From Azolla caroliniana (lineage: Eukaryota; Plantae; Polypodiophyta), in assembly GCA_043228905.1 (NCBI GenBank), contig JBHGNT010000001.1:6634001-6698000 (forward strand): a DNA stretch of 64,000 bases, read 5' to 3'. Positions 1-64,000 of the stretch are shown here, in pieces. The position numbers were made by a program, and so were the translations under genes. The notes under the pieces were generated by a model. It worked only from the letters and a program-made list of their open reading frames with translations, did no database searches and was not told where the DNA came from. Each line of letters starts with the position of its first letter. Position 1 is the stretch's first letter.

Positions 1-478
1 TTTTGAGAGTCCATGTTCAAGTTTCAACTTGATGAATGAACACAAAGCTCCATGTCAAATATTAAAAATTCTTTTGTAGGTAATTTAGGATAATTGAAAC
101 CTTCGACGATCCAGATTGAGATTTGGCACTTCATGATTGAATGCAAATGCTCATGTAACACATCACCAAAATTATGCATACATAATTCTCAATAATCAGA
201 AGAATTGTTTTTGGAGCGCATTTGAAACTTCATGATTTTGTGCAAAGTTTCATATAAGACATTTCCTAGATTATGTAAAGGAAGAAATTATGAACAATTA
301 GAGGGTTCATACTAAAAAGATTTGGAATTTATTGATTGAATGCAGAATTTAATGTGAAACATTTCCAAAAATTATATGCGTTTAAATATTTAGTTAGAAA
401 AGAGACCAAAGGAACTTTTTGAATGGAAAAAAGTTTCATATATATATATATATATATTCGTTTCTATTGAGAACTCAC

Positions 479-1107
479 CAATCAAATTCTCTGTCTACTT
501 GCTTGAAGTCAAGGAGGGCATCTTGGATTCTATGCTTTGCTGTTATGAAATGGACTCTGGACACTATATGCCATAGCTCAAACACAGTGCACCGGAGAAC
601 AGAAATGAGCAGAATGTGGAAGCAAGGATGGTGCAAAAGATTACATTCTCCATTATAAGAGCTCAGAAGAGCTTGAGAAGCTAATGGCAAATAGAGGAGA
701 TACTACACACAAAAACAGGAACAGATTAATTAAGTTGTTTTACTAAAAATATAATATAATTTCCAGCAAAATAATAATAGTAGTAATAATGATAATAAAT
801 TTAAAAAGAGAAAAAAATGGTCAAACCTAAAGTTTATGTACAAAAAACTTAGTGAAAAATTGCCCCAGATAAGCTTAAGCACAAACAAATTACAGATAAA
901 ACTAACTTTTAGAAAACGCCCAAACCCTACCAAAGTCTTGAGTGGAAGCCAATGGGTAAATGAAAAGAAGAAGAAGAAAAAAAAAAACAGCCAAAATTAA
1001 AAACCAGATGTTCAACAGTAGAAACAGTTTTAAGTAGCACAAAAACAATAAGTAATTTAAAAAATAGATAAATAACTCGTTTTAGCAAAACTGAGCGTGA
1101 GGTTCTC

Positions 1108-1146
<39 letters not shown>

Positions 1147-1215
1147 TACCTTATATGTTCCTGTCCAATGCCATGGCCATGAAGCCATTAGATAGGATTG
1201 TTCTCCTAAAGCCAT
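479..1215 (-). CDS. CER1/CER3 (ECERIFERUM/WAX2/GL1) family very-long-chain alkane-forming enzyme, exons 1-2 only; gene continues beyond the left edge
   Basis: Exon 1 is 1215-1150 (MALGEQSYLMASWPWHWTGTYK, GT donor). Exon 2 is 702-479 (YLLYLPLASQALL...AKHRIQDALLDFKQVDREFDW, AG/GT borders, 224 nt). The WPW...KY and DFxQxDxExxW motifs match the CER1/CER3 N-terminus. CER1 versus CER3 cannot be resolved from two exons. Confidence 0.88.
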
Positions 1216-1457
1216 AACTAATTATAACTTATTATTATTATTGGCAGAAGATCCAAAATAATGTACAGAGAAGCACGCTTGTAAATTCAAATTATCCACA
1301 CATCTGATCCAAATAAATACACGGCCTCTCTGCGTTTCTTTGCATTGTTTTTGGGTGGGGGTCCGGGTTGTTCTATATAGAAAGAGCAAGGGAAAGCATG
1401 GTTCTCTTAGTTTTCAGAACAAATGCATAGTATTTATTAGTTTATTAAGCATTGATG

Positions 1458-1900
1458 TGAGCAGAGAGAGAGAGAGAGAGAGAGAGAGGAAAGAAACAGC
1501 AGAGAGAAAGAAATGAATGTATCCATCATCTAAAAAGAAGGTTCTTATTACTTTGTTACTACACCTACACACATACATACATACATACATACATACATAC
1601 AATACATACATACATGAGCAGAGAGAGAGAGAGAGAGAGGAAAGAAACAGCAGAGAGAAAGAAATGAATGTATCCATCATCTAAAAAGAAGGTTCTTATT
1701 ACTTTGTTACTACACCTACACACATACATACATACATACATACATACATACAATACATACATACATGAGCAGAGAGAGAGAGAGAGAGAGGAAAGAAACA
1801 GCAGAGAGAAAGAAATGAATGTATCCATCATCTAAAAAGAAGGTTCTTATTACTTTGTTACTACACCTACACACATACATACATACATACATACATACAT

Positions 1901-1933
<33 letters not shown>

Positions 1934-1950
1934 TACATACAATACATAAA
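1458..1950. repeat. Three tandem copies of a ~151-bp compound microsatellite unit ((AG)n + unique core + (TACA)n) upstream of the CER-like gene
   Basis: Units start at ~1458, 1615 and 1766 with an identical core GAAAGAAATGAATGTATCCATCATCTAAAAAGAAGGTTCTTATTACTTTGTTACTACACC; the ORF track repeats at 151-nt offsets. Confidence 0.95.
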
Positions 1951-2991
1951 CACACAGACACACACACACATACATATATGATCATTTATGGTTGTCCTCC
2001 TACATGGGTCCAGAATGGGCCCAAGGCTTGTATCCATAGACTTCTTCTATCTCGAGAGTGATATCTCTTGCTTAGTGTGAGGTGATCTAGCTCTCGAGGA
2101 AATCTCAAAGTGGGAATTTGGGGTTTTTGGCCAAGGGTGACATACATCTCAAGACCCTACCTTCGGAAATATGCATGTGTATTGTTTACTCTTAATGCTT
2201 GTCATGGCCACAACATGGCACATCGTAAACATTTTATAAGATTTTAAACTCTATGTGATCGGCGGGGGAAACAACCATTTCGGAGGCTGAAAATGCCAAT
2301 AAGGAGTACCATAATTGGATGTCATGAATGGAGTAGCTGTCCAGACATTAATAAACTCATGCTGTTGAGCAATTTTAGCATCGGAATCTCCAATGGTAAT
2401 AAGACCACATTCAGATTTAGTTTGTCCATTCAAAAGTGTTATGAATCAGTTTGAAATTCGTTCGGGCATCTGTGGTCATAGTTCATCTTAGCTCGTGACA
2501 ACAACATTCATCAGATTCCTTCCTACCTCCTCCCCTCCCCCCCCCCCCCCTTTCCTATTGGTGTTAGCTTAAAGGTTGACATGGTCCCCTCCACTATAGT
2601 TGGCCCGCCAACATTTATGAGCCTCCTACCCCTTCCTCTATTAGTGACGAGGTTGACATTTGTCCCTTGGAGATCGAGTAAAGTAGGTGGGGGGGTACCA
2701 CTTGACATGAGTGCAGTTGATACGATGGTCTCGATTGTGTTAGGCATTGGGAGCCATCGATAATTCATGGCATTTATGAGCCTCATAATGTTTCGGTCTC
2801 CCTCTTACTCGCTCACTTGTCCACATAAGCCGGTTGCGTCTCACTTTATAGTGTTATTATCTTTCCTTACTACCTTTTGTCTCTTGCCATTTTCTTTTAG
2901 TATACCTCGAGTGAATGCACTATTCCTTTCCATAATTTTTTTTGCTCATCGGGCACTTTGTCCTCTAATAGAAATTGAATTTTTTTTTCTT

Positions 2992-3025
<34 letters not shown>

Positions 3026-3499
3026 ATATATAAACATACACACCCTACTTTTGCAAGGAATCTTATTTTTTGACATAGCAAATCATTCTTTGACTCGTGT
3101 CCTAACTTCCCCAATACATCATAAATGTGGCCTCATCATTACATGCACATTATTCGAGGGACTACTTACTTTGTAGCTATAGTCTCCGTGATTTCTTATT
3201 GTTAACATTACTTTCCAATTTTCATAGCATTACCGAAGACAAAAGGCCAGTATTGAACTCTGATGTAAACCATGGTCCATAATCTGACAAGCTTAACAAA
3301 ATTAGGGTATGCAACAAAAATTTCCCTTTTTACCGAAAACAAAGGAATTGCAATAATTTACATGCTCTTTATCATAAATACTTAGGAGGAGTAAAAACAC
3401 TATACACGAGACAATGCATGCATTAACATGACTTTGACACGAATGTTTTACTAGTAGTAATATATGCCCTTCAAATCCTAGATCAACATCACAACAAAG

Positions 3500-3600
3500 T
3501 TGTAATGTCTAACTACCCTCCTTTAAGGGAGGGCTAATATAATAGTATGTCATTGTGTAAGGGGTAATGTATGTAAAGTCTAACACCCCCTTCAAGTGAG
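3500..3600 (-). mobile_element. Possible relic LTR retrotransposon PPT/3'-LTR junction
   Basis: Minus strand reads CTTGAAGGGGG-TGTTAG at ~3596-3580, resembling a polypurine tract followed by an LTR start. The other boundary was not found. Confidence 0.3.
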
Positions 3601-4077
3601 CACACTTGACCCATTGTCCTCGCTCGTATTTTCACATGTCCCTTGTTCTTCTTCATGCTCTACCTGGGTAACACAACTATGTTGAAAACGTGAGTTTCCA
3701 TATCATAATTTTTGCCACCTACATGATTAAATGCAAGATTTTAGATGTTAACTTATACATGTAACATTCACCATAACTAAGGTATAAATATGTGAAAGGA
3801 ACAGAAATCATACCCCAAGAAAGAGGGTAATTAATGTAGTTCGATGAAATCCTCACCATGATTAATCAACTCTCTTTCTAATTTTTGTTTTGTTTTGCGG
3901 AGAAAAAGGTTGGATCCTCTCCACAATCAAGTATCCATAAGATGCTCAATGAAATACTACCAATAGCAATGCTTGGTCATCATAATTGGCATTATTAAAA
4001 ACGATGAGTAGTGGAGTTAATATTATTGCACTTGTTTGCAATAAAAATTTGTATAAAATTATAACTTCTTTTGCTTA

Positions 4078-4310
4078 GAAATTTCATCTCATGTAATTGT
4101 TCTCTTATGCTAATATGTTTTTTCTTTTGCAAATAAAGGACATTGCACTGCATTGCCTTGCACATGTAATGTCTTGTTTCTAGGGCATAAGGAAGAAGAA
4201 ATTTCATCTCATGTAATTGGTCTCTTATGCTAATATGTTTTTTCTTTTGCAAATAAAGGACATTGCATTGCATTGCCTTGCACATGTAATGTCTTGTTTC
4301 TAGGGCATAA
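4078..4310. repeat. Tandem duplication, 120-bp period, two near-identical copies
   Basis: GAAATTTCATCTCATGTAATTG...TTTCTAGGGCATAA occurs at 4078 and 4198. Confidence 0.95.
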
Positions 4311-6076
4311 CGAAGATAAATCGATAAAAGTTTTTGCCCTTGAACAAAATACTTGTAGGTTTCTACATCAAGGGCTTGAGAGGTAAAATAACATTGTACT
4401 TGTTTCTAAAAGAGGTAAGTTTTATTTTAATTAATGTTTTAATCATTGTTTGGTGATTGAGTTTTGACTATTAGGGAATACTAACATTTCTATATTTGTC
4501 TAGTTCTCACTTTATTGTTCGGATGTGTACATATTGATTCCCACATTCTTCAAGTGTTTGTTGTGTTGTGGGGTACATAGTGAAATTTCCTATTTTTGCT
4601 CGTGTTTGAATTTCTGTGGAAGGGGCAAATGAGGATGGTGGACACAAGCAAATCCAAAATTTGCCATGTGTTGAATTGGACAAATCCCCTCTTGATGACC
4701 ATCGACAAAGCTACTTATTCTATCGTATACTCTTTAAGTTGTAAACTGTTTTGATTTTGACATAACTTTGGGGAGGTGAAAGGCTTTAGGACTTCATAAT
4801 TTCAAAAGTCTAATGAGCTTTACAACTAAAATACAGTGCTTAAAGTTTTCATTGCGGATTCTTTCATTTGTTTTCCTCCTTTTCATGATGCAACAACTTT
4901 TGTCATTTATTAATATCTCTCCCTCTCCATCCTCTCTTCATATTGTTCATCACATCAAAAAACACAATTGTGTTACCGGTCATTCATCATTAATATCTTA
5001 AAAGGCAAGTCTTGCCAACTTAATGGATTAGGTGAATCCTACTTGAGCCTCATAATCATTTTTTAGCTAACATAAGGTTTTTTTTAAAACGAGTTATAAT
5101 GATCAATCTAATGACTTGATTTCAAACTTCATTTTCAATAAAGGATCCTAGGCCAAGTTCTTCGTCCGCCTATTTAGATATCTTGATTTTGTATAATTGT
5201 TGGCTTCTTTCACTCATGTAAATAAAAACTTGTAAATCTCATTAATGTTCTCCTATGATACAATACTTTTTGAAACATGTACGGTTATAAGTAATTTCTT
5301 AGACATATGTTGACAGGAGAAAATCGTCAAAAAGAAGATAAAGGGATAATTTCATGTTTAGAGAGTTGGGATCAGGTTGTCTATGATTGCCTTGGTAAAG
5401 TAATTTTGATAGGCCATATTTTTCTAAGATGGTTGCTCGATCCATGGCTTGACACGACAACTTTATAATAAAAATTGTAGGAGTATAACCAAAAGAGGAG
5501 GCGATTAAACATTACATGTGATTAAAAACCTTTACAAACCCAAAACATTTTCTTGTTCGATCGTGATGTGGTTGTATATAACTTGCAACCCAAAAGAGGT
5601 CACATGGATACAAAATAGTAATATTCTTGCAATCAATACATAAATATATGAGACAACTTCAAGAAAGGTTTTCTTGTTTGATGGTGATATGCAAACTACT
5701 TTTAGTAGCCAATGCTAATAACGATGCTCTTGCCAATAGGCCAAAGGGCACAAACTTAAATTGAATAATTTCAGTGATCACATTCTAACCATAACAAAAA
5801 AATCTATTACACAATTGAAACAAGTATTTTTTATTGTTCATGTATCTAGTGAGTATATTAAAAATCACATCAGTCAACTTGTAATATTGTCATTTCCCAT
5901 GTATTTGTGTTTGATTCATGCACAACAAAAGCAAAAAAAGACAATATATGCAATGACGCACTTTCTCCACACTACATTTATGGTTTCTAGTAGGTACAAG
6001 AATAAATGTTAAAGCTGGCCATTATATAAATATAATGTATACACGAAAGGTAATGTTCTTACTTTATATGTCAAAC

Positions 6077-7036
6077 CATAGATTGACCCATGCGTGATAT
6101 TCTTGGTATTCGCCATCCGTAATATTCGAGAATACAAAAAGACCCAAGAATATTACAGAACCACTCGTTTTAAATTTACATAATAAAAAATAAAAAATAT
6201 GCTAAAAAACTAATTAATTCACTAAAATATTAACCAATTCACTAATAATGAATTAATTTACTAAAAATATTAATTAAGTCATTAGGGTTCCTAATTTCAA
6301 CCAAAATTAGGGTTAAAATATTAATTAATTCACTAATAAGGAATTAATTTACTATTAATTAGTGCACGATTAATTAATTAATTAGGGTTCCTAATTTCAG
6401 CTAAAATTAGAGTTTTATGAATTAAAATATTAATTAATTCACTAATAATGAGTTAATTTTCTAAAACATTAATTAATTCACAAATGATCAATTAATTAGG
6501 GTTCCTAGTTTTACACAAAATTAGGGCTTTAAGAATTAAAATATTAATTAATTCATTAATAGTGAATTAATTTACTAAAAGATTAATTAATTCATTAATA
6601 ATGAATTAATTTACTAAAACATTAATGAATTAATTAGGTCTCCTAATTTCAGCCAAATTTAGGGTTTTAACACCACCCTAGGTTTGGAGGCTGAGAATAA
6701 TATGTAAGTGACACTTAGAGGATGAGGGGGAGGCGAGGATGCAGGCTGAAAAGAAGAAATATGGTTGAAATTAGGGTTTCGACTAAAATTAGGATTTTCA
6801 GCTGAAATCCTAATTTGCAGGCCGAGAACAAGATGCAAGGGGAGGCGAGGGTGTAAGCATCAAGTACAAGATGTAGGGTGTGGCCTCTTTGCTCACTAGC
6901 TAGAGTAAAAAAAAACGATTTTTTTTTTCAAAAAATTTTAAAAAAGAAAAAAACGAATATTATTACTTGTATTCGTATTTTGATTCATATGCATTCGTGG
7001 GGGAGGCCCCACGAATGCGAAATATGTCAATCTATG
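6077..7036. mobile_element. Non-autonomous hAT-like DNA transposon (MITE), 960 bp
   Basis: Perfect 11-bp TIRs CATAGATTGAC (6077-6087) and GTCAATCTATG (7026-7036). 8-bp TSD TGTCAAAC / TCTCAAAC (1 mismatch). Subterminal TATTCG/CGAATA motifs and an AT-rich internal array (ATTAATTAATTCACTAA, ATTAGGG). Confidence 0.8.
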
Positions 7037-10000
7037 TCTCAAACCATGACATTGGACGTTCAACTTCTTCTTTATTTCAACAATCTTCAATGTAAGCAAG
7101 CAAATTAATGTTTAACATATGGACAAAATTTTAGAAAAATAAATTATAAATCATCTATTTCTAAAAATGACCAAAAATTATGTTTGCAGATAGAACCAAA
7201 GAGGCATACACATCCAGTTACAAACCATGTATATACAAATTGGGATGAAACAATTGTTTTTGTGATATCTCGTTGTATATTCACTCATTGTAAATACCAT
7301 TATGATATTGAAAAGGAATTGCTTCTATTGTCCTATCAATTCTCCGTGTTAATATCTTGTAGTGGTTATACATTACCATGATCCCTCATTCCTAATCTTC
7401 TTTTGTATTACCTACGTTGTGCAATGTGTGCATCATAGATCATGGACAAGAAGGATGTAGAGTAGAAGGTTTAGATGTAGGACATTTCTAGGGCTTTGGG
7501 GTTTTCCACTCCTTGAATACATCTCAACACCATTGTAATTGATATCTTGAAGCATATAATTTTGAGGCTCTCCCTCGATGACCAAGTTGCTAGTTGGTGT
7601 AATTAGTTATATGTCGGCCTATCAACCATATTTGATGTGGTCTGGCACCACCTTCTTACGCAAGTTTGATAGGAACTTATTCATGCAAGAGGTCTACAAC
7701 CTCTTTTACATGATGTACCAACTTTCTCACCAAAGTTGCCCTAATCCCTTGTTCCATTCAAGTCACAATTGTGCCCGCTATTGCCCAGATGAAGGGGGTT
7801 GACTTGAAGGTGATTATGAAGTCGAGGATCAATCAACCTCTCATCACTTATTATTAAGTACATGGCATACATTGTGCTTCCCATGCTTTTCTAATGACAT
7901 CACTTTGGGGTTGGTACCAAAGGGATAACTCTAGCAATAAGGGGGCAATAGAAAAAAAAGTAGAAATGCAAATATTTATTGGTTAGTACAAGTAGCTTTT
8001 AGGGTTCTTTTGAGTTTCTTATTCTTTTAATCACTTTTGAGGTAGAGCGTTGACCTATCTCTCTCTCACTCTCTTTGGTGAAAACACACAATTATATTAA
8101 TAAATGTGTGTAAAAAACACTACTTACAATGGGTGCGACAATGGAGTATGGTCACTCACTAAATACATTACATGGGTAGTGGAACATGTTGAATTGCCGA
8201 AAGGCAAGACGAACACTCCCCCGAGGAAAGAATTTCCACTTGCTCCAATAAAGAAAATTGCCACATTAGTACTCCCTTCAACTTTTGTTGATATGCTTTC
8301 ACTCCATGTCTACCATTGAATACAAAAGTGTTGCGCATATTCCAATTATGACGCAATCCCCAATATCTCAGAAATAGAAATATCCCCAATTATGACGCAA
8401 TCCCTAAACCCTAAACCCTAAACCTGTGTAAATTGTGCAAACACCCACTGTCTAGGTGTCAAATAACACTATGATAAGACTTGCCAAATAACTCCAAATT
8501 TGACAAGCAATCAGACATTGTATAAATCGATGAGTAATATCTTCCATTTGAACAGTGCAAAAAATGCAATTACCCGTTGCTAATCCACAACGCTTTAGAG
8601 CTAATCCCAAAGGCTCCAATCAAAACTGTCCAAATGAAGACCTTTGCTACAAGTGGCAACTTAGAATGCCAATTACGTTGTAAGATCTGCCACCACCCAT
8701 GATCATATTTGTGTATTCTCCATTCTTCTTCAACCTTAGATGATAACCATCCAAGAGACTCAACAGAGCAATGATACAAAAGATTAGTAGTCACTTGTAA
8801 CAAAGATGTTTGACCCTTTAAACACCAATCAATCTACGGTCGTTCTCCTGTTTGTAGAGGTAAGAGACCTTGCATCAATGGAATATTTTGTTATAGTTGT
8901 TGCCAAATAAACCCATAATTAGCCGGAATGCGTAATAATTGTCGTGCTTCAACAAACTCCAAAACTCTTTGAGATGAAGCCTCAATTGTATCTCCCACCT
9001 CTTTGACCCCCAAACGAAACAAACGATTAAATTGAGAGTGCAATCTCTCCTTTCCCAGGCAACATAATAACCGAGAAGATACAAGCAACCATTTTTGCAA
9101 AGAATTACAATGCTCTCTACTATATGATGGTTTCCATACACATAACAAGAGTGCTTCTTGCCATGAGGTAACCAAGTGTTGAACACATGTAGAGTCCGGA
9201 ATCCTAATTGAAATACATTCATTCAGTAATTGCCACCATGAAGCCTTAATCGTTGTCCTTCCATTTGTTAAACCCTTGTTCTCAATGAAATATTCAACAA
9301 TAGATATCCATGTTTGTGAGTTTGAACACATGTCTTATAATAATGAAAATCTATAAGCCATCATATGCTTAGATAAGTTCAATATTCCAGTTCCCTCCAA
9401 GCGCTTGGGAGTTGCTAGATGATTCCACACAACCCAAGTGATTCCCATCTTATCCCTCTTCTTCCACAACAAATATTGAAGAGGTTGCAAAATAGAATGC
9501 AAAGCCTTCTTTGTCCATGGCAACAATGGCAAGTAATATAATATCATGGGTTCCATAATACATTGTACAACCTTCAAGCGTACATGAATGGTCAAGATTG
9601 TGACTTCCAATACATGAACTTATCCCTCAATTTACTAGACATCCATTCAATCAATTGACCATTTGTAACATTCATTCCTAATTGATAGCTGCCCAAGTGT
9701 CGAAAAATAGAGCTTTTTTTTACCATAGATCCTTGTCATCCAAAACATTCCAAATCCCTTTCAGTACATAATATGAGACTAGACTTCCTCCAATTAATAT
9801 GTAATCCGAAAAGCCAATGCAAATTGGTTCCATACAAGCATCCCCTTCTCAAGATTCTCTCGTGAGGCTTGTAGAAACATAAAAGAATCATCAACCAAAG
9901 CTTGTGCTACTAGTTGCCCTCTAGATGGAAGGTGTAGACCCACAATGTCACCATTTGTTGCAAGCCCTTGATAACATCACTAACAAGGGATGAGTAATAA

Positions 10001-13000
10001 TAACAAACAACAATGGGTGAAGAGGGCATCCTTGATGAACGGATCTTGTGAGGGAAATATCTGATGTAACTCCCCCATTAAGCATTACTCGAGATACCGC
10101 ATCTTGTCCTAATAAAAATATGAGGTGAGACATACGAGGTTCAAAGCCCATTGTATGCATCTTGTCCTAACATGATTATTAGCTTTCTCCAAATCTAATT
10201 GCACCATAATTAATTCTTGATGAGTGTTTCGAGCATACTCCATGGCCATTTGAACATTCAACACATTATGCAATAAAACCATATTGGGCAGGATGTATCA
10301 ACTTTGGCAAATACTTTTGTAATCTATTTGTCAAGACCTTTGTAAATATCTTATAGAACCCCCCATCAAAGAAATAGGTCTCCATTGATGAAATGACTCA
10401 GGAGATGCCACCTTAGAACTAATTTAATTAGACCAACCTTCCAAGCTTGAGGCATATGACCAGAATCCCAAGAATGTGGAAACATCAAAGTTAAGAGCCC
10501 CTTTAAAATGTTCGAATATTGCTTAAAAACTTCATTTGTCAAGCCATCCCAACCAAGGATCTTACTAGTAGGAAGATGCCTTAAAACTATGTCCACCTCA
10601 TCGACAATGAAATCCGCATCCAATTCATGACTAATGAGGTCATGCACAATACATCGAACCACATCGTAAAACTCATGATGTGCTCTACTCACCTCATTTG
10701 TCATTAACAATTATGGGCCAATCAACTCCTTAAAGTAATGAACACATATGTCAATTATTGTAGTAGGATCCACTATCCATTCATCCCCTTGCTTCACGTG
10801 TACCACATTAGATCGAGCATAAGTAGGATGTAATGCTTGAAAAAACAAATGAGTTGTCGCATCTTCGCATAATGATAACTTTGATGAAATAATAACATGC
10901 AATTGACCTTGGATATCCAAAAGCTCCTCATCTAATGGTGCATGTATCAATACAACATTACACCTGGAGAGAACTTGTGAGAATTGTCGAAGAAGACCTC
11001 TTCTTCGTTGAGCATTAGTTACTCCATACATACGATGGATGATCTTAATGTTTTGTACCATGATATCCCATGCTTTAACTCCTTTAAGATTCACTTCTTG
11101 TGAAAAATTTACCAAAATTTGCTCCATTAGAGAATCAAAGTGAGGTTGAAGCAAAAGAGAAGAGTTAAAGCGTAGTGGAGGCTTTCCAAGTAAGGATTTA
11201 TACATGTCAATTGCATGATTACAAACCTCCAAACAAATAGGAAAGTGATCTGAAGTTCCTACATCTTGTAGAACTCTCATATGAAGTGATGTCTGTAAAA
11301 AAGAATCATTGTGCATCACATACATTCTATCTAACCGACTCCATGTTTATCTATGTTGAGCGGATTGGAAAGTAAAACCTGGATCATTCCCATGCAACCA
11401 TGTCCAAACATCCAACTTCAGAACCTCCATAGCCAATGAACCCCAAGCCAGTTGCTTAGGATCATCCATGATTGAATGTTCAGATGTAGATTGAGATGTA
11501 TCAACACACATGTTAAAATCACCCATAAGTAATCTTGGACGACCCGCACATAAGGTTTGAAGGAGTGAGCCCCATAATGCAATATGTTGAGTGGCTTGGT
11601 TAGGGGCATAAATCCCAACCACCCACACAACCTCGCTAAAAAAAGTGATTTCTAGAACCAAAAACCAACCATAAGGATCATTATGCACCACTTGAGGATA
11701 ATATTTATCTTGCACGATTAATACCACACCTGAATAATGATTATTAAGATGTCCCGCATAGAATCATGATGAATATCCACGTAAATGAACTATGGATCCT
11801 GCTAACTCGCGACACTTATGCTCAACTACACATAATACATCCCATTCTTTACTTAACAAAGTTTCCCATAATATAATACTTCTTATGAGGAGAGCATGCC
11901 CCTCTTACATTCCATGTTACCACTTTCACTCAATCAACAATGTTATGGCTGCACTTGCTCCTTTAGAACAACCGATGTCATGAAACTAGTCAAAGCATGC
12001 TCCAATGCTCCATATGGATTTTCATGCACCACATCCTTAGGGTTATCTATGAAAATATTTTGTTTAGGTTCTCCCGCTTGACGAAAAACTCGAGAATTCG
12101 ATGAATTTACAACCTTTCCCAATGAGTCAAATTGAAGGTCAAGGGGTAATCCCTTATCCCTAAATTGTCTTTGTCAAGGAACTTTTCGAGGACCCTCCCT
12201 AGTTCTTGAATTTCGTTTCCAAGTAGTCTCACGAGTAATGGGCAAACTATTACGTTTCATATTCATTGATTTCCCCTTCGACTTGCCCTTAACCCAATGC
12301 CAATCCTTTTCAACAACATCACTACTAGTTCTATGCAACGGTTTTTTCCCCTTATCTATAACCACCAAACTTTGTTTTTCCATATCCATAGATTGAGTTC
12401 CCTTATTCTTAGGACCCAAACCTTGAAGTGAAACCTCTTTATAATCTGCTCTAGATGATGTTCCTTCATTCATAACAACCATAATATCTGACACACCAAC
12501 ATCTCTCCCAACTCCTTCCTTACCATTTCCTTCATTAGGAACCTCTATAGTTGAAGGACAATGACAATGGCATTCCGCCATAAAGTGACCCTATTCACCA
12601 CATTCAAAACAATGACATGCAAATGTCTCCCACTTCAATTTAAAACAAAGTCTTTTCATACCAGGTGTGTTCATATGCACCCATCCTGGCCTCTTACGAC
12701 TTGTATCCCATAACACACAAAATCTGCACTTATTTGTAGTATTTGCATGTGGAGATACCAACACTTTACCCATTTGATTTATCAACTCTAGTAAAAGTGG
12801 CCATAAAGAAACATGCTTACAATCCACTATTACCCAAATTGTGCATTCTTGTTTTCCATATCCACTATTACATGCACCAATCATTTATCAAAAAACACGG
12901 GAACTTTAGCCAACAATGCACTTTGATGTTCTGGTGAATGAAACACTACATTATAAAACCCTCGTGGTCTTGCATATATATTTTCAACATAATTTGGTGA

Positions 13001-13325
13001 CACGATTGTGTTCAACCATTGTTTAATCCAATTAATGTATGGGAGTTTCCCGGTAAAAAATAATATAACTGCACGATCATAGAATACATCAAATGATTGC
13101 AACACTGCCTTAGCATCAACTTCCACATCATGCACATCCTCATCAATGCATTCTTTGCTTCATTTTCATTTTCTTCCACAATATCATACAATGATCCTTG
13201 TCAAACTCAGAAATTATCCCAATTACAATGATCCTTGTCAACCTCATCTACATGTATTACTTTTGCATATGTCAATTTTTCGGATTAATTTCCTCAATAC
13301 CCTTAAACCTCTTACAGCTTCCAAT

Positions 13326-13814
13326 TGTCATGATGACACTCACATCATGCATCGAAAGGATTTGAACCCACAACCTTGTTATGCACATGTCAAATCCTTA
13401 ACCATTGTAGTAAAATGTTTATGTGTATGGTTTTTAGAATATATAATCCAATATCATAAGAATATTCTATATTAGTTTATATTCTAGAATGTCCTAGAAT
13501 ATTCTCCATTGTTCTATATGCCAGAACCTTCTAGAATACTCTATAAACCTTTTGGACTACTAGATTACTCTATATTTTAGAATGTCCTAGAATATTCTAG
13601 GGTAATCTATATTACTCTATAGGGACTTATAAATAGGGGATCTATCAATCCTCCAAAAACCAAATTGGTTCAACGCCATCCTATAGCTCACTTTTGTCTA
13701 CTCTTTGTACTCCATCTTATATTGCAATACAATACTTTCTTTTCAATTCTTTCTTTCTATCTCAACACTATATCTCTTTTCCTCTCTTTTTCTCTCTTTC
13801 TGTTTGTCTTGACT
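13326..13814 (+). repeat. 5' LTR of the Tcn1-like element
   Basis: Starts TGTCATGA, ends TCTTGAC(T). TATAAATA at 13628-13635. TTCTAGAA repeats. Direct repeat of 18284-18751. Confidence 0.93.
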
Positions 13815-16800
13815 GTTTGAACCAATTGTTCATTTCTCCCTCTTCCAACAAGTTCGGTTCTTTCTTCTCCTCTCCCCTCGTAAGTTATGGAGTCCCTGAG
13901 CAAACAGGAATACATGCGTGTTCTTTCTCAGCTCGATATGCTCACGAATAAATTTGTGGCATTAGAGCATGAAAATCAAAGGCTACTAGCGACCTACAAC
14001 AAGTGAGTACTGAAAAAGCTCAACAATGTAAAGAGTTATCACAACGGTTTCATCAACTCGAGGCTACTATATTGTCATTACGAGAACAAGCGTTGGGGGC
14101 TCAAAACTCCCCGAACCAAAGATTAGCCTCCCTGCCAAGTTTGATGGTACGAGGTCTTTATTTCGAGGCTTCTTGAATCAAGTCTGTTTGGTTATTCAGT
14201 TACATCCCAATCGGTACCCAACTGATGCTGCTCGTGTGGGATTAGTGGGAACCTTGCTATGTGGTACAACATTAGCATGGTTTGCACCACTTCTCGAGAA
14301 GAAATCACCGTTGCTGGAGGATTTTGAGGCATTTGTTAAGGAGTTTCAAGCTCCTTTCGGAGACACCGACAACACTAGGACGATGATAAACATGATTCGA
14401 AGGCTTCGCCAAGGAGATCGTCCCATGTTAGCTTACGTAGCTGATTTCCGTCTTTTGGCATGCGATATCCCTTGGGATGAGGCGGCCTTAATGGATCAAT
14501 TCCGTCAAGGTTTGCGTAATGATGTCAACGATCTTCTTCTTACTTTCCATGAAGATTCGAAATCTCTAACATAGGCCATTAGTCGAGCCGTGCGATGTGA
14601 TAATCGCCTATTTGAGTGACACTCTGAGCGCCAACAAATGTTACGTCGCCAACTGGAAGAGACGTATGCTTCTGTAGTTGGAACGCGTCCACAAGTTTCC
14701 AGACCCATTACAAGGGATGGCCCAACTCCAATGGAAATAGAGACAACACAACATCGAGGGTCTTTATCAGATGCTGAGAAGCAACGATGTCGAGTGCACC
14801 GCCTATGCCAATATCGTGGAGTTCCATTGTTACTTCTAATAACATAAATAAGCCTAATAGTCCATGCCATGAGAATAGATTTGATCTCTGGATTCAATTA
14901 GAGGATGTGTTAAACGAGTAAGTCTGGCCAAAATAGGAGCCATTTGGTTGGACCATCCTAGATATGTAGAGTCAAGTGAGTAGAGTTTTTTCTGCACAAG
15001 TTGAGCTTACCACATCTACATGTCATCAAGTCCTAGCCTCTGCCCTCTTAGATTTTGGAGCAAACTCTTGTTTCATGGATCTTGAATTTGCACTGTCACA
15101 AAACATCCGTTTGAATAAGCTCCCGAACCTAGTAGCCATAGGAATCATTGATGGTCATCCCATAGCATCAGATGATATAGTCGAGGAGTCTGAGCCAATT
15201 CGTATAGTTCTTGGCAATTTGGCAAGCATAATCTCTTTCAACGTTATTCGCAGTCCGGAACACCCAATCGTTCTAGGTCTCCCTTGGTTTGAACTCCATA
15301 ACCCGAAGATTGATTGGATGAAAAGGACAATTGAGGAGACCCAGGGAGAAAGAACAAAGGTCGCATCCCTCAACTCTCTGACATTTGATACTAGATCCCA
15401 TAAGTTATCTACTATCTCTTTACGCCAGTTACGCGAGGAAGGGGGAACCGAGGATATGTTCGTATTTGCAATAGTAGCAACTCTGCCATCTAGGAAATAC
15501 AAAGAGAAATACAAAGAGTTCTCTGACGTCTTTGATAAGGTGAAGGCCAATACATTGCCAAAGCATCGGCCATATGATTGCCCTATTGACTTACAACCAG
15601 GGAAAGAACCTCAATGGGGCCCAATTTATAATCTCTCCCCTATAGAGCTAGAGACTTTGCGGGAATATATTGACGAGAATCTCACAAATGGATTCATTCG
15701 ACATTCTAGATCACCTGTTGGTGCACCTATCTTCTTCGTTAAGAAAAAGAATGGGTCTCTTCGGTTGGTCGTGGATTATCAAGGGTTAAACGAAGTGACC
15801 ATTTGGAATAAATATGCTCTACCGTTAATCCCGAATCTTTTGGAATGTCTTAGTGGAGCAAAATATTTCATGAATTTGGACCTTCGTGGTGCATATAATC
15901 TAGTTCGGATTCGTCCGGGAGATGAATGGAAGATTGCTTTTCGCACTCGCTATGGACATTTCAAGTATACTGTAATGCCATTCGGTCTCATGAGTGCACC
16001 TACAGTTTTCCAGCATATGGCGAATGATATTTTTTGAGATTTTCTCGATATTCTCACTATAGTTTACCTAGATGACATTTTTTATTACTCGAAGACCTAC
16101 GAGGAGCATGATGAACATGTTCGTCAAGTACTAGGTCGACTATGAGAATACGGTCTCTACGCAAAATTAGAAAAGTGTAGTTTCGGCCAGAATCAAGTGG
16201 AATTTTTGGGGTATGTTGTATCATCAGATGGTATTTCTCTGGACCCCATGAAGTTTCAAGCAATTTTAGAGTGGCAAACGCCTGTTTCAGTTTGCAAACT
16301 TTTATCGGAAATTTATTAAAAATTATTCTAAGGTCGTGCTTCCGCTCACTCAACTCACACACAAAAATCAACCATTCATATGGAATTTAGATGCAACCAA
16401 GGGATTTGAAAGTTTAAAACATGCGTTTACAATGACACCTATTTTAGCACATGTCGACCCAACAAAACACTTCATCCTTGAAGCTGATGCATCCGATTTT
16501 GCATCAGGAAGTGTCCTATCACAGACTGGAGATGACGGAGAGCTACACCATGTCCCTTTCCCGAAAGTTTGAAGCTACAAAGATCAACTACAAGATCCAT
16601 GACAAAGAACTTCTTGCAATCGTGGATTCCTTTCAACAATGGCTCTTCTCAGCAGATCATTGTCTACAATGATCATAAGAACTTGGCATATTTTCAAAAT
16701 GCTCAAGTTTTAAGTCGTCCCACTTCGACTTTGTAATCATATATCGCCCTGGGATGCTGCAAGGCAAAGTAGATGCGCTTTCTCGACGCTCTTATATGAA

Positions 16801-18283
16801 ACTTCATCCAGGGGAACTTGTGTTTGAGCATCAAAAACAAATCCTTTTGGGTCCTAATCACCGATGATTAATGGTAGTTAATGCCATAACAACACTTGAA
16901 GATTCCACTCTTCTTGATTCCATTCAAGGTCATATGGCCACTGATAAATTCACCAAGGATGTTTTGGATCATATTGTCCCAGATCGTGCTTCTTGGTCGC
17001 AGTTGAAAAACCCTCGTGATGATTATCGTCAATTCTATTGGCATGGTGGTTTTCTATTTCGACAAACCTATTGTATGTTCCTGATGGTCCCCCGCGACTA
17101 CAAGTTTTACCATGACTCACCAATGGCTGGACATTTTGGAGTACGCAAAACTCTAGAATTAATTCATTTTGTTGAGGAGTATGTTCACAATTGTGATACA
17201 TGTTGTCGATCAAAGAGTTCTCAACACCAATCCTATGGCTTACTACAACCACAATTGTGATACATGTTGTCGAATATCCTTGGATTTTATTACCGATCTC
17301 CCAGTTTCAAAAGGTTATGATGCAATTCTCACAGTGGTTGATCGACTTACCAAAATGGCACATTTCTTGCCATGTACGAAGTCTCTTACTAGTCAAGAGG
17401 CGGTCAATCTAGTTATGCGTGAGGTGTTTAAGCACCATGGTCTTCCAGATGATGTTATTAGTGATCGGGGTCCACAATTTATCTCAAACTTTTGGAAGCA
17501 CATACTCAAACTTCTCCAAATTTAGGGTTATCATCCTGAGACTAATTGCCAAACGGAGCGTACCAACTAGACATTGGCGCAATATCTTCGTTGTTTCATC
17601 AACTACCAACAAGATGATTGGGTTGATTTTTTGCATTTGGCTGAATTTGCTTACAACAACTTGGTCCATTCTTGTACGGGATATTCCCCATTTTTTGCAA
17701 ATACAGGCCGTCATCCTTGGTGGACAATGAATGCGCATCCAGAACGGTTTACCAAACCTATTGCTGAGGATCGTGAATCGCCTCCAAGAAATTCACGCTA
17801 CCATTCTTCACAACCTGCATGATGCTCAAAGTACACACAAGAGGCTTGTGGATCCTCATCGCCTAGATTCCTCCAAAATATTCTATGTTGGGGATCGTGT
17901 ATGGCTTCTCCAACACAACATCAAGACTACTCGGCCTTGCAGTAAATTGGATTACCAACGTTTTGGCCCATACATGATCATTGGTAAGATAAGTGATGTT
18001 GCATTTCGTCTTGGCCTCCCTCCGCATATTCGTCTTCATCCGACGTTTCATGTATCCCTTTTGGACCCTTACACCACAAGTTCAATTCCGAATGTGCGCA
18101 ACAAGTTGTATTACTTGGTTGATTGGGTACGCTATACCCCCAACGATCGAACTTAGGAACTTGCAACAAATCTTTCCAATGTCGCGGACATGGTCACCAC
18201 ATTTCATCGCGACTATCCTCATAAATCGGGTCCTACTACAAGCCCTACGACTCGTGAGATGTGTTGTCGAAGAAGGGGGATAG

Positions 18284-18751
18284 TGGCATGATGACACTCA
18301 CATCATGCCTCGAAAGGATTTGAACCCACAACCTTGTTATGCACATGTCAAATCCTTAACCATTGTAGTAAAATGTTTATGTGTATGGTTTTTAGAATAT
18401 ATAATCTAATATCATAAGAATATTCTATATTACTTTATATTCTAGAATGTCCTAGAATATTCTAGAGTGTTCTATATGCTAGAACCTTCTAGACTACTAG
18501 ATTACTCTATATTCTAGAATGTCCTAGAATATTCTAGAGTAATCTATATTACTCTATAGGAACTTATAAATAGGGGATCTATCAATCCTCCAAAAACCAA
18601 ATTGGTTCAACTCCATCCTATAGCTCTCTACTGTCTACTCTTTGTACTCCATCTTATATTGCAATACAATACTTTCTTTTCAATTCTTTCTTTCTATCTT
18701 AACACTATATCTCTTTTCCTCTCTTTCTCTTTCTCTCTCTTTGTCTTGACA
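18284..18751 (+). repeat. 3' LTR of the Tcn1-like element
   Basis: Follows the PPT, ends TCTTGACA, and lacks a ~20-bp block present in the 5' LTR. Confidence 0.93.
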
Positions 18752-19101
18752 ACAATGTCTTCCCTTTCACGATTACATTCAACCATCACATTACTCTTTT
18801 TTGATCAATTGTTTCCATATCAATGCCCCCAACAATTTGTGATGAATCATGTTTATATCCATCGATCCGAGATAAAAACAAATTTGCATGAACAAGAGAG
18901 ACAATCGGAACTCACCCGATTGAGGAGGTCGAAGATGATGAAGATAATAGAAGACCCACAATGTGTGTTTGAGTATGTGGATGTCGATAACACAAGATTC
19001 CTTATTTCTATCACAGCTTCTCATACATACCACCAAATTTAACTTGCAATATCTCGTTACGAAGCTCTAATCGAGGGCTTTCTAACGCTTGTCTTTATGC
19101 C

Positions 19102-19156
<55 letters not shown>

Positions 19157-20189
19157 GGAAATATAGGCAAATAGGGACATGTGACCTATGAGACTAACCC
19201 TCGCCTTTTACAACTATGCTTTTGGAATTGCAATGGATACCCATGGAATGCGGGATTTGGCATAAAGGAGTTCATCGATGACTTAGATATCACACTTCTT
19301 GTTGAAACATGGGAGCATGATACTCAAAGGTTTCAAGGTTTAGGAAACTATAATGTACACTCTTTGATATGGAAGAAAAATCCAAGACAAAGAAGAGGAC
19401 AAGGAGGGGTGGCATGTTTGATTAAATCGGAAATAGAGAAATATGTGTCAATCATAAAAAATGATGAACATAAATGTTGCATATGGCTTAAAATAGAAAC
19501 ACCTAATGATTTGCCCACTTTTGTAGTTGGATGTTACATTCCTCATCAAGATTCTAACTTTTATGCTTGTTTGGATAAAGATCAACCTTTTGCCAATCTA
19601 GAAGATGATATTACTTATTTCAAATCCAAAGGGGAAGTTATTGTCTTTGGTGACATGAATGCTCGTACAAGAAATTTCCAACTTGATTCACAAGAATCTT
19701 TCATGCCACATATTTCAAGGATGCAAGAGGATATGTAAATGTATAGCCACTCTTCTAGCGATGAAAAATATCCGAACCAATTTGGGAAGTTACTCCTACA
19801 AATGTGCAATAGTACTGGATTGCTTATTGCAAATGTTATTTTCTTATGGCCCAACACTAATGGTTTTACATGTAGAAAACACAACGGAAATAGTGTGATT
19901 GACTATGTGCTACTTTCCGAAGGTATTTTCGATCAGATACATAAATTCTCACTTGGCGAATGGACATTGGAATCCGATCATAGGACTTTATGTATTGATC
20001 TCAAATGTATGCATAAGTTTGATTGTGAGCAGGCTATTGAAGATAATAAACAACCACACTTGAGCATGAACCTTAAGCGAACGCCCATGTATTCCAAGAT
20101 GGTTGAGGATATTATGTTACAAATGACAAAGATACAACATAGTGCCACACTAGAATGCAAATGGGAAGCTTTCAAGAAATGTTTCTCGA

Positions 20190-20308
20190 CCAACCGCACA
20201 TCTTGTGAGTTTTAGACTGTGAGGTCGATTCAAGGCGTGCAAGTGGTATACAATCGGTGGGTGGGTGTATGTGAGGGAGAATGAGAGTGAAAGAAGAGAA
20301 ATGTGAGT

Positions 20309-20343
<35 letters not shown>

Positions 20344-21752
20344 TGTGTGTGTGTGTGCGCGTGCGAGTGTGTGTGAGTGTTCAAATTTGATGATGTGGGA
20401 GGTATGGGGGTTGATATATTTGGTGTGGGATAAAAGATTTTATGGGCTTATTTGAAAACAAGTAGGGGAGTGTGAGAGAGAAAGAGAGAGGCCGGGTAGA
20501 AGAGAAGTGATGTGAAATTTTAGAAGTCAAGAGAGGAGAGGGATGAAATGACAATTTAGATAAGAAAAAGGGAAGGGGAGGAGGAAAAATAAGGTTTTAA
20601 GGGGGGAGGGGCATATTGAGATTAGAAGTAGAAGGGGGAAGGGTAGAGCGAAAAATTGGAAAAGTAAGGGGAGGGATAGGAGTATAAAGTGAGGGGTAGA
20701 TTTAAATAAAAAAGGAAAAGTAAAAGCGAGGGGGAAGGAAGGGTATTAGGATAGACTAGAGAAATAGGAACAAACAAGAAATAAGGAGAGGGGTAGGAGG
20801 ATGCTAAAATAATGAAAAGTGAGAGGTGGAGTTTAAAATAAGAAAAAGCGAGGGGAGGGTATGGTGAGAATTACTTAAAAGTACGAGAGGGGTAGAATTG
20901 AAAAATAGGAAACAATAAAAGATGAGGGGAGGGGTAGGATTAGAAAATAGGAATAAAGAGAATGAGGGGAAGATGCTAAAAATAAAATAAAAGGTGAGGG
21001 GTAGAATTGGAAAATAGGAGAAATAGAATTAGGAGGATGCTAAAAGTGAAAATGAGAGGGGTAGAGTTAAAAATAAGGAAAAGTGAGGGGAAGGGTATCA
21101 TGAAAATATTGGAAAGGTAGGGAATGGGTAGAGTTGAAAATAGGTAAGGGTATGATGAGAATTGGGTAAAAATAAAAGAGGGGTAGAGTTAATATAGAGA
21201 GAGACTATGGGGGAAGGATATCATACTAGAGAAAGTGAGTGGGATGGAGAGTGATGTAAGGTATATTGGTTACAACGGAAGGGTAGAACATGTGTTGAAT
21301 ACAAATGCCGGCTACAATGTAGTCCCGCGCATTGGAAAGGAAATACTAAGATTATGCAAAATGCTGACTATCGAAAGTAGTCCCATGCATACATACTAAA
21401 AGAGACAAAAGGGAATGCATGGCTACCGAATGTAGTCCCATGCTTACAATGAAAAGATGTAAGGAAGTGAGAGATAGGATGTTGAAGGCGTGTATGGGAT
21501 GTCGATGATGCCGATGTTGTTGTTGCAAAAGCCTTCCACTTGAAATGAGGGAACTCGACACGAAGTGGATACTCGAGGGGTGTCGATAATATGCCATCAT
21601 GGGTTCACTTCTCCTGTGGATGGTCCTCCATAGAATTTCCTACAACTTGTGAGTTTTAGACCATGAGGTCGATTCAAGGAGTGCAAGCGGTATACAATCA
21701 ATGGGTGGGTGTATGTGAGGGAGAATGAGAGTGAAAGAAGAGAAATGTGAGT

Positions 21753-21820
<68 letters not shown>

Positions 21821-22225
21821 CACTAAAAACTAATTCATATTAACAAACTTAAAAGGTAATACAAAGGAATGGTCGATGTGGCAAACTAGTTTCGCTCTTA
21901 AAGAGCTCATCAGTGCACATGACCATGTAGAATTTGAGGGGTTTATATAGGGGAGATAAGGGGGGGGAAGGAGAGAGAGAATGTGTGTGTGAGTGTGAGT
22001 GTTCAAATTTGATGGTGTGGGAGGTATGGGGGTTGATATATTTGGTGTGGGATAAAGAGAGAGGAAGGGTAGAAGAGAAGTGTGTGATGTGGGAGTTAGG
22101 GAGGGTGAAGTATATTGGTGTGTATGAAAAGATTGTATGGAGAAACTTAGGAAAAAATGTTTTGATAAAGAATGTCGTGAAGCTTGAAAGTGTCTTATGG
22201 TTTTGGATGTAGTTAAGGATAAAGA
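20190..22225 (-). mobile_element. Non-coding, partially tandem-duplicated hammerhead-bearing element (candidate retrozyme or non-autonomous Penelope-like element) inserted in the LINE
   Basis: Direct repeats at ~20203-20435 and ~21647-22060 (offset ~1444 nt). The right copy has an extra ~160 bp between AG tracts that contains the ribozyme. The middle is strongly purine-skewed. LINE coding sequence stops at ~20185 and resumes at ~22225. Boundaries are approximate. Confidence 0.65.
21869..21926 (-). ncRNA. Type I minimal hammerhead ribozyme
   Basis: Minus strand: AUGGUC-AUGUG-CA [CUGAUGA] GCUCU-UUA-AGAGC [GAAA] C-UA-G U U / UG-C-CACAU-C-GACCAU. Complete catalytic core, 5-bp stem II, palindromic minimal stem III (ACUAGU), and 13-bp stem I with two single C bulges. 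Predicted cleavage after GUU (between 21884 and 21883). Confidence 0.85.
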
Positions 22226-25200
22226 GAATTACCAAAAGCATTTGCATGAGTATAAAAGGCTTATTAAAAGAAAGAGAAGAATATGGGAAGTTACTCAACA
22301 ATTCATCCAAACGTAAGAGAAAGCACATGCATGTGCTAAATTTTGGGGAAATCTAAAGGGGAAACATTTTGAGAGTTATGGTAACTTAACTCTTCACGAC
22401 TTGTCTATGCATTGTAAGAATTTATATGAGTTATCTCTTGCCAGAAAGATGATGTGTTATGGTTCTCTTTCACATATGTCTCGCTTCTTTACAATTGAAG
22501 ATATATGCATAGGACTTAATAAATTGGCATCATGAAAGGCAAGCGATCTTCAATGTATAAAGGCTGAAATGCTCAAATGGACAGGAAAGGAAGCACATGT
22601 ATGGATAAGCGATATATTTAATGATGCATTGCAACATGGTATGTCGTACGATTGGACTACAAATTGGATCAAACCTTTACATAAAGGGGGAGATGTAAAT
22701 AATGTAAACAACTATTGAACCATCATGGTTGGCTCATTAATGGCAAAACTATTTCGATGTATAATGGAATCAAAGATAAGTGTATGGGCTGAAAAAAATG
22801 GTAAGAGAGCTTATGGACAAGCTGGCTTTCGAAAACACCATAGCACCATTGATCACCTTGTCACCCTTCGAGTATTAATGGAGGAAAGTCGCCTTAGAGG
22901 TAAAGGTTTATATTGTTGCTTTGTAGACTTCAAGAAAGCTTTTGATATGGTACCTTGTGAGCATCTTTGGAGGCGAATGGAAGAACTTGAGGTGCCAAGT
23001 GAATATATGCTTGCAATTTCCCGAATTTATGAGAAGGTTATATGTTGTGTGCGTATGAGAGATAACCTTTTAGATTTCTTCAAAAGCATTATTGGTGTTA
23101 AGCAAGGATGCCCACTCTCACCAACACTATTTGGTCTATGAATTGATGAATTGGAAGAAATGGTTACCAAGTTTGCAAAGGAAGAATGTGTTGAAGAAGT
23201 TGCCATTAGGAATGTTGTGATTATGCTTTTGCTATATGCAGATGATGTAGTGCTTTTTGCAAATACTTTAGGAGATACACAAAAGCTTATGAAGGCATTG
23301 GAAATTTTTTACGTGCATACTAAATTAAGTGTCAAAAGCTCTAAAACAAAGATTATGCTTGTGAAGAGCCAGAAAAGAGATAAACCATGCATTATGTATA
23401 ACAATGAGCCACTTCAATGTGTGGAAAGCTTCAAATATCTTGGCCTTGAAGTTCCTTCAAATCATAGATGGAATGAATGTGTTACACGCCGCTTAGAGGC
23501 GAGTAAGCGAGCCTACTATGCATTTGAGAACACATGCAATCTTGGAGATATTAAGTGTTGGGTCCTCAAGAAATATCTTTTCGACACTTTGGTGACACCA
23601 GTTCTTCTCTATGGGGTGGAAGTATGGGGTGGTAGTATCCCTAAATCTATGTGGAAAGAGTTTGAAAATGTCCAAAAACATTTCCTTACAAAGTTTCTAC
23701 AAGTTAAGAAACAAACGCCCTACACCCTTTTCCTCATTGAGACGGGATCGCTTCCCATTGAGATCATGGCCATAGAAAGGGTTGTTGAATACATGCTTAA
23801 GGTTCACAAAAGTCCCTCACATCCACTTCCTAGAATTGCATGGGAAGCAAGCAAAAAGATCCAAAAGACACATAAAAGCAAAATTTTGTGTTCCGGTTGG
23901 ATCCAAGATATAGAAAAATAGTTTGGTAGATGGGATGCGAGACACTTGCTTCATGATGCATCACTAGATTCCTTTGTAAATGAGGCCTTTTTGCAACACC
24001 AATGTATCATGACATGGGACAAACGTGGAGGCTCACACTTCACACATTATACTACACATGTTGCACCTAACTACAAAACCATATTCTTTGCGGAACGGGG
24101 AAACCGTACACATCTATACATGTTAGAGCCAATACCGTTATCTGCCATTCGAACCATTGCGTCCATGCAACTTAGCTCACATGCATTGCAATGTGAGACA
24201 GGGCGTTGGGGCACAAGTGATGAGAGTGGTCGGCTATGCACAATTTGTCGTTTGGTCCTGTAGCCTTATATTGGCCATTTTGCATATCTATTTCTCTCTC
24301 TCTCTCTCTCTAAACAAGTTTGCGAGTCTAAGTATCACACTTTGATACAATGCTCTGCCTTTGATCATATTCAACCATGCTTTCCACATCTCTTTGATCA
24401 AACCTAATCCTTGTGTGAATTCCTCTCACAACCACAATGTGCACTCTCGATTGCAACATTCATTGGTAAAGTTCTTGAACATCGAGAGTCACTACTCACT
24501 TTCACATGTATCACGTGAAATGTAATCTTTTTGGTCTCATAGGTCATATTTGACCTCCGAAGATGATAATATAATCTATCTATCTATCTTTGGTGTCATG
24601 TGATAGTAATACTCATTTTGATTATAACTTATAATGACATATTTTGATTCAATCATTAGTTGTGAGATGAGAATGAGCTCATCATCAATACAATTATGTT
24701 TTTGAATTATTTGATTTTTATGTTCATGCTTTCTAATGTTTAGTAGTTAAGGAATTCGTCAGTTTTGAACTTTCAATTGTGTTGACATTTGATTCAATCA
24801 ATATATAATATAGACCATAGTCATTTTTTAAAATTCCAACTTATAAATCCAATCCAACTTTCAGATTGATTTACCATACACGTTTGATTGAATCATTCTC
24901 GAACGTGAATTCACGTATGGTGCATATGATTCAAAATTGATACCCACGCAAAGGGCACAAGAAAATTTATCCAACAATTGAGCCCACTTGTCTTGTGTCC
25001 ACTATAAAGAGATCCTAAATTGCATGCTTGTCCAATGAAAACATTGACCAAAATCACCTATTTCCAAGCTGCACTAATACTCCCCCCTACACAAGGCACA
25101 TTTACATTCACAACAAAGTTTTCCCATTTGCATGGTTTAGGTGCTTTCCTGACTAGAATTTGCTTCTCGCGTTCTGTTTGTTGTTTATTTTTACTTGTTT

Positions 25201-28200
25201 TAAGTTCACTTTTCGTTTATGTTATTTATTTGTTCATCTTATGTTTACTTTTCGATGGCAGTGTGGAAACTGTTGATGTTGTTGCGTGTTTAGGGGAAAC
25301 TATAAACCTCTTGTGATTGTTATGTCTCATTGTAAGCCTTCCTCTCCCCATAATCATTTTCTTAACTCAATATCTAAGCCTAATGATTGTACTTAGGCAA
25401 AACAATTGTCATTAAATGTGTGGACTAATTGATTATGGTAAAGTCTCTTATCAACTGCGTGGACTAATCGATTGTGGTACTCTTTCAAACAAGTGTTTGT
25501 ATTGTAGTCAAGTCTCTTATTGTAGCCATTTATTCGAGGGATGTAATTAAGCAATATAAGACCGAGTTGTTAGCGTATACTTTACGAGGTCAAGAGTGGT
25601 TGACACATACTCTTGCCCATGTTGGCAACATATGCTAGATAGTAATATATTCCTACACATCAACCTCTAGGTGGTTCTCAAGAAAAACACTTGAATTAAG
25701 TAGTTTTTGGCAAAAACATTGAAACACACTACCCCATAGCCCAATATCCACCTCACTTTTGTCACCACAACTATCACCCTCAACAATATCATTGCTATCC
25801 ATAAAACATCATCAAAATCCAAAGCATGTTGAAGTAGTAGACCATTCAAAAGTTTGGAATTTGGCAACACATCAAGTGAAGTTTGAATGAAACAATATTC
25901 ATTGAACTATTTTGTTTGGCAAAACATTAATAAACGACCCATCAAAGGAACAAATATTTTGCATCAATCTTAACAACGTTCATCTAAGGTAAAAGACAGT
26001 ACAATTTCATCAAGTTGATTCACTAGTTTGTCTATTACTAATACAACAAATAAACAAATGACATTGCATAAACTCTTGCAAAGGGTGTGCACTAAAATTA
26101 TTGCATACAACTACTTGATTGCCTACATTACACAAGCAAAGTCTCATAAAATGGCATTCACATCAAATCACCCATATGGTGTAACAAAGATTATGTATAT
26201 TGCTCCCTAGCGCACATACTATTGATGCCAAAACTATGTGTCCATCTTACATTGCAAATATTGGCTCTTGCAACAAGCATGTGCCACACATAACACCTTG
26301 TCGCATTTGGCATTCTATTTAACATGCAGGTTCATGTAAACATTGTCCTAGACAAAAGTAACTATCATTTGTAGACCGTTTCATGCATTATATGCCCTAA
26401 AATTGGATACCCATCCATCCATGGATTGTCCCAATGTGTGGGTACTATACAATATGGCGTGTGACTTGTAACTCCAACCTATGGTTGCCTAAAAGACTGA
26501 TCACAATATGCTTGCCACAATGTAGTAGCTCTATTCAATAACTCCAAACCATTCCAAAAGTTCTTTAGGTAATGAAGACACCACAATTACGATGGGATTG
26601 ATGTGAAAATCAAAGACTTTATTGGCACAGCCATTTAGGGCAACATGACTACTTCAAGCACATGTCCCCTCACTTCCACGGAGTTAACGCTTCAACATTT
26701 AGGCAATAGTTCTCTTCTCAATTGTCTCAAGCGCCTACCTTACAACTTTTTGGGAGACTAGGAATACCCACCCAACCAAAATAAAACATGATTAGCAACA
26801 CCAATTGGTATCCTTTTGAACAGTGGAAACAAAAGTGAAGCTCACTGTTGCAAACCTTGACACAATGCTTCTCCATCCCGAAGGCAACAAAATACTTGAA
26901 TGTCACCAAGTCCCTTTCCTTGGGTAACACAGATTCAATATTCAAGCATGAACATACAACTTCTTAGAAGGGTTCAATACCTACAACTAGGGGTCTTCAA
27001 ACATAGGAACAACCACTTACAACACTCAATCTAGTCTCCAGAGAAGTGAAGAGATGTCAGATTTTAGTTTTGTGATTGTATCAGGAATGGATAATTCAAA
27101 TAAGTTGAATCGTGCATGCAAGTGACCAATGCTTTTCATCTTTAACATGGCATTACCATAGAATATCAACTGGTGAACTGACCATTATGTTTTCCTTCAA
27201 CAACGTGACATGCTAATTCGAACAAGTTTAATCATACACGCAATTGTCAAATGCTTTTCACCTTTAAGATGGCATTTCTATAGAATATCCGCTGGGGAAC
27301 TGATTGTTACTTTTCCCACAAAGTGACATGCTGGTATTGAATGTCCACATTCCCCAATGTTAAAGAAAAACATTAAATATATAATTAACAACATCTTTGA
27401 TTCGTAAACTACCATGTGAAGAGTTTTTTTCTACATCCTAGTACATTAATAAATTGATGAATCTACAAAGTTTTGGATTTAATTTCTTGTATATCAATAC
27501 ATATTTCTAATTTCGGCAATGTGCATACACATATTACACTAATCTTTCTATTATCCCATCATTACAAGGAGCAAACATTGCTCAACAACTTTGATTATAG
27601 CACTTCTCAACATACTGAAAACCTTAATCCAAGCTGCGGTTTCAAAATACTGAAAACCTTAATCCAAGACATGTACAACTAATATACAATTGGTGAACCC
27701 ATCCTTTTGTAACAATCAACATGCAAACAAACATCCAGGAATATTTTCATAGGTGTCATATAATCATTATTAAAAATTGGACAGCAGATAGCATAGGAAC
27801 TCAATGCTAGATCCCATCAATATTTTAGAGTTTTTGTGGGTAAGAGATACTATGATTCTTTCTAACTAGATTCAGTCACAATCAATTCACCCGTCATTAT
27901 ATGAAGTTACATATGGCAACACTTTGTTTCCTCCAGGAAAGTTTACTTCTTGATGATGAAATGTTGCATAAATTCTGTTTTTGCCAACCTTATACAAATT
28001 CATTCGCCACACTAAGCTCTCTTGAAGCAATATGGTTTAACTACAAAGAATCCAGTCTTTCAATCTTAGAATGAACAAATGGAAAAGTAGTGAGCCAGAA
28101 CCAAGTGACTCATAGTAATGACTCATGGATTTCTCCTCCTACAATTTCCCAGGCTTTTGTCATTTTCTTAGAGGTTTGTCAGTCTAATATTTGTAGAATC

Positions 28201-28554
28201 GCATAAAACAACATACACACATGAACAAACATAAGTATCTCATTGCACAGAACTAAATGCACACAATGGCTCTTTAAAAGAACCTTTTCGAGAAGCCACA
28301 TTCTAAAAGCTTTCATAGCCATTATGAAAATACCAATAATAGAATAAATAATAATACGTAAGAACAAAGATATACAGATACTTACACTGGAATGATATGT
28401 TATCGTTATATTCATAGTTCAAATTATGGATGATCAATACACAAACTCTTATTTACATCTTCCACCTGCAAAAGGTAGGAGCTCAGCTTTATGAAAACTT
28501 AACTAGTAGTAAATAAATAAATCATAGTGCCACATACTAAAGGCATATACCTTC

Positions 28555-31105
28555 TTAGTATGGTGAGTAAGGATAGTAACCCTGAGGAGGACGATGATAA
28601 GGCTCGGGATGGTAAGGCTCGGGATGGTAAGGCTCAGGATGGTAAGGCTCGGGATAGTAAGGCTCAGGATGGTAAGGCCGGGGATGGTAAGGTTGGGGAT
28701 GAGATGTTTGTGGAGGATAAGCTGGAGGATAAGCTTGTTGATAAGCTTGTGGAGGTGGAGGATAAGCTTGCGGAGGCATTGATGGGTATGTAGTAGCCGG
28801 TGCATAGACACCATATGTAAGAGGGGGTGTTGCTGGTGGGTATGCCAAATTAACATGGGCGGCTGAATATTCAGGTCCCAAACTTGGTGATTTTTTCTCC
28901 TAGACAAAAATAAATAATATCGCATTACCATTTTATCAACAAAAAGCCTTTATTGATAAATTTGAGTGAGGGACTTACTGGTTTCTTGTAATGCATGATG
29001 ATTCTGATCTCACCAGCCCTCCTATAAGAATATCATCAACAAAACACTTCCATTTACAGGATATGGTGAGACAAGCGATTTGTCCAGTTTCACATTTTAA
29101 AAACTTACTTTCCACTTCGTCTGGTTAAAGGCCATGCATAATCATGATACCCATCTGATAAGACTGATGTGAGAAGCACTCTGGAAAATATACACAACAT
29201 TAAGGGTATATCAGTGTTTTACCCATGAAAAAGTAGAATTTCAAAGTCAATACTTGCATAATACATTTCAAATTATAAACAGCCATCATCTGTCAAAAGC
29301 TGTCAATTGAGAATAGAAGCTTTTTCTGTGCTCTGTATTCTTTGAGCCATTGAACCAGGCAACGTACAACACGTAAGCCAAATAAGTCTGAATTCATTAA
29401 TAAAAATGCATTTCTTTTTATTTTTTCTGGAGGATCATGACTTACTTTCCAGATCCAATGAAATCATCCGTAGTTAATGTATTACTGTTGTAGACCGTGA
29501 CGTTGATTTCACGAAGGCCTTCTATCAACGGAATAGCATATTTCTCATTGAAAGTGGGGTTTCTTCCGCCATCTACATTCACATCGAGGAAGTATACTGG
29601 TTTATATAATGCTTACCAGAACCTTGGGATTAATATATGCATATTATTCCAAACCTGTATCTGTCTTGGTTTGATATCTGTTGCTTCCATAGTCGAGAAC
29701 CACATAAGGATCTTGTTTTGATATCCATTCGGTATCTTTCAAATTTATGCATCCAATAACTAAAGAAGCATTTTGCATGTGGCAATCAACAAGATATATC
29801 AATTGAATTATCAACATATCCTTGATGTCAGAGTTACATGAGGCAGACAATGGTTGGGATGGGGATGGCATATAAAAATGTGACATTTTTTGAAATACTG
29901 GCCTCTTTTGTGGTTGAATAAACGAGCAAAGAGCATATCTAGTGTCACTGAAGACGATAAAGGATTTTTGTAAGCTAGTAAAAGACATTAGATAAATGTG
30001 TCGATTCCATCTACGTCCTACCCAGCAACACATCACTGGCTTCTCAAGAGGAATCATAACCGGAGGCATAGCTGCAACATCATCCTCAAGGGAACCTCGT
30101 TGATGAAGTTGGGCCTCTGTCAATGCTTTTGGATGCATGGCGCTTAGCATTATAGTCAGTGATTATATCAACCAAGCAGGTTGGCCTCAGTATGACGGAT
30201 ATTGAAGTCATTCTAGAGGGACCCATACAAGACTTCTTCAATTAATTAACCCCCAACACTCATGGAACCAATGAAACGACCTAAACATCTTCAAAGGCTG
30301 TGATTAACTTATGCAATAGTTATTAGCTTCCACCAAAAGATGTGCAGTGGTTGAGTTTTTTCCAATCCTAATCTCCTGTTGTTGAATAAGTTAATCATTA
30401 TTTCAGAACTTGATGGCTGTACTTGAAAACCTTGAGGTCATTTTCACTCATACCCTTGTTCAGCTCAATACCTTCTATTGATACCATCAGCCGCTCTTGC
30501 AAATATAGTATTATTCTATTTTTCCCTACATTCCGTGCCATTTCTTTATATCAGTAGAATATATATTCTATTTACCCTAGCCACAACTTTCCCCTATGTA
30601 CAGGGCTGTTCGTTTGTATTCTACTTACCCTAGGGATGTGTAGTGTCATTTCTTTGTTTATTACCTTTGCTATGGGACATTAGAACAGATACACACTTAT
30701 ATATCTATTCGAATTACCCTACATGCCACTGCAGAAAGTAGAGGTTGAGAGCATGCCCTTCTTTCTGGTCTGCGCTGGACAATCTTAGCAACTGAGCTAC
30801 AACCTTCTGGTCTCTGTGTGTGTTATGAATCTTTTTCAATATGCATACCAAAACAAAAACTTTTCTCACATACGTACGACAAGCAGCAACTATCTCTGCA
30901 ATCTGGGGTTTCTAACAAGAAAGAAAAGACCTTCTTTCTGTCTCCCTCTATATACAATAAATATATTTTAGAGAGCGCAGAGCTGAGAGAGATACAAACA
31001 ATGCAGATCGAAACAGAGGAAGAAGCAGAACAAAAATAAATAAAAAAGAGGGAAGGGAAAGAGCTACATACCCACGATCTCCAGAATATGCCCTTGGATC
31101 GACAT
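28555..31105 (-). CDS. C2 (CaLB) domain protein with Pro/Tyr-rich low-complexity tail (resembles Arabidopsis At4g34150/CaLB1 type)
   Basis: Six GT-AG exons: 31105-31072, 29759-29655, 29572-29446, 29180-29109, 29021-28979, 28899-28555. Splices in frame to MSIQGHILEIVVIGCINLKDTEWISKQDPYV...DGGRNPTFNEK...DDFIGSGKV...AGEIRIIMHY followed by YPP/YHPEP repeats. Confidence 0.92.
28594..28700 (-). repeat. 15-bp coding tandem repeat (PYHPE)x~6
   Basis: GGATGGTAAGGCTCG-type units on the plus strand, translated as YHPRP YHPEP YYPEP YHPEP YHPEP YHPEP. Confidence 0.9.
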
Positions 31106-31328
31106 GTCTCAGAAGGAGCTTAGTGCAGCAGAATGGTCTGTAGATCCTTTACCCTAACCTAATAAGATAACCGGCACCAAGGAAAACAGATAATGATGAT
31201 GAAGAAGAAGAAGAAAGGCCGATCGTTCTTTCCTCGTAGTTCTTTGTTTTTTTGCAGTATTTTTCAAAATCTCCATCCATTTTGACTTCTCATCCGTCCA
31301 TTATAATTTATGATATATTTATTATTTA

Positions 31329-31476
31329 TAGCGGTTCCATTAAACTTCCGACTTCTTACTTAGCGGTTCCATTAAACTCCCGACTTCTTACTTAGCGGTT
31401 CCATTAAACTTCCCACTTCTTCCTTAGCGGTTCCATTAATTTCCCCACTTCCTCCTTAGCGGTTCCATTAAACTTT
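31329..31476. repeat. 32-bp minisatellite, ~4.6 copies, in the C2 gene promoter region
   Basis: TAGCGGTTCCATTAAACTTCCGACTTCTTACT-type units at 31329, 31361, 31393, 31425, 31457. Confidence 0.92.
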
Positions 31477-32270
31477 CCTCCATAACTACATACTGCATAG
31501 CATCACTTGAAAGCTCCAAGATATCTATACCACACCCCTTCTTTTGAACCTTTTCTTTGTTTTATGCTGACATTCCAAGCAAGACGTGGTAATCAATGAT
31601 TTAGCATATTCTGGACTTTCGTAATGTATCTGTATACTCTTTGTAGAGCCAATATCTCTATGTGCCAAACACTTTTTAACGTATTTTAAATCTTCTCAAA
31701 CTCATTCCATGCATTAAGAGGGATAGTGACGTGATATCCCACACTTTTACTCCATAAAGCAAGACTTAACTAACCATGACATTTCTTTCACTTCCCATCC
31801 ATGCGTATCACTTTGGTTGAATGGATTCACTAACATATAATAACTTTTCCAACCAACTTGACACCTAGACTCAAAGCAAACACTCCATTTATTTGTGATG
31901 GGTACATAAATACCAAGATAATTAAATTGTACATGTTATCCCTTACATATATTATAAGTATAAGGCGTTGTGAGGTTGGATGCTTTGCACTACCAACATT
32001 TTTGTTTTCTCTAAATTCACAATCAATCCATTAGTTTTGCAAAATGCTTTATAAATGTTGCATGCCATCCCATCATATGAAGAGAGAGAACAACATCATC
32101 TGCATATGAAAGAAATAAGATGATTTGTCACAAAGTATTAAGAGTACCTAATCCTTACCTCTAGGTGATAATGAACATCCTTGTTTAGCCCCATATTACT
32201 TAAAAAGTATTTTAAAAGTCCACCTAACTTGCTCAAATAATTGTGGAATAACAACTCCACAAAAGAAGGA

Positions 32271-32356
32271 TCCGACCTACCGAGTTCAAACCAGTGACCT
32301 AAGGATTCCAATGCGAACTACAATCCTCCGCTCTCTACCAACTAAGCTAAGGTCAG
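32271..32356 (-). pseudogene. Intron-containing tRNA-Tyr(GTA) pseudogene
   Basis: Minus: CTGACCTTAGCTTAGTTGGTAGAGAGCGGAGGATTGTAG-TTCGCATTGGA-ATCCTTAGGTCACTGGTTTGAACTCGGTAGGTCGGA. This matches the plant cytosolic tRNA-Tyr consensus but has several C>T changes (including T-loop TTCGA>TTTGA) and a 2-nt D-arm insertion. Confidence 0.85.
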
Positions 32357-33347
32357 ATTATGTAATTAACACATCAAAAAATAAGAAATAACCAAGTATT
32401 CAATCTATCACAATGTTAAAGTTCGATAAGCACGAGTATCAAATAGAGGTACTCATTGTAGATGGTTTGAACACAAGTTGGTGCGGTACTCAATGATGAA
32501 CCAAGTTACAATGTCTTTCCTTGCTCAACAAGAAAAAAAAACAAGAGACAACGAAAACTAGCATTTGTAAGATTGTGCTTTGGTATTAACAAAGCAAAGT
32601 CATATGCAACATAAATAGGTGTTGTCATAATATTGTCATAACTAGGCTATATTGTTCACCTCGAAATAGACTTTTCTAGGTGAGTGATGACCACTTCCAA
32701 CAATAAGAATAAGGTTTGTGCTAAGTCACAATTTCATCAATGATTGGAAAAAATGCATCTAGAGGTTAGCACTAGACATGAGAATGGGCCCATCTCACTT
32801 CCTCTGAAAACATGAATAGGTAATAACAAAGTTACTGAAAGGTCAACAAACCAATGTGAAAGATGCTTCCTAATAATAATAAAATCTAGCAAGATACTAA
32901 TATACAAAGCAACTTAGGAGCAGACCAAAAGATTATCTCACAACAAAATGTAACACAAGCCATGAAAATTTGCATTAAGGAGAAGTATATCAATGGCCTC
33001 AGGAGGATAAATTTACTTCAAGCATCTGAGATGGTTGAAGTAGGCATCCGTTTTGGGATGTGGACACATTAAGACCTCTACGATAACCATTTTGTCTTTG
33101 CTAATATGAAGGTTATGCTTTAGTTTATTGTCATGTTTTCTTCACTCTTTTTCTGCCTAATAACTACTCACTCAAATAAAAAACACGTCAGTTTGGCATC
33201 TAGGATCAATTATTGACTGTAATGGTGGCAACCCCTCATGTTCTACAACATTTTCCGAGATGATTCTCATTTCAATAGACAATGTTCACATATCCCTTTG
33301 TTTCATTTCCATTTATGGAAATAATGAATTTATAGTACAAGTGATGG

Positions 33348-35570
33348 TTAAAAATTTGGAAAAGAGAAAGAAAAGTAGTCAGATATGCACATACCAGCTT
33401 CCAGCCATCCATGTTTCTCACAGGAACTAAGGAAAGTTATCCAGACAATATAATTAGGTTCAAATGGCATCTCATGGACCACACATTCTGCCTCATCCAT
33501 ACATCCCGCCCTCCCCAAGATATCAATCATACATATATAATGTTGTATGGTAGGTGTCAGGGTGTGATAATTTATCATGGATTGAAGGTAATAAAACCCC
33601 TCCTCAATCAATCCCCCGTGGTTACATCCAGCTAGAAGACTGATAAAAGTTACTTCATCTGCTCCAAAATCATGGTTTTGCATAGTCTCAAAGTAAGATT
33701 TTGCTTCCACCATATGCCCATGCTCCGCATATGCACAAATTAATGCATTCCATGAAACTCCAGTCTTATTGGGCATTCTCTTGAATAACACATCTGTGTC
33801 ATTTAAGCTACCACATTTGGCATACATATTGATAAGACTATTACAAACAACTAGTTCCTCCTCAAACCCTCTCTTTGCCACATCGGAATGAATAGATCTT
33901 CCTCGATCCAATGCTGCCATGTTGGAACAAGCTTTGAGAATTGCAAGAATTGTATATTCATCTAGTCCAAGCATTATGCTCTCTTTCTCCAACCTTTTTG
34001 ATAATTCCAACGCTCTACAATTGTATCCATTATCTACATAGCCACTGATCATGGTGTTCCAAGATACAATATCTTTTAAGACAAGATTATCGAACATCTT
34101 GTAGGCATCCTCTAGACTACTACATTTTGCATACATGTCAACAAGAGTGTTTCCAAGTGTTGAACCCACCTCAAAGCCTAGCTCCACAACCTCAAAATGG
34201 ATGATTTTGCCACTATCTAGTGCTTCTGTGCTCGAGCATGCTTTAAGAAGGTTCACTAACGTCACTTTGTTTGGCCTTGTTCCATAATTCTTCATCTCTA
34301 CATAAACATTTAATGCTTCATCTCCACATCCATATGAAGTGAGACCTGAAATTAACGCAGACCAAGCCACAACATCCTTAACAAACAAATTTTCGAACAT
34401 AGTTCGAGCATCATCTAATCTACCACATTTTATGTACATGTCAACAAGTGTACTTCCAACAAACTTATCTGATGCAAGCCCAATCTTTGTTAACTCGGCA
34501 TGTGTTGATTTCCCTTTCTCTAGGGCTTCTAGATTTGCACAAGCTTTAAGGACCGATACAAATATGAATCCATCAGCTTGTATACCTTCCTCCCTCATGT
34601 TGTCATATAGATGGAGAGCTTTCTCATCATTTCCATGTTCCTGATACCTTGCAATGACAATAGACCAAGAAACTACATTTCTAACTCTCAGCGCATCGAA
34701 CACTTTATATGCATCTGATAAACTTCCACATGTTGCATACATATCAACAAGAGTGCTTCCAATGAGTACATCCAAGTTGATACCTAGCTTAGTGATGGCA
34801 ATATGGAGTTCTTTTCCTTCTTTTACATCAAATGTGTTCGAACATGCTTTAAGCAAACACAAGAATGTCACTTCATTTGGTTGTATCCCATGCTTCCTCA
34901 TCTCTTTAAATAGTTGAATGGCCTTGTCAGCATAGCCATGTTCAGCGTAGCCTAGAATCATGGAAGAACAAGCTACCACATTTGGGTCGTCCAATCCTTG
35001 AAAAACTTTATATGCATCCAATATACCACCACATTTAGTGTACATATTTATCAAGGTTGTTCCAATATACTTATCCCTTTCAAGTCTCTCTTTTAGGATA
35101 TAGGAATGAACAAGCCTTCCACAATCTACAGAACCAGCATCAGTGTATGACTTGAGGATGCATATAAGCGTGACTTTGTCCGGTTTGAATCCATCCAAAA
35201 CCATTTCTCGAAACAACTGAATCACTCGTGAATGATGGCCATGTCTTTTAAAGCCTTGAATCATCATAGACCATGAAACCACATCTTGAATGCAAGATTT
35301 GAAGAACAATGACCAAGCATCCTCTATATTTCCACATTCAACGTACAACTCAAGCAAAGCATTATAGGTACAGAGGTCATTTTGTATCCCTCGATCAGTA
35401 ATTTCAGTATGTATGAGCATGCCTTCATGTAAAGCCATGTGATTGGCACACGCTTTGAGGGAAGAAATGAGTGTATACAATCTATCTTCCACATCGGTGG
35501 GCTTCAACGAACAATAAAGAAGTAGGTTTTGTTGGATACAACTTCGACACAATGCAGGAAGAGCTGACAT
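33348..35570 (-). CDS. PLS-class pentatricopeptide repeat protein with a partial E domain and no DYW domain (organellar RNA-editing factor type)
   Basis: Intact 740-aa ORF with repeated LVDMYAKCG / VVSWN / VTFLxLLKAC triplets, ending PTIQHYICMIDILGRAG...MPFEPNYIVWITFLSSC. Confidence 0.93.
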   Translation of the reverse strand: MSALPALCRSCIQQNLLLYCSLKPTDVEDRLYTLISSLKACANHMALHEGMLIHTEITDRGIQNDLCTYNALLELYVECGNIEDAWSLFFKSCIQDVVSWSMMIQGFKRHGHHSRVIQLFREMVLDGFKPDKVTLICILKSYTDAGSVDCGRLVHSYILKERLERDKYIGTTLINMYTKCGGILDAYKVFQGLDDPNVVACSSMILGYAEHGYADKAIQLFKEMRKHGIQPNEVTFLCLLKACSNTFDVKEGKELHIAITKLGINLDVLIGSTLVDMYATCGSLSDAYKVFDALRVRNVVSWSIVIARYQEHGNDEKALHLYDNMREEGIQADGFIFVSVLKACANLEALEKGKSTHAELTKIGLASDKFVGSTLVDMYIKCGRLDDARTMFENLFVKDVVAWSALISGLTSYGCGDEALNVYVEMKNYGTRPNKVTLVNLLKACSSTEALDSGKIIHFEVVELGFEVGSTLGNTLVDMYAKCSSLEDAYKMFDNLVLKDIVSWNTMISGYVDNGYNCRALELSKRLEKESIMLGLDEYTILAILKACSNMAALDRGRSIHSDVAKRGFEEELVVCNSLINMYAKCGSLNDTDVLFKRMPNKTGVSWNALICAYAEHGHMVEAKSYFETMQNHDFGADEVTFISLLAGCNHGGLIEEGFYYLQSMINYHTLTPTIQHYICMIDILGRAGCMDEAECVVHEMPFEPNYIVWITFLSSCEKHGWLEAGMCISDYFSFSFPNF

Positions 35571-35757
35571 TTTAGCTCAAAACTCACTGCAAAAATACTC
35601 TACGAATTGGTTACACTTTAATATGGATCAGATACATATATAGATACAATCTAACAGTACAAGTACATATTTTCAACAATACAAGTACATATTTTCAGAT
35701 GAATACATACATATATTCTAAGGAGTTGCAGATGCATATGTACATACACATGCATTA

Positions 35758-35789
<32 letters not shown>

Positions 35790-36589
35790 TAATGCATATG
35801 TATGTGTGCGTATTAATGAGCTTGTTAAGAGCGAAATAGAAAAAGAAAGACAGAAGAAGTGTGTATTACTTACAGGATGTGTCCATAATCAAACCCATGA
35901 CTTGCTTCACTATCATCACCCATACGTAGCTGCTGCTTCTCATTGTCCTAGAAGGAGCTCTGTAATCTCTATTGTGACACTATCATGTATATCACGTTAA
36001 TTCATTCCAGTTATACAGGAATCCATTCTCCAAATCTAATCTAGATGTTCCTGCTAACAATATAGTTAAATAACTTGAAAGGAAATGTGGGCCCCTGGGC
36101 GATTTTCCAACTACATAATATTTCACTAGAGGGTGGATGCATAGCTATTGAAATAGTGTGGCGTGGTATCGAGTCTATTCAAAGATCGTGCATATCTATA
36201 GTGGGGCAAATGATTCTTTTACATTCGAAGTGGATCATGTGTATGTATGAATACGACTAATGCCACACATAACTTGAACCACATTCCAAAGTGCTTATGA
36301 GACAATAATCAGTTTGATCTTAGCCTGTAGAATATGCCATTGTTAACATAAAGTGAACATCTTTCCCCTTAATACACAACATAACCTCCTTTGAGGCATG
36401 GTCAAAAACTATGTTTAGTGAATGGAGACCCTAGATGAGGAAGAGGTATATTTTGTATTGAACTCTGAAACTACAAAAAGTTTACTGAGCATTGAGGGAG
36501 GCTCGAGTCTTCTTAATCTTTCGGGTTGCTCAAAAGTAAGGAAGGAGTTGACAATGTTATCTCTGTTCTTCTACATGTAAATTTGTTAG

Positions 36590-39500
36590 TAAGAACTGGG
36601 CAATTCATTTATCACAAGATGAGTGTATCACCAAATTGCTCAAGCAGTTTAATATGGATGGAGTGTTGGTTGTGTTGATACCTTTTGTAACTAACTGGCC
36701 CTATGATATAAACAGAGTTATGTAATCTAACATACAACAACCAAAATATATTTGTAAATTCTCACTAAAACATAAGAGTCAATTATAACAATAGGAAATC
36801 ACTAGACCTAGTAGGATGTTGAAAGATATTGAACATGAGTTTATTAAAGAGATGAATAGTAGTTAATACATAATATCTAGAAAATGCAAGTGTCATATTC
36901 AAGATGGTGCAAATGATGGAAGCATGACCTCTTCCGAGTACCCATGCTTCCAAAAAAACACTTCCAATACTCTCTCTAGAGTTGGTTGATAGTGTGAACC
37001 CATTTGGTGTGATAATCTCAATGGAATCTTCTCCCCCTTGACTCTTAGTTTCTATTATTGATTGTGTATCAAGTGATTAATTGATAATTAACTATGTATA
37101 TGTTAAGTGTTTCAATGTCGCACTATTTGCACTTGAAGAATTTAACTGAGCTAACCTATTGTATTATGCCTAATTGTGTGTTTAGAGGCATTTTGTTGGG
37201 TTACTAACCAATATGCCTAAATACTTGGTTGTCGCAAGGGAAGACAAAACTCACACGCCAATCAAGTTGTCAACAATGTCCATGTCAAGCAATTCAATGG
37301 GTTAGTGTTACCCAAAGCCAATCACAGAAAATCTATCAAAAGATCACACACCAAGTTTTTGCCTTAGGCCAAGGCAACCTTAGTCGAATTCTAACTACAT
37401 TGAATGTGCAAACAACATGAAATCTAGATTAATATATGTTTCCAATTTATGGGCAAAACAATGTCGTGGAGATCAATTCCTTAAGAGTGCCTAGTTTTTT
37501 TTTTACCAAAAAAGAATATACTCCTTTAGTTAAAATATACACAAACTTGATCCCTTTCTCGAGTAGGCCAAGCCAAGACTATCCTATCCTACAAAGAGAT
37601 CTCGCTTATTTATCTTACACTTTCACATATGGCTCTAGCCATCCTTTCATGCACATCACCTACATTCACTATCCCACATGCCATGTCTTTCATGCCCCTT
37701 GATCATCTAATGGGAGGGGGGAATAGCCATTTGGGTACTTCATATTTCCATAGTATATCCATTCCATTTGTTGCGGCTATCGGTGTAGTACACCATCACT
37801 TTCGAAAATTCAGCCTCATTAGTTCTGCAACATCATTAGTACCATCAATCCACTCATATTGAGCTCTTAGTGTAGTTATTAGTGTGTGCCAGATTAGCTT
37901 AATCGATTCAGCTGGGGGGCGTTTGTGTGCTGAAAATACCCTCGTACATCTTGTTGTCCATATATACCATATAGTAATGGGGACAAGCAGCATCCAAAGA
38001 TCTCCAAGTTTTTTATTCTATGCACAAGTTGTAGGTACCCTGTTGTCAAAGATCAGCCGCACAATGCCATTCTCCCCTTTGTACTTAGCATCACATGTGC
38101 TATCGTATTTCGCCACATCATCCTCAAGACAAATCCAGCAAGCATGTCCCCAGTTGAGGGTGAACAAACTAGAGGCATGGCAAAGCAAACGTAGTGCCCT
38201 TCCCCATACAGCCACTGCCTCGTGACATTCCCATAGACAATGGGAAATGCTTTCTATCTGTCCACAGGCAATACATCTAGGGTCTACATTGGGGCCTTTA
38301 CCCCACGTCCCTACCAGCAAGGCTCTATGTGCAATAAGCCCTAAACACATCATTATCTTGCAGTCATATCTGTCATGTCATATCATTTTCCAGAATTTAT
38401 CTAGTCTCATTTCACTAATGCACTCCTGTATCCAAAATTTCCTTGCTGCAATCTTGTTGTGTGCTTGTTCTAGAATAATTTGCCTCCCAATCTTCGTGTT
38501 ATACCTAAAAAATTGAACCAGCTTTTCCCTATCCGTTCCTTGAGTTCTCCAACAATACATCGATGGGTCCCATGATAACTAATCCAAATGCCCTTGTATA
38601 GGCCAACACATTGTTGTTGGTGTGATCTCTGTTGGCTTAGGGTCAATAATCATATTCTTGCTAGTTTTTGCGATCAGCCTAATCAACCTTTCTCTGTGAA
38701 AGGCTGGTTGCTCAACTCTTACCATTCCGTGCTCTAGTTTGTAGTAGAATACCTCATTTGATTCTACTTTCATTCCCTTAATGCCAATTAAACCGTTCTT
38801 AACATCTATAAGTTCTGTCCACGCAATTTCAAAGGTTGTTACTTCTTCCTCTTCCACGTTATTCCTGTAGCATGCAATGACATCTGTAATTCTCTTGAGC
38901 ATGCCTTTACCCCTGCTTATTCTCCATATTCTAGCCTTTTGAGTGCCCACCTCATTGGACAAAAACCTCTCCCACTCCACTAATGCATTCCCTTGGGCAT
39001 TGATTAACTTGGCCCATTTGAAACCTGCTTTTTGGCCTATCATCAGCCCATCCATATCTTTCAAGAGTGCCTAGTTGTGTCAACAATAGAAGTCAAATAT
39101 GTTGCAACTAGTGATGCATGCAATGAAACATTGTGGCTTTCACATTTGACTAAGGATGTGCAACAATTTGTCGAATTTCAATTTTCCACGATGATAGTCA
39201 AATTATTATTACATTGGAAACGAATATGGTCTTTCATGTAAAGTTGAAACTCATTGAAGTGTGTCGCCACTTTATTTGTGATTACATCAAGAACCAAATC
39301 GATGACTTGTATGAAAGTGCACCCACAATAGATAATAGCATTGGAATACTTGCCAAGGCTTTATTCACTACCTGAAGCAAGTTATGAACCACTAATGTGA
39401 TAATACACAACCAACCCACTAATCAATTAGTTGATATAGCATAGGTCACAAACCATGAAAGTGGCATGCTTATCTAGTAGAAAATGGGGTTCCAACACAA

Positions 39501-39878
39501 GAAGAAATTAGATGAACATTGTAAACTCTTTGCCATGCATGAACTTTTAGTGGGAAATTGTTGTAAAAAGTACATACTAAGGTAAACGGGCAAATTGTCT
39601 GAGTAGCGTGAACCCCTTGAGTCCCAACTATATAAGGAGGAGAACTAGAGCTTCTACGGTTAGTAAGTTTGGAAGTTGACTCATTGTAATATATTTCATA
39701 AAGATTTTGACCCCCATACTCATTTATTGTGTATTGCCTATCTCATTCTCTCGTTTGTGTATAATTGTCCATCTTCCTCATTCACAAGGTTTTGCATTGA
39801 GGCAAAAACTATCAATTAAATTCCCACACTTGATTGCATGTGGTGGCTCTATTGGGCATTGCTATTGAAACTACAACA
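36590..39878 (+). mobile_element. Highly degenerate Ty1/copia relic (RT/RNase H fragments + 3' LTR), interrupted by a LINE
   Basis: LSQDECITKLLKQFNM at ~36610 (RT). FQFMGKTMSWRS-(LINE)-QECLVVSTIEVKYVATSDACNETLWL (RNase H STTEAEY motif). PPT-like AGTGGGAAAT then an LTR at 39559-39878 bounded by TGTTGTA...TACAACA. Confidence 0.7.
37495..39062 (-). mobile_element. 5'-truncated L1-type LINE with poly(A) tail and TSD
   Basis: zf-RVT motif HRALLVG...RCIACGQIESISHCLWEC and TIWYIWTTRC. Poly-T on plus at ~37495-37504. TSD AAGAGTGCCTAGTT at 37483-37496 and 39063-39076. Confidence 0.9.
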
Positions 39879-40329
39879 ATCGATCCCACGCCCCTTGAAA
39901 ATTACAAGAGTTATACAAAGAGGAGGCTCATACAAAATCCCATGGGCTACTTTCTACTAGGTCCTATGTGAGGAATAGCAAGATCAAAAGTAGGTTCATT
40001 CACCATCTCTTAATTTCCTACATGTTGCACTACAACTTTGCTATGTGTGGTGGCTATGTTGAGCATTGCCACCAAAACTACAAAGAGGTTCCACGAGGGA
40101 TGTATCACGAGGAGGCTTATACAAAATGTGGTAAGGCCTATGCTAGCCTCAATGAGATCACACAATAGTTGCACTCACCAATGGAATTAATAGTAAATCA
40201 AGAGAGTCCAAAAATCAATTCTATTCACATGGCTCATGCTTGGTGAATGGTGTTCACTATGTCCCAAAAGTTTCACTAGTACTCCAATGACTTATTTTGT
40301 TTAGTGGTTTATAGATTGTCAAAAAGGTT

Positions 40330-40900
40330 GGCAAGGCAGGACAAGATGAAATTTGGTCTATATGTGGGACAACATTTAAACTCTTTCCCATTTTTCCTCA
40401 TTTACCCAAAGAACCGGTCATTTGTATGGACAAAAACCCTTCTAGGGGCAGCCAATGGCATCCCTTTTGCATACTTATCAAATACTTTGATTGAACTATC
40501 TTGTATGTTTTTTAGGTCAAAAACATAATAAGGATGAATATATACATTTTCAAAGGCTAATATATAAGTGTTTGCTATTAGACATCCAATATATAATTCC
40601 TTTATCTTAGTCTTGAGAGACATTAATTCTCTTCAAGTCTTGGGTATGTACATATTTCAACCCTCAAATTTGGGGGGTAACTCAAGGCTAAGTTTCATCT
40701 TTTCATTTTTCAAGACAACATGTCTTTTGTATCGTCACTTTTTCCACCTAGTACCAAATGGCATTTCCCAATCTAGCGTGAAGAGAAACTATTAGTTCAA
40801 AGGGAAGTATGTCGAGCTGGTCATCGATGCACATCCACCAATTTTTAGAGGAGATTCTTTCACATAATACTCAATACTATTCATTAGCTAATGATAGTTC
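40330..40900 (-). mobile_element. Possible CACTA/En-Spm transposase relic
   Basis: Weak motif resemblance only: KELYIGC (cf. PLYPGC) and VFVHTNDRFF...FKCCPT (cf. IHACPNDCxLY...CPxC). Confidence 0.35.
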
Positions 40901-42568
40901 AATTGACTTTACCATATTTAGTATTTGTTTAGTCTTGTTGTCATAGTAGTTGATGATACATAAATAACTTTTACTTAATATTATGGATTTGGATTGTTAA
41001 TTCCTTTGTCGACATAAATATTCTAGTTGATGATGGTTTAACTTATTTTGGCAATGGCTATTGGCAATGGTTTATTTGTCTTTACTTAATATAACATTGG
41101 CTATTGGCAATGGTAATATGGTAATGGCAATGATGTTGATGACAACTTACTGTCTTTACTTAATATGGGAGTGGGTGCTATTGATGGATTCAAATTGGCG
41201 GCAATCCTTATCAAAATGTTTCCTTTCATTTAGGTGCAATAGGATAATTATCTCCAAGGTTTTGGAAAGATCAAATTATACCCATCCCAAGTGAAAAGGT
41301 ATAGAATATTTATTCAATTTATTAATATACTAAAGGTAGGAAACTGGTTACCAACCCAAAACCAACAACTTGAGTTGCAAACGGTTTTAGATATCTAGTT
41401 AATTAATATGCTAATGTTATCCCTACTAGGACCATTTTCCATGTACTATCATCTAGACTTCTAGTAGTAAGCTGCCACGTTTGTTTATAAGCTATTATTT
41501 GAGCTTTTATCAGCATTATTGACATTTCCAAAGTTGGATATCACCATGACATGTACTCTCTAAATACAATGTGTGCATATAATATTTAGTAGAGTTTAGG
41601 CATCAAACTCTTATAAAACAAAGAGCTTATGTGTGCTAAGTTGGACTTTTTTACTTGTATTTTACAAGAGTTACAATGTGTGGGGCAATGTACCATTCAT
41701 AACCAAAATTTGATCAGGTCCAAGGTATCAAAGAACATTGGAAATGGAATGACATACACTAGGGACTTGTGGGGGGGAGGCCATGTTTTGGTGGGCGAGT
41801 ATTGGTGAAGAGTTGTCATGAAAAATTGAAGGAGATTCACAATTTTAGGTTGACGGATAATTTTGAAGACAAGGTTAGTTGTTAAGGTGGGAACCTAGAC
41901 GACATTCCAAGTAAAGTGGGATGAACACTTTTTTGCCCAAAGAAATTGAGGTGTAGGCCAAGCATAGAGGATGATGGCTCTTAATGTGATACTTAGGCTA
42001 TGTTCAATTGATTTGGAAAGGCCTCATGGTGTTTAGGCAACAAAAGGCATCCTTGTGACTTTTAGAGAAGGAAGTAAGCAATGGATAAACACAACAACAA
42101 AGTGCAAACTAAACATTCTTATATGTAGGAAGAAAACTCGCAAAAACAAGCACGTGAAACATAACAACACTACCGATATTAAGGTATCTACAACTTCATT
42201 TGCAATATTCATAAGGCGATGCATTAACAAACCCATTAGAAATTTCAAGTAGCAACAATGGCGTTTTCAAGAGTGGTGAATATGAGGTCTTGACGTTAAG
42301 CAAGTGTGCAGCCCGTGACACCACGTCTCTCTTTTCTTGGCCTCAATGTTAAGAGGGGCGTGCACGTGCTGACTCGTCTCTCTTTTCTTTTCTCCAACTC
42401 GGGGTTTCTTGGAAGTTCTAGTTTTACTCTCACGGGATGACACAATTGTTCCTCGAAACACAACTACTAAATAACGGTTGCCAAAACGTTCATCAAACTC
42501 TTAAAATCTATCGAACTACCATAGGCTATGGGGGAGGGGAGAGAGACTTGATCATTAGGAATGCCCGG

Positions 42569-42937
42569 CCAATGAGATGATGCCACGTGGCTAACGGAGA
42601 GAGAGAACTCCTGAGTCCTTTATTTAGATGCCAGATTAAATGTTTTCCTTTTTCCCCTTTTTATTCTTTTCCGCTCCTTTTTAATTGCAATTTTTATTTA
42701 TTTTTCAAATACTTTTTCCCCCCCTCCCTCTGTTTTTTGCGGGCGTGACTCGAAATAGGACCGAAGATGGAGGAGAAGAAGTATTTTTCGAAACAAATTT
42801 TTAAAAAAAAAATAGGAACACTGAGAAAATAAAACATCTGACGTGGCGACATCTGATTGGATATAGGGACGCCGAACTGGCCTCCTGGAAGACGAAAAAA
42901 ATTGGAGCGAGTGACGAAAAGTATGAAGCCACGTGGC
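42569..42937. promoter_or_regulatory. Two inverted CCAAT-N9-CCACG (ERSE) motifs, a TGACGTGG motif and two GCCACGTGGC G-boxes upstream of the 43351 ORF
   Basis: CCAAT-GAGATGATG-CCACG at 42569-42587. Reverse-strand CCAAT-CAGATGTCG-CCACG at 42860-42842. TGACGTGG at 42839-42846. GCCACGTGGC at 42582-42591 and 42928-42937. Confidence 0.5.
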
Positions 42938-43350
42938 AGACGCACCCCGGCCTGACGTATAAAGTTTATATAAAAAAAAAGTAAAAGAAAATTTTAAATA
43001 ATTAAATAAATAATAAAACACATATAAAAAGCGCACGAATGCGACTCTGCAACTCCACCCATACGAACTGTTTTGAAGAATTATTTCTTCCTTTTCCATC
43101 TAGCTATCATCATCAGCGATTAATTTAAACAATTGCTCATTATTAGATCCGGTTTACCTGATTGCAGGTCAAATGCTGATTAATTAGTTAACTAATCCAT
43201 CCATAGCTATAGTCTATATATATATATATTAACTAATACACTTGATGAGATTTTCAATCAGGTCACTTTCCGTCCGTGGCACCACATATTTTAATTATCA
43301 TTAGCCAATTAATCATATAAGTCTAAGAGTAACACACATCTACTGCAAAA

Positions 43351-43959
43351 ATGATGCTCAGTGATGGACAGGATGGTATTCCTGCAACTGATCGATCGCC
43401 GATGCTGCCGCTACGCAGGCTGAGGACGTTACCGGCGAGGTTGAGGAACCATGAAGAAGAGGAGGAAGAAGAACAGAAAGGAGGAGGGAGACAGCAGCTA
43501 ATGAGCGGAGGAGACAGCAGTGACTACACGAGCCTGAGGGACATCATCTCCAAGAACCCTAACCCTCAGTCGAGGTGGAAGCTATGGCGGGATGCGGGGA
43601 GTGGGAGCCTGAACGGAAGGCGGAGGACGAGAACGACGACGAGGACGACGAATAATCTGGACGAGCAGTCCAGAAACCTGCAGCTCAAGGACGAGCTCCT
43701 GAACACGGCAGCGCGAGCATACCTGCTGCTCCCACCATCTCCGATCCGATCCGATCCGATCTGTGATGGAGATGGAGATCACAGGCCGTCAGGGTGCGGG
43801 CGAATGAGCATCTTTGAGCAGATACGCGGGAGGATGAAGGCGTTGGCGGCCTTCCTGGCGGGCGTCCAAGCCCTGCGCCGCCGCCTCTCCACATGGCTCT
43901 TCCTGAAGCACAAGGGCCTGCTCCATCTCCTCCACAAGGACAATCTTCCTTGGTTCTAG
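43351..43959 (+). CDS. Single-exon 202-aa plant protein of unknown function
   Basis: GC-rich open frame in AT-rich surroundings with good start context (GCAAAAATGATG). The DYTSLRDII and LKDELLNTAARAYL motifs recall a conserved uncharacterised plant family (YTSLKD...AAxAYL). Confidence 0.75.
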   Translation: MMLSDGQDGIPATDRSPMLPLRRLRTLPARLRNHEEEEEEEQKGGGRQQLMSGGDSSDYTSLRDIISKNPNPQSRWKLWRDAGSGSLNGRRRTRTTTRTTNNLDEQSRNLQLKDELLNTAARAYLLLPPSPIRSDPICDGDGDHRPSGCGRMSIFEQIRGRMKALAAFLAGVQALRRRLSTWLFLKHKGLLHLLHKDNLPWF

Positions 43960-45665
43960 TGGCCAAAAGGGAAGGGCTGAGACTCAGGATCCTAACTACC
44001 TATATATTCCACAATGATTTCAGGCGCATTTACAGTGAGGGAAATATAGGAAGATTTAGGATTTCGACTTTACAGATTAGGGTTAGGGTTAGGGTTGAAC
44101 ACTTGACCCTGACCTTTTCCATAGTGTAAGTAAACAGCTTACAACCAAACTGAGCTCTACAGCCCTACCTTCTCTGATTTCTCAAAAACTGTTTTGGAAC
44201 TTCTTCCTAGAAATCCCCTAGATAATTTGCATTGCTTCCGAGACCTAATTGCATCCACATCTTTGAGGTGTTTTTCTTTTGTTCCACCCCTTTGTGTCGT
44301 CCCATTGGCCTTTTTCTGGCCTATTAGTGGACGGTGGAAGGATCTCTTCTTGTACATTTCCCTCATGTTCCTTATGTGTTCTTTCTCTTTATTTATTCTG
44401 TACAATTTTAAGACAATGTCACTTTGGCCTTGATTTTTCAATTGGAGACATTTGGTGATTAGTAACTAACGTCAAAGTAGCACTCTCGTCCTTGTAAAAT
44501 AGGACAAAAAGGACTTACTAGCTAATAATGTAGTATTATTATAAATTTATATCCATGTCCTTGTTGTTGTGTGAACCATGGGACCACAAGAAAAATGTAA
44601 TGGCTGAGCTAATTTCTACAATGTTGGAGTTTTAACACTAGTCTAGGTTTGATAATGGTCAAAGTCAAGAAGAATGACCAATATGCCACTAGTAGTCTAG
44701 TAGGTGTGATATGCATACTATAACATCATGTAAGACCTGAAAGCTATTGTTTCAAACGGATGATGGAAATTTTACAATTTACATTCGGATGTAATCCTCA
44801 AACATGACTACATATAGTTTAGACAAGGTTTGTAATTTAAAATACGTTTCCTTGATGAAAACATTTTGACTTTCTACTGAAAGAATATGTTGAGCTAATT
44901 TCCTTTGAATTAGATGAACATTTGTTACTTTATTGTATATATTTTGTGAGTATATGCCCTTAGTTTTAGCAATTCAATGTTGAAATGTTTATTAGTGTTT
45001 TACATATCTTAGATCTTCTTTTTCTTCTGTTGGAAATGGAGCAAAACAAATCTCACCAACCTTTCAAACATTTGGTAACATTTACTAGAACTCTTACCTA
45101 AAAATCATATCATCAATTACATCTGTTTTTATGTTCCACTCATTTTCTCCTTTTCTTTTCCATTTGGATAAAGATAAAGGCAAATACTAGTGTCAACTGC
45201 TTAATGGATGTATCTCTGTTAAATATTTTGTAGACAAAAAGATGAGCCCAAAAATTTAGAGATTCTATGGAGAGATGATCAATGCTGAAATGAAATAAAA
45301 ATCGCACACAATCTTATTACAATTACAAATCAATTGTGGACCGAAAGTTGGAAGATAAAACAAAAAGAAAATATTGTATTGTATAATGTACATATAAGAT
45401 ATCATTGGATGCACATGTCCAGCACATCCCTATGGTACATGGCACACATCTCTAGTACATCTCTTCGGTACACCACATGATGCACATCTCTTCAGAAACA
45501 CAATGAAAAGCAACTGTTTAGTGCGCTTAGAGAATTGTAAAAGCAACTGAGGAGAGCTTAATTCCACATTATCATGTCCCCTATCATAACATGAACGAAA
45601 TAGTAACATTTTCAAACATGCAACCTTTTATCATAGTTTTAAGCATCTTCACTACCATATTTATG

Positions 45666-48459
45666 CTACAAGTCAATTGTGTCTTCCTTAATATCATACG
45701 GTACAACAAATCGTCCAGATGAAACCTTCTCAATCACATTCATCGTTCTTGCACGTTTGATTTTGCTCATAATCATAGGGAGCCTTTCTCTAAGTTTCAT
45801 GGCAAAGAAGAAAAGAGTACGATATGCTACTGCCATTAAAACAAGCACGAGAGTTAACCACCACTTGGAGTAATTTATGTCCATCTGAAACATTGTCTTA
45901 ACAAGATCTTCTCCTTTGATGGGTGGACCGCCTGGCAGCATGTTCTCAAACTCTAACCCAACAAAGTCATTGTTGTAGAAAGCCTACAAAAAAAGGTCAT
46001 TTCATACAAAAATACAAACTTCTCATCATATTAACATACAAAATACCATAATATCTTGTTCATTAAACACAAAAGGGATTAATGACAGCCATGTTTTGCT
46101 TCAAAAGAAAATGTCAACATATGTTTATTACCTTATTCACCCATGTATTGAAGGATATGTATGAGAAAGGATAACGCCATATAGGCTTTGGCATATCACC
46201 AAACAAGCGGAAAAAGCCCCCAGTTAAGAGATAAGCACCCTGTATAAGTAGAATGAAGGATGTTCTCATCACACAATAATTCTGATTCTCAAACAGCATT
46301 CTTGACATGGAAAAGGAAAAGGGAAAACAACAAAATATCCCAACCATTTTAGATATTTACCAGAATACCCCTTCGGTTCCAAGAATGTTTACTACAATGG
46401 CAGAGAGGTATTATGGAAATTTCCAAAACTGAGGGATATTTGGTTAAGTATCCAAAACATCAGTGTATTGTGTTGTTTTCTCCACAAATATACCATGAGT
46501 CCCGATCCTATCATCATGCCCAAAAGGAAATCGGGTACCAAGCTCGCAATAGCCATCAACAAACCCTCCACTCCAGAGAGGCAAGCTAATAAAGTGACAA
46601 TGAAATAGAACAATCGGTTGGCACCAGGATGTAAGCCACCCAATATGTATACTATGGATCCAGGAAAAACAGCTGTGAGACCCAAGAATGGAAAAGATGA
46701 CAATGTGTTCGCAACGACAAAAGAGGAAACCCCATAGTGTCCATTTAGCCTCTCCCTTGTAAAGATCTAAAATAAAAGCAATCCACGTATCATATCGATA
46801 TCAAGTAGTGCATGATAAACTTCAAAATCCAGAGCCATATGGTACATGGAATACTGTCTTGTCCTAACTTACGCAGTACAAACAACAACTGAAAAGGCTA
46901 GCTAACAATTCGAATGCAATGTAGACCAAGGGGAAAAAACTACCTTCATATCCTCAATGAAGCAAGGAAAGCTTAACACGCCCAAGAATGACATAAATGA
47001 AGCAACAAACATAAGCATTGCTGCCCTTGCCTGCCATATGCATTTCAACGCATGATCAAATGATGTTATATACCTCTTTATTATCAAAAAGATGTTTAGA
47101 GTTTTTTTATGCAGAAAATGTGTGCTTTTCTGAAAGATCTTCTAAGTGCAAGAATTACCTGAATAGCAGAGTAACCAAGGCCAACCTTGTAATAAATTGT
47201 GCCCAAAACAATAGCAAGCCCCACATATGTCATAAGTCTGAACCAATAGTAACTCAAGTCTCGGCACATATTTGTGAAAGATCTTGAAGTCAAGTAGTAT
47301 GTCTTCCTAAGGAAATCCTCTCTTTCGGTGGCAGCTTTTAGTTTCCCACCGTTCTGCTCATATCTCAATTCATTTGATGTATCATGATTTCACCAATTAG
47401 AACATCTACTTAAAAAAGTACAAATCATTGTCGGAAATGAATACCATTTTCATGATTTGTTGAATTCGAACTTGAACCATCCTTTGAATGTCTGAATTGG
47501 CATAAGCATTAGCAAGAGTTTCAATATTGTGTGCTCCACCACTGGCATTGCTCTCACTTGTGGTTCCCTCCATCTCAATGTCTTGGATGTTCAACTTAAA
47601 AAAAATACAAAAGTTAAAATACATTGGTGAAATATAATCATACTCTTCTCATTTATTTTACTCCACAACACATTCATCATTCTTGATAAATCTTTGGAGA
47701 TAATAATTTATGAGAATTTTATATTCAGGTTAAAGTTTGCAAAAGTAGCATTAACCATAAACCCTAGTTTCTGACTCAAAAAAGAACACAAAACCATCCT
47801 TGCACTGGAAAGACTCTATATTCATACAAACACCATGGCTTCTTCCCTGAAAAATACCCTACTCTCCATCTCAAAACCACACCCTAGCTTCCACCTCAAA
47901 GAGATCAGAAGAAACTATTTGATGCAATTGTATGCTTAAACTATTTTCCATTATTCCTTCAAGGAACCCAAAAGGCCCCAAAACCCGTAAAATCTGCTGC
48001 AGGAGACAAACAAATCCTACTTTCCGTATATTGTTATGAAATTATTGGAGATTAAGACCAGTTTGATCACATACCTCTTCAAAGCTTGAGTTAATGACCC
48101 ATAGAAAATGATCAGATGGATTGCGGAAAGGTGGGCAGGGGAAGCCTGCATCTTCATAGAACTGGGGAAAGCAACATAATATTAGTAGCAGGTGGGAAGG
48201 AACATAAATACATACATATACACATATATACAGAAGCAGAAACATATGCATACACAAATAGTGTTACATACATGTGTGTGTACAAAATACACACGCACGC
48301 AAATATATGCCATATACCTATACCTAAACATATACAAATTCGCAGTCATTAATGTATACATACATACACAACATCCAGCTTCAAAGCATGGATATATGCA
48401 TTACACATACATATACACATGTAAGCAATCTAGAATCCAATCATTAACATTACATATAT

Positions 48460-48490
<31 letters not shown>

Positions 48491-51189
48491 AAGGGAAATG
48501 AGGTACATGTCCAAAATTACCTGTTGGGCTTCAGAGCACTGTCCAAAGTAGATGGTTCTCCCATTGGAGAGGAGGTAGAGGGTATCGAAGAGTGAGAAAG
48601 CTTCGCTGCTCGGCTGATGGATAGAGACGATCACTGTCCTTCCTCTCTTCGCTAACGCGCGCAGCCTCTTCACGACATGCAGAGCCGCAGCACTGCATGC
48701 ACGAAAAGCATCCCACCGGAATCAAATGCAGGCCTAGGTTTTCCATAATTACGACAGTACCCCTAGCTTTTCACCCATTTGCAGAATACTGTTTACACAT
48801 ATATTATATATATATAGACTTTCGTAATTATGTCAATGCCCCTATATCTTGCTTCTAAACATTCCAAAGTATACCCCCCCAAAAGCTCTTTCCCAAAACT
48901 ACCCCACTTTGGCTTCAAGAACATTCTCAGAGTTACTCCATCGCCGTCTCCTTAAAATACTGTGGGTGAGAATCGGTAGGAAAAGTAGCTCTTCCTTAGA
49001 GAGAATCGGGTAGGGTCTAATTACTTGCCAATGCAAACAAAGTAATGCACCTGTCAAGACCACTCGTTGGCTCGTCCAAGAAAAACAGTGATGGTTGACG
49101 AAGCGTTTCAATGGCAATACTAAGACGTCTCTTCTCACCACCGCTAAGGCCTCGCACATGCCATCCACCGACACGTGTGTCAACACAACCTTGAAGACCC
49201 ATCTCTCTAATGCTATGGTGCACTCTGTTTTGCATTTGGAACTTTGACATTCCACTCGGCAGTTGCAAGTATGCGGAGTACATGAGAGTCTCGAAGACTG
49301 TTAGGGTCGTTATTAGCGAATCGTCTTGTGTCACATACGCCTTCAAAAAGTTAAAAGATAAATAAGTGTGAAACTAAATTTAAGATTGTGACTTTCAGGT
49401 GAACAATTCACACATATTATTAGTTAAAAGAAGGGAAAACACAAAAAGAAGGCACTAGAAATGTACGAGAATTGCATTAAGTTTTATAAATTTACTACAA
49501 CAACCTTTGAAGTACAATTTTCATCACTATGGATGGGACTTTAAATAAATTTGGAAAGGATAACCCAAATTTGTGAATATCCCTATTTTTACTAAACGGA
49601 CCCCAACCATCTATGAAATTACTTGAATGTACATATCTATAAAACACATTCATAACAAAAAAACAACAATGTGTTTAAGAGACAAATTTAAATGCACAAG
49701 GGCCACTCATATGAATGTGTTTTACCAATCATTATTCCAATTCCATGAGTCCCCAAGTAACTATAAGGCTACAATGTAATAGGATTGTACATTTGGGATT
49801 TTCTATGCCTTAATGTTTCTGATTTCCCTTCTTCAACTCCTTAGTGTAGGACTCTTGAACGAGAAGAGCTTTTGTATGCATGCCAATGCGCATTCAACCT
49901 TAAGTATGGTGAACAAATATGGTGGATATCAAGTGTCATGGACAAATTCCAAATTTGAAGGGCTTTTTGAGGCCTGCATTTAACTCCTATATCAAAGTAT
50001 GGCATGAGCTTTAGTTCAAATTGTCAGTTTCCTCTGACAAGGGGAGGAATCATATGAACTCTTTTAATATTCGCAATTTTGTTAACTGGATTGTACTAGA
50101 TTTCGGAATTCAAAGTTATTACAAATAACTATATCTCTTTGTAAATTACACATCATAATAGAGCAATGTCTAAAACAAGTTATCACTGAATAATGGTTGA
50201 CTGTTATTATTACTACAACTTCATGTATTTCGAGTTTCAAGAAAATAACAAACCGAGTTTCCATAGGACAATTGTTGCATTGTCCCATTTGCGAGGATTT
50301 GCGATTTTGTCTCCAATGTAAGATTCCCCAATCTTCCTGCATGGACATAATGTTGTTTCATAACATGAATGAAATATGAAGACTGGCTAACAACCACACG
50401 AAAAATAAGAAAATGGAACTATTTGTTTATTCAATCTTCGTCAATGATTTTAGCTTGACCAAAGACAATTTCAAATCCTAAATTTGGATAAATGTTGTCA
50501 TGAAGCACAAATTGTACTACAACGTGAGTTCATATATGTTTCTTATGCACATTAAACTTTATGTATCATCTACTAAAAGTATTTTTTTCACCATATGGTA
50601 CCAAGTGAAACATGTGTTATCATGATGTGCATATTGTAAAAGCCCAAATCCCAAATTCACTATATTACATAATTATGTTCTTATCACGTCCTAGTTTAAT
50701 TACTCTAGATGTTGAAAATTGTATTTCAACAATTTAATTGATGTAGAACTTGCTTTTCAATGATGTTACTATATTCCTTTCTTTATGTCTATCAAGACCA
50801 AAATTTCTCCTTATTACATGGTAAAAGGTTATATGTAAATATGGCAAGTGAGGTCCCGATACCTAAATTACGAGAATATGAAACTAAAGGTAAAGACATA
50901 AGTATAATTTATGCAACAACCAAGAAATGGCGTAAACAGTGTTCCTCAAACATCGTACGGCTATGCATGGTTTTTTAAGTTCCAAAGTTAAGTCAAAGGT
51001 AATAATTTCACATATGAAAATCGGCGACAATATATGACGTAATCATGAGATCTCATTAAGCTAAAGATGTAAGGCCTACCTTGTGGTGAGGTGCTATCCA
51101 TATACACCTTTTTATGATGTGGCTTCTTATCTCACTATGCCTCAAAGGGCCAAGGATCGAGATGTGGCTCAATGAATGGCCCTTTTATG

Positions 51190-51232
<43 letters not shown>

Positions 51233-52217
51233 GGCTCGAAACTCGAGGCGCAATGGACGAAAAGTGAAAGCTCTGAAGAGAATTGAATATTGACACACAC
51301 TTTTTGAAACCGGAACCCCCTCCCTTCACCTCTCCCCCCAATAACCCAACGGAAAGCATGATAATGACTTCTCATAACGTTAGACGTCGATATGTGTATA
51401 TTGAAATTCGGCTTTTCGAATTCGAAACCCAAACTAGAAAAAAAGGTCAGGAAAGAACTACAATTATCAATAACCCCCCGGAAACCCCATTATGGTCCCA
51501 AAAGGATTCAAATAAACCTTAATGTGTGGGTTGTATAGAAGAAGGTAGTCTCTAAAAGAGAGCCAATGGAGCCTAAAAAGATTGATATAAACCCTAAATG
51601 TGTGGGTTGTAAAGAAGAAGTGTAGTACCATCTCTAAAAGAGGGGCCAATGGAGCCTAGAAGTCCAACGAGTTTGAGAAGCTAGAAGTACGGAGAACGAA
51701 GGGAAAATAAAGAGACACAGAGAGAGGGGGGTAAATTTTTTTTAAAAAAAAGACTGTGATTAATTAATTCCTGTTTCAGTTATCATGTGGTAATGTTACA
51801 GTTTAGAACTCGATGGAAAGGCGCAAAATGGTCTCTGAAGGACAGAATTCTGTTGCCTACATACATATGTATGTATATGTGCGTTATGTCTGTATATTTC
51901 TGAAAACGTGATTTTCAGGCTTAGTTAATGCGAGCATATATGTACATACATACATACATACATACTGCTACATCTCCCTCATTTTTAATGATTTTCAATG
52001 CCGATGAAATCGATTTGGCACTTGAGCTTCGCTTCGCATGTGCGACGCCAGAGACAAGAATGATGAGACATTCGTATCGCCCGCCCCACCACTCTGCAAA
52101 GAGATAAGACCAACATATGTACATACATATATGTACAGATTGGGCTGGAAGAACTATGGAAGAGCTTGATTTGAGACTCCCTGAGCGTCTACTGAAGCTC
52201 AGGGATGGGTCAACATG

Positions 52218-52261
<44 letters not shown>

Positions 52262-53337
52262 CTCTGAGTTCGATCCCTACTGTCATTTCTCGAAGAAAAG
52301 GATTACAGCTACAGGATGTATATTGATTGCGTTTGAACTCAATAGGCCACATAGCCTCTGCAGGGAACCTTAACGCAGGTGTTAGAGAGACAAAGATATA
52401 GCGCTAGCGATAACATATCGAAAGTCATGTAGCAGGAATGTAGAAACTTAGAAAGAGGTTTAATCAATCCAAATAACAACATGCTTAGATACTGAAATGG
52501 AGAGACCTAATAATAATTTCCAAGAAATGTGAAGGAAATTAAGACGGAATTAGGCAAAGAGGACTTGATTAGGGTAGAGAAGGTGGGTGTCATCAATTAG
52601 GAATTCATTGGCACGCGATGGATGTGTACATTGTTGATGATGTAATTAGGAAGTGGGGGGAGAGGATTAATTGGAAGGGCTAAATGAGAGGGACAAGTTA
52701 TTGATCATTTGATTGTATTTGGGGAAGGCGTGGATGATGTATGTAATTAAGGGGGGAGGGGAGAGATAAGGGTGTCATTAGAGAGGGGTTTCAGGATTAG
52801 CAAAACTTGCGACGTTAATTAATAACGACATCCCGAGACAGTCTTTTTTGATTCATTGAAATTTAATGGTGGCGCATTGTGTTTTGTTTTGTTTTTTTTC
52901 CCCGGGGGCTGCGAAGGAGAATGAATGTTATTGGTACACACACCACCAAATGTGTGTGTGTGTGTGGCCATGTTCATAATGTGTGCATAAGGTGTGTGGC
53001 CTATACATATACATATATATATGAATGAATGAATGAATGAAATATCAAATCCAAATCCAAATCCAAAGTAAGATGATGATGATGATGATGATGATGAAGA
53101 GAATGAACCTGCTAGGGCGTTGAGGAGGGTGGTTTTGCCGGAGCCGGAGGGGCCCATGATGGCGAGGAGGGTGCCGGGCTCCGCGTAGCCGGCGGCCGAC
53201 CGAAGCAAGAACCGCTTCCCGTGGCCTCCCTCGGCTCCCCCTTGCATTGTCACCGACAAATCGCGCCAACTCAACGTAACGCCTCCGCCTCCGCCTCCGC
53301 CTGCACCTCCCCCATCCCCCTCCTCCATCCTATCCAT
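45666..53337 (-). CDS. Half-size ABCG (WBC) transporter, ABCG11/ABCG12(CER5)-like, 663 aa
   Basis: Eleven phase-consistent GT-AG exons: 53337-53109, 50336-50254, 49340-49051, 48692-48521, 48161-48075, 47594-47445, 47353-47159, 47030-46944, 46766-46494, 46239-46132, 45983-45666 (1992 nt). Walker A GPSGSGKT, signature LSGGEKRR, Walker [42 protein letters not shown]. Confidence 0.95.
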
Positions 53338-53368
53338 CTCCTCTCCCTTACTTAGCTCACTCACTCAA

Positions 53369-53406
<38 letters not shown>

Positions 53407-55208
53407 TAAGTTTTAACTATATCATCATTGGCAACCCCCCGCCACATAAATAGGTATACCTTCCCCAATGGTTAGGTAGGTATATATATATATTAGTTCT
53501 TTTCACACTTTTTCTCCTCTTTTTGCAAATAGAACCCCCAAATTCTTTGCACATTATTCACCTCTCATGGTAAGTAGTCTCTCTCATTTCCCTATCAATT
53601 GGATACTACCAATTGATATGGCACACACGATCATCTTGCCTCGATCTCCCTGCCCCACCTCAATCAACTATGTATATTATATACATACTCTCTCTATCTT
53701 CTAATGAGTTTGTTTATATGTTGCCATCTTCCCATTTAGGCTTTCCTCCTTGATTTTACTGACTTACCCCTAGTTACCTAGTTAACAGTACTTGGGGAAA
53801 CTCACAATACTAGCAACCTAAGGTACAATTTGTTTATCCTAGGTATTTACAAAGGCCCATCTTAAACTCTACGACCCACCCCCTCTGGAGTCTCCTCAAT
53901 AAGAGAGTGAATAATTTGATGCAGCTTCTTGATTGTTGCAATGATAGAGGTTGCTTTATTAGCCTCTTTGGACCCAATTGCCATGACAATGTAAGGTATA
54001 CATATTCTCACAGAGATCGCACTTGTGCTCGTACGACAACTCATTACTTCTAGATAGACATGCTATGATCATGGTTGTTTATTTGTTTGTATAGCCGCCT
54101 CTTTGGGCCCCACCAAATGCATAAGGTATATTCCCTTATGTATCGTGCACATTCATACGTGCAAACCTTTAAACTTATCCCATCTTGTTTTAAATAATTA
54201 GCTATTAGCATGTCAATCTAATGTCTTGGATTCAAATCCTTTACCATTACACAACATTGTTACATTTTATAATACTTCTACATTGTGTATCATGTCGGTA
54301 TGCCAAACTAACAACTTCATAAGCTCCATATTCTTGAGAAAACCATCTCAATAGTGACCAAGTCAGCTCTCTCACATGCTCTCTTTTTTTGTACTATGCT
54401 CGAACATGATTTGGTCTACAATTCATACTTCTACTCTTGCTCACACAATCCTCTCTCTCTCTCTCTCTCTCTCGGCCATGTCATAAACTTATAAGTTACT
54501 TGTTTTTCTATGTACTAATATTCAATCACATTTATGTTATCTAAGTCTCTATAGGTCTTGTTTTTCTATGTAATAATATTCAACCACATGTATGTTTATG
54601 GAAGTCCCCTACATGTCGGTGATAGGTCTAAACTTTTTTCCAAAGTTGGGGATATAGATATTTTTTTATGCCTTTTCTTAGCTCTTGTAATTATAACACC
54701 TATCCAACAAAAACGAGTGTATCTACCGTAATAATGTGAATGGAGGAGGGCAAGAGAGAGAAAAAGACATTAACCGGAATTCATTAAATGTACATTACAT
54801 ACTATTTCAAAAACTGAAAAAAAGGGATACTCTCACAAACTAAAGTGTGGATGTATGCAGAGAGACAGAAAGACTAAAGTTTGTTGGTTATGTTACACTT
54901 GTTTGTCAACCCATGTAGTGTAGTATAATTAGTGGGTGACCATATGTACTCCTTTGTAAGTAGTGTTTTTCACACACATTTACTAATATAATTGTGTATT
55001 TTCACCAAGAGAGAGAGAGAGAGAGAGAGATGAAAATTTGATAGTCTAAAAGAAACTCGAGGTTGGGTTGGAAACAGATTCTAGAGAGGCTCAAAGAACC
55101 ACAAAGCATAGAAATTCAAAAGTAACTAGACAAAAAATGATATATTTTATTTCAAACACAAAGCCCGACATTAATCTCTTTTTTTTGGGCATGTATGATA
55201 TAATTTAA

Positions 55209-55253
<45 letters not shown>

Positions 55254-55649
55254 ATCATTCACTCACTCTCATATGATAGATATAGATTAATCTCTCTCCA
55301 TCTATCTCTCATACCTTCCCATTTCATGGTAAATCAACAATTAATGTGCTTGAGATATTAAAACTTCCCGCATTTGCTTTGATATATTGATAAGCATTAG
55401 AGGAACATGTAGAATTCATTTCTTAGTCGTGTAATTGCCCGAATTTTCTAAAGTTGTGTCAACAAAGAGATATTGTAGTACAAAACATATTGCCCAAATA
55501 AGTTGTCTCCCATTTGTAGGAGTGCATAAAAATATACATTATCCCAAATATGTTGTAGCCAAACCTAACCAACTTCATTTGTTGATATTTGTTGGCACTA
55601 TGTTTTGGGTTTGTTGGGTTGTCAAAGCTAATGATTGCATTGTCAATAG

Positions 55650-56005
55650 TTGTGTTTTATTAGTAAGGCACAAGAAGTTCTTGAAGAGCTTCCTACCCGA
55701 AATGTCATCTCTTGGAATGCACTACTTCCAGGATATGGCCAACAAGGGCAATGTTATGTATGTATGTCAAATGTGGGATGGTTGCAAAAGTAGAGAAAAT
55801 GCTGAAAGGGCTTCCTAATCGAAATATTGTCTCTTGGAACGTTCTCATTGCTGGGTATACTAACTTCTAAGCATAATCAAGTTTATGAAGCTTTAGTTCC
55901 TTCAAGCAAATGCAAAATGAGGGCCTTTCCCCATACATTATCACCTTTATATGCATCTTGAAGGCTTGTGGTAGCTCAAGAGATATAGAAAAAGGTAACA
56001 GTATA
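55650..56005 (+). pseudogene. PPR (PLS) pseudogene fragment
   Basis: Frame-broken motifs RNVISWNALLPGYGQQG, LPNRNIVSWNVLIAGY and FKQMQNEGLSPYIITFICILKACGS. Confidence 0.8.
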
Positions 56006-57569
56006 TGCAATATTCATTGTAATAGTGGACTATTTTAATAACGATGGAGGATATTTTTTATGGAAAAAAGAAATAATGTGAAATTTTAACATATGTTTTT
56101 TTTTTTCTTTCCAAAAAACACTACTTCGCATTAGTTAGCAAATAGAATACAACAGAGTTTACCCGAATCCACAGTGGGATCAACATATACAACTCGGAGG
56201 AACAACTCAAAAACTATCAAACAAAAACAACAAAAACTCACATGACCCTTAACTCTAACAAAATTGAAATAAACCCCATTTTACCCCGACTCTACATCTC
56301 CCAACTAACTGTTTTATAGCAAAGTTATCCGGGTAACAAGACTATACTAACCCACTTTTGCTTCAGCTTTGAAAGAAGTTGTGGTGTATGGAAATGCTTG
56401 AATTTAATGTCTTCTAATAAAAATAACATGCATGTATTAAAATTTATATTAAAAACTAAATACAATTTATTAATCACGACGTAGTCAAAGTCGTAACTTG
56501 CGGTTGGTTATTTTAAAGCATGGATAACAAGATTATACTACAAAGTGAATGATATGTATGTATGTTAGAAGTGGAAAAACATCATGCCTACACACCTTTT
56601 TACCTAAAAACTATCCCCTCTTAATGGGCCCAAACTTAACGAGTGGGCAAAATTCAAATCCAACTTGAGATAAAAACTCATTTGGTTTTTAATGTGCAAC
56701 CAAATTGCAGCATAACATGCGCACACAATGAAATGCCCATATATACATTGGTTGCACAAAACTCATGTGGTTTTTAATGTGCAACCAAATTGCCGTGAGA
56801 CTAAAAGTTGTGTTGATTACCAAATAATCAGAATGAAATGGTGAGGTCAATTGGACGTTGCAAACTTGCAAGATTGATGATATATCTAAGTTGTACAATT
56901 CAGTCAAAGGCACCACAATATCATGTGATCCACTAGTATGATTTTGACCTTAAATTTTAATTTGTCTCCTGTAATCCATTGGCATCACTAATCATGATGA
57001 CAACAAGTTATAGACTTATTGGGCACACAAAATAAAATGAGTGTTGAATATGTACATGTGCTTATAAACACACCACGTACTATAACAATTGACAATAAAC
57101 TATTTCGTTGTAGATGCAATATCGTTAAAGAGGGGAAAAAAACATAAGAACATGGAGAACCTTTTTATTCATGTCATAATATTTTAGTGTAGTCTTACAT
57201 TATAGAAAAGGAAGAAAATAGAGGAAAAGTATATAAAGATCCACATGTGCTCGAAATAAATGTTCTAGTTTTCAATTATTTTGTTTTGCTCATTTTTAAT
57301 TATTTGGATATTGAATTTTTATGCTCTCAAGCTTTAACGCCTTTCTTTTGTCTTGCTAATATAAAAATTATAACTACTATTTTCCTTCTCTAGACCTAGA
57401 AAATAGCATAAAATATAGTATGTACATAAAGGCCTTTCGTATTCTAGTTTTTTATGCCAATACATGACATCCCAATGCATGCCATCTCTTTTGCATCTCA
57501 CAATGCTAAATCCAATTTACAAAAATGCTACTATTTGATGTGGAGTTGAAAAACAATACAATATTGTAT

Positions 57570-58572
57570 TAAAGCGGAGCAGCAGAGGCATAATATTGGA
57601 AGATAGCCTTACGAACGGAGGCAGGCAGGCATGCAGCGGCCTCCGGGGAAGAGTGTTAACAGAAGAGTGGAGGAGCAGCAGAGCAGCTACCGCCACACAA
57701 CAGAACGAAGCAAGTGCAGGGGCAGGAGTTGAATCGCGCAAAGCTGAATGTGAAGCTCAACTCAACACAGCTTTCCGAAGGGCGGTGGTCTCCATAGCCC
57801 CCCCCTCGCCACCGCCGTCGCTGTGTAGAGTCGTTAGGGTTACAGTGGGTTTGAGGAGTACTTTCGAAGAGTGGGTTCGAGAGTGGTTGTGATGGAAAAC
57901 ATGCCTCCGATCAAGAGCGTCCGGGGTTTGGGGAAAAATTTCTTCCACATTGAATTGGGTGATGGCGCGCTGGCGCAACCATTGGTAGAGCTCAAGGTAC
58001 TTGAATTGAAGTACGGTAAGGTGTTGCTCCAGCCGTGGTCACCAGGGTTCAATCCAATTGAGGAGTTGCGGAAACTTAACAATCCTAGGGTGATCACCGT
58101 AACATTTCCTGGCCTCCCTCCCCACTTGTGCCATTTGCTTCCTTTTTTTGGCGAACAAATAGGGACGATTTGCCCTAAAAAAATGTCCATGGCAGATACA
58201 ATGGCGGAGGTGCCCAAGCTACGCATCTTAGTGCCTTCCCTCCATGGACTTCCAACAAGAATTAGGCTCTACTCTGAGGAGATAGGTCTCACAATGGTGA
58301 ATGTGGTATATGAGGAACTCCTTGGGCAATGTTTCATCTGCAAACAGAAAGGGCACCTAGCTAAGGAATGTCCTCGTAAGACTGGAAAGGGAAGCTCGGG
58401 ACCTCGAACCTCACCACCCAAGGGCAACGAGGCTCCTTGGCACCCCGTTAAGAAGCAGGGGAAACTTCGAAGCCTAGGTGCAACCTCCTCCCCCCCCTTT
58501 CAAGACTGTCCCGTAGAAATAAGTTATTCTACTTTGTCACCAGCAAGTGTGGACGAACAACCCTTGAAACGG
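57570..58572 (+). mobile_element. L1 LINE ORF1 fragment (DUF4283-like + CCHC knuckle), truncated by the LTR insertion
   Basis: VRGLGKNFFHIEL, LLQPWSPGFNP, TVTFPGLP and CFICKQKGHLAKEC. The frame runs into the LTR at 58573. Confidence 0.8.
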
Positions 58573-58639
58573 TGTCGCGTTATTACGTGCGTACGTGTGG
58601 AAAGGGGCGGGACCACGGGGGTCTTGGACCGAGGAGCGC

Positions 58640-58699
<60 letters not shown>

Positions 58700-59238
58700 C
58701 ACCAACACGAAAAGCGAGAAGGAAAGAGATAGAATCGTAACACTTAATTATAATGGCAAGATATTATAATCCATGACAGTTACAACCGACGTGGCGGCGA
58801 CGGACCCGACACGGGGACCCTACTCACGCACACCGACAACAGTCACCCGACTCCAAGAAACAAAGGGGGAAAAGGGTGCGACTCTGTTGGAAGCACACGG
58901 GCTGTCCATGAAGCAGAGGCAGCGTCCTCCCACAGGCGGCGACGGACCCCACAGAGAACGACGGCTCCAGGAGTAGAGATAGAGCTCGGCTTCTCTTCTG
59001 TAGCAGCGCTTTCTTTCTTTCTTTCTCCCTCGCGCGCGATATCCTTTTCTTTCTCCTCTTGCCTTTTATTCCATGTCCCCCTTTGGGATACGCACAATCC
59101 CCTCTAATAAATGCGTGTGGCTTAGTAGTCACATCCACCAGTTCGCGTACAAAGTATCTAGTCACGCGTCCATCCGTGTAGGGGCCGGTTTACGCGCTTT
59201 CTCTCCGATTCCGCCTATGGCCGGTTTTCTTCACGACA
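58573..59238 (-). repeat. 3' LTR (666 bp) containing an (AG)n tract
   Basis: Bounded by TGTCGCG (58573) and CACGACA (59238), adjacent to the PPT. (AG)n at ~58642-58696. Flanking 5-mer AACGG is the candidate TSD. Confidence 0.88.
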
Positions 59239-62200
59239 TCCACCCCCACCAAACCGCGCATCCACTGGTATGCGCCAGAGACGGGTAGACATCGAAGAAA
59301 CCCGGCCTCACTTGTTGCTCTCCGTTTCTCCGCCGGACCCGAACTGATCGTCATTGTCACTCCCGCTCGCAGGCTCCGGCTCGTCTTTCGAACCGCTTTT
59401 TGAAAGCTTTGATCCGCTTTCCGGCCACTGGCACCGCTAACCGTGTCCCGTCAAGTTCCGCGAGGTGGTACGTGTCGTTGCCGTTCGCGCTCGTCACCAT
59501 GTAGGGCCCGAACCATCTCCTAGCAAACTCTCGCACCGCCTTGTGCTGATTGTCGAGGCTGCTGTCGTATACCAAGACCCAATCGCCTTCCTCGATCTTC
59601 TTTGGTCGCAACTGGTGCGTCCGGTTGAACCGGGTCTTGTTACGCTCCCTCGCTGCTCGCAGCTTTTCCTTCGCCTGTATCACGTCCTCCGGCCTCCGCT
59701 TGAGTTGCCGAATCCGCGCCGCCAGCAACTCCACCCGGCTCATTTCGTCCTTCCAATCTACCGCCGCCCACGAAGAAACCGTCCGTTCCACCGGCATGAT
59801 CGGCTTTTGTCCGTACATTAGATCCGCCGGCATAAACCCTGTCAATGAACTGTGCGTAGTCCGGTCCGCCCATAGTGCATAAGGAAGGAGTCGCGGCCAA
59901 TTCCCAACCTGCCCACCGCATGCACGCACCAACGCCTTTACAATCAGTCCGTGCCCACGTTCCACCTTTCCGTTCGCCTCCGGATTGTACGCTGTGGCGA
60001 GGGAGAGTTTGACGCCTAGCCGATCGAATAGCTCCTCGGCCTCCTGCGCATCTAGCTCTCCCTGGTCCGCCACGATCCTCCCGACGCACCCGTATCGACA
60101 CACTACTTCTTCGATCAGGAACCGGCATACCGCCGCGGTTGTCTTGCTTTGCAGTGCATGGCCTTCCACCTGGTTTGTTAAGTCTTCCCGTGCAAGCACC
60201 AGGTATCGCATCTGTCCTACCCCCATCGGCATCGTCACCAAGTCCACCATCCACTTGAAATGGACCGTAGGCGGGTAGGTCGGGTGTAGCTCGTCCCGGT
60301 GTCGGACTATGGAGTGCATCTAACAGCTCTCGCAAGTCGTTATGAACCGATGCACGTCCTGGTACAACCCCGCCACCAGTACTTCTCCTTCAGCTTCTTG
60401 AAAGTGGCCCACGTTCCGCGGTGTCCGGCCCAGGGGCTCTCGTGAAATGCCATCAGTAGTTTCCCCTGTTTTTCTTTCTTTGCCACTACTCAGAGTGGAA
60501 TGCCGCTTCTCTTCTTTGGGTGCCTCCATATGCACCCGTCTTGCAGGAAGAATCGGTACGCCTTCCTCCGTATTCGGCTCGCCTCCTCTCTCGCCCATAC
60601 TGCGTCCGACGTCATCGTCCGTAGGAACCTCCCGATTTGGAGCCACTCCCCATCGTACCTACTTTCGTCAAATTCGTTAAGCGCCGGAGTGTTCCCTTTC
60701 CTCGTCGTTACGTTAGCCGACCCAAAGAAGTCCTCGCCGACTTCTTCGTCTTCCGAAACCATGTCGTCTTCGTCGTTGAACCTTGCCCTCGAAAGCATGT
60801 TGGCCATGGCGTTGTCCTTTCCAGAGATGTGCCGTATCTGCGGGTTCAAGGACTTAATGTACGCTATCCACCGGAGCATTGCTAGGTCCGGCGTCGCGCA
60901 TCCGGAAACCATGCCGAGTATCGGCAGGCAGTCCATCTCGATAATCACCTCTGTCCCGATCAGATAATCCTTGTCGGCCTTGACCGCCGAAACGACACCC
61001 CAAAGCTCGCGCTTAATTTGGGCGTACCCTCACTGCCGCTCGCTCAATACCTTCGCCCCGAACCGGATTGGGAATCGTGCGCCGCCCTTGCCCTCCTGAT
61101 TGATTACCCACCCGATCCCGGTCGGGCTGGTGTCCACCGTTACGCAGATGGGAACATCCTTGCCGTAGACCGCTTTACGGAGAGCCGGCGCTGCCGTAAG
61201 CGCCTCCTTTAGTCTCCGAACCGACTCCGTGTGCTCCGTCCTCCATTCAAAGCTACGCCCCTTTTTCAATAGTCTGTAGAGGGGTTCTGCGACATGTGCG
61301 TAGTGCGGGATCCAGATATGGTAGAACGTGCATGCCCCCAAGAATCTGCGGACCTCCGTGACCGACCCGCAAACGTTCCTCATCGCGGAGATGGCCTCTA
61401 CCTTTGCTGGAGACGGTTTTCTACCGTAAGGCCTGCACAGGTGCTCGACCACCAAGATTTCCGGCTATCCGAAGGCCGACTTTTCCTCGGAGAAGGTGAG
61501 CCTCGCGCGCTCTAGTCTCTGCAGCACCTTCTCGCAGTCATCGATGTGGGACGCCACGAAATTCCGACATCCGTCCGGCCCGATTGCCTCGTCCCTTTTT
61601 TCCACCGGGCATCCCTTGATCGGGATGTCGTCTAAGAACGGCATGGTGATGTCCGGGATACAATCCCTGAGCACTTTGTTCATCGCGTTCACCATGTGAG
61701 CCACTGAGTTCGTCCCTCCTTGTGGCAGGGTACACATTCGCACTAGGCCGAGAGGAGTCCGCATCGTCGTAATGTCTCTGCTCTCCACGGCTAGTTGGAA
61801 CTGATCGTACCCCGAGTACAGATCACCGACAGAATAGATCGACCTTCCAGCGAAGGCCTCCGCGAACTCATCTATGGTCGGTCCGATCCCTGCATTACGA
61901 ATGGTCACCTTGTTGACCGGTTGTAGGTCCTGGATGAAGCACAACATGCCTTTCCTCTTCGGCACCGTAAACCACCGATTCGAATACGGGGCACTCGACG
62001 GTTCGAGGATGCCCATCTCCACCTTTTGCTTTAGGAGCTCCATCAACTTCGGGATGTGAGCTCTTGGCACCGGAATCGGCTTGAGATTCCATGGTACATG
62101 CGGTACCGTGAAGATCACCATCGGTTCGACAACTATCGGGTCTACGCACCCGATCTCCTCTGGTGTGAATGCAAAAGCCTTCCCGTGCCTTCCGAGCATT

Positions 62201-64000
62201 CTCCGAAACCGGTCCTCCTCCACCGGCAGTAGGAAGCCGCCCCCACCGACCTTGAGCTCCCGTAGCGTTATGTCGGTGAACCGGTGCCCTATGCCAGCCG
62301 GATTTCGTAAACTTGGGTTCGACGCAACCCCTTTTATCCGCTCCTCGCTACCCTCCGGCAAGGGTGCCGCGACTGGCCTCACCTTCCGGTCCACAGTCTT
62401 GTATTTCGTAGCCACGCGGGCCTCCCGATCCTTTCCCCAAAGTCTGCGATGACTTCGTATATTCCTATTGACCCCACCGGAACGGTCCGGTCTTCTCTAA
62501 GGTCTTCATTGATCACCTTTCGTAGTTCGCCCAAGGTGTCGTCAAAAGAGACCGCCTCCACGACGCCGCTGATGCCCTCGTCGGGGAAGAGGACTCTGCA
62601 TCCCCTGAGCCGCTCCTTCGCTCGCTTCCTCTCCCTGTTGCTAACGTTGGTTATAGTACAACCTCCGCTGTCGGAGAACCAAAATTTCCTACCTATGGCA
62701 CAGGTCTTCTTCCGTACTGTACATTTGTGGGGTTCTTCCCGGGTGTCCGGACTATCGCGGCCCCACGCCTTGACAACCCTCTCTAAAAATCCCCTCGGGT
62801 TTCGCTGCCGAGGGCCTCGTGGTTACGCTCGTGGTTTGGTCGCACCGTTAGGAACTGGACTGAGTGATGCCCGTCCTGGCTCTTGACTCTTGCATAGGCT
62901 AAACCGTTGTCCAGCACCTTGGTCTCCATCCGTGCCGCCGTGATATATGGTTCTCCCAGTATAACCGGATGCGAGGACGTCTCCTGCACGAAGAAGTGCT
63001 GGTCGATCTTGACATTGCCGATTTTCACCCGTACGTTCGGACAGGCCCCATGTAGTTCTTCCGTGGCGCGCGTCGCTGCCCGTATCTTCCAGCCATGCTT
63101 GGTGTTGATCGGCCATTTACCCTTCTTGTAGAAATCCATGGACATCAGGTTGATTTCGGATCCATGGTCTACCAACACCACCACTGGTTCCAGAACGTTG
63201 CCGATCCGTACTGGGGTTTCCGTATTCGTCCTGGCCCAATGCGGCTTTGTGTAGTGGCTTCCCGCCAGCTCATCTTCTAGGGCCCCGTCTTCCAGGTGCG
63301 TGGTCCGCACTTCCACCGGCTTCTCCGGTTCCGGCTCCGTCGAAAACCTCTTCCGTTTCACAAAGTCTACGATCGAGTCGTGGAACTCCCTCTTGGCGAT
63401 TCCCAGCACCTCCCGCAATGACAACTCCACTTTACTGTCGAGGATTCGCTCTTCAAGGACCTTCCGTAGGTCCGTTGCTCTCTCGATTTCGGTGCTCAAC
63501 TGAAACCCCGCCTGCTTCTTCCCATCCGGCACGCCTGGGTTGACGGCACCGGCCGGTTTCGGCCCGAATCGGGTCTCATACCTCGGGGGCCCAACCCCTC
63601 CAACCTTTCCTGCCCGTTTGTCCTCCACCAGAACCTCGTAGTTCTGGCAAGTGGCTTCTACGAAGCCCATTTTCTCTTCCACCGGATCGTCCCAACCGGT
63701 GACCTCTTGGACCCGCTGTTTCACGCGGTCCGCCTCTTCCTTCCTCAACCGAACTCCGGAGAGGCCTTCTAGCACTAGCGGCCAGAATCCGGAGTCCTTC
63801 GCCTTCCGGGTCTCATCACCCCCCACCCGAATTCCCGCCGACACTGAGTAGTTAATGGCTTCGACGTGTAGTGCCACGGCCTCTTCCATCAACCTCTTCA
63901 TTCCGCCGCGCCCCGTATTCAGTTCCAGGGCTCTCCGGGTCTCGCTCGCATGCACCTGCCCGTTCCAGAGGTACTCTACGTTGGTTCTGAGCGCGTCGGC
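58573..64000 (-). mobile_element. GC-rich non-chromovirus Ty3/gypsy retrotransposon (Phygy/Ylt1-like), 3' part; 5' end lies outside the window
   Basis: Gag-PR ORF >63955-62783 (VLVDHGSEINLMS). RT 62415-61465 (DLYSGYDQF, FLDDIPIKG). RH (VDTSPTGIG; LRWIAYI...SGKDNAMANMLSR). IN 60319-59357 (VDLVTMP, YNPEANGKVERGH, WFGPY). PPT GGTGGGGGTGGA at 59250-59239. Several frameshifts and stops. Confidence 0.93.

Follow-up and report, generated by a model that had tools for sequence, protein, structure and literature searches.

An ORF-less, hammerhead-bearing insert in a LINE of Azolla caroliniana, probably a fossil copy of a Penelope-like element

In a 64,000-nt stretch of Azolla caroliniana DNA (the window), a LINE is interrupted by a non-coding insert of about 1.93 kb, the sense strand of which is the minus strand of the window. 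With a probability of about 0.8, we take this insert to be a fossil copy of an ORF-less, non-autonomous Penelope-like element (PLE) of a plant. In this copy, a complete unit is preceded by a partial one that is truncated at its 5' end, and the two repeats differ by ~5%, pointing to an old, decayed and probably inert insertion. The first-pass annotation had offered two labels, a new retrozyme or a non-autonomous PLE. The latter is now supported by a pseudo-LTR (pLTR) with a hammerhead, by dispersed relatives and by reverse transcriptase (RT) partners that share the repeat, while "new" was an overstatement: the kind is known, if hardly described in plants, and endonuclease-less PLEs bearing hammerheads have been published for Selaginella (PMC4209133).

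The insert, its host LINE and its repeats

As proposed in the first pass, the LINE is split between its endonuclease (APE) and RT domains; Pfam domains are found on both sides, and two paralogous LINE copies, L001 and L002, are uninterrupted at this point. These copies, which are 85–89% identical to the host LINE, lack the insert, so that it is not a part of all members of the LINE family, and they define its borders at about 20206 and 22137–22140. The borders given previously (20190–22225) were too wide, and positions 22141–22225 belong to the LINE. On the left, the LINE flank reaches 20205 (..CACATCTTG), with an ambiguity of 4 nt, as CTTG (20202–20205) is common to insert and LINE. On the right, the LINE resumes at ~22138–22140 (TGGAGAAAC..AAAAAATGTTTTGATAAAGAATGTC, the KKCFDKEC stretch), with BLAST support from 22151; this border is ambiguous within 22127–22150, and 22137–22140 is the best estimate. 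The empty site is deduced from paralogous LINE copies rather than from an orthologous allele, and the right border and any target site duplication (TSD) are thus good to a few bases. At this resolution, there is microhomology at both junctions, CTTG on the left (4 nt) and TGG on the right (3 nt), no target sequence was lost, and no TSD longer than 2 nt was found between the flanks ..CACATCTTG and (TG)GAGAAAC. The insert has no credible ORF and no TG..CA ends, again in agreement with the earlier description, and a protein homology search with two insert-internal reading frames found no homologous proteins. The features are listed in Table 1.

Table 1. Features of the insert and of the LINE around it (window coordinates)
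Feature	Position	Strand	Basis or remark
Host LINE, endonuclease part and linker to the insertion point	19181..20205	+	Pfam Exo_endo_phos; paralogues
Whole insert, putative decayed ORF-less Penelope-like copy, about 1.2 head-to-tail units	20206..22139	-	L001/L002; same-family contigs
Downstream (3') repeat, TATA–hammerhead segment deleted	20206..20515	-	Ends at the element 3' terminus ..GTCTAAAACTCACAAG, 20217-20202
Degenerate CT-rich tandem repeats with periods of ~34 and ~67 nt	20516..21199	-	Not similar to the autonomous elements
5' leader of the complete unit	21200..21645	-	Retains the ORF1 start region of autonomous elements (alignment)
C block, ending in the family 3'-terminal motif GTCTAAAACTCACAAG (21661-21646)	21646..21755	-	Internal unit-to-unit junction, then TTGTAGGAAATTC
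(CT)31 tract downstream of the ribozyme	21756..21818	-	With a short CT tract at ~21969-21979, brackets the TATA–hammerhead segment lost elsewhere
Type I hammerhead ribozyme	21869..21926	-	Core 21913-21889
TATA box TATATAAA	21942..21949	-	36 nt upstream of CUGAUGA
Start of the upstream partial unit, truncated at its 5' end, with short A/B repeats	21983..22139	-	Diverged B/x 22085-22139, A 22054-22087, B 21983-22056
Host LINE resumed: linker KKCFDKECREA.., then RT	22140..24263	+	Pfam RVT_1; P0053/L001 alignment

Read on the minus strand, the partial unit contains A/B repeats, a CT tract, the TATA box, the hammerhead, (CT)n and a C block, in this order, and the complete unit contains a 5' leader, CT-rich repeats, A/B repeats and a C block. 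The partial tandem structure noted before (~20203–20435 against ~21647–22060) was borne out by direct repeats that are 95% identical over 144 nt (20198–20341 and 21642–21785) and 95% identical over 74 nt (20361–20434 and 21983–22056), with a further pair at 20481–20515 and 22054–22087; the A/B region is a variable-copy repeat among relatives. Indeed, the TATA box and the hammerhead occur only in the upstream (right) repeat, inside a segment bounded by CT/AG tracts that measures ~171 bp (21812–21982) rather than the ~160 bp first reported. In the left copy, where this segment is missing, (AG)15 directly abuts (GT)n. Because all relatives carry TATA box and hammerhead between two CT tracts, the downstream repeat probably lost them by deletion between microsatellites, as had been suggested. 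The converse scenario, a secondary insertion of the segment into the right copy, was rejected, since all relatives and the autonomous elements have the segment at this place. Deletion of the segment from one repeat also explains the repeat spacing of 1444 nt; the family unit is longer than the ~1.45–1.6 kb assumed initially, with a B-block spacing of 1622 nt in the insert and units of 1.68–1.79 kb in related copies. The 5' leader contains TCTATGGAGG, an ATG (21631–21629) with a stop after 8 codons, GAACCCA.GATGG and GAGTTCCCTC, as well as three hairpin motifs spaced ~55 nt apart (21309–21448), and the downstream repeat is made up of A' (20481–20515), x (20435–20480), B' (20361–20434), (CA)n(CT)n (20312–20380) and C' (20206–20341).

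The hammerhead ribozyme and its TATA box

The hammerhead motif is beyond chance. None of 600 simulated 64-kb windows matched a descriptor that called for the core, 4 bp or more in helix II, a helix III, UH and 6 or more pairs in helix I; in the window motif, helix I comprises 13 pairs and 2 bulges. With a covariance model, the motif scored 68.7 bits and was the sole match in the window, and the hammerhead of the first-pass annotation is confirmed as a single motif on the minus strand (21926–21869). The two strands of helix I (5' strand, 21926–21914; 3' strand, 21883–21869) enclose CUGAUGA (21913–21907), helix II (GCUCU/UUA/AGAGC, 21906–21894), GAAA (21893–21890) and a helix III of C-UA-G, which lies within the 8-nt palindrome AACUAGUU, and the cut is predicted after U 21884. 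The motif is of type I, as it is open at helix I and closed by a 2-bp hairpin at helix III.

In related contigs, we found 24 variants of the motif that covary in helices I and II. Pair 24–37 of helix II is U-A in 17 variants, C-G in 7 and broken in none, and helix II pair 5 is U-A in the window copy versus C-G in its closest relatives. Distal helix I alternates between GGUC/GACC, GACC/GGUC and GGCC/GGCC; in a shuffled-arm control of this part, 47% of cross pairs formed at least 6 bp, as most variants share GGUC/GACC-like arms, so that this control is not informative. Rfam gave no match at gathering thresholds. At an E-value threshold, a type III match scored 19.9 bits (gathering score, 48.5) and aligned only by deleting helix I elements; because this type III model misfits a minimal type I variant, we relied on the descriptor, the simulations and the covariation. 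The TATA-like sequence seen in the first pass is likewise upheld, as TATATAAA at 21949–21942 of the minus strand, and among 38 distinct related upstream regions, 30 have this TATA box at a spacing of 36–39 nt, compared with 2 of 40 unrelated pattern matches.

Relatives, autonomous partners and origin of the insert

Seven metagenome contigs (L070, L088, L093, L053, L089, L076 and L014) belong to the same family, with 82–90% identity over 0.7–1.3 kb. All relatives come from metagenome assemblies (ERZ10343xx-44xx) and not from the window's own genome, and with an identity of at most 90% they represent the same or a related species. The first pass had suggested a search of the genome itself for further copies of the unit; in the metagenome contigs that we searched, dispersed copies were found, one of them (L089) with two hammerheads 1,755 nt apart, and they have a fixed 3' end. 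The insert is thus neither a unique local duplication nor kin to ordinary LTRs without a ribozyme. Two independent copies stop at the same 3' terminus, that of the window (..CTCACAAG followed by ATGTGCGG) and that of L076 (..CTCACAAA followed by ATCAGTTC), and internal unit junctions read ..CTCACAA(G/T) followed by TTGTAG. The 5' ends or flanks differ among the window, L076, L093 and L088, a pattern of tandem pLTRs in which the 3' end is fixed and the 5' truncation varies. Copies are 1.1–1.3-mers, and the two that are fully bounded, 1.93 kb in the window and 1.86 kb in L076 (about 1.1 units), both exceed one unit. The hammerhead lies inside the pLTR, although the window copy has it in one repeat and not in the other.

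Autonomous elements were found in contigs of the same assembly series; they have an ORF1 of ~750–900 aa and an overlapping ORF2 of ~660 aa, also arranged in tandem and with a hammerhead between units. ORF1 had no Pfam match, no usable Atlas match and no recognisable domain, and might still encode a nuclease of an unrecognised type. The sole Pfam match of ORF2 was to RVT_1 (23.9 bits), so that no GIY-YIG domain was seen in either element protein, and a PDB sequence search with ORF2 found no match. The nearest named relatives of ORF2, from Cryptomeria, Selaginella (LOC112343723, 39% identity) and Ginkgo, are 38–41% identical to it and have no GIY-YIG domain; PF01541 (GIY-YIG) was found in none of the 40 nearest ORF2 homologues, and GIY-YIG-bearing animal proteins appear among ORF2 relatives only at 28–32% identity. 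The ORF2 relatives carry PF28514, PF26215 and PF00078, the same set as these animal proteins, and the motifs PSDKNMG, LPKLHK..RPICS, FDVESLYPSIP, GTAMGS, RYIDDAF and LPFLD were read by eye in ORF2. As judged from domain sets, homologue lists and these motifs, ORF2 is a predicted Penelope-type RT without a recognisable endonuclease.

The window element is 70–81% identical to the autonomous elements in L066, L017, L069 and L080 over TATA box and hammerhead, and 68% identical to them over the 3' end and 5' leader. Homology begins at the TATA box and ends ~145 nt beyond the junction of the units, and the shared parts comprise the TATA–hammerhead module together with the 3' terminus and 5' leader; the termini are thus those of Penelope-type RT elements, known here from metagenome contigs. 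Since the remainder is unrelated filler, the element is, going by these alignments, an internal-deletion or replacement derivative that keeps only the ends. Autonomous partners with RT and GIY-YIG had been suggested previously: RT partners sharing the repeat do exist, but GIY-YIG is absent from their RT. Mobilisation, then ascribed to an unknown RT, now has a candidate, which lacks this endonuclease.

A plausible origin of the insert would be copying in trans by a Penelope RT of the ORF1+ORF2 type, with a broken LINE supplying the free 3'-OH for cDNA synthesis and the primer annealed to the RNA 3' end via the 4-nt CTTG/CAAG microhomology. The pLTR would arise from synthesis beyond one unit length, either along an RNA that was terminally redundant or a read-through product or after a template jump, and the other end may have been joined at the 3-nt microhomology without target duplication or loss. 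The TATA box would drive transcription from within the repeat, and the hammerhead would trim multimeric or read-through transcripts; with a 2-bp helix III inside the palindrome AACUAGUU, cleavage should be most efficient in a dimer. At a later time, the 3' repeat may have lost its TATA–hammerhead segment, either because the two CT tracts slipped or recombined or because an RT jumped from one tract to the other.

Endonuclease-less PLEs have been described as mainly telomeric, while the window copy is interstitial and carries no telomere-repeat complement. No (CCCTAAA)2 was found in the insert, even with 2 mismatches, and a telomere-targeted element was rejected for want of such repeats; the telomeric repeats and location of the Athena/Coprina type are both missing from this copy, which lies inside LINE ORF2. 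In L102, a related family, CCCTAAA-like repeats are found downstream of the hammerhead.

Copies longer than one unit would also be explained by a retrozyme in the strict sense, with RNAs of ~1.6–1.8 kb that are cut at the hammerheads, circularised and used as rolling-circle RT templates. The hammerheads in successive units of L089, the size of both fully bounded copies and a helix III palindrome that favours cleavage in multimers agree with this, and animal non-LTR retrozymes have been argued to be non-autonomous PLE derivatives (bioRxiv 10.64898/2026.07.22.740005; PMC7229834). However, the copies end ~240 nt downstream of the cleavage site and not at it, and such a fixed terminus is better explained by linear RNA that has a defined 3' end. 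The unit (1.62 kb here, 1.68–1.79 kb in relatives) is also 4–10 times longer than the monomers of ~170–400 nt that form the tandem arrays of animal retrozymes (PMC7229834). The marks of plant LTR retrozymes, a type III hammerhead in each LTR, a tRNA-Met primer-binding site (PBS), a polypurine tract (PPT) and a 4-bp TSD (PMC5680766), are all lacking, the motif being of type I and any TSD at most 2 nt long. We consider such a retrozyme unlikely, and the class name "retrozyme" used in the first pass is not supported. Repair of a double-strand break in the LINE, rather than retrotransposition, could have brought in filler DNA by microhomology-mediated templated synthesis on a tandem PLE array at another place in the genome. 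This would account for the microhomology at both junctions, for the lack of TSD and target loss, and for an insert of more than one unit; yet a random patch would end anywhere, and the insert stops precisely where L076, an independent copy, also has its 3' terminus, which leaves this explanation very improbable. It is scarcely credible that we are dealing with a non-autonomous LTR-type element (TRIM/SMART-like, or a solo-LTR pair) or a local duplication with a chance hammerhead-like motif. Two direct repeats of ~0.3–0.5 kb do flank ~1.1 kb of non-coding DNA, and the Rfam score is below threshold (19.9 bits vs 48.5), but there are no TG..CA ends, no TSD and no PPT beside the repeat, and no PBS-like 12-mer with up to 3 mismatches in 20206–22139; an LTR element or plant retrozyme was rejected on these grounds. 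Moreover, the motif did not arise in the 600 simulations and covaries in relatives, and relatives and partners are tandem PLE-type elements.

A bolder proposal, which we hold to be rather unlikely, is that this family stands for plants where the non-LTR retrozymes stand for animals. Dimer-dependent cuts at successive type I hammerheads of tandem or read-through transcripts would then yield circularising RNAs of ~1.6–1.8 kb, and a conserved TATA box 36–39 nt upstream would place the transcript start in the helix I 5' strand, so that the promoter-proximal ribozyme would be disabled and only downstream ones would cut. If true, this would amount to a built-in polarity switch and to a living link from PLEs to plant retrozymes and viroid-like RNAs.

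Implications and comparison with known systems

Hammerhead-bearing PLEs are well studied in animals. In plants, to our knowledge, such PLEs are documented essentially for Selaginella (endonuclease-less) and for conifers (endonuclease-bearing, gained through horizontal transfer). If the insert is an ORF-less PLE derivative, as we favour, a plant lineage would have both autonomous endonuclease-less PLEs and one or more ORF-less parasite families, of which one keeps only the promoter–ribozyme–terminus module, with interstitial insertion at microhomology and without target duplication. Such a system would let one ask how a nuclease-less RT integrates inside chromosomes, and would let the proposal that plant retrozymes descend from PLEs (PMC5680766) be tested. 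The fixed TATA-to-ribozyme spacing across diverged families would serve as a handle on the transcript start relative to the ribozyme. For annotation, purine/pyrimidine-skewed "non-coding repeats" of 1.5–2 kb of this sort should then be classed as PLE derivatives.

With plant LTR retrozymes, the window element shares a plant host, non-autonomy and a hammerhead inside direct terminal repeats, but theirs is a type III hammerhead in true LTRs, with a tRNA-Met PBS, a PPT, a 4-bp TSD and Ty3/gypsy machinery (PMC4918200; PMC5680766), none of which is present here. Like animal non-LTR retrozymes, which have been argued to derive from PLE pLTRs and co-exist with autonomous PLEs, it is non-coding with a type I hammerhead, often dimer-dependent in theirs; unlike their ~170–400-nt monomers, long arrays and demonstrated circular RNAs, its unit is 1.6–1.8 kb, its copies are about 1.1–1.3-mers, and it is known from sequence alone. 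MRC1 and other non-autonomous Chlamys elements of Chlamydomonas are ORF-less PLE derivatives (PMC8557442), similar to ours in having pLTRs or head-to-tail insertions and in resembling autonomous families only at the ends. Chlamys elements are, however, PLEs with an N-terminal endonuclease and mostly no canonical hammerheads, whereas the present family has a conserved hammerhead and TATA box and partners without endonuclease. Athena, Coprina and Terminons attach to telomeric G-overhangs via reverse-complement telomeric repeats beside the hammerhead (PMC8557442). Athena/Coprina and the present system have in common the lack of an endonuclease domain, an ORF1 that precedes and overlaps the RT ORF (a frameshift layout in the drawings of those clades), and a hammerhead near the 3' end, but the window family has no telomeric repeats and its copy lies inside a LINE. 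Lastly, in the endonuclease-deficient PLEs of Selaginella moellendorffii, the pLTRs contain canonical hammerheads of type I (Gladyshev & Arkhipova 2007, cited in PMC4209133; Cervera & de la Pena 2014, PMC4209133). Although the window element differs from these PLEs in being ORF-less and interstitial, with no telomere-repeat complement and with a partner RT about 40% identical to theirs, it resembles them in its plant host, in a pLTR with a type I hammerhead whose helix III is short and palindromic, and in a predicted Penelope-type partner RT without GIY-YIG.

An insertion within a degenerate LINE

The Exo_endo_phos and RVT_1 domains of a degenerate LINE with many stops are separated in the window by purine-rich non-coding DNA. 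We searched 1.84 billion protein representatives, without a profile, for matches to the part of the LINE on the left of the insert; these included many short ORF fragments from paralogous LINEs, one of which (P0053) runs uninterrupted through the insertion point (..KWEAFKKVISHAQTNVFRPTTYWKYNNKFSSKKKWFDKECHETRKCLISLDVVKDKENYQKHLHEYKRLI..). The contig from which this fragment derives (L001) and a second contig (L002) are 85–89% identical to the window LINE. Alignment to these paralogues shows that the LINE reaches 20205 on the left (..ACCGCACATCTTG, compared with ..ACCACACATCTTGGAAATA in L002) and is found again from about 22138–22140 on the right (TGGAGAAAC..TTAGG..AAAAAATGTTTTGATAAAGAATGTC; BLAST support from 22151), and the insert thus spans about 20206 to 22137–22140 (1.93 kb). 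The first-pass annotation had suggested such an alignment and had placed the borders at 20190 and 22225; the insert does lie within the LINE and is absent from both paralogues, but 22141–22225 belongs to the LINE.

Judged from paralogous LINEs rather than from an orthologous empty site, the target shows neither loss nor duplication, with TG duplicated at most, and there is microhomology at both junctions: the LINE has CTTG (20202–20205) in common with the terminal CAAG of the element, and TGG at the other junction is also found in the x block of the element's repeat unit (tatggg, about 20441–20446). Separately, the window LINE is without 24 nt at 20179/20180, 26 nt upstream of the insertion point, where L001 and L002 encode VISHAQTN.

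Repeat finding and self-BLAST recovered the repeated blocks already described for the insert. A segment present in the right copy only is flanked by (AG)31 and a short AG/GT tract, while (AG)15 directly adjoins (GT)n in the left copy. Pfam searches relaxed to E = 1 matched no insert ORF of more than 40 aa, in agreement with the earlier view that there is no credible ORF.

Table. Features of the insert and its surroundings (window positions)
Feature	Position	Strand	Remarks
Interstitial telomere-type repeat	8402-8422		(CCCTAAA)3; no hammerhead nearby by covariance model
Degenerate Ty3/gypsy fragment	14976-18283	+	RVT_1, rve, Tf2-1-like SH3; just upstream of LINE
LINE, Exo_endo_phos	19181-20215	+	Pfam
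LINE, RVT_1	22725-23921	+	Pfam
Direct repeat	20198-20341 vs 21642-21785		95%
Direct repeat	20361-20434 vs 21983-22056		95%
Direct repeat	20481-20515 vs 22054-22087		91%
Extra diverged B-like block	22085-22140		Repeat finding and self-BLAST
Right-copy-only segment	21812-21982		171 bp
Leader hairpin-forming motif	21309-21448		Three copies (GGCTAC..GTAGTCCC), ~55-nt spacing
Counterpart of ORF1 start	21631-21629	minus	ATG; stop after 8 codons
TATA box	21942-21949	minus	CTATATAAA
Hammerhead motif	21926-21869	minus	
Helix I 5' strand		minus	AUGGUCAUGUGCA; start of motif
Core and helix II		minus	CUGAUGA, then GCUCU-UUA-AGAGC
After helix II		minus	GAAA, C-UA-G, U, U (cut site)
Helix I 3' strand		minus	UGCCACAUCGACCAU; end of motif
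Repeat shared with contig L042	59234-60076		82% identity to L042:1969-2804; L042 also carries a PLE hammerhead; 398-aa frame over the L042 repeat without Pfam match

The hammerhead ribozyme and its TATA box

The hammerhead core is canonical at every position, and helix III consists of 2 bp (A15.1-U16.1 counted) inside an 8-nt palindrome (AACUAGUU); because helix I is the open helix, the ribozyme is of type I. An Rfam scan gave no match at gathering scores for the window hammerhead, and the type III model, which is unsuited to this architecture, scored only 19.9 bits. A descriptor that called for the core, four or more base pairs in helix II, the closing pair of helix III and UH matched once in the whole window, at the motif itself, which has 13 helix I pairs and two bulges. 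The core with helices II and III arose in 6 of 600 first-order Markov simulations of the window, and in none of these 6 did helix I reach 6 pairs. RNAfold gave −20 kcal/mol for the motif (z = −2.9). With a covariance model from 24 related variants, no second hammerhead, intact or decayed, was found in the window.

Evolution of the ribozyme preserves its structure. Among 24 distinct variants from related loci, the third pair of helix II is U-A in 17 and C-G in 7 and is never unpaired, and the fifth is C-G, U-A or U-G wherever the stem has 5 bp. The search pattern left these positions and all of helix I free; it fixed the core and helix III, so the invariance of the latter two is uninformative. 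Overall, 95.8% of cells are paired, compared with 29–43% when the partners are slid, and the covariation score exceeded that of all 500 shuffles. In distal helix I, GGUC/GACC, GACC/GGUC and GGCC/GGCC alternate, and the length varies too, with pairing retained. Relative to its nearest relatives, the window helix II carries a double change from C-G to U-A.

The TATA-like sequence pointed out in the first-pass annotation proved to be conserved. Searching for TATA[TA]A[TA]A at most 70 nt upstream of the core, we found it in 32 of 38 distinct upstream regions (window and related loci), in 30 of the 38 at 36–39 nt before CUGAUGA, and in 2 of 40 unrelated pattern hits; the stretch from TATA box to ribozyme is variable in sequence. 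A transcription start predicted about 30 nt past the TATA box would lie in the helix I 5' strand.

A dispersed family and its RT-encoding relatives

Scanning metagenome contigs with the pattern CTGATGAG-N(9-14)-CGAAACTAGTT yielded 101 loci, 53 of them with BLAST similarity to the insert. Seven contigs (L070, L088, L093, L053, L089, L076 and L014) are collinear with it over 0.7–1.3 kb at 82–90% identity; all relatives are metagenome assemblies with at most 90% identity, and the seven close contigs come from one ENA assembly series. Two hammerheads are spaced 1,755 nt apart in L089, and repeated landmarks give unit lengths of 1,684 nt (L076) and 1,793 nt (L014). The element in L076 ends in ..GTCTAGAACTCACAAA followed by unrelated DNA and the window element in ..GTCTAAAACTCACAAG followed by LINE; one 3' terminus is therefore common to two independent copies. 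At all internal unit junctions the 3'-terminal motif is followed by TTGTAG(G/T)AA. The 5' ends lie within the A/B repeats (window), some 50 nt 3' of the cleavage site (L076), in (CA)n at the end of B (L093) and in CT-rich repeats (L088), and the flanks of these four copies are mutually unrelated.

In many longer contigs from this assembly series, the strand of the hammerhead has two long frames that overlap by a few codons: ORF1 of about 750–900 aa and ORF2 of about 657–662 aa. Tandem autonomous elements with a hammerhead between units are present in L065 and L069, and judged from the hammerhead spacing in L065 one autonomous unit measures about 5.4 kb. Tandem autonomous copies also contain a second hammerhead that is partly mutated, at L015:5749-5809 and L065:9497-9558. 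Against Pfam, ORF1 had no match and ORF2 had a weak RVT_1 match (23.9 bits) and nothing else. Relatives of ORF2 in a large protein search carry PF00078, PF28514 and PF26215. Among those with a name, the nearest are uncharacterised proteins from Cryptomeria japonica, Selaginella moellendorffii (LOC112343723) and Ginkgo, which are 38–41% identical and 580–660 aa long and lack PF01541; at 28–32% identity and below there are animal proteins of 786–946 aa in which PF01541 (GIY-YIG) accompanies these three domains, as it does in canonical endonuclease-bearing Penelope-like elements (PLEs). The Atlas neighbours of ORF2 are rotifer, chordate and arthropod clusters that share the same set of domains. 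By eye, ORF2 contains PSDKNMG, LPKLHK..FRPICS, FDVESLYPSIP, GTAMGS, RYIDDAF and LPFLD, which we take to be PLE RT motifs. From domain sets, homologues and these motifs, we take ORF2 as a Penelope-type RT lacking a recognisable endonuclease. The DKG motif is named in PMC8557442. Of the RT plus GIY-YIG partners for which a search had been proposed, RT-encoding ones sharing the repeat exist in the metagenome contigs, but no GIY-YIG was recognised in ORF2.

In a comparison with four partners (L066, L017, L069 and L080), homology of the window element is confined to two stretches: one begins about 55 nt before the hammerhead and takes in the TATA box and the ribozyme (70–81%), and the other runs from the C block over the 3' terminus into the first ~145 nt of the next unit (68%). 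Conserved blocks in the latter are CGCACTCCTTG..CGAC..GGTC, TCTATGGAGG, GGAG....GAACCCA, GAGTTCCCTC and TTTGCA; the ATG in TCTATGGAGG is the called ORF1 start of the autonomous elements (MEGSSLEHGTHDG..). Nothing in the autonomous elements corresponds to the rest of the leader, to the CT-rich 34/67-nt repeats or to the A/B repeats. Homology so confined indicates that the window element is a derivative in which both ends were kept along with the promoter-ribozyme module, as is usual for non-autonomous parasites of autonomous retroelements.

Another PLE-LINE neighbourhood was seen at L066:5200-10469 and L090:674-5943, where an autonomous PLE stands head to head with a full LINE (480-aa ORF1, then 1278-aa ORF2 with Exo_endo_phos, RVT_1 and zf-RVT). 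At L102:5476-5800, several CCCTAAA-like repeats lie just downstream of a related-family ribozyme, as in telomere-attaching endonuclease-less PLEs; unlike the L102 family, the window's family is without such repeats.

Origin of the insert and known hammerhead elements

In all family copies and all autonomous elements, TATA box and hammerhead lie between upstream and downstream CT tracts, and in the window's 3' repeat (CA)n(CT)n runs directly into the C block. Because all relatives keep the module, the polarity is one of loss from the left repeat, as previously surmised. The CT tracts may have slipped or recombined, or the RT may have jumped from one to the other during copying; this copy does not distinguish between these routes. 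The copy is old: its two repeats, presumably the same when it inserted, now diverge by about 5%, and its host LINE is full of stop codons.

In a plausible history, the TATA box would drive transcription, the hammerhead would process multimeric RNA, working best as a dimer, and an endonuclease-less PLE RT would mobilise the element in trans. Synthesis would be primed at a break already present, through the CAAG/CTTG microhomology, and would run past one unit on terminally redundant RNA or by template jumping, with end-joining at TGG. Much of the anatomy would also be compatible with a retrozyme moving through a circular-RNA intermediate; however, the fixed 3' end, some 240 nt beyond the cut site, favours a linear template, and the window element departs from plant LTR retrozymes in all their structural criteria (PMC5680766) and from animal non-LTR retrozymes in size and array (PMC7229834). 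The 3' terminus common to the window copy and L076 argues against templated filler DNA at a double-strand break. That the insert is an LTR element, or its hammerhead a chance motif, is contradicted by the simulations, junction motif, covariation and RT homologues of the partners, and no PBS-like site was found in the insert.

Hammerheads in PLE pseudo-LTRs are published, including canonical type I ribozymes in endonuclease-less Selaginella PLEs (PMC4209133). Telomere-attached endonuclease-less clades combine hammerheads with telomere-repeat complements, and non-autonomous derivatives form pseudo-LTRs (PMC8557442). That retrozymes derive from PLEs is an idea in PMC5680766, now argued for vertebrates (bioRxiv 10.64898/2026.07.22.740005). 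Our literature search found no such ORF-less families described in ferns or other non-seed plants beyond Selaginella. Worth recording are the conserved distance between TATA box and ribozyme, junctions that are interstitial and without a TSD, and the ORF1 start that the element has kept. PLE insertions are described as fixed at the 3' end, truncated to varying extents at the 5' end and longer than one unit (PMC8557442), and the window family shows this pattern.

Follow-up and report, generated by a model that had tools for sequence, protein, structure and literature searches.

Features of the Locus

The window, by which is meant the whole stretch of DNA analyzed (64,000 nucleotides), contains an L1-type LINE that is interrupted by a non-coding insertion, and a minimal type I hammerhead motif lies within this insertion. 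The features are as follows, with the basis for each assignment in parentheses where one applies:

19181-23921, plus strand: L1-type LINE of very high copy number, interrupted by an insertion (ORF domains, contig depth)
19181-20215, plus strand: endonuclease ORFs of the LINE
22725-23921, plus strand: reverse transcriptase (RT) ORFs of the LINE
20206-22140, minus strand: non-coding insertion of ∼1.93 kb, a partial tandem of 1.3 units (contig joints, loose ends, no Pfam domain)
21642-22087, minus strand: upstream pseudo-LTR-like repeat copy (copy B), including the hammerhead segment (repeat alignment)
20198-20515, minus strand: downstream repeat copy (copy A), without the hammerhead segment (repeat alignment)
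21819-21982, minus strand: 164-nt hammerhead segment, present only in copy B (repeat comparison)
21869-21926, minus strand: minimal type I hammerhead motif (script-checked pairs, shuffles, fold)

Positions 19500-23000 (3,501 letters) were compared with the contigs of four public runs: three DNA runs, from organisms coded A, B, and E, and X19, a probable RNA run of organism A. The contig depth of the LINE is ∼1e5 in run X1, and in the DNA runs of the three related organisms it is ∼100 times that of the hammerhead element. Other copies of the LINE connect ∼20205 to 22141 with 11 letters between, and it is for this reason that 20206-22140 is regarded as an insertion; the contig joints are 20179>22151 and 20205>22141, and a loose-end consensus is found at 22141. 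About 11 nt of the LINE target were removed at insertion, and no target duplication was seen. The insertion is antisense to the LINE and is C/T-rich on its sense (hammerhead) strand. Its ORFs (20206-22140) contain no Pfam domain, and ORF homology searches found no homologues of these spurious reading frames.

The repeated unit measures ∼1.45-1.6 kb. Two blocks recur with 95% identity: 21642-21785 matches 20198-20341 and 21983-22056 matches 20361-20434, at spacings of 1444 and 1622 nt, respectively, a difference of 178 nt. The insertion has, in other words, the structure by which Penelope-like elements are recognized, a partial tandem giving direct terminal repeats; partial tandems forming pseudo-LTRs are a hallmark of this group (PMC8557442, PMC11167929). 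What marks an autonomous member, an ORF for a telomerase-related reverse transcriptase between the pseudo-LTRs, is absent from 20206-22140, and no Penelope-type reverse transcriptase was found in the window. Because its two repeats are 5% diverged, the insertion is old; the locus is probably a relic. No tRNA-Met primer-binding site was found in the element.

The hammerhead segment is bounded on both sides by runs of the CT dinucleotide, and in copy A a CA run directly abuts the CT run. The simplest account is that the segment was lost from copy A by deletion between CT runs. Inside the segment, a TATATAAA box (21949-21942) precedes stem I by 16 nt.

The ends and the interior of the insertion have a few peculiarities of their own. 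At the 3' junction, the element reads CTCA|CAAGATGT and runs on into the LINE; at this point the full unit reads CTCACAAGTTGT. The junction shows microhomology between element-internal CTCACAAGTTGTAGG and the LINE target CAAGATGTGCGG (20201-20213 and 21639-21653, minus strand), which suggests either that a longer RNA was primed internally or that the template was switched. At the 5' end, 53 nt (22088-22140, minus strand) are situated outside the repeated unit; 22085-22140 is 79% similar to 20391-20445, inside the repeat, and resembles the one-sided "tail" of Penelope-like insertions. The interior at 20560-21240 (minus strand) consists of degenerate C/T-rich repeats of ∼34 and ∼67 nt around CUACCCCUC, for which TRF gives periods of 34 and 67 with 67-76% matches. 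Three related hairpins at 21305-21445 (minus strand) fold no better than shuffles (z = −0.86).

Anatomy of the Hammerhead Motif

All parts of the motif are on the minus strand, and they are listed here in the direction of the RNA:

21926-21914: stem I, 5' strand, AUGGUCAUGUGCA
21913-21907: core CUGAUGA
21906-21894: stem II, GCUCU-UUA-AGAGC, with a UUA loop
21893-21890: core GAAA
21889-21885: CUAGU
21890-21885: palindrome ACUAGU
21884: U17
21883-21869: stem I, 3' strand, UGCCACAUCGACCAU

A script was used to check every pair. Stem I is open-ended and consists of 13 standard pairs, with C21880 and C21875 bulged, while stem II has five Watson-Crick pairs, the first being G10.1-C11.1. The hammerhead core is complete, with C3, U4, G5, A6, N7, G8, and A9, then G12, A13, and A14, followed by the A15.1-U16.1 pair (A21890/U21885) and H17 (U21884). 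No extra nucleotide separates A9 from G10.1, and A21907 is directly followed by G21906.

What is unusual is the place where helix III should be. The six nucleotides A15.1-C-U-A-G-U16.1 are self-complementary with zero loop; because this palindrome leaves no loop, helix III is not formed within a single molecule, and ACUAGU pairs only between two copies. The triplet at the cleavage site of the window copy is GUU, which is a poor cleavage triplet; it may be a decayed GUC, and the block that other copies share (see below) includes this position. From the sequence, cleavage is predicted 3' of U17, between 21884 and 21883. The preliminary description of this DNA had given the coordinates, strand, and stems of the motif, its GUU triplet, and the palindrome ACUAGU at stem III, and the pair-by-pair check bore it out on each of these points.

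This is the one hammerhead motif in the window: no further copy was detected at up to three mismatches or with a relaxed core-plus-stem descriptor, and the downstream repeat is devoid of it. A tandem dimer is, therefore, impossible from this locus.

Copies in Related Genomes and Signs of Transcription

One part of the motif is shared among the contigs of the related organisms, as defined by the limits of contig homology:

21881-21916, minus strand: shared block comprising the core, stem II, the palindrome, U17, and the three innermost pairs of stem I

These limits, at 21879/21881 and 21916/21917, recur in contigs of organisms A and B and of the probable RNA run (X1, X5, and X19). The sequence beyond them differs, and the loose ends agree with each other at only 0.62-0.72. 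In addition, the 117-nt bin with the motif (21840-21956) is several-fold deeper than its neighbors in X1, X5, X15, and X19. The boundaries of the shared block, together with the bin depth, argue that the motif is a conserved, multicopy unit with a variable distal stem I.

These relatives are also informative about stem I. After 21915, an additional base is present in three contigs of X5 (organism B) and in one of X19; in the RNA this base is G, and by pairing with the bulged C21880 it would make stem I continuous. The window copy has, therefore, probably lost one stem I base from a helix that is continuous elsewhere. The loose-end consensuses suggest two subfamilies of stem I. The first, to which the window copy is similar, has 5' AUGGUC and 3' GACC (GACCAU here); the second has 5' GACCUU and 3' AAGGUC, a perfect 6-nt complement near the core. 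Distal strands swapped in this manner would amount to covariation, of which these heterogeneous consensuses from different runs give only a hint.

The stem II module has a wider distribution. The pattern CUGAUGAGCUCU-NNN-AGAGCGAAAC was found at 48 metagenome loci, nearly all of which, on inspection, have flanks compatible with a hammerhead, although they belong to other families; for this reason the module appears typical of real ribozymes. The CUAGUU end is present in none of these 48 loci. Separately, six matches to CUGAUGAG...CGAAACUAGU in viral contigs were set aside as phage-type hammerheads, with a long helix III and unrelated to the family in the window.

Is the family transcribed? In X19 the depth is ∼15-23 in the element interior, 49 in the hammerhead bin, and 3-40 in the LINE, unlike the DNA runs, in which the LINE is ∼100 times deeper than the element. 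A 755-nt contig of X19 covers 21073-21707 at ∼91% identity. As it differs from that of genomic DNA, the X19 profile fits RNA of paralogous copies, and transcription of the hammerhead family from such copies is probable, as judged by contig depth, a strandless measure.

Nature of the Element and Alternative Readings

In the reading preferred here, to which we give a probability of about 0.72, the carrier is a non-autonomous Penelope-like or retrozyme-like retroelement, placed antisense in the LINE and equipped with a dimer-dependent type I hammerhead. The copy in the window is solitary, has the GUU triplet, and bears a 1-nt deletion in stem I, and with these features it is most likely a relic, weak or inactive, of a family that is itself active.

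A different and rather unlikely history is that the 164-nt segment is a small independent hammerhead mobile unit, inserted in the CT microsatellite of copy B after or during the insertion of the carrier. Such a history would agree with the lack of the segment in copy A and with the CT runs on both of its flanks, as well as with the greater depth of the hammerhead bin compared to the remaining element and the many contigs that share the core alone; the preference of Penelope-like elements for microsatellite targets (PMC8557442) is also in line with it. However, a deletion in copy A between the two CT runs is equally simple, and the ends or the target duplication of an inserted unit are indistinguishable from the microsatellite. 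Furthermore, 21957-22073, just upstream, is also deeper than the element interior, which suggests that the repeat and the hammerhead travel together.

Could the motif simply be a look-alike that arose by chance, with no ribozyme ancestry? It is single-copy in the window, its surroundings are of low complexity, and Rfam makes no call at threshold, yet this reading is very improbable in the face of the statistics. The 64-kb window contains a single instance of the 25-nt stretch of core and stem II, against an expectation of 0; if every core with a stem II of 5 bp or more is counted, 200 shuffles still give an expectation of only 0.045 per 64-kb window. The stem I duplex has an energy of −13.5 kcal/mol, which is equalled or bettered at 0.125% of random positions (100,000 positions of the window, with the same spacing), and the fold of 66 nt has z = −3.8. 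When the palindrome and the UH requirement are included, the joint chance expectation is ∼1e-6 per window, a rough estimate made by judgement. Against chance there is also the exact core block, which is found in many contigs and in at least three organisms with differing flanks.

Among the tests of the motif, the Rfam scan, one of the checks proposed in the preliminary description, was the only negative one. None of the hammerhead models matched at gathering scores, and a permissive scan returned only Hammerhead_3, at 19.9 bits (E = 0.16) against a threshold of 48.5. The alignment is a poor type III register in which stem I collapses and stem III contains four non-standard pairs; it was rejected on pairing. 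Minimal hammerheads of Penelope-like elements escape canonical descriptors (PMC4209133), and the miss is accordingly read as a limit of the models and not as counter-evidence. This sole alignment would make the motif a hammerhead of type III, belonging to a plant LTR retrozyme, which is scarcely tenable: Hammerhead_3 is indeed the best Rfam match and the interior between the direct repeats is non-coding, but the score is far under the threshold, the register pairs badly whereas that of type I gives 13 + 5 clean pairs, the element has no primer-binding site, and the 4-bp target duplication is not seen.

Folding and Proposed Mechanism

Turning back to the carrier as a non-autonomous Penelope-like or retrozyme-like element, folding energies show what its hammerhead could do. 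In the minimum free energy (MFE) fold of the monomer (−19.4 kcal/mol), C3-U4-G5 is sequestered against the palindrome; the fold with open stem I and stem II has −17.6 kcal/mol. Two separate monomers together have −38.8 kcal/mol, and a double hammerhead, in which the stem I strands are exchanged and helix III forms between the two molecules with 6 bp, reaches −40.6 kcal/mol. The MFE structure of the dimer, at −46.6 kcal/mol, is an extended duplex and not the double hammerhead. On comparing −40.6 with −38.8 and −46.6 kcal/mol, the active dimer is predicted to be accessible yet not favored. Low activity in vitro, or assistance by proteins, has been reported for ribozymes of this kind (PMC4209133, PMC11167929), and the prediction agrees with it.

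How would such an RNA be cut and propagated? A single copy of the type in the window would be unable to form helix III. In two copies, present in a tandem transcript or meeting in trans, the ACUAGU palindromes would pair with each other to give a helix III of 6 bp, the stem I strands being swapped, and the resulting double hammerhead would cut 3' of U17 (21884|21883). Multimeric or read-through RNA of the element would be trimmed in this way, and a Penelope-type reverse transcriptase supplied in trans would copy the trimmed RNA to give partial tandems like that in the window. Cleavage, its dependence on a dimer, and mobilization by a Penelope-like reverse transcriptase are all inferred. It is established that type I hammerheads whose helix III is absent or has only 1-2 bp, with a palindromic cap in its place or at its end, are poor at cleavage in monomeric form and work as double hammerheads when the transcript is tandem. 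As for its consequences, the literature is uncertain on whether hammerhead cleavage is required for the transposition of Penelope-like elements (PMC11167929).

Comparison with Known Systems

Minimal type I hammerheads in the pseudo-LTRs carried by Penelope-like elements were described by Cervera and de la Pena 2014 (PMC4209133), and dimer-acting variants by Lunse et al. 2017, as cited in PMC7761336. The window motif is best classed with the minimal hammerheads of Penelope-like elements and shares with them the open stem I, the G10.1-C11.1 pair of stem II, and the palindromic stretch from 15.1 to 16.1 that permits dimers; like them, it has numerous copies in a genome, their flanks varying, and is sited in a terminal direct repeat of a partial tandem. 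It differs in its long stem I (13 bp), its GUU triplet, and its non-seed plant host, and its carrier has no reverse transcriptase ORF. It also does not have the extra nucleotide between A9 and G10.1 that is present in the metazoan minimal forms.

With regard to plant hosts, type I hammerheads associated with Penelope-type retroelements are found in the endonuclease-less Penelope-like elements of Selaginella moellendorffii (PMC4209133) and in the Chlamys/PLE-X subclades of Chara and spike mosses (PMC8557442), and in these respects the motif in the window is similar. However, those hammerheads are described as canonical, having a true helix III as well as contacts between loops, whereas the window motif has only a palindromic stub, no loop 1, and no adjoining telomeric reverse-complement repeats; the only run of this type in the window is at 8399-8423.

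The animal non-LTR retrozymes (PMC7229834; bioRxiv 10.64898/2026.07.22.740005) provide another parallel, since they too are non-coding and tandem and, as is probable for the family in the window, expressed as RNA, contain type I hammerheads with a weak helix III, and have been proposed to be non-autonomous derivatives of the pseudo-LTRs found in Penelope-like elements. Their units are of ∼170-400 nt with a hammerhead in each, while the unit in the window is of ∼1.45-1.6 kb, and its 1.3 units contain a single hammerhead.

Plant LTR retrozymes (PMC4918200) resemble the window element in being plant retroelements that encode no protein and have their hammerhead placed in a terminal direct repeat. 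One of them, NbRZ1, has a promoter in its LTR (PMC9695139), and the TATA-like box of the window repeat may be one as well. In contrast, their type III hammerhead, primer-binding site, polypurine tract, 4-bp target duplications, and dependence on gypsy elements have no equivalent found in the window element.

These comparisons agree with two ideas already put forward in the preliminary description. One is that the open stem I and the palindromic stem III have the architecture described for Penelope-like elements and animal tandem retrozymes, whose hammerheads work as dimers (PMC4209133, PMC7761336); the other is the contrast with angiosperm LTR retrozymes, which is upheld by the type I pairing and by the lack of a tRNA-Met primer-binding site in the element. 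A third idea, that of a self-cleaving RNA element of a class atypical for plants, stands in part. The element does belong to a repeated and apparently transcribed family, but "atypical for plants" is an overstatement in view of the host, most likely a non-seed plant, and of the precedents (PMC4209133, PMC8557442, PMC4918200).

Plant Precedents and Significance

To our knowledge, angiosperms are reported to lack Penelope-like elements and their hammerheads, and the plants in which these are known are limited to Selaginella, conifers, and a few algae and mosses; nor do we know of any description in plants of a counterpart of non-LTR retrozymes, kilobase-sized and dependent on Penelope-like elements. 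The individual precedents are few. The type I hammerheads in Penelope-like elements of Selaginella are canonical (PMC4209133), two Chlamys subclades of Chara and spike mosses have type I hammerheads (PMC8557442), and conifers contain endonuclease-less and Dryad elements (PMC9033089). For ferns, "isolated examples" of hammerheads were mentioned in 2016, in a survey where a few type I motifs occurred among all of the plant matches (PMC4918200).

Against this background, the Penelope-style minimal hammerhead widens the range of a known kind of ribozyme, adding a group of plants in which it has barely been described. A broader proposal is that ferns, or a non-seed lineage, harbor a counterpart of the animal non-LTR retrozymes, made of kilobase-sized, non-coding, transcribed elements with dimer-dependent minimal type I hammerheads in their pseudo-LTRs, and moved by endonuclease-less Penelope-like elements. 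We advance it tentatively, as a possibility that is somewhat doubtful at present. A populous and transcribed family of Penelope-style minimal hammerheads in a fern-like genome would close a gap in where Penelope-like elements are found, and non-coding carriers of hammerheads would then not be peculiar to animals. It would also offer a plant system in which to ask what the ribozyme does for its retroelement (PMC11167929). In any case, the motif in the window illustrates a class that is missed by Rfam thresholds.

Other Features of the Window

Two other features lie outside the LINE. At 8399-8423 (plus strand) there is an interstitial plant telomere-type repeat, (CCCTAAA) × ∼3.4, which is preceded by ccaattatgacgcaatcc twice and has no hammerhead core nearby. 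At 33348-35570 (minus strand), in a transposon-rich region, is an intact, intronless PPR gene of the P class that encodes 740 aa. An exact look-up of this protein gave no record, but its similarities point to a non-seed plant as host, probably a fern; a separate protein search likewise places the host in Streptophyta. Several congeneric species of one 2018 study, together with leaf and plant metagenomes, hold related sequence, which would suit a small aquatic fern such as Azolla, as a guess. No angiosperm appears among the top 120 matches of its protein; the best identity, 52%, is to two Adiantum species, and other matches are from Ceratopteris, the lycophyte Diphasiastrum, Ginkgo, and Cryptomeria.
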